Made by a program: the position numbers and the translations under genes
In this document: positions 1 to 32,000 of the stretch, one piece after another
Layout of the letters: each line of letters opens with the position of its first letter
Numbering within the stretch: the stretch's first letter is position 1
The notes under the pieces: generated by a model
Told to the model about the DNA's origin: nothing
The model's database searches: none
The model's input: the letters and a program-made list of their open reading frames with translations, nothing else
Source: an uncultured archaeon
GTDB lineage: Archaea; Asgardarchaeota; Lokiarchaeia; Sigyniarchaeales; Promethearchaeaceae
Direction of reading: 5' to 3'
Assembly: GCA_964426185.1 (NCBI GenBank)
Contig: CAYRPF010000030.1
Span: 1-32,000 of the forward strand
DNA: 32,000 nt

Positions 1-147
1 CACGCGTCCCCTGAAAGGATGGCTCATCAAAATGAGAGTTTATCAAGAGGCTTACTTCTGTCGCACAGAAAGAAAGAAAAGAAAAAAACAGAGTTAAATA
101 CCGGAAAATATTATTTGCTTTTCCCAAGATATTATTCAAATTCATAA

Positions 148-978
148 CTATAATTTTTGTCCTTTGATAAATGGATACATCAGTGCTTGGTTGAATATTG
201 TAACCAAATCACCTATATTGGAGTAAAACCCAGATATTTGAGTCCCTGCAGTGAAAGCGATGCAAACATCAGAACCATCTGCACTAATCATGAAAAAATT
301 CTTTCCAGGATAATTTGTTACTACCCAGCCCCGATTTTTCCAACCTTCAATTATTTCTTGATGTTCGCTCAAATTCAATGATGTTGCGATATTTACTACA
401 GAACTATCTGGAAGTTGTTCTAATTGTTCTAGTATCTCATGTTCTTGCAAAAATTCAACAGTAGGTACCACAATTCTTAAAGATCTAGTTGCATTTTTAA
501 TTCTATCTTTGAGATAATCTACTGCCAAATCCAATTCATAAATTATTCCCGTTAAACCCATTGAAACCGAATCGGCTTTTTCTTTAATTTCTTGGATTTT
601 TCGTTCTTTTTCTTCAACTTCCTTTTTCATCCGGTCTACTTCAAATGAAGTTCCAATCAATCCATCTTGAGCTTGACGTTGTTTTTGTTTTAATTTCTTG
701 ATCTTTTCATCTTTTTCTAAAAGCTGCATTTTTAACTCAATGATTTCTCTTTGAGTTTGTTCGCGCTCTGCAGCAATTTCTTTCATCAATTCGATCTTTG
801 CCCATAAAGCTTCATCTTTCTCTTTCGAGGCGGAAACTAATTTATCCATTAAATCAGAGATACGCTCATCCTTATTTTGAATGATTTGATCTTTTTGGGT
901 CAAAGATATCCCAAATTCGTGTAAATTGGATTTTATTTCTTCAATTTTCTGAGAAATTTGTGACAGTTGATCTTCCAT
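148..978 (-). CDS. Coiled-coil protein with C-terminal degenerate PLD-like (TrmB-middle-like) domain; paralog of 1045..2382
   Basis: 276 aa. About 140 aa of E/K/Q heptad-rich sequence, then 'IKNATRSLRIVVP...FFMISADGSDVCIAF...SGFYSNIGDLVTIFNQAL', a PLD-fold pattern with HKD reduced to the Asp. Confidence 0.6.
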   Translation of the reverse strand: MEDQLSQISQKIEEIKSNLHEFGISLTQKDQIIQNKDERISDLMDKLVSASKEKDEALWAKIELMKEIAAEREQTQREIIELKMQLLEKDEKIKKLKQKQRQAQDGLIGTSFEVDRMKKEVEEKERKIQEIKEKADSVSMGLTGIIYELDLAVDYLKDRIKNATRSLRIVVPTVEFLQEHEILEQLEQLPDSSVVNIATSLNLSEHQEIIEGWKNRGWVVTNYPGKNFFMISADGSDVCIAFTAGTQISGFYSNIGDLVTIFNQALMYPFIKGQKL

Positions 979-1044
979 ATTTTATCCCCTAATGTATCTT
1001 CTTAGTTATTAATTCATTTAACTCTTTTTTATTTTTGATTCTTA

Positions 1045-2382
1045 TTAATTCAATTTTGTTCCTTTTATGAAAGGAGTCATGATTGATTGCGAAAGTAATT
1101 TTACCAATTCAAGATTACGGGAGAATATTCCTGTTAAAACTTGCGTATCTGCGTTAAATACAGCAATTGCAGCACAAGTATTATCTATTGCTAAGGCAAA
1201 TAATTGAGAATCCTTATAATCGGTGATTTTAAAATTATGTTCTTGCAGTTCTTTTATAATTGCACTATCTCTGGATTTATCAATATTACAAGCGATATTC
1301 TTAAGCACAATTTGAGGGAGGGCTAACATTGATTCTTTTAATCCGTAATCTTCTATAAAAGATGCTTCAGGGAGAATAATTCGAATTGATCGATTAACAC
1401 TCGCCATTTGGAATTTAAAATGGGTAATTAAAGTGGAAATATTATGATATGTTCCTGTTTCACGTTCAAAAAGATCTTCTGGTGTCTCAGTGGGTGCTTG
1501 AACCCCAGTTTGTGCCCCCATTTTTTGCCATTCTTTAAGCTGTAGTTCGAGAGAAGCAATTTTTTCTTTATATTTTTTCATCATCCCTGGTTTTGTACTC
1601 TCATCACTTATTTTGCGAATCATACTCAATTCTTTGCGTTGTTCGGGTGTTTGATCGATTATTTGATGTAATTGCTCTAATTCTTGTTTTAATTGATCGA
1701 TTTCTTGATTTGCTTCTTGTAATTGCATGGCAGTTTTTGACGTTTCTTCACGGATTTTTTCCATCTCCAATGAAGCACCTAACAAGCCGTCTTGGGCATC
1801 TCTACTCTTTTTCCGTAGATCTTTGATTTTTCTATCTCGTTCTTCCAACTCACGTTCTAATTTTCCTAATTTTTCCACCAATTCGAGTTTTTCATTTGAA
1901 AGCTGTTCCATAAATGCAAATTTCTCAGCCTGATATTTCTCAGTGGCTTCGGACATTTCTTGGAATTTATGGCGGAAATCTTCGATTTTTTCATCTTTTT
2001 CTACGAGCAAGAGATCTTTAGTCTGTAATTGCTTCTCTTTTGAAAGTAACATTTCTTCTTTTGCTTGAATTGTTTGATTTGAAGTTTCAATCATATGAGC
2101 GAACTGTTTTAATTGTGTATTCAGCGCGTCTACTTCTTTAATTAAGCGAGCACGCTCTCTTTCTAAATTATTTTTGTCAGTTTCCAATACCGACATCATA
2201 CTGCGGAAATGGCGCGTATCTGAAGCGGCCTTAACTGCCTCATTAGTTAAATGATTGATTTTTTCGCTTAAATGGAGGATTTTTTCATCTTTCTCGCTAA
2301 TATCTTGCTCCTTCTTCTTCAATAAAGCTTCTAATTTGGATACTCTATCTTGTAATTCGAGAAATTCTTCTAATTGGCTCAT
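1045..2382 (-). CDS. Long coiled-coil protein with C-terminal degenerate PLD-like domain
   Basis: 445 aa with ~290 aa coiled coil. Shares 'AQDGL.G.S.E', 'RS.RI..P' and terminal 'PFIKG.KL' with 148..978. Confidence 0.6.
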   Translation of the reverse strand: MSQLEEFLELQDRVSKLEALLKKKEQDISEKDEKILHLSEKINHLTNEAVKAASDTRHFRSMMSVLETDKNNLERERARLIKEVDALNTQLKQFAHMIETSNQTIQAKEEMLLSKEKQLQTKDLLLVEKDEKIEDFRHKFQEMSEATEKYQAEKFAFMEQLSNEKLELVEKLGKLERELEERDRKIKDLRKKSRDAQDGLLGASLEMEKIREETSKTAMQLQEANQEIDQLKQELEQLHQIIDQTPEQRKELSMIRKISDESTKPGMMKKYKEKIASLELQLKEWQKMGAQTGVQAPTETPEDLFERETGTYHNISTLITHFKFQMASVNRSIRIILPEASFIEDYGLKESMLALPQIVLKNIACNIDKSRDSAIIKELQEHNFKITDYKDSQLFALAIDNTCAAIAVFNADTQVLTGIFSRNLELVKLLSQSIMTPFIKGTKLN

Positions 2383-2604
2383 TTTTTATTCAATCCAATA
2401 ATTTTTCTTCTACCTACATATTATCTCCGATTCTTTACCTTAAAAATTATTTGCGATTTTCTTCATGGGTGAGCGATTATTTATTTATTGTGAAATCATA
2501 TAGTTATTAGGGTTAATAAAAGGATTAATACTAGGAATAAATCATTGGATTGACCATTAAAAGTTCACTCCATATTCCTTTCATATATCAACACGTGAAA
2601 CCTT

Positions 2605-3015
2605 ATGACGCAATTCGGTAGCGATATTGGATTAAATCCAGAAGATATCTTAAAACTTGAGCCAGAAATAACATATATCACTTCAAACTGCAATATTGAA
2701 GCAATAGCATTGACCACGGATACTGGTTATCAAATTGCTTATGCAGCGCTCCCTACATATAAAGTTGATAGTGATGCATTAAGTGGAATCGCCTCAGCAA
2801 TGGTAATGACAGGAAAAATGGGCATGATGAATATGTTTAATGAACCACTTTCAGAAACCATCATTAGAGCCGATAATGGTTATATTGTTGTCACCAATGC
2901 AGGAAGATTTGTTTTAGTTGGTGCTGGGCGTGATATTAAAAATTTGATGAAAACTGTAAAGGTTTTCAGAATTGCTGCCCAGAGAATTGCCGTAAACTTT
3001 CCTGCGGTTGCTTAA
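2605..3015 (+). CDS. Roadblock/LC7 (MglB-like) domain protein
   Basis: 136 aa. 'IEAIALTTDTGYQIA...DALSGIASAM...LSETIIRADNGYIVVTNAG...' follows the roadblock helix/strand pattern. Confidence 0.85.
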   Translation: MTQFGSDIGLNPEDILKLEPEITYITSNCNIEAIALTTDTGYQIAYAALPTYKVDSDALSGIASAMVMTGKMGMMNMFNEPLSETIIRADNGYIVVTNAGRFVLVGAGRDIKNLMKTVKVFRIAAQRIAVNFPAVA

Positions 3016-3078
3016 AAAATCAAAATTTTTCTATTTCTTTTTTGAATTTGATTCTACTTGATTATTTTACGCAATGCA

Positions 3079-3630
3079 CTACCATGGATCCCAATCAGTC
3101 TCTCTTAAGCGTTGTTTTCGAGTAGCACTAGATTTTGAAGAAGATGGGGTAGTCGCTGTTTCATCAGTGGATGATATTTTAGATCCAATTGAAATTGGTT
3201 TTTTTGAAGCCAAAATTGCAACATTTTTTGATGAAACTGCTTCTGCGACAGGTTCACTAGGAATTGTTTCTGCAAAATCTTTAACCAACCTGTCAATTTC
3301 ATCTTGATCCGATTGCGTCATTCCAGGTGTCCAGGGCTTTGGTTGAGCTATAGAAGATTCGCTTGAAATATAATGATCTTGATTGGAAACTTTGTTAATA
3401 TTTTCGTTCGAAGGCGTGCTAATCGTTTCTTTAAAATTTGTTAAAATTTCAAAAAAACTCTCAAACTCATTTGGAGACATTTCAAATTCTATTCGCTCGT
3501 CTCTTTTTTCCAATGCTAAAGTTACGCGCGTGATCATTCCATCCATCTCTGTAAAACGGCATTCAAATTTTCCGGGCTTTTCCTTCCGCTTAATCGACCA
3601 CACGGTTTCATTCGCTTTCTCGAGTTTCAC
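3079..3630 (-). CDS. Hypothetical protein: small N-terminal beta/alpha domain, Ser/Thr-rich disordered linker, C-terminal DWDPW tail
   Basis: 183 aa, GTG start, fills the gap between the roadblock gene and the tRNA. Confidence 0.7.
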   Translation of the reverse strand: MKLEKANETVWSIKRKEKPGKFECRFTEMDGMITRVTLALEKRDERIEFEMSPNEFESFFEILTNFKETISTPSNENINKVSNQDHYISSESSIAQPKPWTPGMTQSDQDEIDRLVKDFAETIPSEPVAEAVSSKNVAILASKKPISIGSKISSTDETATTPSSSKSSATRKQRLRETDWDPW

Positions 3631-3743
3631 ACCAAAACACCACTTCTATATGTAGTACATTTAGATATTCAAGGATAAAAAACTTATTCGACCCAAGCAT
3701 AAAATTCAAAATTTATGTTTGATATTTTATTAATAATAATTAC

Positions 3744-3846
3744 GGAACCGTTTTCTAGCCAGGTAAAATAAATTTGAATATTTTTGGTATATAAGAAGCT
3801 GGACTTCTAATCCAGTTTTTCGCAGGTTCGAATCCTGCCGGTTCCA
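3744..3846 (+). tRNA. tRNA-Arg (anticodon TCT) with a 27-nt intron in the D-loop (3764..3790)
   Basis: Acceptor GGAACCG/CGGTTCC, D-stem TTCT/AGAA, anticodon arm CTGGA-CTTCTAA-TCCAG, T-arm GCAGG-TTCGAAT-CCTGC. Removing 3764..3790 gives D-loop AGCCAGGATA. A T-run follows; CCA is not encoded. Confidence 0.93.
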
Positions 3847-3872
3847 TTTTATTTTTGAAATTAGATAAAAAA

Positions 3873-4811
3873 TTATGGTGAAATTAAGGATGGAACAGCA
3901 GGGATTTTCACAAATCGACTGATTTCTTTGAATCTACTACGAAGAGTAACCTCAGTAACCTTGATGGTTTTCGCGATTCTGCTCTGTGAACGGGGTTGAT
4001 GATGATACAGACTGGCAACGTATAATGCAGCGGCTAAAATACCTTTAGGATCTCTACCTGCCACATTATATCGTTTACGATAATGTTTGATGATTTTTAT
4101 GGCAGTTTTTTCTACATTATTGTCTAACTGTAAAGCAGTAATATATTTCGGTACTAAAAGAATTGGATCTAATGCAGGTACGGTCAATTTCAGTTCACGA
4201 ATAATTGTGCGATAACATCGGCGAACATCCCGAGGTTCACTGTCTGAAAATCTCATTATTTCTTGCATTGTTCTGGGAATTCGGTCAGAACGACAAGCAT
4301 AATAAAGACAAGCAACTACCATGGCTTTAATAGAGCGCCCACGTAATAATTTCAGCTTAAATGCTTGTCGGTATATTTTTGCAGCATATTCTTTAACTCG
4401 TTGAGGAAGATTCAATAATGCCCCGATTCTTTTGATTTCGGTAGCTGCAATGAGCATATTACGGTTACTCCAACTCATGCGTGTATTCCATTTGATAATT
4501 CGCTTCATTCGTTGAGATAATTGTATACTTGTATCAATTACTGTGGACAAGCCAAGATCAGGCAATAAGGGCGAAACGGGGCTTCCAGTTTGATCCCGTT
4601 TACTTTTTTCAGAGTAAGAAAACGCGCGTCGACCCTCTCGTGCATTATCGATCAAATGATGGGAGAGTACTAAGCCACAAGTGGCACACACATTCTCACC
4701 GCGAGCTTGATCAATAATAATATTGAATGAATTACATTCGGGACAATGGTTAAGATCTCCTGAATTGAAGGAATGATGATGTGAAACATTAGAATTTGTG
4801 ATGTCAGTCAT
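3873..4811 (-). CDS. tfb: Transcription initiation factor IIB (TFB)
   Basis: Zn ribbon CPEC...CATCG; two cyclin repeats with 'LLRGRSIKAMVVACLYYACR' and 'GRDPKGILAAALY...VTEVTLRSR'. Confidence 0.97.
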   Translation of the reverse strand: MTDITNSNVSHHHSFNSGDLNHCPECNSFNIIIDQARGENVCATCGLVLSHHLIDNAREGRRAFSYSEKSKRDQTGSPVSPLLPDLGLSTVIDTSIQLSQRMKRIIKWNTRMSWSNRNMLIAATEIKRIGALLNLPQRVKEYAAKIYRQAFKLKLLRGRSIKAMVVACLYYACRSDRIPRTMQEIMRFSDSEPRDVRRCYRTIIRELKLTVPALDPILLVPKYITALQLDNNVEKTAIKIIKHYRKRYNVAGRDPKGILAAALYVASLYHHQPRSQSRIAKTIKVTEVTLRSRFKEISRFVKIPAVPSLISP

Positions 4812-5022
4812 GGTTGTTGATTCCTATTGAATCTATTTCAGTTATTACATGAAAATTTTAAAGTTAATAAAAAATGGCGATTTTTTTATCAACAGTATCA
4901 ATGAATTCAATATTAGTATTTAAAAGTTGTAAAAAAAATATCCGCAGATGTGAAAAATTGGAAAAATTCCAAAAAAAAAATCATGTAATTGAAAATATTC
5001 CAATTTCACTTGGAAAATTTGG

Positions 5023-5343
5023 TTATTTTGTTCTTTTGATCAAATGATACCCAAATTGTGTTTTGATGGGTTCAGAAATTTGATTAATTTGCAACTTGGT
5101 ACATGCATTCCAAAATTCATCTACCATTTTTCCTTTTGGAAATTCACCCAGATTCCCACCTTTTTTTTTACTCGGGCATTCAGAATATTTCCGAGCCATT
5201 TCTGCAAAATCAGCTCCAGCATCAAGTTCATCCCGTATTTGTTGAGCGAGACTTAGTTTTTTAACGAGTATATGAGATGCTTTCATTTTCCCATTACGAA
5301 TTGAAGCACCACCACTACGTCCAGATTTAGAAGATTTACCCAT
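5023..5343 (-). CDS. Parvulin-type peptidyl-prolyl cis-trans isomerase
   Basis: 'ASHILV', 'FAEMARKYSECPS...GGNLG', 'PIKTQFGYHLI'. Confidence 0.95.
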   Translation of the reverse strand: MGKSSKSGRSGGASIRNGKMKASHILVKKLSLAQQIRDELDAGADFAEMARKYSECPSKKKGGNLGEFPKGKMVDEFWNACTKLQINQISEPIKTQFGYHLIKRTK

Positions 5344-5374
5344 TTAGAGCACTGTAATTAAAAAGAGATGGATT

Positions 5375-6097
5375 TTAATTATATTTTTCGATTATATCAA
5401 AAAGATCATAGAGACTGTTCAGATGAAAATCTGGCTTCACCAGAAATCTCTGTTTTGTGATATTTGGATCATATTTCGTACCCCGATGAATAAGAGCAGT
5501 AATTATTCCAACTGATTTTGCAGGAGCAATATCGTTATCCACTCGATCACCTATATACAGCATTTCTTGAGGCTTTAAGTGAAATCTATTTAAGAATAGC
5601 TCAAATAAAAATGGATGGGGTTTGCGCGCAGCTACTTCATCAGAGATCAAAATTTCATCAACAATGGGTTCTAATTTCAAACGTAGTATCTTCTCATACT
5701 GTTTTTTAGGAGAGCCATCTGTTATTATTGCCGTTTTAATCTCAAGTTTTTGCAATTTCTGCAATGTTTTAACCACATCTTTAAATAAATGGAAGTGTTT
5801 AACCTTTTCGCGATGATATCCCATAACTCCTGCAGCAACAAATTTATTGATGTTGAATTTTCGACTTAGTTGAACATTGGGATCGTTCCGGAGTCGAATT
5901 ATCAAATTATCCAAATGAAATTCATTGTTACTCCCGAACTCTGCTACAATTTCATTTAACATCTGCGTTGCATAATCTTCTGGAACGGGTAATCCATAAT
6001 TTATCATCATTTGCACTGATGCTTTTCGAGCTTTTTCAACAAGAAGAGTTCCGTTGAAAAGAGTGTCATCCAAATCAAATGCTACGCAGCGAATCAT
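5375..6097 (-). CDS. HAD-superfamily hydrolase (subfamily IA, archaeal TIGR02253-like)
   Basis: Motif I 'FDLDDTL', 'IITDG', 'KPHP', motif IV 'YIGDRVDNDI'. Confidence 0.92.
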   Translation of the reverse strand: MIRCVAFDLDDTLFNGTLLVEKARKASVQMMINYGLPVPEDYATQMLNEIVAEFGSNNEFHLDNLIIRLRNDPNVQLSRKFNINKFVAAGVMGYHREKVKHFHLFKDVVKTLQKLQKLEIKTAIITDGSPKKQYEKILRLKLEPIVDEILISDEVAARKPHPFLFELFLNRFHLKPQEMLYIGDRVDNDIAPAKSVGIITALIHRGTKYDPNITKQRFLVKPDFHLNSLYDLFDIIEKYN

Positions 6098-6152
6098 GAG
6101 AAGTCACAATTTATTCAATTTTTCTATAACAGATGAATAATTAAATTCCATC

Positions 6153-6303
6153 CCGCTTAAATCTTTCCCATAGTAATTTCTGCTAAAAGTCTGAGATGCA
6201 CCCTAACGGTTTAGCATGATTAGTGGCCTAGGGCACATAATGGCTTAGTCATAGTAATGGTTTAACTATGCCTTAGTGTAGCATTAACTCAGAGTTTAAG
6301 CGG
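6153..6303. ncRNA. Candidate structured non-coding RNA or foldback element, family unknown
   Basis: Nested complementary blocks: CCGCTTAAA 6153-6161/TTTAAGCGG 6295-6303; TCTGAG 6190-6195/CTCAGA 6288-6293; ATGC/GCAT; CTAA/TTAG; two apical hairpins. Confidence 0.5.
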
Positions 6304-6384
6304 AAAATGATGAAAATATGAATGCTATGAGATTAACCGATAAGTAGAAAAAAAGAAAATCTAAAATAAAAGGGGAATAAATAA

Positions 6385-7545
6385 CTAAACATCATCTGAA
6401 TTAGAAGTAATACTTCGATAAGAATAAGCCCGAGCAATGTATCCTTTGGTTTCTTTTGGTAAAAGTCCTTTTAAATACTCGGGAAAGCTCGCAGTTAAAA
6501 CTATATCGGTCTTCAGTAAATATAAGTGCTCACCTGCATATGAAAAATCTTGTATAATATTCTTCTGTTTTAAAAATTCTAGATTTTCCAGAAGTTCTTT
6601 TGATGAATCTTCTGAATATAGAGAAAGAATTTTATCTTTGGCAAGTGGTCCTTGCCGCAGCTGTGTGATAATGTTATATTTCTTTGAATCGGCAAAAATA
6701 GTGAATAATTCCAGTGAATCCATCGAAGAAGGGCTATATGTTTCAAAAAAATCTCGGACTTCATTGATATAAATTTCTGTTAAATCAGACATTTCAGGAG
6801 AATCTTCTTCTTCTAAATCTATCACGCAATTGGGAGGTACACGCATAATCGAGACATCTTTTACCAAAAGTACATAAGAATCTTGTCCAATTGAATTAAC
6901 AAACACAAATTTTTGTTCTTGTAATTCTTCTATGATTTTTTCAAAAGAATAATTGGGAAAAACCACTTCAAACCATTTCTGCAAATCTTCATTCGAAATA
7001 GGACCTTTGGATAGTTTTTTAATTACATTGAAGATCTCCTTTTTACTCATTATAGAAGCCCATTTTTCCTCTTCGGTTCGTTCCCTTAATTCTTCTACCC
7101 CAGTCCAATAAAGTTCTTTGAGCCAAAATCTGATATTAGAATTAAACTCTTTTATTTTCGGATAATCTGCTTCAGATACTTGAGTATCTTCAGTACTATA
7201 AAAAGCTTTAAAGAGATTTTTCTGAGTTTTCATTTTTTCAGCAAATTCTCGAGTGAATTCTTTAAAAATAGCTTCTTCCATTTGATTTGGAGTTTTATCA
7301 ATAACAAAGGATACCATTAACATTTCTTTATTTCCACGAGCCCATTCACTGTTAATTTCAAAATAATAATTCATGGAAGCTAGCTTTCCAAATTTGTGTG
7401 TAAAATATCCCTCTTCGTAAATTTGATCCATGAATTCTGCCAGACGACTCTTTTCATCCTCTGTTAGAATATCTTCAGGGAAGCTGTAATACACAATGGG
7501 TCCAATTTTACGGTGGAAATAACTAATAGCGACTGATGCTTGCAT
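6385..7545 (-). CDS. Longin/uDENN-domain protein with two winged-helix-like repeats (NPRL2/folliculin-like)
   Basis: N-terminus 'SYFHRKIGPIVYYSFPEDIL' resembles the uDENN/NPRL2 'F(H/D)...GP.....P' motif; 'FEINSEWARG' motif; two repeats 'I..L..GP......L..L.....I'. Confidence 0.7.
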   Translation of the reverse strand: MQASVAISYFHRKIGPIVYYSFPEDILTEDEKSRLAEFMDQIYEEGYFTHKFGKLASMNYYFEINSEWARGNKEMLMVSFVIDKTPNQMEEAIFKEFTREFAEKMKTQKNLFKAFYSTEDTQVSEADYPKIKEFNSNIRFWLKELYWTGVEELRERTEEEKWASIMSKKEIFNVIKKLSKGPISNEDLQKWFEVVFPNYSFEKIIEELQEQKFVFVNSIGQDSYVLLVKDVSIMRVPPNCVIDLEEEDSPEMSDLTEIYINEVRDFFETYSPSSMDSLELFTIFADSKKYNIITQLRQGPLAKDKILSLYSEDSSKELLENLEFLKQKNIIQDFSYAGEHLYLLKTDIVLTASFPEYLKGLLPKETKGYIARAYSYRSITSNSDDV

Positions 7546-7664
7546 ATTGGTTGCTCGACTTGTTGTTCTTTAATACCTAGATCAAAGTATCTATATTAAA
7601 TAATCTGGTGTTAACCTAAAAAATAATCGGTTAAATAGTTATTTGAAGAAAAAAGAAAAGGATA

Positions 7665-8867
7665 TTATCGATCTCGCTTACCTTCGATAAATTCTTTCAC
7701 CCATTGTTTGGCAATTACATCTGACGGGGGTTGAATATGAGGATGTTTAAATGAAAAAGAACTGATCGATTCTAAACGACCAGATATTTTACGATCTAGT
7801 GCTAATTTCATCACTCGAATAATATCACAAACCACTCCAGCGCTGTTTGGCGAATCCTCGACACGAAGTTTCATGTCTGCAATTAATGAAAGACCTCCAA
7901 AGGTTTCACCCTCAATGCGGATATAACAAATTTTCTTATCTCGTAAAAATGGTACATAGTCAGAAGGTCCAATTCGACAATCAATATCATATGGTAAAAC
8001 ACTGGTAACTGCACTCGTCTTAGACTTTCTCTTAGTCGTTAGCCTGCTCTCCATTTTCATATTTTCAAAATCAGTATTGCCTCCGATATTCAATTGATAC
8101 GTGTTTTTTACAATTACTCCACGATCCAAGAAGAGTTTAGCCAAAACACGGTGAGAGATCGTGGCTCCAACTTGACTTTTTATATCATCGCCCGCGCATG
8201 GTAACCCCGCTTTTTCAAATTCTGCCACCCAATCTTTATCACCTTCTACATGTTCACTTACAATAAATTCTGGAATAGCATTAATAAATCCACAACCAGC
8301 ATCTATTGCCGCTTGTGCATAAGCTCTTGAAGCATGATATGATCCTACAGGAAGAAAGTTTACCAAAATATCTGCTTTTGTATCTCGTAGGACTTGAGCA
8401 ACGTCAACGGGTTCGATTTTTTGGGGATCGTAACGATGAAAACTTTCAACCATATGTGGTGCACATCCATCTAAAATTGGTCCAGGTTGCACAATTACAT
8501 TTAGTTTGGGCATTTTTTCATGGGGAACAATTGGTTGAACAACATTAGGAGGTTCATATATTGCATCTGCAACATCCTTTCCAATTTTAAGAGCATTAAT
8601 TTCAAAAGAAGCTACAAATTTGATATCACGGTAAAGATATCCTCCAACACTTGGATTCATCAAACCCTTGATATATGAGTCTACAGGACTGATATTTTTA
8701 TAATATTCGGTTCCCATTACCAAAGCAGCTGCACAGTTTCCTAATCCCGCGAGGGCTACGCGTATTTCGCGCTTTTTATCTGTTCTTGGAGGAACAATGG
8801 AATCCCCTATAGTCATTTCGGATTTATCTGCAATTTCATCAATAAAATTTTGCTCATTCTCTTTCAT
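7665..8867 (-). CDS. ino1: Myo-inositol-1-phosphate synthase
   Basis: 'GLGNCA' Rossmann motif, 'NFLPVGS', 'GDDIKSQVGAT', 'YQLNIGGNTDF', 'VEDSPNSAG'. Confidence 0.97.
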   Translation of the reverse strand: MKENEQNFIDEIADKSEMTIGDSIVPPRTDKKREIRVALAGLGNCAAALVMGTEYYKNISPVDSYIKGLMNPSVGGYLYRDIKFVASFEINALKIGKDVADAIYEPPNVVQPIVPHEKMPKLNVIVQPGPILDGCAPHMVESFHRYDPQKIEPVDVAQVLRDTKADILVNFLPVGSYHASRAYAQAAIDAGCGFINAIPEFIVSEHVEGDKDWVAEFEKAGLPCAGDDIKSQVGATISHRVLAKLFLDRGVIVKNTYQLNIGGNTDFENMKMESRLTTKRKSKTSAVTSVLPYDIDCRIGPSDYVPFLRDKKICYIRIEGETFGGLSLIADMKLRVEDSPNSAGVVCDIIRVMKLALDRKISGRLESISSFSFKHPHIQPPSDVIAKQWVKEFIEGKRDR

Positions 8868-8946
8868 TTATTGTACACCTAAATTCTAAAAAAATTTGCT
8901 GTAAACATTTATTTTGGGAATGTAAATTAAAGGTTCGCGTTTTATA

Positions 8947-8963
8947 GATCCTATAATAGGATC
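8947..8963. promoter_or_regulatory. 17-bp palindrome, putative operator between divergent ino1 and RHH gene
   Basis: GATCCTAT-A-ATAGGATC with perfect 8-bp arms, abutting a TATA-like TTTTATA (8940-8946). Confidence 0.55.
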
Positions 8964-9007
8964 AAAATAGGAATATATACATATTTTCCTGATTTATTTC
9001 ATATTTA

Positions 9008-9475
9008 ATGTCGAATCAACGAGATTATAACCAAGTTGAAATGGTTCGCTTGAAATTGTATATTCCACTTGAAAAATATCATCAATGGATGCATTATTTG
9101 AAACAAAATCATCCTAATTCTCAATTTTTTACAAATTTTAGCAATTGGGTTCGCACAGCTTTAATTAAGCTTCCATCTCCAGGTGTATCTCCATTATTTC
9201 CCAAATCAATTGAAAATCTAAGTAATGATCATTCTGCCAGAAAAATGCTAGAAAAGGTGGTCTGGATAAAAAAATCAACTAAAATGTCATTATTGGAAAG
9301 GAAAGGTCATTTTTCTTTGAATAGTTACGTAATCCTCATTTTGGATATTCATACCTTTGGGATATCTTCATTTCAATCACTTATCTATCAAATCTTGCAA
9401 CTTCAATCCCGAGTAAATGAAATTGAAGAAAAAGTGAGAATAATAGATGAAAAATTAGTTTTTTTTAAGGAATAG
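9008..9475 (+). CDS. Putative tandem ribbon-helix-helix DNA-binding protein with C-terminal coiled coil
   Basis: 'RLKLYIPLEKYHQW...NFSNWVRTAL' and 'KVVWIKKSTKMSL...SLNSYVILIL' each fit strand-helix-helix; the tail is heptad-like. Confidence 0.5.
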   Translation: MSNQRDYNQVEMVRLKLYIPLEKYHQWMHYLKQNHPNSQFFTNFSNWVRTALIKLPSPGVSPLFPKSIENLSNDHSARKMLEKVVWIKKSTKMSLLERKGHFSLNSYVILILDIHTFGISSFQSLIYQILQLQSRVNEIEEKVRIIDEKLVFFKE

Positions 9476-9549
9476 GCTCAGTGTGGGGCGACAATTTCAT
9501 CTGCTTTGCATCATTTGTCATAGGTTCATCATTGCCCAGAAATTATTAT

Positions 9550-9828
9550 TTAACAATATTCTTTGATACACTTTAGAAATTCGTATCCACGAGCTGATAC
9601 TTTATAACTATCTTCTCCATGTTGTTCAATTAGTTTTAAATTCAAAAGAACAGGCATTCTTCCTGAGATACAAGCATGAGGAACACCCGACATCATTTGG
9701 ATAGAATCACGATTTTCTGCTCCACGTGCAATTGCGATAAGCATTTGAATACCAAATTCACCCAAAATATATTTATAACTGCGTAATTCTTCCAAATCAT
9801 AGGAAACATCTGTTGAAGTTCCATCCAT
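9550..9828 (-). CDS. Small winged helix-turn-helix protein
   Basis: 'IQMLIAIARGA...IQMMSGVPHACISGRMPVLLNLKLIE....YKVSARG' is a wHTH pattern. ATG at 9828 is preferred over the upstream TTG at 9879. Confidence 0.75.
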   Translation of the reverse strand: MDGTSTDVSYDLEELRSYKYILGEFGIQMLIAIARGAENRDSIQMMSGVPHACISGRMPVLLNLKLIEQHGEDSYKVSARGYEFLKCIKEYC

Positions 9829-9904
9829 AAAATCAACTGGTGGTATTATAAGTACCAAATTTTTGAAATACTCAAACAATTACAATGTTCAATAAAAAAA
9901 AAAA

Positions 9905-10375
9905 TTATCCATTTTCGAAATGATCTTGAAAATGAATAAGTTCTCCTTCACAACGTTGAATATTTGAACTGCTTCTGAATTGATCAATCAATTCTTTGAA
10001 TTTAATCCATTGAGAATGTTCATCTGATACTCCAATGTAATATTCTACAATATAAGAGGAGTTGCTTCTACTCAAACCTGTCGTATGAATAACAGAATAA
10101 GAATTTAATAGTTGAGAATGTTTTTTGTATTCTTTCATTCCTTCATTTGTAAATTTAAAATAGATTTTAACAACAGTGAAAAAATTCCCAGGATAGCAAG
10201 TAATCCGAGAAAGTTTTGGGTAAATAGCATAAACGCATAAAATAGAACTATATTCGCTATATAACCGCGGTAATTGGGGTGATTTTAGAAAATTATCATA
10301 TTCTTCAACCGAAATCAAAAACCCTTCCGTGATCGGAGTCCTCTTTTGAAAAAACGGGTATCGATCTCGATTCAT
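9905..10375 (-). CDS. Hypothetical protein, C-terminal ACT-like (beta-alpha-beta-beta-alpha-beta) domain
   Basis: 156 aa; alternating pattern 'VVKIYFKF / helix / VIHTTGL / YIVEYYI / helix / CEGELI'. Confidence 0.5.
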   Translation of the reverse strand: MNRDRYPFFQKRTPITEGFLISVEEYDNFLKSPQLPRLYSEYSSILCVYAIYPKLSRITCYPGNFFTVVKIYFKFTNEGMKEYKKHSQLLNSYSVIHTTGLSRSNSSYIVEYYIGVSDEHSQWIKFKELIDQFRSSSNIQRCEGELIHFQDHFENG

Positions 10376-10428
10376 ATATTATGATATTAAATTCTACCTT
10401 TAATTTTCTTAGCATTTATAAAAGAAAA

Positions 10429-10797
10429 TTACTGATCATCTCTTTTAGGTGGAATTGTATTGAATATCTCACGCCAAATTTTAAGGGTTTTTTTTATTGT
10501 CCCTGAAGTTTTGCGAGTATGAAAAATCACAGGAATACGTTCTATCCTAGTTATGAAGGTCATACTTGTAATAAGTTCCCATTTTGAAACATTATCGCAC
10601 CTAATTATCCCAATTCGATTAATTGGATCCCATCTAATCATCCATAGTCCAGCTTTAAAACAAATTTTCTGCCCAAAAAGTATTTGCATCTGATCCCATA
10701 TTACTTTCATTATTTGTTCTTTAAAAATATGAATTGACACATTCTTAGGCAATGTAAATACTTCAAATAACACATATCTTTGGCGTATGGTTTTCAT
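10429..10797 (-). CDS. rnp2: Ribonuclease P protein component 2 (Pop5/Rpp14)
   Basis: 'RQRYVLFEV', 'LFG', 'GIIRC', 'TSGTIKK'; adjacent to Rpp30. Confidence 0.92.
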   Translation of the reverse strand: MKTIRQRYVLFEVFTLPKNVSIHIFKEQIMKVIWDQMQILFGQKICFKAGLWMIRWDPINRIGIIRCDNVSKWELITSMTFITRIERIPVIFHTRKTSGTIKKTLKIWREIFNTIPPKRDDQ

Positions 10798-10808
10798 TTG
10801 GTAAGTTC

Positions 10809-11603
10809 CTATAATTTTGAATTTTTATTCACGATTTCAACCCCAGGTTGAATAAAAACCTTTAAATCTCGCTTAATAAATTGAAGTGCTTTCTGTTCTC
10901 CATTTTCGCGAAGAATCTTATTTACTTGAACCTCGGGAATGTTCAAAAGTGAAATCAATATTGCACCAATTTCCCGAGGACCTCGATAATATTGTAATGG
11001 AATCTTGGAAGGGTGCTCTCCAACTCCTAAAAGGTATGAATAAGTAAAAGGTTTAGCCTGTTTGAATAACTTATAGAGATTTCGTAAAATCCGAGTTCGC
11101 TTATTTCCGTAGCTTGTTATAAGTTCGTTTATGTGAAGATCTAGATAAACGCGATTCTGTTTTAAAAGTGACAATACACCTTTTGAAATATTTTTAAAAT
11201 ATTCCATGGATGGAAGTGTAATCAAGTCAACTCGGCCGTCACGCGCTGCAACTTCAAGAATTTCTTTATTAGTAGATTGAACTGCAATTAAACATCTTCT
11301 TCCTACCCACTGAGCAAGTTCTTGTTTAAGTCCTGAAACATTTTTTGGTTCCAAAGTCACACGTGGAAAAAGTAAAATAGGGGAAGAGGGAGTTTGATAA
11401 AATTTCAAACTGGAAATTTGAAGAGGGAGGGAGATTGCAGGTGGTTTTTTATGGAAATAGGTTGAATTGATCAAAATTTTATATTCCTTAGCATCTACAA
11501 CATTTACAAATGTTCCTTGATAACCACACCTATATAAAAGTTGAAGATTTGCTTCAAAATCTGTTGGATCAGAACTCCATGCGAGAAAGCTATTGATAAA
11601 CAT
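10809..11603 (-). CDS. rnp3: Ribonuclease P protein component 3 (Rpp30)
   Basis: 'LIAVQS...AARDGRVDLI', 'RGPRE' motif; conserved L15e-DUF54-Rpp30-Pop5 gene order. Confidence 0.85.
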   Translation of the reverse strand: MFINSFLAWSSDPTDFEANLQLLYRCGYQGTFVNVVDAKEYKILINSTYFHKKPPAISLPLQISSLKFYQTPSSPILLFPRVTLEPKNVSGLKQELAQWVGRRCLIAVQSTNKEILEVAARDGRVDLITLPSMEYFKNISKGVLSLLKQNRVYLDLHINELITSYGNKRTRILRNLYKLFKQAKPFTYSYLLGVGEHPSKIPLQYYRGPREIGAILISLLNIPEVQVNKILRENGEQKALQFIKRDLKVFIQPGVEIVNKNSKL

Positions 11604-11615
11604 AATTAACTGCCA

Positions 11616-12122
11616 CTACTCTCCAAGAAAGATGTTGAATTTATGTAAATAATTTATAATATGTTGAGAATTTAAATGAGCTTTCGGATTTTTATTAAAA
11701 AAGGCGATTATAACTTGGAATACATCAGAATGAGATACTAACTGTAATCGCCCTAAAACTGCTTCTTGTTTATCCAACCGTAAAAATAATTTAAATTTGG
11801 AATCCAATCGAGACTCTAATTCTCTCAGTAATTGACGTTTGCTTTGTTCGCTTAGATGTTCACCAAGATAGGACATAAATTGTTTAATCAATTTTTGAGT
11901 TGTAATTCGTAGAACAAGAGGAGTTATGGATTGCCCATAAAAACCATGGCATTGATCAGCTTGAATTTCTAATTTATTATCTTCGCTTCCAGTTAGATTA
12001 TCAAAGAAATGGAAAATTTTCTCTCTTGACTCCGTGGCATGTATAAAAGTTCGAATTTCAATTTGACGAATTTTTAATATTGGTTCTTGCGGATTATTAT
12101 TTTTTGGATGAGTGTGACCCAT
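11616..12122 (-). CDS. DUF54/COG1325 family putative RNA-binding protein
   Basis: 'FIHATESREK', 'GFYGQSI', 'LFLRLDKQEA'; syntenic position after L15e. Confidence 0.88.
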   Translation of the reverse strand: MGHTHPKNNNPQEPILKIRQIEIRTFIHATESREKIFHFFDNLTGSEDNKLEIQADQCHGFYGQSITPLVLRITTQKLIKQFMSYLGEHLSEQSKRQLLRELESRLDSKFKLFLRLDKQEAVLGRLQLVSHSDVFQVIIAFFNKNPKAHLNSQHIINYLHKFNIFLGE

Positions 12123-12185
12123 TGAATGAATTCCGCCAGTTGGTAAATTGAGAGAAAAAATAAGTAAAATTAGAAAAAGAAAAAT

Positions 12186-12770
12186 CTAATGAAGATTTCT
12201 ATTTGCTCGTAAAGAGGGTCGAATTTTCTCGGTACCTCGTCCTTTACGATGTAAACCACGACTGTGCTTTCCTGCTGAAGTTAATCCGCGAAAAACACGG
12301 GAATGATTATTCGGATGTGTAATCCAGTTAATTTTACGATCGTTTTTGATTACTGGGTGGTTTGGATCCACCAAAATAACTTCAAAGAAATGACTTCTCC
12401 CATCAGATCCAATTTTATAAGAATTTAACACTTCTAAGTTGGTAAATTTCTTTGCAGTTCTTTCTTCAGCGATCCATTGCAAAGATTTTTTTGGGGTTAT
12501 ACGACGAACACCTAAATTCGCAGGTTTTCGACCCATTTTAGGTCGAATTTTGTGTAGCGTTCCACGACGAACTTTAGTAATCGCTACTATATAACCTTGT
12601 TTAGCACGATATCCCAATTCCCGAGCACGAGCAATATTGGTAGGATGCTCAACGCGCACAGTAGTTGGTCCTCGCCTAAGTTTTATCATCCGCTTCCAAA
12701 ATTCAGATTGATAAGATTCATCGTGCTGCTTAAATGTTTGGGAAACATAACTATATCCGGATTTGACCAT
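12186..12770 (-). CDS. rpl15e: 50S ribosomal protein L15e
   Basis: 'ARELGYRAKQG', 'LQWIAEER', 'NLEVLNSY', 'FEVILVDP', 'RVFRGLTSAG'. ATG at 12770 gives 194 aa; the ORF track starts at GTG 12806. Confidence 0.97.
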   Translation of the reverse strand: MVKSGYSYVSQTFKQHDESYQSEFWKRMIKLRRGPTTVRVEHPTNIARARELGYRAKQGYIVAITKVRRGTLHKIRPKMGRKPANLGVRRITPKKSLQWIAEERTAKKFTNLEVLNSYKIGSDGRSHFFEVILVDPNHPVIKNDRKINWITHPNNHSRVFRGLTSAGKHSRGLHRKGRGTEKIRPSLRANRNLH

Positions 12771-12991
12771 AATACGTTTCGACTCGAACTTGCTAATAAG
12801 TGTCACAAATCGACAAATATTAATAATTTTACGATTCTAGTAAAAAACCATTTTAGGCAAAAAATTTAATAGGCATCCTTACAAAACTCCCAAAATATCT
12901 ACGGAAATTACTCAAATTTAAAAATATAAGAAAAAGAAAAGAGAAAATCAAAAAAATTCGGAATTAAAAAAGAAATTGATGAATAAAATCG

Positions 12992-13684
12992 TTATAATTC
13001 TGGAACATTTTTTGATAATTTTACAGGTTTCGAAGTATCCGGTGCCTTTCCATCTCCAATTGCCTGATAAATGGCAGTTCGGCGCGCTAATTCCGAAAAA
13101 ACTTGGTAAACATTCATTGCATTTTCATAAAGCGCAATACTTTCATAAACAATTGGATTCCACATATGTAGTGGATGTGATGGGGGATAAAATAGATTTT
13201 CTTGTTTCAGAATTTCTTCTACTTCTCTTTTCTTCATAGTATCAGGTAAATCTTGTTTATTAACCATAACTAAAAGCGGAATGTCTGAAATTAATTTTCC
13301 TTCAGATACATTCTTTAATTCTTTTAATGCTTGAATGTTATCTTCCAATCTGCTACGTTGAGCATCAAACATTAAAATTACACCATCAGTTCCTGTAAAA
13401 ATTTTTTTACGTAAAGGACTGAAACGAGCTTGGCCAGCAGTGGTATAAACATGGTAAAAAACCTTATTCTCCTTTTTAGATTGAAATATTCCCCGATCAA
13501 AGTAAAGAGTAGAACCACTCGCCATCGCAATTTTTGTCAAAGTTCCTGTAGGTTCGACTGCATCGTTATATTTCTCTTTACATAACCGATACAAACTATC
13601 GACGGCAGTAGTTTTTCCACTTCCAGCGCATCCCCAATAAAGTAACTTAACAAAAACTTCCCCATTTTTATACAATCGAACCAT
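12992..13684 (-). CDS. MglA-like small GTPase (Ras superfamily)
   Basis: G1 GCAGSGKTT, MglA-type G2 'TLYFD', G3 'TTAGQ' lacking the Ras Asp (as in MglA TVPGQ), G4 NKQD, G5-like 'SIA'. Confidence 0.9.
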   Translation of the reverse strand: MVRLYKNGEVFVKLLYWGCAGSGKTTAVDSLYRLCKEKYNDAVEPTGTLTKIAMASGSTLYFDRGIFQSKKENKVFYHVYTTAGQARFSPLRKKIFTGTDGVILMFDAQRSRLEDNIQALKELKNVSEGKLISDIPLLVMVNKQDLPDTMKKREVEEILKQENLFYPPSHPLHMWNPIVYESIALYENAMNVYQVFSELARRTAIYQAIGDGKAPDTSKPVKLSKNVPEL

Positions 13685-13795
13685 CGATTTTAAACCCCAT
13701 TTGATAAAAAATTTACTAATAAATGATCAATCTTAATAATGTTATTTTTTTGTAACCTATAAAGTTTTTAGATCTTCAACCCTTAGAAGATTATC

Positions 13796-14026
13796 ATGAA
13801 CACAAATTATCCAAAACAAGGATATTGCATTCAATGTGGCGCAAAAATAAGTTGGAATCCCCAAAACCCATATTGTTCTTTATGTGGGACCACGTGTAAT
13901 GCGTGTAATCGATTTTCTGGAACAGATAACATTGCAATGTATTGTCATATGTGCGGTGAAGCGGTATATGTGGAAGAAAAAAAACCAATTTGCGATGTTT
14001 GTTTAAAAAAATTATCCGATGATTGA
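13796..14026 (+). CDS. Small multi-CxxC zinc-binding protein
   Basis: 76 aa with five CxxC pairs and an internal repeat 'YC..CG.......P.C..C'. TATA-like 'TATAAA' lies ~35 bp upstream; the 3' end overlaps serS by 15 nt. Confidence 0.75.
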   Translation: MNTNYPKQGYCIQCGAKISWNPQNPYCSLCGTTCNACNRFSGTDNIAMYCHMCGEAVYVEEKKPICDVCLKKLSDD

Positions 14027-15289
14027 TTTCCCATTCATATACGGTATCAAAACATCTGGAACCCTAACTGTTCCATTTTCTTGCTGATAATTCTCTAAGA
14101 TACAGCAAATGGTTCGTTCTGTGGCAATAGCTGTGCTATTTAATGTATGTGCAGTTTTAAAAGTTTCTTTATCTCCAAGTACTCCACTACGAATATTTAA
14201 CTTTCGAGCTTGATAATCGGTACAATTTGAACAACTTACTAGTTCTCGAAATGTCTGACTAGCCGGAAAATAAGCTTCTAAATCATATTTCTTAGCCGCA
14301 TTGTCATTAAGCTCTCCACTGGCAATACTTACGATCCGATATGGAAGATTTAAGCGTTTGTAAATTTCTTCGGCATTCGCAATTAATTCTTCATGCAAGT
14401 TCACAGAATCTTCTGGATTACAAATTACAAATTGCTCTACTTTTTCAAATTGATGAACACGGAATATTCCCAGGGTATCTTTACCATGTGAACCAGCTTC
14501 TCGTCGAAAACAAGTGGAAACTCCACAATATTTCATGGGAAATTTTCTTTCATCTAAAATTTCACCGCGATGTAATGCTGCTAAAGTTTGTTCACTAGTA
14601 GCAATTAGGAAAAGATCATCCCCCTCGATTTTATATAATTGTTCATCAAAATCATGGAGTTCCGCAGCTTCTGACATTACTTGTCTATTCATCATAAATG
14701 GTGTCCAAAAAGGAGTATATCCTTTTTCAACTAAAATATCTATTGCAAATCGGATAAGCGCAAGATTTAACAATACCAAATCTCCTTTTAAGTAATAAGC
14801 GCGTGATCCTGCAATTTTTGAGGCGCGATCTAATTCAACTCCGTCAATCTTGTCAACTAGATTAACATGATTTAATGGTACAAATGGAAAAGTAGTTGGA
14901 GATCCAAATTCTCTAATTATTTGGTCCCCACTCTCATCTTCCGCTATTGGAACATCTGGCATCAAAATATTTCCAACTTTATACCGATATTTATCTCGAA
15001 ATTCGAGATATTCATCTACAAGAGGTTCTAATCGAGCAATTTCTTGTTTTACTTCTTTTGAACGAGTTTTCAATTCTTGTAATTTATCAAGATTATTTTT
15101 TCCTATGGATTTAAATGATTTTGATATTTGATTTCGTTTAGTTCTTAAATCTTGTAATTTTTGTAAGTTTTCACGCCATAATGTATCATATTTAATCACA
15201 TTATCAACGTTTTCTGTGGTTCGAAATCTTTTTTTCTCTGATTCACGTATAATATCTGGAGTGTCTCGGAATAGTTTAATATCCAACAT
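14012..15289 (-). CDS. serS: Serine--tRNA ligase (type 1)
   Basis: 'MLDIKLFR', N-terminal coiled arm, 'LIATSEQ', motif 2 'CFRREAG...GIFRVHQFEKVE', 'ELVSCSNCTDYQAR', 'HTLNSTAIATER'. Confidence 0.98.
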   Translation of the reverse strand: MLDIKLFRDTPDIIRESEKKRFRTTENVDNVIKYDTLWRENLQKLQDLRTKRNQISKSFKSIGKNNLDKLQELKTRSKEVKQEIARLEPLVDEYLEFRDKYRYKVGNILMPDVPIAEDESGDQIIREFGSPTTFPFVPLNHVNLVDKIDGVELDRASKIAGSRAYYLKGDLVLLNLALIRFAIDILVEKGYTPFWTPFMMNRQVMSEAAELHDFDEQLYKIEGDDLFLIATSEQTLAALHRGEILDERKFPMKYCGVSTCFRREAGSHGKDTLGIFRVHQFEKVEQFVICNPEDSVNLHEELIANAEEIYKRLNLPYRIVSIASGELNDNAAKKYDLEAYFPASQTFRELVSCSNCTDYQARKLNIRSGVLGDKETFKTAHTLNSTAIATERTICCILENYQQENGTVRVPDVLIPYMNGKSIIG

Positions 15290-15330
15290 TCTTTACATTC
15301 AACTCAATTAATTTAATTTTTCGTATTTTT

Positions 15331-17139
15331 TCAACTTTTTTCATTAACCATAGTGTTTTTTAAAATTTCACCCAGAACTAATCGATCACTTAAAACCTTA
15401 CGAATTTGGACTTTTTGAAAACTTCCAAGATATTCAGCTCCATTTACCACAGAAACTTTCGGTCCTCCTTCAAGTATCCATCCAATGGCATCTTTAGGAT
15501 AATTCCGGTTCATTTCTGATATAAAAACTTTGAAATCTTTCCCAACTATTTGAATTTTTTTCGCTTGATTGAAATGGAGAACTACGCGCTTGATTTGCTT
15601 ATACACTTTCATAAGTTCCTTTGGATGTGGTGAAATCTTTTTTGAAATTTTCCAAAATGGAGAACCAGGAAGTTCTTGGTATTTATATAAAGTAATTTTA
15701 TCCACGTTAAGGACAACAAATCGTTTTATTAAATCTAATGTTTCTTGGGCAAATTTCGGTGTATCGCCCGGTAATGAATGAATAAAATAAACATGTACTC
15801 GAATACCTTTGGCTAAAGCGGATTTAACTACAGAGTATATCACTTCAGGGTGGCTGGGGCGTCCTAAAATGTCTGCAAATTCTGCCGAACCAGTTTCACA
15901 CCCAATAGAAAAAATTGGAGATGGAATTTTACTTAAAATTGATAAAGCTCTGTCCGTACACAGCGAAGCTTTCACATTTTCAAAAAATAATTGCACTTCA
16001 TGATTTTTTATTTTCGGATTTTGAAGTAAACCAGAAATAAGAGTCTCTAAAGCCCTATAATTGGGTTCGGGTTTATTTGGATCAATTAATTCACCTCTTA
16101 TAGTCCTTTCTCTGTAAAAATCTAAGAGATCTGGCCCACCTAATACAATGCGTTTGGCTCCAATCTTAATTAAATAATTGAGTTCACCCAAAATTGCTGA
16201 AATATCCCGCGAAATTACGTTTCCAAATTGAGAAATAGTTGAACAGAATCCACATCCTGGGGGAATCCTTGCTGGACATGAAAGTTGAGTTGTGAAGGGG
16301 TAACCTCTGCAAATAGTACAAGAAACATCTTGGCATTGATTTTCTGAGAATAATGGAAGAGATGTTCTGCGATAATTGGAACACCCTCTTAAACATTCTA
16401 CGTAGATCCGTGCATATGGAAAATCTTTATAATGGATTATTTTTTCAGGAAAACCGTTCCCTTCAATAAACCACTTCTTTACCATTTGATGAATTTCTAA
16501 TCGATTGCTCACTAATGTCCTTTTATTTGTATTGTTTATAATTTGGTTTTTTTCAGCAATATAATAAGTTATGCCAGGAATTTTTGCTAACAGCAAACTT
16601 TTCCAATTATTAGAAGAAAACTTGGTAGAAATCATTTTATCTTCTTTTTCTCTTTCTTCTGCTTTTTCTGTCTTCTCTATTTCTCTCATTTCTTCTGATC
16701 TCGATGTTAATGCCTTTTTTAATATATCGCGATTTTGGTTAAAAAGATAAAAAAGTGCCAACTCTGCTTGCTTAATTACGCTAAAATCTACAGAAATTTG
16801 TTTTAATAAATTTTCATCGGAAGCTGCAGGGCCTCCAATAAAAGAAAGCCGAGAATCAGGGTTGGGATGAAATAACTTCCATTTTCTCAATATTTTTTTT
16901 ACGATTGGAATATCCATAGTCATGGCGGAGAAACCGATAAGCAAATATCTAGCTAATATCTGTGTATCTTCTTGTAAAATATAATCACTTCTCACTATAT
17001 CCCAAAGAATTTCATTATTACTAATTTTCTCCATCAAACCAGCTACAAATCGAGGACCTGACCCAATAAAATCTCGTGTGAACTCTCGAATACCTTTTCC
17101 TGCGGTTAGGCAATCAATAATTAGTCCTCGAATTTCCAT
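15331..17139 (-). CDS. Radical SAM protein with N-terminal B12-binding-like domain and C-terminal TRAM domain
   Basis: 'IGFSAM...IGGP', 'ECLRGC...PPGCGFC', 'SIGCETGS', 'YFIHSLPG', 'LPGSP'; C-terminal 'GSFQKVQIRKV....VLGEIL'. Confidence 0.85.
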   Translation of the reverse strand: MEIRGLIIDCLTAGKGIREFTRDFIGSGPRFVAGLMEKISNNEILWDIVRSDYILQEDTQILARYLLIGFSAMTMDIPIVKKILRKWKLFHPNPDSRLSFIGGPAASDENLLKQISVDFSVIKQAELALFYLFNQNRDILKKALTSRSEEMREIEKTEKAEEREKEDKMISTKFSSNNWKSLLLAKIPGITYYIAEKNQIINNTNKRTLVSNRLEIHQMVKKWFIEGNGFPEKIIHYKDFPYARIYVECLRGCSNYRRTSLPLFSENQCQDVSCTICRGYPFTTQLSCPARIPPGCGFCSTISQFGNVISRDISAILGELNYLIKIGAKRIVLGGPDLLDFYRERTIRGELIDPNKPEPNYRALETLISGLLQNPKIKNHEVQLFFENVKASLCTDRALSILSKIPSPIFSIGCETGSAEFADILGRPSHPEVIYSVVKSALAKGIRVHVYFIHSLPGDTPKFAQETLDLIKRFVVLNVDKITLYKYQELPGSPFWKISKKISPHPKELMKVYKQIKRVVLHFNQAKKIQIVGKDFKVFISEMNRNYPKDAIGWILEGGPKVSVVNGAEYLGSFQKVQIRKVLSDRLVLGEILKNTMVNEKS

Positions 17140-17222
17140 GCCAAATAATAAAGAATAGAATCGTATAAAGATATTTTTTTTCAGCCATTGATTAATTTAA
17201 CCTAGCAAAGGATCTGAACTTA

Positions 17223-17984
17223 ATGGTTATTCCCGATTTAATAAAAAAAGATCTAATTATCACTACAGTAATTCTGATATACTTAACTCTTACGATTTTT
17301 ATTCCCAAAATCCTCAAAGAGAAAAATATTATTTCAAAATACTCAGCAAGGAAAATTATACATAGTTTTTCGGGATTAGCTATTCTTATCACACCCTATT
17401 TAACTTATACCATAATTGCTGCTATAATTGCCCTCTTAATGACTTTTTTAACGCGGGAAAGTAAAGATAAAAGTAAGGCTAAACCTTTAAGAGAATTGTT
17501 TGCTGCAATCAGCGAAGAAGAAGAGTTAAAACTCGGATATCTTCAAGGTCCATTCGCTTATTGTCTTTCTATTACTGTTTTGATGTTTACATTTACTTTT
17601 TTTCCTTCAAAATTCTATTTTCCGATAAGTGCCATTTTAATTATGATGTTTGCAGACACTTCCGCTTCATTTATTGGAAGAAAATATGGAAAACATCATA
17701 TTTATATCTCCTGGGTTGGAACAAAAAGAACGATTGAGGGAAGTGTTACCTTTTTTACGGTCGCTTTGGCTTGTTCTTTGATTTCCTTTTTCTTTTACGG
17801 TCGTTGGTTTGTGGGACATTCTTCTCCTCTTAATTTATCAGAAATTTTATTATATAGTTTTACAGTAAGTGTATTTTCTACAATATTAGAGTTAATTAGC
17901 CCTTCAAAATATGATGATTTGATTATACCTTTAGGATCGACGATATTTTTAGTAATATTAGCCCTAATTTGTCATATATGGTAA
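17223..17984 (+). CDS. CTP-dependent isoprenoid alcohol kinase family (phytol/dolichol kinase-like) membrane protein
   Basis: Multi-TM; 'RKIIH', 'ADTSASFIGRKYG', 'KRTIEGS', 'DDLIIP'. Confidence 0.88.
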   Translation: MVIPDLIKKDLIITTVILIYLTLTIFIPKILKEKNIISKYSARKIIHSFSGLAILITPYLTYTIIAAIIALLMTFLTRESKDKSKAKPLRELFAAISEEEELKLGYLQGPFAYCLSITVLMFTFTFFPSKFYFPISAILIMMFADTSASFIGRKYGKHHIYISWVGTKRTIEGSVTFFTVALACSLISFFFYGRWFVGHSSPLNLSEILLYSFTVSVFSTILELISPSKYDDLIIPLGSTIFLVILALICHIW

Positions 17985-18082
17985 TGAATTCACAATTTTT
18001 GTTATTTACTGCCAATTTTAAAATTAAAAAATTTTTAATTTTTTAATGACTTAGACTTCCATAACATAATGGAGATGAAAGT

Positions 18083-18736
18083 ATGAACAGTGAAAATGAA
18101 TCCAAAACACAAAAACAAAAATTTGTGTTCAATTGTACTAAATGTGGCACTTGTTGTGCCGATCGCGGTCCTATTCCCTTAGTTATGAGCGATTTGATTA
18201 GGTGGGCGAAAAATAAAGTAGTAGCAAACATGATGCCCTATTTGAAATTCATTAAAACTCCTCAAGGCACTGTAGATTTAGTATTGGGAAGGAAAGACTT
18301 AGATCCTTACGCCTTTTTAAAAAAGGATCAAAAAGATAAAAAGAAAGAGAAAGATGAAGCCCGTTCTTGTCCTTTTTATAATAAAGAAAAAAAGGAATGC
18401 CTAATTTATTCCAACCGACCTTTGAGCTGCCGTACTTATCCGTTAGAATATGATGGAAAGAAGTTCTTAGTAGTCAATACTGATACTTGTCCTGGAATTG
18501 GTAATGGAGAAATGACAAAAGAAGCAAAGTTAGAAATGCGCGACTTAGCTAAACAAATGAATAAAGAATTAACTGAAATGAGAATAGCTATGCCCATTCT
18601 ATCCCAAGCATTTCAACCATTTATAATTCAAGAATTAATGGAAGCTCAACAGAAATTTATGAAAGAATTGGAAAAAATGCCACCAGAAGAACGCGAGCGA
18701 ATTGAAAAAGAAATGATGAAACAACAAATGAAATAG
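18083..18736 (+). CDS. YkgJ family CxxCxxCC cysteine-cluster protein
   Basis: 'FNCTKCGTCC', 'CPFY.....CLIYSNRPLSCRTYP', 'CPGIG'; E/M/Q-rich helical tail. Confidence 0.88.
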   Translation: MNSENESKTQKQKFVFNCTKCGTCCADRGPIPLVMSDLIRWAKNKVVANMMPYLKFIKTPQGTVDLVLGRKDLDPYAFLKKDQKDKKKEKDEARSCPFYNKEKKECLIYSNRPLSCRTYPLEYDGKKFLVVNTDTCPGIGNGEMTKEAKLEMRDLAKQMNKELTEMRIAMPILSQAFQPFIIQELMEAQQKFMKELEKMPPEERERIEKEMMKQQMK

Positions 18737-18748
18737 AATAAATCATTT

Positions 18749-19867
18749 TCATATAATTTTCCAAGCCGCTTTGCGAAGACGATTCATCACAGCAAGCCCT
18801 GAAAAATCTTCTGTTATGCCTTCAATAATAATGAACTGAACTTGAAGATTATCTAGTTTTCGAAGCGCCCAGAAAATTTTCTGAGCAATATAGGCATATT
18901 TTGCTTTTTTCTCTTCTTGATTATTAATTAATTCATCATCAGAATAATGCGTTAAATCTATGAAAGAATCTCCCAATAAATCTAACTGCTGGGAATTTAA
19001 ATGAATTTCATCGCTGGTATGAATATAACCTATTTTTCCTTGAATAGAGTATTCTTTGATTAAATCGTGTATATGAGTTTTCGGAATTACTTGTGAATTT
19101 TCTATTAAAATAACGCGCGCTTTAGGGGAATAATGCCGATATTTTAGTCCAGGTGTACTGGGGGGTTTTTTCTTTAATTCTTGGTTTTTATAATGTTTCT
19201 CATATATTTTTAAATTTGGAAGGTATTTTTTCAAATCTTCGTAGTTCACTCCACCAGGGCGTAAAATCAAGGGAGGATTACGATGGACATCTAAAACTGT
19301 TGATTCTACACCAACTGGACAGCTTCCTCCATCAATAATAAGAGGTATTTTTCCTTCAAAATCATTTTTTACATGTGCTGCAGTTGTAGGGCTTGGTCTA
19401 CCTGATATATTAGCACTTGGGGCGGCAATTGGAATTTTAGAAAGAGAGATTAAGCGCAGTGCTATGGGATTCTGAGGCATTCTTACAGCAACTGTAGGTA
19501 ATCCTGCAGTAACGCAATCCGGAATTTTCTTATTTCTTAAGAATAAAATTGTAAGTGGTCCTGGCCAGAAAACATTGCATAATTTACGAATTTCTTCGGG
19601 AATTTCCTTAACGATGGTTTCTAACATCTCCATTGACTCAATATGAACAATTAAGGGATTATCCAATGGTCTTCCTTTTGCAATATATATTTTATTAATT
19701 GCTTTCTCAGAAAGAGCAGATGCACCTAAACCATATACAGTCTCTGTTGGAAATGCTACAATCCCCTCATTTTGCAAAATCTCAACGGCTTCATGCAATT
19801 GGCGATTTTCAAAATGAGAAGGATCGATTGAAATAATTTTGGTGCTTATCTGACTTGAGTCCATCAT
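18749..19867 (-). CDS. sua5: Threonylcarbamoyl-AMP synthase Sua5
   Basis: 'VAFPTETVYGLG', 'KGRPLDNPLIVH', 'AAPSANISGRPSPT', 'PGLKYRHYSP', 'MNRLRKAA'. Confidence 0.97.
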   Translation of the reverse strand: MMDSSQISTKIISIDPSHFENRQLHEAVEILQNEGIVAFPTETVYGLGASALSEKAINKIYIAKGRPLDNPLIVHIESMEMLETIVKEIPEEIRKLCNVFWPGPLTILFLRNKKIPDCVTAGLPTVAVRMPQNPIALRLISLSKIPIAAPSANISGRPSPTTAAHVKNDFEGKIPLIIDGGSCPVGVESTVLDVHRNPPLILRPGGVNYEDLKKYLPNLKIYEKHYKNQELKKKPPSTPGLKYRHYSPKARVILIENSQVIPKTHIHDLIKEYSIQGKIGYIHTSDEIHLNSQQLDLLGDSFIDLTHYSDDELINNQEEKKAKYAYIAQKIFWALRKLDNLQVQFIIIEGITEDFSGLAVMNRLRKAAWKII

Positions 19868-19909
19868 TAGAATTAATTATTACACATTAGAATTAATTAT
19901 TACGCATTA
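19865..19909. repeat. 20-bp tandem duplication (2.25 copies) at the sua5 start
   Basis: CATTAGAATTAATTATTACA, CATTAGAATTAATTATTACG, CATTA. Confidence 0.9.
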
Positions 19910-19934
19910 TAAATACTTAGAAACAAATTAAAAA

Positions 19935-20231
19935 TTACAAGTTTGTGGGAGAATTAATTAAATTAATTCCTAAAATGTTGGAAATAATCCAAACCACATA
20001 AAATAGAAGAAAACTGATAAAAACCTTGGTAATAAAAGTGGATGTTTTTATCTCAGAATTAATTTTTTGGAAAAATGCCGTAAAAAAACTAAAAACACCC
20101 AAAAAAATTAAAACCCATAATAGAATAACAACATAATGATCAATTCGACTTAGAAAATCAATCATCAAGTCCGTAAAATTCTCAAAAAGACCTAAAAAAA
20201 CCCATATTTGAATATTATAATACGAATTCAT
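19935..20231 (-). CDS. Small membrane protein (2-3 TM), unknown function
   Basis: 98 aa, hydrophobic F/I/L/V stretches, fills an intergenic gap. Confidence 0.6.
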   Translation of the reverse strand: MNSYYNIQIWVFLGLFENFTDLMIDFLSRIDHYVVILLWVLIFLGVFSFFTAFFQKINSEIKTSTFITKVFISFLLFYVVWIISNILGINLINSPTNL

Positions 20232-20278
20232 CTACAGAATCTACTAATAAAAAACATAAAAAGATCTAATAAATTAAG

Positions 20279-20294
20279 GTTGCTAATTAGCAAC
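20279..20294. promoter_or_regulatory. Perfect 16-bp palindrome, putative operator
   Basis: GTTGCTAATTAGCAAC, 48 bp upstream of the 20231 start; related copies at 20888 and 20909. Confidence 0.6.
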
Positions 20295-20303
20295 AGTTAA
20301 AAA

Positions 20304-20765
20304 TTATATTGTAGCAAGAATTTGATCTAATTTGTGTGAATCTTTTTCACGTAATTTTTCTATTTTTGAATAAATTTTATCAATTGACTCTATATCCTCA
20401 ACAGATTTTACTCTTTGCCATACTTCTGATATTGTCTCTAGCTCAGGATAATTGGGTAAATAGTTATCTATGTATGCAATTTTTTCTTGAATACTCTTTT
20501 CTAATTTATCAGCCGCACGTTTCCGAACGCTAATAATTTTATCCCATTTTCCATCATCTCGTAATTCTTTTTCGTGTTTTTCCAAATACTCATCAATCAT
20601 TTTTTCTACTAACACCGATTTACGATTTGATCGAACTTTATCAGGAGTATCATCAGCCAGGATATCTAAAATCTCGGAATATTTGGTAGTTAATGTAATC
20701 CAAATTTTCTGGGAATCTTTTTCTGAATTGCTGGATTGGGATTTGGATTTTTGAGTTCCTGGCAT
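20304..20765 (-). CDS. Putative ribbon-helix-helix regulator with C-terminal helical domain
   Basis: 'KIWITLTTKYSEILDILA.......RKSVLVEKMIDEYL' fits RHH/CopG. Confidence 0.65.
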   Translation of the reverse strand: MPGTQKSKSQSSNSEKDSQKIWITLTTKYSEILDILADDTPDKVRSNRKSVLVEKMIDEYLEKHEKELRDDGKWDKIISVRKRAADKLEKSIQEKIAYIDNYLPNYPELETISEVWQRVKSVEDIESIDKIYSKIEKLREKDSHKLDQILATI

Positions 20766-20797
20766 TCTTTCTTCTTTCCTATAATTTGTTAATTATT

Positions 20798-20844
20798 AAT
20801 ACGATAATAACCGAATTAAATCATATCAATACGATAATAACCGA
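20798..20844. promoter_or_regulatory. Two perfect 17-bp direct repeats, 30-bp period, putative operator
   Basis: AATACGATAATAACCGA at 20798-20814 and 20828-20844, between a minus-strand TATATAAA (20849-20856) and the RHH start. Confidence 0.65.
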
Positions 20845-20887
20845 CATATTTATATATGCAACACACCTATATAAAGATAATGATTGA

Positions 20888-20924
20888 GTTGCTTATTAGT
20901 AGCTAATTGTTGCTAATAAGATAC
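20888..20924. promoter_or_regulatory. Two degenerate copies of the 16-bp palindrome, 21-bp period
   Basis: GTTGCTTATTAGTAGC (20888-20903) and GTTGCTAATAAGATAC (20909-20924), each a 13/16 match, just downstream of TATATAAA (20868-20875). Confidence 0.55.
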
Positions 20925-20999
20925 AAGTTAAAATTATTGATATTTTTGTCTATAATTTTAACATCAACTCATGAATTATTACAACAAGTGGATGTCATT

Positions 21000-21245
21000 A
21001 TGGTAGATTTAGCAAAATTTGAGGATGGTATGATTTTTAGTCCATTACAAAAAGAATTGTTAGAAGTCTTAGAAAAAAATGGTCCAATGACCAGAGCTGA
21101 ATTGGTTAAGCGTGTGAAATCTCCCCGAACAACAATTTATGATAATTTAATGCGCTTAAACAACTATAATTTAATTAAAAAATTCTCTCGACCGACCAAC
21201 TCTCGAGGACGTCCCATGGTATTTTTCAAGTTAGTTGAGGAATAA
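21000..21245 (+). CDS. Small TrmB-like winged helix-turn-helix regulator
   Basis: 'LLEVLEKNGPMTRAELVKRVKSPRTTIYDNLMRL...LIKK......GRP'. ATG at 21000 is preferred over TTG 20907. Confidence 0.85.
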   Translation: MVDLAKFEDGMIFSPLQKELLEVLEKNGPMTRAELVKRVKSPRTTIYDNLMRLNNYNLIKKFSRPTNSRGRPMVFFKLVEE

Positions 21246-21299
21246 CCTTTTTTTATTTTTAAAATTCTTTATAAAATCTTATGTGAATCAGACAGAGAT

Positions 21300-21551
21300 G
21301 TGATCATGGGCTACTTAAAATCCTTTCCTGAAAAAAGCAATTTTTCTGAAGAAATTAAAAGCTGCAGAAAAATTATTGAAAAAGCACCTTACAATTTTTA
21401 TGACCATTTAATTAAGCCCATGCAGCAATCATTAATTGACAATTATCATTCTCTACGGAAATCTTATATTAAGAAAATAATGCAAAATGAATTTCGGTTC
21501 CACTTGAAAAATAGCTTACCTAAGTATTTTCAAGAAAATAGTTCCCGATAA
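21300..21551 (+). CDS. Hypothetical protein
   Basis: 83-aa ORF co-oriented with the wHTH gene; no recognisable motif. Confidence 0.45.
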   Translation: MIMGYLKSFPEKSNFSEEIKSCRKIIEKAPYNFYDHLIKPMQQSLIDNYHSLRKSYIKKIMQNEFRFHLKNSLPKYFQENSSR

Positions 21552-21739
21552 TGAGTATGATTTCCATTGGAAAATTTTTTTTAATTTAATTTTTGCTGAG
21601 ATTTTATGAATGGGAAGCTAATAATATTTAAAAATAAGAAAGTAAGCTATTAATGGGGATTGAATTTTTCTATTTAATTAAATAATAATAAAATATTTTG
21701 AACTTTTTTATTTTCCAATGGAAATAGCTCTCTCATTAT
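21548..21739. repeat. Inverted-repeat-bounded AT-rich segment (MITE-like or paired operator sites)
   Basis: ATTTCCATTGGAAAAT 21560-21575 vs ATTTTCCAATGGAAAT 21710-21725 (perfect 16-bp IR); outer ATAATGAG 21548-21555/CTCATTAT 21732-21739. Confidence 0.55.
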
Positions 21740-21777
21740 TAAAAAGCTGTGTTTAAGGTAAAAATTATTTCTTCAGT

Positions 21778-22098
21778 TTACTTTTTCGGTTTTAATAAAA
21801 TTTTGGCTTTTTTTGTTAAATAAAATTGAGTTTTAGAAGAAAAACCTGAACATGCAGAGATAGATCTAAATGGACAACCTTCACAACCCATCCCACATTT
21901 TAGAAAATCAATATTGTTACTCTCTGATTTAGTAGTAGTTTTAATAAATCCTTGAATAAACAAGAAATCGATTAGTTTCCCTGCTTGTTCTTGTTTGATT
22001 TTAATATTTTTTGCAATAATTATTGGAGAAACAATACCATAATCTTGGATAATCTTGAGGGCAGCAATTTGGTTGGTTTTGTTTAATACTGTATTCAT
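21778..22098 (-). CDS. FeoC-like winged-helix protein with Cys cluster in the wing
   Basis: wHTH pattern 'IIQDYGIVSPIIIAKNIKI....AGKLIDFLFIQGFIK', then 'CGMGCEGCP......C' and 'FYLTKKAK'. Confidence 0.65.
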   Translation of the reverse strand: MNTVLNKTNQIAALKIIQDYGIVSPIIIAKNIKIKQEQAGKLIDFLFIQGFIKTTTKSESNNIDFLKCGMGCEGCPFRSISACSGFSSKTQFYLTKKAKILLKPKK

Positions 22099-23114
22099 TT
22101 TTTTACCTTTTTTAGCATTTCGGAAAATTTCATAATATCATTTTGATTTCGAAATTGTTTGGCTGCATTTATTCGTTTCTTAATTATTTTTTGCAGTTTA
22201 ATGATTATTTTTAATTTTTCTGTTTGATATTGATTTCCAGATTGAGAAAATTCTTTCTTAAATTCTTGTAATTTGTCTTGTAATTCCTTAATTTCCTGAA
22301 CATCTTTCCCTCGCTTAGCATTGTATTTTTGCTTTCTGGTTTTTTTTTGTAAGATCATTGCAGCAGAAATATATTCTCTGTTTTTAATTTTCTTAGCAAT
22401 TTTAAGAAGTTTTTGGCATTTTTTTTCAATTCTTTCGATATATTTTAAAACTTGTTCATTTTCTTCTTCTTTTAACATTTTTTCCATTTGTTCTTGAATT
22501 TGTATGATATTTTTTCTTAATTTTGAAAAGCTATCAGTTTGTAAATTAATCAGTTGCTCAAATTCTGCAAGTTGATTGATTTCTTTCCTTTCTTTTTTCA
22601 AAACTTTGTAATAGCGGTAGGTCAATAAAGATAACGTTATTAATGATATAATATTTAGTAGAAAGAATGTATTGCTATTATAATAGAATCGCCATGATGA
22701 AACTAATATTATTTGAAAAGCCAAATCAGCAATGATAAAAATCCCGAATTGTTGATATGTAAGAAGTATATTGGATACCTTTTTGTCAAAGAGTTTTAGA
22801 ATTTCTTCAGGATAAAATAAAATAATCCCAATCGAAATGATAATCCCGAGTTGATAAATAGTTAGAATTATGTAATTTACTAAAATCTGAGGAATTTTGA
22901 ATAATAATGAATTAAAAATTAGAAAGATGATAGTAATAATTGGAATACTAATAATTATGTTAAATTGTCGCTTGTAATCTTCGTCCTCAAAAACCTCATC
23001 TTTTTTCCGTTTGATAAGGTTAATAATACCAGAAATAATAGCATATAAAAATAAGAATATAAAATTAAAACCCCAAAAAAGCGCAATAAATGCGTGAATT
23101 CTTTTTTTTTTCAT
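22095..23114 (-). CDS. Membrane protein (about 5 TM) with C-terminal Lys/Gln-rich helical domain
   Basis: 339 aa; hydrophobic N-half, charged helical C-half; ATGA overlap with the downstream gene. Confidence 0.75.
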   Translation of the reverse strand: MKKKRIHAFIALFWGFNFIFLFLYAIISGIINLIKRKKDEVFEDEDYKRQFNIIISIPIITIIFLIFNSLLFKIPQILVNYIILTIYQLGIIISIGIILFYPEEILKLFDKKVSNILLTYQQFGIFIIADLAFQIILVSSWRFYYNSNTFFLLNIISLITLSLLTYRYYKVLKKERKEINQLAEFEQLINLQTDSFSKLRKNIIQIQEQMEKMLKEEENEQVLKYIERIEKKCQKLLKIAKKIKNREYISAAMILQKKTRKQKYNAKRGKDVQEIKELQDKLQEFKKEFSQSGNQYQTEKLKIIIKLQKIIKKRINAAKQFRNQNDIMKFSEMLKKVKK

Positions 23115-23221
23115 TATAAATCAACTTAAATAACTTAAAGGTGATAATCCAATTAAATTCATCCACATCCAAGAAAGCAAAGCAAGAACTTATAAGTACT
23201 TGGGATACCACATTTTATACA

Positions 23222-25591
23222 ATGAGTTTAACTACATCGGACGAACTTCAAAAACAGCTGACTGTAATATTTGGATATACAGGTTTTCAGCAGATTGAGG
23301 CTGGAGAAATTAGAGGGATAGGAAAACTTTCCCGTCATCATTCTATTGGATTAATAAAAAACATTTTAGAATTTTTGAGCGGATTTAATGGAATGTTGCA
23401 AGAATTTGCAGGCTGTGAATTATTTTCCATAGAGTTTGAACTGTTAACTAATCAGCAACAAGCTAAAACTCGACTTTTACCCAAGTCTATGTTGTTTATT
23501 CCTGGATTCTATAAAGAAACAGTTTCCTTATTATTATTATTAGCTCCTCAATTAAGTTTATTAGATAATCAAAAACCAAAAAAAAGTATTAACCAAATCA
23601 GCCAACTACTTCATGAAATAGAAGAAGCGGTTGATATTCCTGAATTAAACCTAGAAAAACGACGATATATCATTCAAAAATTCTCTAGTCGATTTACTTC
23701 TAAAATTCAAGCAGAAGCAATAGAAGCAAATTGGAATAGAAAAATGGTAGGATTGAAAGAAGAAGAAAAAATAACCCCATATTTAAATATGAACTTAGAA
23801 TTTATTCGTAATTGGAAAGAAAAAAAAGTGGAAATTCTTAACCCTAGATTTGGGTATCCTCGACTACGGTTATCCGAAAATCAGAAAGATGAATTCTCTA
23901 AATATTCTATTAATTCTAGTATTGCATATATTATAGCCCAACAATCATTTCTTCTCGGACACGATCTTCTTAGTGCAGCTAACACAGGAACCACAGATGA
24001 TACACAAAAACAAATCCTTACGCTTATATTAAATATCTTTTTGAAAAACATTGAGAAACCTGATAAAATGGTTGATTTAGATTTATTCATTCACTTATGG
24101 GACAAATACCTAAAGAAAATCGAAGAATGGAAAGATATTTTTAGAGATAGATACCAAAAATATATTTCCTTAATAGTAAACAAATCTTTTGACGAAATTG
24201 AAAGCGATTACAATCGACGAAATAAATTTCTTGAGACTAATTTGCCCATAGATCTATTTATAAATAAAATGGGTAAAATCGTAATTCAAAATATAAAGGA
24301 TAATCGTTATGATATTAAATCTTATCAAAAATTACGTTTAGGAGATTTCCAAGCACCATTTTTAGTAATATTGGAAAATCTGAATATTGTAATTAATAAA
24401 ATAAAAAAAACCTACAAAGAATACATTCAAATATATTATTTTGATGAAATGGTTAATCGCTTAATGGAGGAATTAGAAAAAAATCTTTTATCTATAAAAA
24501 ATGAATCAACGATATATATTGGAAAAAAAATTTTAGTGTATCTGAAAAATTATTTGCATATTCAATTTGGTTTAAAATTCAGACTTATTTCCGTGCGAAG
24601 TCAAGCCCATCTTTTGTTAGAATTTAAAAGACTTCTTAAGGATATGATTGAACCATTCATTCAAACATTTTCCATTAATATCAAAGATCTATTAGACTAT
24701 TGTGAATTTTGTTTTAAATCAAATCCTGAATATAAATTATATATAACAAAATTGCATTCGTTTCAAGAAGAAATTGAGTTTATATGGGGTTTTATTCTGC
24801 GGAATTCTACTTTACAGAGATTTTTAAAAAAATTTCCTAATGATAAGGATTTTACTCCCCAAAACTTCGGAGAGGAATTTATTCAGTTTTTGACTAAACA
24901 TAGAACAATTATCTATAATTTACAATGGCGTGAAGTATTTTTCACATATATCCGTGATTTTGTGATTCGATACCAAAATGAATATGAAATTTCTCTTGGA
25001 AATGGGGAAAAATGGCCAAAAAACAAAATTTTATCTATGTTTATGGAATATATCAGCAATAGAGTAAAAAAAGATACAAGTATTGATGGATTTATCGAGC
25101 CTATGAAAAATTATATTGACAAAATTGCTCTCTCAAATGTTCAATATAAGAATTTAGTTGAAATATATCATAAATATATCGAAGGCTTAGAAATTGTGAA
25201 TGAATTCCCAGATTTTCTACGTCAAATTTTTTATATTTCCATTGAATCATTTATTAAATTTTCTTATTCATATCCTATTAAGAAAATCATTGGACCATTG
25301 CGATCAACAGAAGAAATATTGACTTATGATCTTCAGGACATGAAAGAAGATTTTAGAAAGGAGAAATCATTTTATGGCTTTATAGTTGAAGAAGAGATGA
25401 AATATTTCAGCTCCTTGCTGGCTTTTCCAAAGACTCTTCTTCTTAAATCTAGTGAACCTATTGCTTCATCTAATCTAAAAATTGATCATATCATCGATTT
25501 TCAAATTTTAAAGGAGAAATTTATCAAAGTATCAATTTCAACTAATTTTGATAAAATTTCACCCTTCCTTGGAGGTGAAAAAAATGTCTGA
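23222..25591 (+). CDS. Large hypothetical, mostly alpha-helical protein (789 aa)
   Basis: Long ORF. ATG 23222 lies ~27 nt after a TTATAA box (23190-23195) and is preferred over GTG 23141. Confidence 0.85.
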   Translation: MSLTTSDELQKQLTVIFGYTGFQQIEAGEIRGIGKLSRHHSIGLIKNILEFLSGFNGMLQEFAGCELFSIEFELLTNQQQAKTRLLPKSMLFIPGFYKETVSLLLLLAPQLSLLDNQKPKKSINQISQLLHEIEEAVDIPELNLEKRRYIIQKFSSRFTSKIQAEAIEANWNRKMVGLKEEEKITPYLNMNLEFIRNWKEKKVEILNPRFGYPRLRLSENQKDEFSKYSINSSIAYIIAQQSFLLGHDLLSAANTGTTDDTQKQILTLILNIFLKNIEKPDKMVDLDLFIHLWDKYLKKIEEWKDIFRDRYQKYISLIVNKSFDEIESDYNRRNKFLETNLPIDLFINKMGKIVIQNIKDNRYDIKSYQKLRLGDFQAPFLVILENLNIVINKIKKTYKEYIQIYYFDEMVNRLMEELEKNLLSIKNESTIYIGKKILVYLKNYLHIQFGLKFRLISVRSQAHLLLEFKRLLKDMIEPFIQTFSINIKDLLDYCEFCFKSNPEYKLYITKLHSFQEEIEFIWGFILRNSTLQRFLKKFPNDKDFTPQNFGEEFIQFLTKHRTIIYNLQWREVFFTYIRDFVIRYQNEYEISLGNGEKWPKNKILSMFMEYISNRVKKDTSIDGFIEPMKNYIDKIALSNVQYKNLVEIYHKYIEGLEIVNEFPDFLRQIFYISIESFIKFSYSYPIKKIIGPLRSTEEILTYDLQDMKEDFRKEKSFYGFIVEEEMKYFSSLLAFPKTLLLKSSEPIASSNLKIDHIIDFQILKEKFIKVSISTNFDKISPFLGGEKNV
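25571..25578 (+). promoter_or_regulatory. Shine-Dalgarno sequence
   Basis: GGAGGTGA, 5 nt before ATG 25584. Confidence 0.8.
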
Positions 25592-28031
25592 TAGATCAGT
25601 AATTATTCCTTCTTCGACAGCAGAGGAAAGTGCTCAAAAATATTTTCAAACTATTCAATTGTTATTAACTAGGTTTAAAAGATCGTCAAATAGACATGAA
25701 ATCTACAAGTTAACCGGTGAGAGGACTACATTATCAAACTTATTAGCTGGTGCTTGTGCGATACAATGTTTTCATTATCTTGGAATTCGAACACAATCCA
25801 AAGAAACAATGATCTCGCGAGAATCTCAAGAAAATCTCCAAGAAATTCAAGAAAAACAAGAATTATTTCATGAAATCTCTCTCTTATTCAACAATATGCT
25901 TGATAACGAATTAAACATTCTTCTATCTTTTAGCAATTTTGAATCTCAAATTCTTGAAAACCTACTAAATCAAGCTGGATTGCTTGATTACAAAATAAAT
26001 TCTCATGAACGCGAACATGCCAGAGATTTTCTTTTTGAAACCCTCCAAATATATCCAGATATTATCTGGTTAGATATAATTGGAAAATATCTAGGCTTAA
26101 CTACCACAATTAGAGTATCTATTTCACAAACAAGAGCCAAAATTAGACCCACTTCCATAGATTTGGAGAAAGAATTGATAAGTGAAACGGGACATGATAA
26201 ATATATTGAGTTATCTACTGTTCAAATTCTTTATCATCGATTATTGAAAAATTATAATCTAAAATCTTTAAAAGAAATACGATTAAATCCAACTCTTTTA
26301 GAAAAAATTTTGACTGATATTCTAAAATTTCAAAAAGCTAACTTACCAGATACTAAAGAAGAACTTTACCAATATTTGATTGGTCTTAGATTTAGAATTG
26401 CATTTTTCAAGAAATTACAACAAGCTAACTCAACAAAAATTAAATTCGAAAGGTTAGAAAAAACACTCATAGAATGGATTATTCAGCAGTTAAAGGAAAA
26501 AGCAGTAAACAATATAGATAATTTTAGAATTTTTCTTGAAAAAATCTTGGAATTCAATCCTACACAATTAAAATCTCTCTTTTCTCAATATGGATTTAAT
26601 GATTATCGCTTTTTTGGAGAAATCCAAACAATTAACGTCCAAGAATTTTTACAAGCCGCTTCTTTGAATCAGCTTACTAAGGAAGATTTTCTTCAATTTA
26701 ATAAATATGTAGAAATTCTTGATAAAATACAAAAATTAGTGGATGAGATTCATCAAAAAAACCAACTTAAAGGAACTAAATCAATTACCAAAATATTACA
26801 GGAAAATGACGAATTTGAGTTAGGAATTTTGCAACAAGCTTGTGATTTCATAAATATTGATTTAAATTATCTGAAATCTATTTTTCTGAAAAAATTGATT
26901 ATTTCTTCATCGATTCAGCCGAAATTTCCATTAAGTGGAGAAATTGAAAATTATGCACTTCTATTTGATATCGACCATATAAATTACCAGATCGCTGAAG
27001 ATGTTTTCTTCAATTTATTTTCTAACATAATTATACAAATCGCTAGGATTTATGAAACTTATGTTAAAGTAAAGAAAGATAAAAGTATAATTCTATTAGG
27101 GCTTAAACGAATCTTTGATTCAACTGAAGAAGAAGATTGGATAAGAGTTAAAATTGAAGAACTAATTATTCAGCGTTTGATGCACCGACAGGAAGAATTG
27201 ACTTTTATTTTTGATGCTCAAAATGATTGTTTTTTTGTCAATGCCTTTATTTTAGCGCGTTTTTTTGATTCAACTTTACAACGTGAACTAAAATCACTTA
27301 GTGAAGAACCCGCATTTTTCTATTCAGAAGTTGGGCAAATTCCATTGAAAAAAGCGCTCTTTTCCCCACATTCTTATGTAATTGCTTATGAAATCTTAGA
27401 ACGCTTTAAATCTTCACGAATTTCAATCCGAAAAGAACGGGAAGAAATTTTGGAAAAAAAGAAGAAAAAAGATAAGAAAAAGAGAGAGAAAATCAGTAGT
27501 GAACAGCAATTAAACACTTTCAACTGGATTGAGAAAAAAATCACCAGTGCTTTAATCTCAGTTTCAGCAGTGTCTGTAAATCCTACATCCATTTATTGGA
27601 CAGAGAAAGACAATCGACTCTCGCTAGAGAGTTTATTAATACATGCAAAATTAACTCACCGGAAAATTTGCAGTGAATGCGGAAAAGATACAACCACAAG
27701 TCTGTGCGAAGACCATCCGTCAAGTAGTATTGATGCAACTCCAATGGATTTAGTTTCTCAATATTATCATTTTGCTATTTCAAGAATTAAAGAATTATAT
27801 CCATCCATGAAATATCCAAAATATGCAGAAATTTTCAAACAAGTGCAAGAGATGATGAATCAAACCATGTCTGCAAGGCTAAATCAACAAATTACCAGAG
27901 AATTATCAACAAGTGTACTTGATGGTGAATTGCGAGATGTAGCCGCTCAAATTGTTAAAAAAATTGGTAAAATTCTCGATAAAGCAATTTATAAGAAATT
28001 TAAAGAAAACCTTCGTAAAAAACGCACTTGA
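25584..28031 (+). CDS. Large hypothetical helical protein (815 aa) with poly-Lys stretch and CxxC-x8-CxxH zinc motif
   Basis: SD-supported ATG overlapping the upstream stop by 8 nt; 'KKKKKDKKKREK'; 'CSECGKDTTTSLCEDH'. Confidence 0.85.
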   Translation: MSDRSVIIPSSTAEESAQKYFQTIQLLLTRFKRSSNRHEIYKLTGERTTLSNLLAGACAIQCFHYLGIRTQSKETMISRESQENLQEIQEKQELFHEISLLFNNMLDNELNILLSFSNFESQILENLLNQAGLLDYKINSHEREHARDFLFETLQIYPDIIWLDIIGKYLGLTTTIRVSISQTRAKIRPTSIDLEKELISETGHDKYIELSTVQILYHRLLKNYNLKSLKEIRLNPTLLEKILTDILKFQKANLPDTKEELYQYLIGLRFRIAFFKKLQQANSTKIKFERLEKTLIEWIIQQLKEKAVNNIDNFRIFLEKILEFNPTQLKSLFSQYGFNDYRFFGEIQTINVQEFLQAASLNQLTKEDFLQFNKYVEILDKIQKLVDEIHQKNQLKGTKSITKILQENDEFELGILQQACDFINIDLNYLKSIFLKKLIISSSIQPKFPLSGEIENYALLFDIDHINYQIAEDVFFNLFSNIIIQIARIYETYVKVKKDKSIILLGLKRIFDSTEEEDWIRVKIEELIIQRLMHRQEELTFIFDAQNDCFFVNAFILARFFDSTLQRELKSLSEEPAFFYSEVGQIPLKKALFSPHSYVIAYEILERFKSSRISIRKEREEILEKKKKKDKKKREKISSEQQLNTFNWIEKKITSALISVSAVSVNPTSIYWTEKDNRLSLESLLIHAKLTHRKICSECGKDTTTSLCEDHPSSSIDATPMDLVSQYYHFAISRIKELYPSMKYPKYAEIFKQVQEMMNQTMSARLNQQITRELSTSVLDGELRDVAAQIVKKIGKILDKAIYKKFKENLRKKRT

Positions 28032-28070
28032 TTTTTCTATTTATTATTTTTTCGTTTTTATTCAAATTTT

Positions 28071-28685
28071 TCAATGTTTCTGAAATTTTGGAATAAACAT
28101 TCCAACATTTTCTTGATACTTCTTAAATTTTTGACCAAAAATTAGAATTAATCGTTCTTCTTCATATTTAGCTATTTTATAATAGGGATAGATACCAGTT
28201 ACTAAAGATACAAGCCATAGATTTAATGTAATTAATGGTAATCCCACAAATCCTGTGATATAAAGAAAATATTCGGGATGTCGAATAATATTATAACCCC
28301 AAGTAGTTATTAATTTAGGAGAATCGTAATTTAAATATAAACCACGCGCTAAACGGCCAGAAGCAGCCAATATTAATCCTATAGTCATCAATATCATTCC
28401 AAAAATGCGAATTATATCAAAGATAAAGCTGTTTTGTGAAAAAGTTGAATAGATATTAGTATGCTTTATCAAAGCAATAATTGGAGTGATATAGATATAA
28501 AAAATAAATATAAAGGATGCAAAAATATAGAAAAAACCCTCCCAAATTTTTTCAAAAGGTGGACCAGGATAATGAATTCGCTTTTTTCGACAAAGCATTA
28601 TAATATCCAAAGGGAAATGAGATAAAATATAAACACCATCATATGAAATTAAAAACACCGTAATTATCTTCCACCATAAAACCAT
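28071..28685 (-). CDS. Isoprenylcysteine carboxylmethyltransferase/PEMT family membrane methyltransferase
   Basis: TM helices plus 'LITTWGYNIIRHPEY' and 'EEERLILIFGQKFKKYQENVGMFIP'. Confidence 0.88.
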   Translation of the reverse strand: MVLWWKIITVFLISYDGVYILSHFPLDIIMLCRKKRIHYPGPPFEKIWEGFFYIFASFIFIFYIYITPIIALIKHTNIYSTFSQNSFIFDIIRIFGMILMTIGLILAASGRLARGLYLNYDSPKLITTWGYNIIRHPEYFLYITGFVGLPLITLNLWLVSLVTGIYPYYKIAKYEEERLILIFGQKFKKYQENVGMFIPKFQKH

Positions 28686-28787
28686 ATAACATCTATCGAC
28701 TTTGAAGTTAAAAATTCATCTATAAAGGGGCTGCAGAACTTCAACCTTTAACCTTCAGTAACTAATAGTATTTATTGGTGTTGAAAT

Positions 28788-31343
28788 ATGCGAAAAAAAA
28801 ATAAGTTTAGAAGACTTTCCATTTTGAGTATTTTTACATTTTTTGGGATTATTCTTTCAAGCTTTCTCTTGATTAATATCAATAATACAATTTTTTTAGA
28901 TAATGGAATGAATAACTGGTCAAAAGAAAACATCTTAGAAGATGAATCTTTTATTCACGAACCTAAATTCCAATCCTTGCATTTATCACAATCTGAAGAG
29001 AGTAATTCGAATGAAGTTCCTTCATCAAGTTATGTTATCATTACTACAAATAATATTCGCTCGAATAGTCAAATATTAGATGACTTTGTGCAATTCAAGA
29101 ACGCGTGTGGTTTTAAAGTAATTATTTTAACCGAAGATGATTTTGGGAACGATACTGGAAAAGCTCGAGCCATAAATATTCGAAATTGGTTAAAAAATAA
29201 ATATCAAAGTGAAAATATCAAGTATGTTCTTTTAATCGGGGATCCTGATCCTGATAATGATGATATATCTGATGATAGTATAGGCGATATTCCAATGATG
29301 ATGTGCTGGCCTCTGAATAATGGCACCGGAGATGATTATAGCTATGAAGAATCGCCTACTGATTACTTTTATGCAGATTTAACAGGTGATTGGGATTCTG
29401 ATGGGGATAATTATTACGGGGAATTTGGGTACGGCCATTATGAGAATCCAGAAGATGCTGGGGTTGATTTCGCTGCTGAAGTAATGGTTGGGCGCATTCC
29501 AGTATATAATAACGATTATTCAACACTGGATTTCATTTTAAACAAAACGATTTATCACCACCAATCAACTGGGATGGAAAAATATCGAATTTTAGAACCA
29601 ATGGCTATCTCGAACTATGATGATGAAGATGGCATTCCAGATTATGATCGAGTTGATGGACGAGATTTACCAGAAGCATTATGGAACAGCACCATTAGTC
29701 ATCTAAATATAAATGACACTGTTTTATACGAGGCATCAGGTTTGAACCCTGTAGATGAGTCAGCTTTTCATTATTCTTTACCTCTAACCCGAAATAATGT
29801 AATCAACGAAATAAATTCAGGATATGGAGCAATTATTTGGTGGGGGCATGGAAGTGAAACTGGAGCATACCGAAAATACTGGGATGATTCTAAAGAAGAT
29901 GGGGATGGAATTCCTGAAAAAGATGAAATGAATTGGTTAACTTTTCTTGAATCTAATGATTTATCTTCAATTGATTCCAATAATTCCGCATTTATTTTTC
30001 AAATTTCATGTAGTAATGGATACCCCGAAAATCCGAATAATTTAGGATATTCTCTTCTTGAATCTGGTGTGGGAATCTCAACAATATCGTCTTCTCGCGT
30101 TAGCTGGTATGGAACCGCGCCTTGGGAACCTGATTTTTATGAAAATTACACCGACAACGCGGGATTAGGTTATGCATATATGCACAATTTATTATATGAA
30201 AATATGTCAGCTGGCCAAGCATTAGCCGTTGCTAAGGAATTCGGAGGGGAAGATTGGGGAGGGCATAGTTGGATGAATAAAATGGATTTTAATCTTTACG
30301 GAGATCCTCATTTAAAATATTGGAGTTCTGCTGTTCCAGATATTCCTATTCTTCAATCACCCTTAAATGAAAGTATAATTTATTCTTCTGATGTAAAATT
30401 GACCATTAAGGTGGAAGATCTGGATAGTCCATTACTGAATGTCACCTTCTTTAATGCTTCTGATAATTCGATTATTGGTTGGGATTTAAACGTTCCCTCT
30501 GGTCAAAATGCAACTATTTGGTGGAAAAATCTTACAAAAAATACCACTTATCAATGGTATGCAATTGTTTCAGATGGACAGACTTTTCAAAAAAGCAGCA
30601 AATGGTCGTTCAAAATTGCTGGAAATATTACTCCAATTATATTGTCTGTGTCACCCATTAATGATCGTAGAGAGCAGGTAGATTTCGTGGAATTAGATAT
30701 TGGAGTTTTTGATGAAGATCACGATAATCTGACTATTAGGTTTTATAACGCGGCTAGTGATAATCTTCTTGGGATATCAGATATAATTGGTGGTAACGGG
30801 TGTGCCACCTTTCTTTGGGACGATCTTTTATGGAATAGTCAATATTCATGGTATTTCACAGTAGAAGATGGGCATTATTTAGTAAATTCAAGCGTTTTTG
30901 TTTTTTATACTGATTATTTACCTGAAATCATGTCTGTTCCAACACCTAGCAATGGTGATGTTTTTGAAAATACCAAAGTTAGATTAGCATTAGATATTTT
31001 TGATGAAGATTTAAGTCCTTTGACTATATATTTTCATGATAATGTATCACATCAGCTATTAGGAGCAGTAAACCTAACTATGGGAAATGGAACGGCAGAA
31101 TTTCTTTGGCAGGGTTTAACCTATAATACAAATTATAGTTGGTATGTTGAAGTTGATGATGGGATTGTAACTATTCAATCTGAAATTTGGTGGTTCCAAA
31201 TTGGACCAGATCCTAACGTAGATACAAATTCCTATGAAAATGGCCGGATTTTAGAAATTGCAGCTTTTTCCCCCTTCTTTATTATTTTGAGTTTTAATCT
31301 CGGAGTGATAATAGTAGTGTATCACAAGTTGAAAAGAGATTAG
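28788..31343 (+). CDS. Peptidase C25 (gingipain-like) surface protein with three Ig/FnIII-like repeats and C-terminal TM anchor
   Basis: Signal/TM N-terminus; 'YVIIT', 'KYVLLIGD', 'PTDYFYADL', 'VGRIPV', catalytic 'GHGS' (H354) and 'ISCSNG' (C408), 'NLYGDP'; three ~95-aa repeats; TM + KLKRD. Confidence 0.9.
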   Translation: MRKKNKFRRLSILSIFTFFGIILSSFLLININNTIFLDNGMNNWSKENILEDESFIHEPKFQSLHLSQSEESNSNEVPSSSYVIITTNNIRSNSQILDDFVQFKNACGFKVIILTEDDFGNDTGKARAINIRNWLKNKYQSENIKYVLLIGDPDPDNDDISDDSIGDIPMMMCWPLNNGTGDDYSYEESPTDYFYADLTGDWDSDGDNYYGEFGYGHYENPEDAGVDFAAEVMVGRIPVYNNDYSTLDFILNKTIYHHQSTGMEKYRILEPMAISNYDDEDGIPDYDRVDGRDLPEALWNSTISHLNINDTVLYEASGLNPVDESAFHYSLPLTRNNVINEINSGYGAIIWWGHGSETGAYRKYWDDSKEDGDGIPEKDEMNWLTFLESNDLSSIDSNNSAFIFQISCSNGYPENPNNLGYSLLESGVGISTISSSRVSWYGTAPWEPDFYENYTDNAGLGYAYMHNLLYENMSAGQALAVAKEFGGEDWGGHSWMNKMDFNLYGDPHLKYWSSAVPDIPILQSPLNESIIYSSDVKLTIKVEDLDSPLLNVTFFNASDNSIIGWDLNVPSGQNATIWWKNLTKNTTYQWYAIVSDGQTFQKSSKWSFKIAGNITPIILSVSPINDRREQVDFVELDIGVFDEDHDNLTIRFYNAASDNLLGISDIIGGNGCATFLWDDLLWNSQYSWYFTVEDGHYLVNSSVFVFYTDYLPEIMSVPTPSNGDVFENTKVRLALDIFDEDLSPLTIYFHDNVSHQLLGAVNLTMGNGTAEFLWQGLTYNTNYSWYVEVDDGIVTIQSEIWWFQIGPDPNVDTNSYENGRILEIAAFSPFFIILSFNLGVIIVVYHKLKRD

Positions 31344-31389
31344 ATATTTTTTCGTGACATTTTTTTATTTTCCTTCTCATATTGTATTT

Positions 31390-31617
31390 TTAGCGAATAT
31401 AATCAAGTATTCTACCAAGTCTTCTTAATCTTACATTTGTCTCTCCACGAAATCGGAAAATAGAATGAGTTGTATAGAAAAATAAGGGGTTCTCAGAAAG
31501 TTTAAATCGCGATCTACCGCTATAATACCCCATATCTATTGAATTTTGCAGTGCATTCTGCACACCAGAATCTTTAAATTCATGCTGAAAATATTCCGAA
31601 TTATTGAATAGAACCAT
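31390..31617 (-). CDS. Doubtful small ORF or gene fragment
   Basis: 75-aa ORF in an otherwise empty gap; no motif recognised. Confidence 0.25.
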   Translation of the reverse strand: MVLFNNSEYFQHEFKDSGVQNALQNSIDMGYYSGRSRFKLSENPLFFYTTHSIFRFRGETNVRLRRLGRILDYIR

Positions 31618-31813
31618 TAGATTGCATTTATAAGATGGTTTTCACCGCCTTATTCGAAAATCCCAATATCTAAATGGTAAAATTGAAGTGGAAAATTAAA
31701 AAATGGAAATTTATCTCTAAAGATGGGCACTACCCCTCAGGTTAAAATTTTTTTCTCAATTTTTTGTGCGAGAAAATTTTTAATAAACGTTCCTTTTGCA
31801 AAACTCGATAAGA

Positions 31814-32000
31814 ATGGCCGATTTAAAAAATACGACCTATAGGTTCAAAGGAATTCTCGCGGGATTACTACTAATCATAGCCCCAATTATTGGAGTTTTA
31901 CTCAGAATTCAAGGTTCCAATGGGTGGGTGATAGGAACAGTTGTTGCGGGTTTAAATATTATTATTTTCATAGGATTAGGCTTTTATCTCCGAAAAGATT
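31814..32000 (+). CDS. Membrane protein, N-terminal part (runs off the window)
   Basis: Read manually: MADLKNTTYRFKGILAGLLLIIAPIIGVLLRIQGSNGWVIGTVVAGLNIIIFIGLGFYLRKD..., open to the window end with two TM-like stretches. Confidence 0.7.
   Translation, partial: MADLKNTTYRFKGILAGLLLIIAPIIGVLLRIQGSNGWVIGTVVAGLNIIIFIGLGFYLRKD

Follow-up and report, generated by a model that had tools for sequence, protein, structure and literature searches.

The gene under study lies on the minus strand of the window, the name we give to the whole 32,000-nucleotide stretch of Asgard archaeal DNA that was analysed. Its features, and the two neighbouring genes that bear on its interpretation, are as follows.

5375..6097, minus strand: HAD-family hydrolase of 240 aa, a conserved neighbour (Pfam HAD_2, E=5.5e-25)
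6385..7545, minus strand: the whole gene, 386 aa, with a longin domain, two winged-helix domains and a disordered tail (ORF translation and AlphaFold2 model)
6460..6735, minus strand: winged-helix domain 2, residues 271-362 (AlphaFold2 and a weak NCBIfam match)
6835..7086, minus strand: winged-helix domain 1, residues 154-237 (AlphaFold2 and VIA-align)
7087..7545, minus strand: longin domain of the NPRL2/folliculin (GAP-complex) type, residues 1-153 (AlphaFold2 topology, VIA-align and family profile)
7336..7338, minus strand: R70, candidate arginine finger, in the beta4-beta5 loop S66-N72 (AlphaFold2 loop and conservation)
7498..7503, minus strand: G15-P16, the 'GP motif', in the beta1-beta2 turn (conservation; aligned to NPRL2 G20-P21)
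9550..9879, minus strand: small winged-helix protein of 109 aa, a conserved gene partner (weak HTH_45 match, E=0.055)

The AlphaFold2 model of the 386-aa protein, built on an alignment of 37 rows, is a confident one (mean pLDDT 85.6, pTM 0.72). It places strands at residues 3-11 and 15-22, a helix at 29-40, strands at 46-52, 55-65 and 73-82, and helices at 88-106, 111-115 and 125-153, so that the elements of residues 1-153 follow one another in the beta-beta-alpha-beta-beta-beta-alpha-alpha order of a longin domain. In the C-terminal half the model shows a four-helix, three-strand unit twice over (158-236 and 274-353), with helices at 158-166, 169-179, 185-195 and 201-210 and strands at 214-219, 222-227 and 230-236 in the first, and helices at 274-285, 287-297, 303-309 and 312-327 and strands at 331-336, 339-344 and 347-353 in the second. 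The linker between the two units is acidic and modelled with lower confidence, and residues 365-386 form the disordered tail. An earlier note on this DNA had proposed a longin domain with two wHTH-like repeats in the C-terminal half, a length similar to that of NPRL2, and an arginine, R70, in a loop between two predicted strands, and the model bears out each of these points. Both parts are present in it, and their order, an N-terminal longin domain and then repeated winged helices, is that of NPRL2 (380 aa; Npr2 in yeast), for which repeated winged helix-turn-helix domains at the C-terminus are described (PMC3747258). R70, encoded by codon 7336-7338 (7545 - 3x69 = 7338) within the segment YYFEINSEWARGNKEMLMVSFV (residues 60-81), falls in the 66-72 loop that joins strands 4 and 5, where the 10-residue blocks have a mean pLDDT of 90-92.

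Eukaryotes turn off lysosomal Rag and Arf GTPases by means of the longin-domain GAP complexes GATOR1, folliculin and C9orf72-SMCR8. NPRL2 (yeast Npr2) is the arginine-finger subunit of GATOR1/SEACIT, the GAP for RagA/Gtr1, and the second longin subunits of the eukaryotic GAP dimers, NPRL3, FNIP and C9orf72, lack the arginine. Chains from GAP complexes head both the Foldseek and the VIA-align lists obtained with the predicted structure, in keeping with the NPRL2-like architecture and the likeness to NPRL2 and FLCN longins suggested by the earlier note. The best 17 Foldseek matches in the PDB all come from GATOR1/SEAC or folliculin-FNIP2 entries, 9v0j_A leading with E=3.6e-6; the long alignments among them have an rmsd above 20 A and TM scores of 0.18-0.29, so the domains correspond in their order and not in their relative orientation. 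When VIA-align was applied to the Foldseek list, the highest values were those of 8dhb_J (Z 14.3, 2.5 A over 135 residues), 9o5a_H (Z 14.1), 9v0j_A and 8fw5_C (Z 13.2 each) and 7t3b_B (Z 12.9), with a Lokiarchaeal longin, 8yqg_A, at Z 12.8 and the longins of Ykt6, Sec22b and VAMP7 at Z 9.9-10.3. A second VIA-align search, of 48,161 chains and independent of Foldseek, put 6nzd_H first (Z 13.0, 2.7 A over 138 residues), followed by 8fw5_B (NPRL2; Z 12.2), 8yqg_B (Lokiarchaeal longin; Z 11.8), 8adl_S (Z 11.5), 4zy8_C (Lst4; Z 10.9) and 7o2w_A (Z 10.6), so that its top six are GAP-complex longins and one Lokiarchaeal longin; the remaining longins lie at or below 9.9. For the predicted structure, the margin of GAP-complex longins (Z 10.6-13) over other longins is thus real but modest. 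The sequences of 6ces_N, 7t3a/b, 9v0j, 8fw5_B, 9o5a and 9o5d were identified as NPRL2. We take 8dhb_J, 6nzd_H and 6ulg_L, which are best or near-best matches (Z 13.0-14.3, 2.5-2.7 A over 135-138 residues), to be FLCN chains from their entry titles, and the subunit identity of the other matched chains is presumed from the entry title.

Searches with the single sequence against Pfam, NCBIfam and the PDB returned sub-threshold matches only, the best being Afi1 in Pfam (residues 8-39, E=0.1, 13.5 bits against a threshold of 25.5), an ArsR-type model in NCBIfam (residues 279-347 of winged-helix domain 2, E=0.02) and citrate synthase in the PDB (E=0.42). The Pfam models NPR2, Folliculin and DENN gave no match to the protein at E<=10, and no Pfam DNA-binding family reached its threshold. 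Across the genome, which is 92.4% complete, neither NPR2 (PF06218) nor IML1/DEPDC5 (PF12257) found a match at E<=1. When 26 members of the family were scanned singly against Pfam, Afi1 appeared in three and Folliculin in one, all below threshold. The 'uDENN' label of the earlier note has nothing but the sub-threshold Afi1 match behind it.

A profile built from 26 family members (the N-terminal domain of the window protein and 25 mostly stand-alone relatives) was searched against the PDB. Of the solved sequences, human NPRL2 came out on top with E=0.006, ahead of an unrelated helical protein at E=0.76. In the resulting alignment G15-P16 stands opposite NPRL2 G20-P21, and P23-E24-D25 opposite P28-E29-D30, so that both the GP motif and the P-E-D that follows strand 2 are matched residue for residue. 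The alignment continues ungapped through the beta4-beta5 loop, with R70 opposite NPRL2 S77 and G71 opposite R78; the two arginines are therefore one column apart in this, our only residue-level alignment, which is profile-based and not a three-dimensional superposition. The arginines of longin-type GAPs are reported to lie in the beta4-beta5 loop (accessible parts of PMC8534245 and bioRxiv 10.64898/2026.01.05.697756), and from this published location and its own predicted placement R70 would be in the right loop. The proposal that R70 is the equivalent of the NPRL2, FLCN and SMCR8 finger is accordingly supported as to the loop; as to the exact position R70 is a candidate, set by the profile one column before NPRL2 R78.

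Conservation gives R70 its weight, since an 'ARG' tripeptide, taken alone as a string of residues, could arise by chance. A word-indexed search found 334 homologues of the protein at E<=0.001; among the 120 matches listed, every source name is Asgard and nearly all are called 'hypothetical protein'. When 37 of these 120 were aligned, R70 appeared in each of the 36 rows that reach the position, the 37th being a fragment. In a set of 81 orthologous ORFs (the window and 80 genome loci) G15, P16, R70 and G71 are each found 81 times out of 81; 71 of the 386 positions are near-invariant in this set, so invariance inside the orthogroup does not by itself set R70 apart. More telling are the diverged relatives. 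An exhaustive search gave 436 representatives at E<=0.001, and from the 147 listed we took the 92 with a domain-spanning match, which together with the window protein make a set of 93 at no more than 50% mutual identity. G15 is kept in 92/93, P16 in 90/93, R70 in 85/93 and G71 in 80/93, and these four columns are among the dozen best-kept of the alignment; the eight relatives without the arginine have H, C, K, Q, Y or a gap instead. The conservation of R70 across Asgard homologues that the earlier note had looked to is thus found both among orthologues and among diverged relatives of the domain.

The GP motif together with an arginine finger has been described as the mark of GAP-type longins, including Asgard ones (PMC12290439, accessible part; Traffic 2025), and the GP motif itself as specific to this type (same part of PMC12290439). 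NPRL2-like longin families of Asgard archaea, some fused to two-component domains, were reported by Liu et al., 2020 (bioRxiv 10.1101/2020.10.19.343400, as far as its accessible text goes), including one family from Thor and some Loki genomes whose domains are organised as in NPRL2, and an 'NPRL2-like longin domain' is listed as an ESP class by Rodrigues-Oliveira et al. (PMC9834061, accessible part). The window protein shares with these published NPRL2-like and FLCN/SMCR8-type longins the phylum, the domain type and the GP and arginine motifs, and fusions to PAS and histidine-kinase domains, reported in that text of Liu et al., were also found here. For Asgard archaea, then, the class and its GP and arginine motifs are already in the literature. 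None of the papers searched mentions the locus tag of either of two orthologues, DSAG12_00773 of Promethearchaeum syntrophicum MK-D1 and K9W44_02415. The profile-level alignment to NPRL2, a likeness predicted from sequence, is a new addition.

The likeness to each eukaryotic relative has its limits. From NPRL2 the protein differs in having no Pfam NPR2 match, in an identity of 11-15% in structural alignments, in the one-column offset of its arginine and in the TINI segment, for which no equivalent was identified. Given the missing NPR2 match, the low identity and the lack of an Iml1/DEPDC5 homologue in our genome search, we regard it as a protein built like NPRL2 and do not class it among the NPRL2 orthologues; it fits the broader group of GP-plus-arginine longins. 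With FLCN and SMCR8 it shares the combination of GP and arginine (PMC12290439, accessible part) as well as the fold matches above; unlike them it has no DENN domain after the longin domain, the C-terminal half being two winged helices, and no Pfam Folliculin match. The monomeric DENN GAPs Avl9, Afi1 and DENND6A are comparable in their predicted arginine between longin strands 4 and 5, where the catalytic arginines of Avl9-type GAPs are predicted to lie (bioRxiv 10.64898/2026.01.05.697756, accessible part), and in the weak Afi1 match, but the window protein is without a cDENN domain.

Relatives of the longin domain are in several cases fused to GTPases. Among 42 of the 150 listed representatives, the longer ones being chosen for a Pfam scan, seven carry an Arf-family GTPase domain directly after the longin domain and eight carry PAS and/or histidine-kinase domains, three of these eight also having an Arf domain. 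A TIR domain occurs in one, TBP in one (P0153) and a PRTase-associated winged helix in two, and 25 have no Pfam match. GP and R-G are kept in all seven Arf fusions and in the five PAS-carrying proteins without an Arf domain. The Arf fusions provide the strongest evidence, independent of the fold comparison, that the longin domain may work with Arf-type GTPases.

No linked GTPase gene stands beside the longin gene in the window; the nearest, at 12992-13684, is 5.4 kb away, behind genes for L15e and for RNase P. The genome has 52 places that match the Arf model and 26 that match Gtr1/RagA; the Arf model also matches in 12 of 14 control genomes and is therefore not specific. At 27 of the 81 orthologous loci, including those of Promethearchaeum syntrophicum and Lokiarchaeum ossiferum, a Rag-like GTPase gene belongs to the divergent HAD operon. 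It is absent from the window, and our search of this genome revealed no clear one-to-one counterpart, several best matches being equal at 33-37% identity.

Two other neighbours are far more constant. A HAD-family hydrolase gene adjoins the longin gene in 78/81 loci (76 divergent, median gap 198 nt); in the window and in its two nearest relatives (L004 and L005) it lies downstream, with the same orientation. In 73/81 loci a separate gene encodes a small winged-helix protein of 81-127 aa, and in 64 of the 81 this gene follows the longin gene directly on the same strand (median gap 43 nt). Two more loci (L013 and L028) have the small protein fused to the longin protein; five of the remaining six loci, which are without this gene, end just after the longin gene. 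In the lineage of the window the small gene is displaced to about 2 kb upstream, with one other ORF and a myo-inositol-1-phosphate synthase gene, the latter directly upstream of the longin gene, lying in between. When the full protein and its small winged-helix partner were modelled as a complex, each given as an alignment, the score was 0.00 in both runs, which counts neither way. The near-universal association with this pair of genes is a new addition of the present analysis.

We consider it likely that the gene encodes a small-GTPase-associated longin protein of the NPRL2/folliculin type. That it is an Asgard 'GAP longin' of the NPRL2/folliculin/SMCR8 type, with a GAP mechanism deduced from fold, motifs and fusions, is a proposal that we hold with about as much belief as doubt. 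In such a mechanism the longin domain would dock a GTP-bound Arf-like or Rag-like small GTPase, G15-P16 in the beta1-beta2 turn and R70 in the beta4-beta5 loop would together form the catalytic pocket, and R70 would reach the nucleotide as an arginine finger and speed GTP hydrolysis. The winged-helix domains would probably hold protein partners and not DNA, as do the C-terminal halves of NPRL2 and NPRL3; their acidic-to-neutral character (net charge -1 for domain 1 and -3 for domain 2, pI 5.0-5.5) makes protein contacts the better fit. The partner in a putative dimer might be another copy of the protein itself, one of the arginine-less paralogues or the small winged-helix protein. Our literature search found no measured activity, binding or target for this or any Asgard longin. 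The archaeal GAP with NPRL2-like architecture envisaged in the earlier note has kept its architecture, its conserved motif and its fold, with R70 as a candidate finger in the expected loop.

The protein could instead be a non-catalytic GTPase platform, that is, a scaffold of the longin/roadblock type, an exchange factor or an effector, in which GP and the arginine would serve binding or folding. Longin/roadblock dimers are mostly platforms or GEFs and occasionally GAPs (PMC10933270, accessible part; PMC3747258), the fold alone does not discriminate, given the Z values reached by Ykt6, Sec22b and VAMP7, and Arf-domain fusions would suit a GTPase partner of any type. We nevertheless find a platform somewhat unlikely, because the GP motif and the beta4-beta5 arginine are reported missing from non-GAP longins in the accessible part of PMC12290439, because both are among the best-kept columns in the 93 diverged relatives, and because it is GAP-complex longins that head the fold matches. 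A different alternative starts from the other half of the protein: ArsR/SmtB-like winged helices could bind DNA in a transcription regulator whose longin domain senses a ligand or a GTPase. The C-terminal half matches winged helices of the ArsR/SmtB type at Z 8-10 in both VIA-align searches, among them the bacterial and archaeal DNA-binding repressors SqrR, YodB, HlyU and CadC (domain 1 reaches Z 9.6-10.4 with SqrR, YodB and Rv0081); the weak NCBIfam match is also to ArsR, one source labels the homologue P0040 an 'ArsR family regulator', the conserved partner gene encodes another small winged-helix protein, and in P0153 the longin domain is joined to TBP. Yet the winged helices are net acidic to neutral, both here and in the 81 orthologues (median net charges of -1 for domain 1 and +2 for domain 2), no Pfam DNA-binding family is matched at threshold, and eukaryotic NPRL2 and NPRL3 bear the same repeats (PMC3747258), their C-terminal domains sharing a large mutual contact surface (PMC8534245, accessible part), all of which makes a DNA-binding regulator a clearly unlikely reading.

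The constancy of the gene neighbourhood raises one more explanation, namely that the protein has nothing to do with GTPases and that its function is bound up with the genes conserved beside it; it might, for instance, regulate or partner the adjacent HAD-family phosphatase. The hydrolase gene is a steadier neighbour than any GTPase gene, and in this lineage myo-inositol-1-phosphate synthase is encoded directly upstream. However, the block also holds the L15e and RNase P subunit genes nearby, so that adjacency may be inherited gene order, no functional link between a longin and a HAD protein was found in the literature, and the Arf fusions point towards GTPases. Such a role is in our judgement very unlikely, and the GAP longin, together with its firmer core of a small-GTPase-associated protein, remains our preferred interpretation.

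If the GAP longin were to act in a pair, as its eukaryotic counterparts do, the genome offers further longin proteins. Two more carry GP and the arginine, one of 299 aa on contig C80 and one on C33 that is fused to TPR repeats. At least two paralogues are without arginine: those on C34 (377 aa) and C77 (405 aa, ending in an N-run) have the same C-terminal half and the same build, without the GP motif and the loop arginine, and weaker matches lie on C76 and C20. The presence in this genome of arginine-less paralogues of like architecture is also a new addition. In their family W13 and G18 are invariant within a 'W-D-E-R-x-G' ('W-D-x-x-x-G') string, the spacing of which is the same as in the W33-D34...G38-P39 of C9orf72 (PMC12290439, accessible part). 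The C34 model (pLDDT 88.2, pTM 0.81) has a longin domain and two winged helices; its fold search is flat (NPRL2 11.9, VAMP7 11.1, a chain of an FNIP2 entry 10.3), and the predicted structure is that of a longin without specific affinity to any longin subclass. Comparison of the orthologue alignment with an arginine-less paralogue by hhalign aligned the C-terminal half only (200-361 with 171-335, probability 97%) and gave no alignment of the N-terminal domains, so that homology of the latter lacks sequence support. By likeness to NPRL2-NPRL3 or SMCR8-C9orf72, the C34 and C77 proteins may be put forward, as an idea only, as candidate partners. Each of their genes immediately follows one that encodes a large protein whose single hydrophobic stretch is close to the C-terminus, which we read as a putative single-pass surface protein. 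Taken one step further, the window protein would supply the catalysis in an archaeal longin GAP of two subunits, and from the placement of the paralogue genes it could, together with C34 or C77, relay a cell-surface signal to a small GTPase. We think this quite unlikely; if true, it would be a pre-eukaryotic counterpart of NPRL2-NPRL3 or SMCR8-C9orf72.

The orthogroup is a core gene of two families, which is likewise new here. We sampled 201 genomes of the phylum and found full-length orthologues in every one from the family of the window (f1, 3/3) and from a second family of the same order (f2, 46/46); the sampled genomes outside these two have a match to the C-terminal half only, or none. 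The cultured P. syntrophicum and L. ossiferum are among the species that have the orthologue. The family of the N-terminal domain reaches further and is found at E<=1e-8 in 82/201 genomes, with 3/3 in f1, 46/46 in f2, 23/24 in f5 and 5/7 in f14, and at the same threshold in 0/48 of those from f7. Should the protein prove to be a working GAP, the regulatory logic of longin GAPs would predate eukaryotes. The orthogroup makes a practical test case, the protein being small, confidently predicted and present in cultured species, with R70 and G15/P16 as sites for point mutants and with candidate partners to hand; as the idea is already in the literature, its value is that of a concrete experimental handle and not of a discovery.

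In 73 of the 81 loci (the window and the 80 genome loci that carry an orthologue), a gene for a small winged-helix protein accompanies the longin gene; in two further loci, L013 and L028, the two proteins are fused. This small-protein family has no above-threshold Pfam match and is marked by the invariant residues G40, G43, G53-A54, C70, G73-R74 and P76.

Window 9550-9879, minus strand: small winged-helix protein
L013 1453-2889: longin and small winged-helix fusion
L028 5986-7416: longin and small winged-helix fusion
Window 7665-8867: myo-inositol-1-phosphate synthase
Window 2605-3015, plus strand: Roadblock/LC7 protein, 136 aa (Pfam E=4e-5)

The order of genes about the longin gene varies by lineage, as a comparison of window 5375-9879 with L007 and L016 illustrates. 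The HAD-family hydrolase gene is divergent-upstream of the longin gene in 76 loci; in the window, it lies downstream on the same strand. The myo-inositol-1-phosphate synthase gene adjoins the longin gene in the window, L004, L007 and L011, placed in each between the longin and small winged-helix genes. The small Roadblock/LC7 gene family of the window also occurs near the longin orthologue in the latter three loci. In L007 and L011, TFB and PPIase flank a Rag-like GTPase gene that is absent from the window.

Other contigs of the window's own genome encode related proteins:

C24:32675-33640, minus strand: Gtr1/RagA match (E=2.3e-23) in one 473-aa open frame
L002 1486-2385 (C80), plus strand: longin paralogue with GP motif and loop arginine, 299 aa
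C80:5838-6335, plus strand: small Arf/Ras-type GTPase
L089 1471-2604 (C34), minus strand: arginine-less longin paralogue
L088 1501-2718 (C77), plus strand: arginine-less longin paralogue

Just upstream, in protein, of its Gtr1/RagA match, the C24 frame has a sub-threshold match to the Folliculin model (E=0.0025), and may encode a fusion of a Rag-like GTPase with a folliculin-like longin. On C80, the paralogue gene and the Arf/Ras-type GTPase gene share a strand and are about 2.3 kb apart, with a gene for a membrane HTH protein in between.

The arginine-less paralogues share the build of a longin and two winged-helix domains, and a W-D-E-R-x-G string in which W and G are invariant. The genes preceding them encode products of about 450-500 aa with a hydrophobic stretch close to the C-terminus, which we read as putative single-pass surface proteins. 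Since both paralogue genes start at, or overlap, the stop of this preceding gene, the arrangement suggests a conserved two-gene unit.
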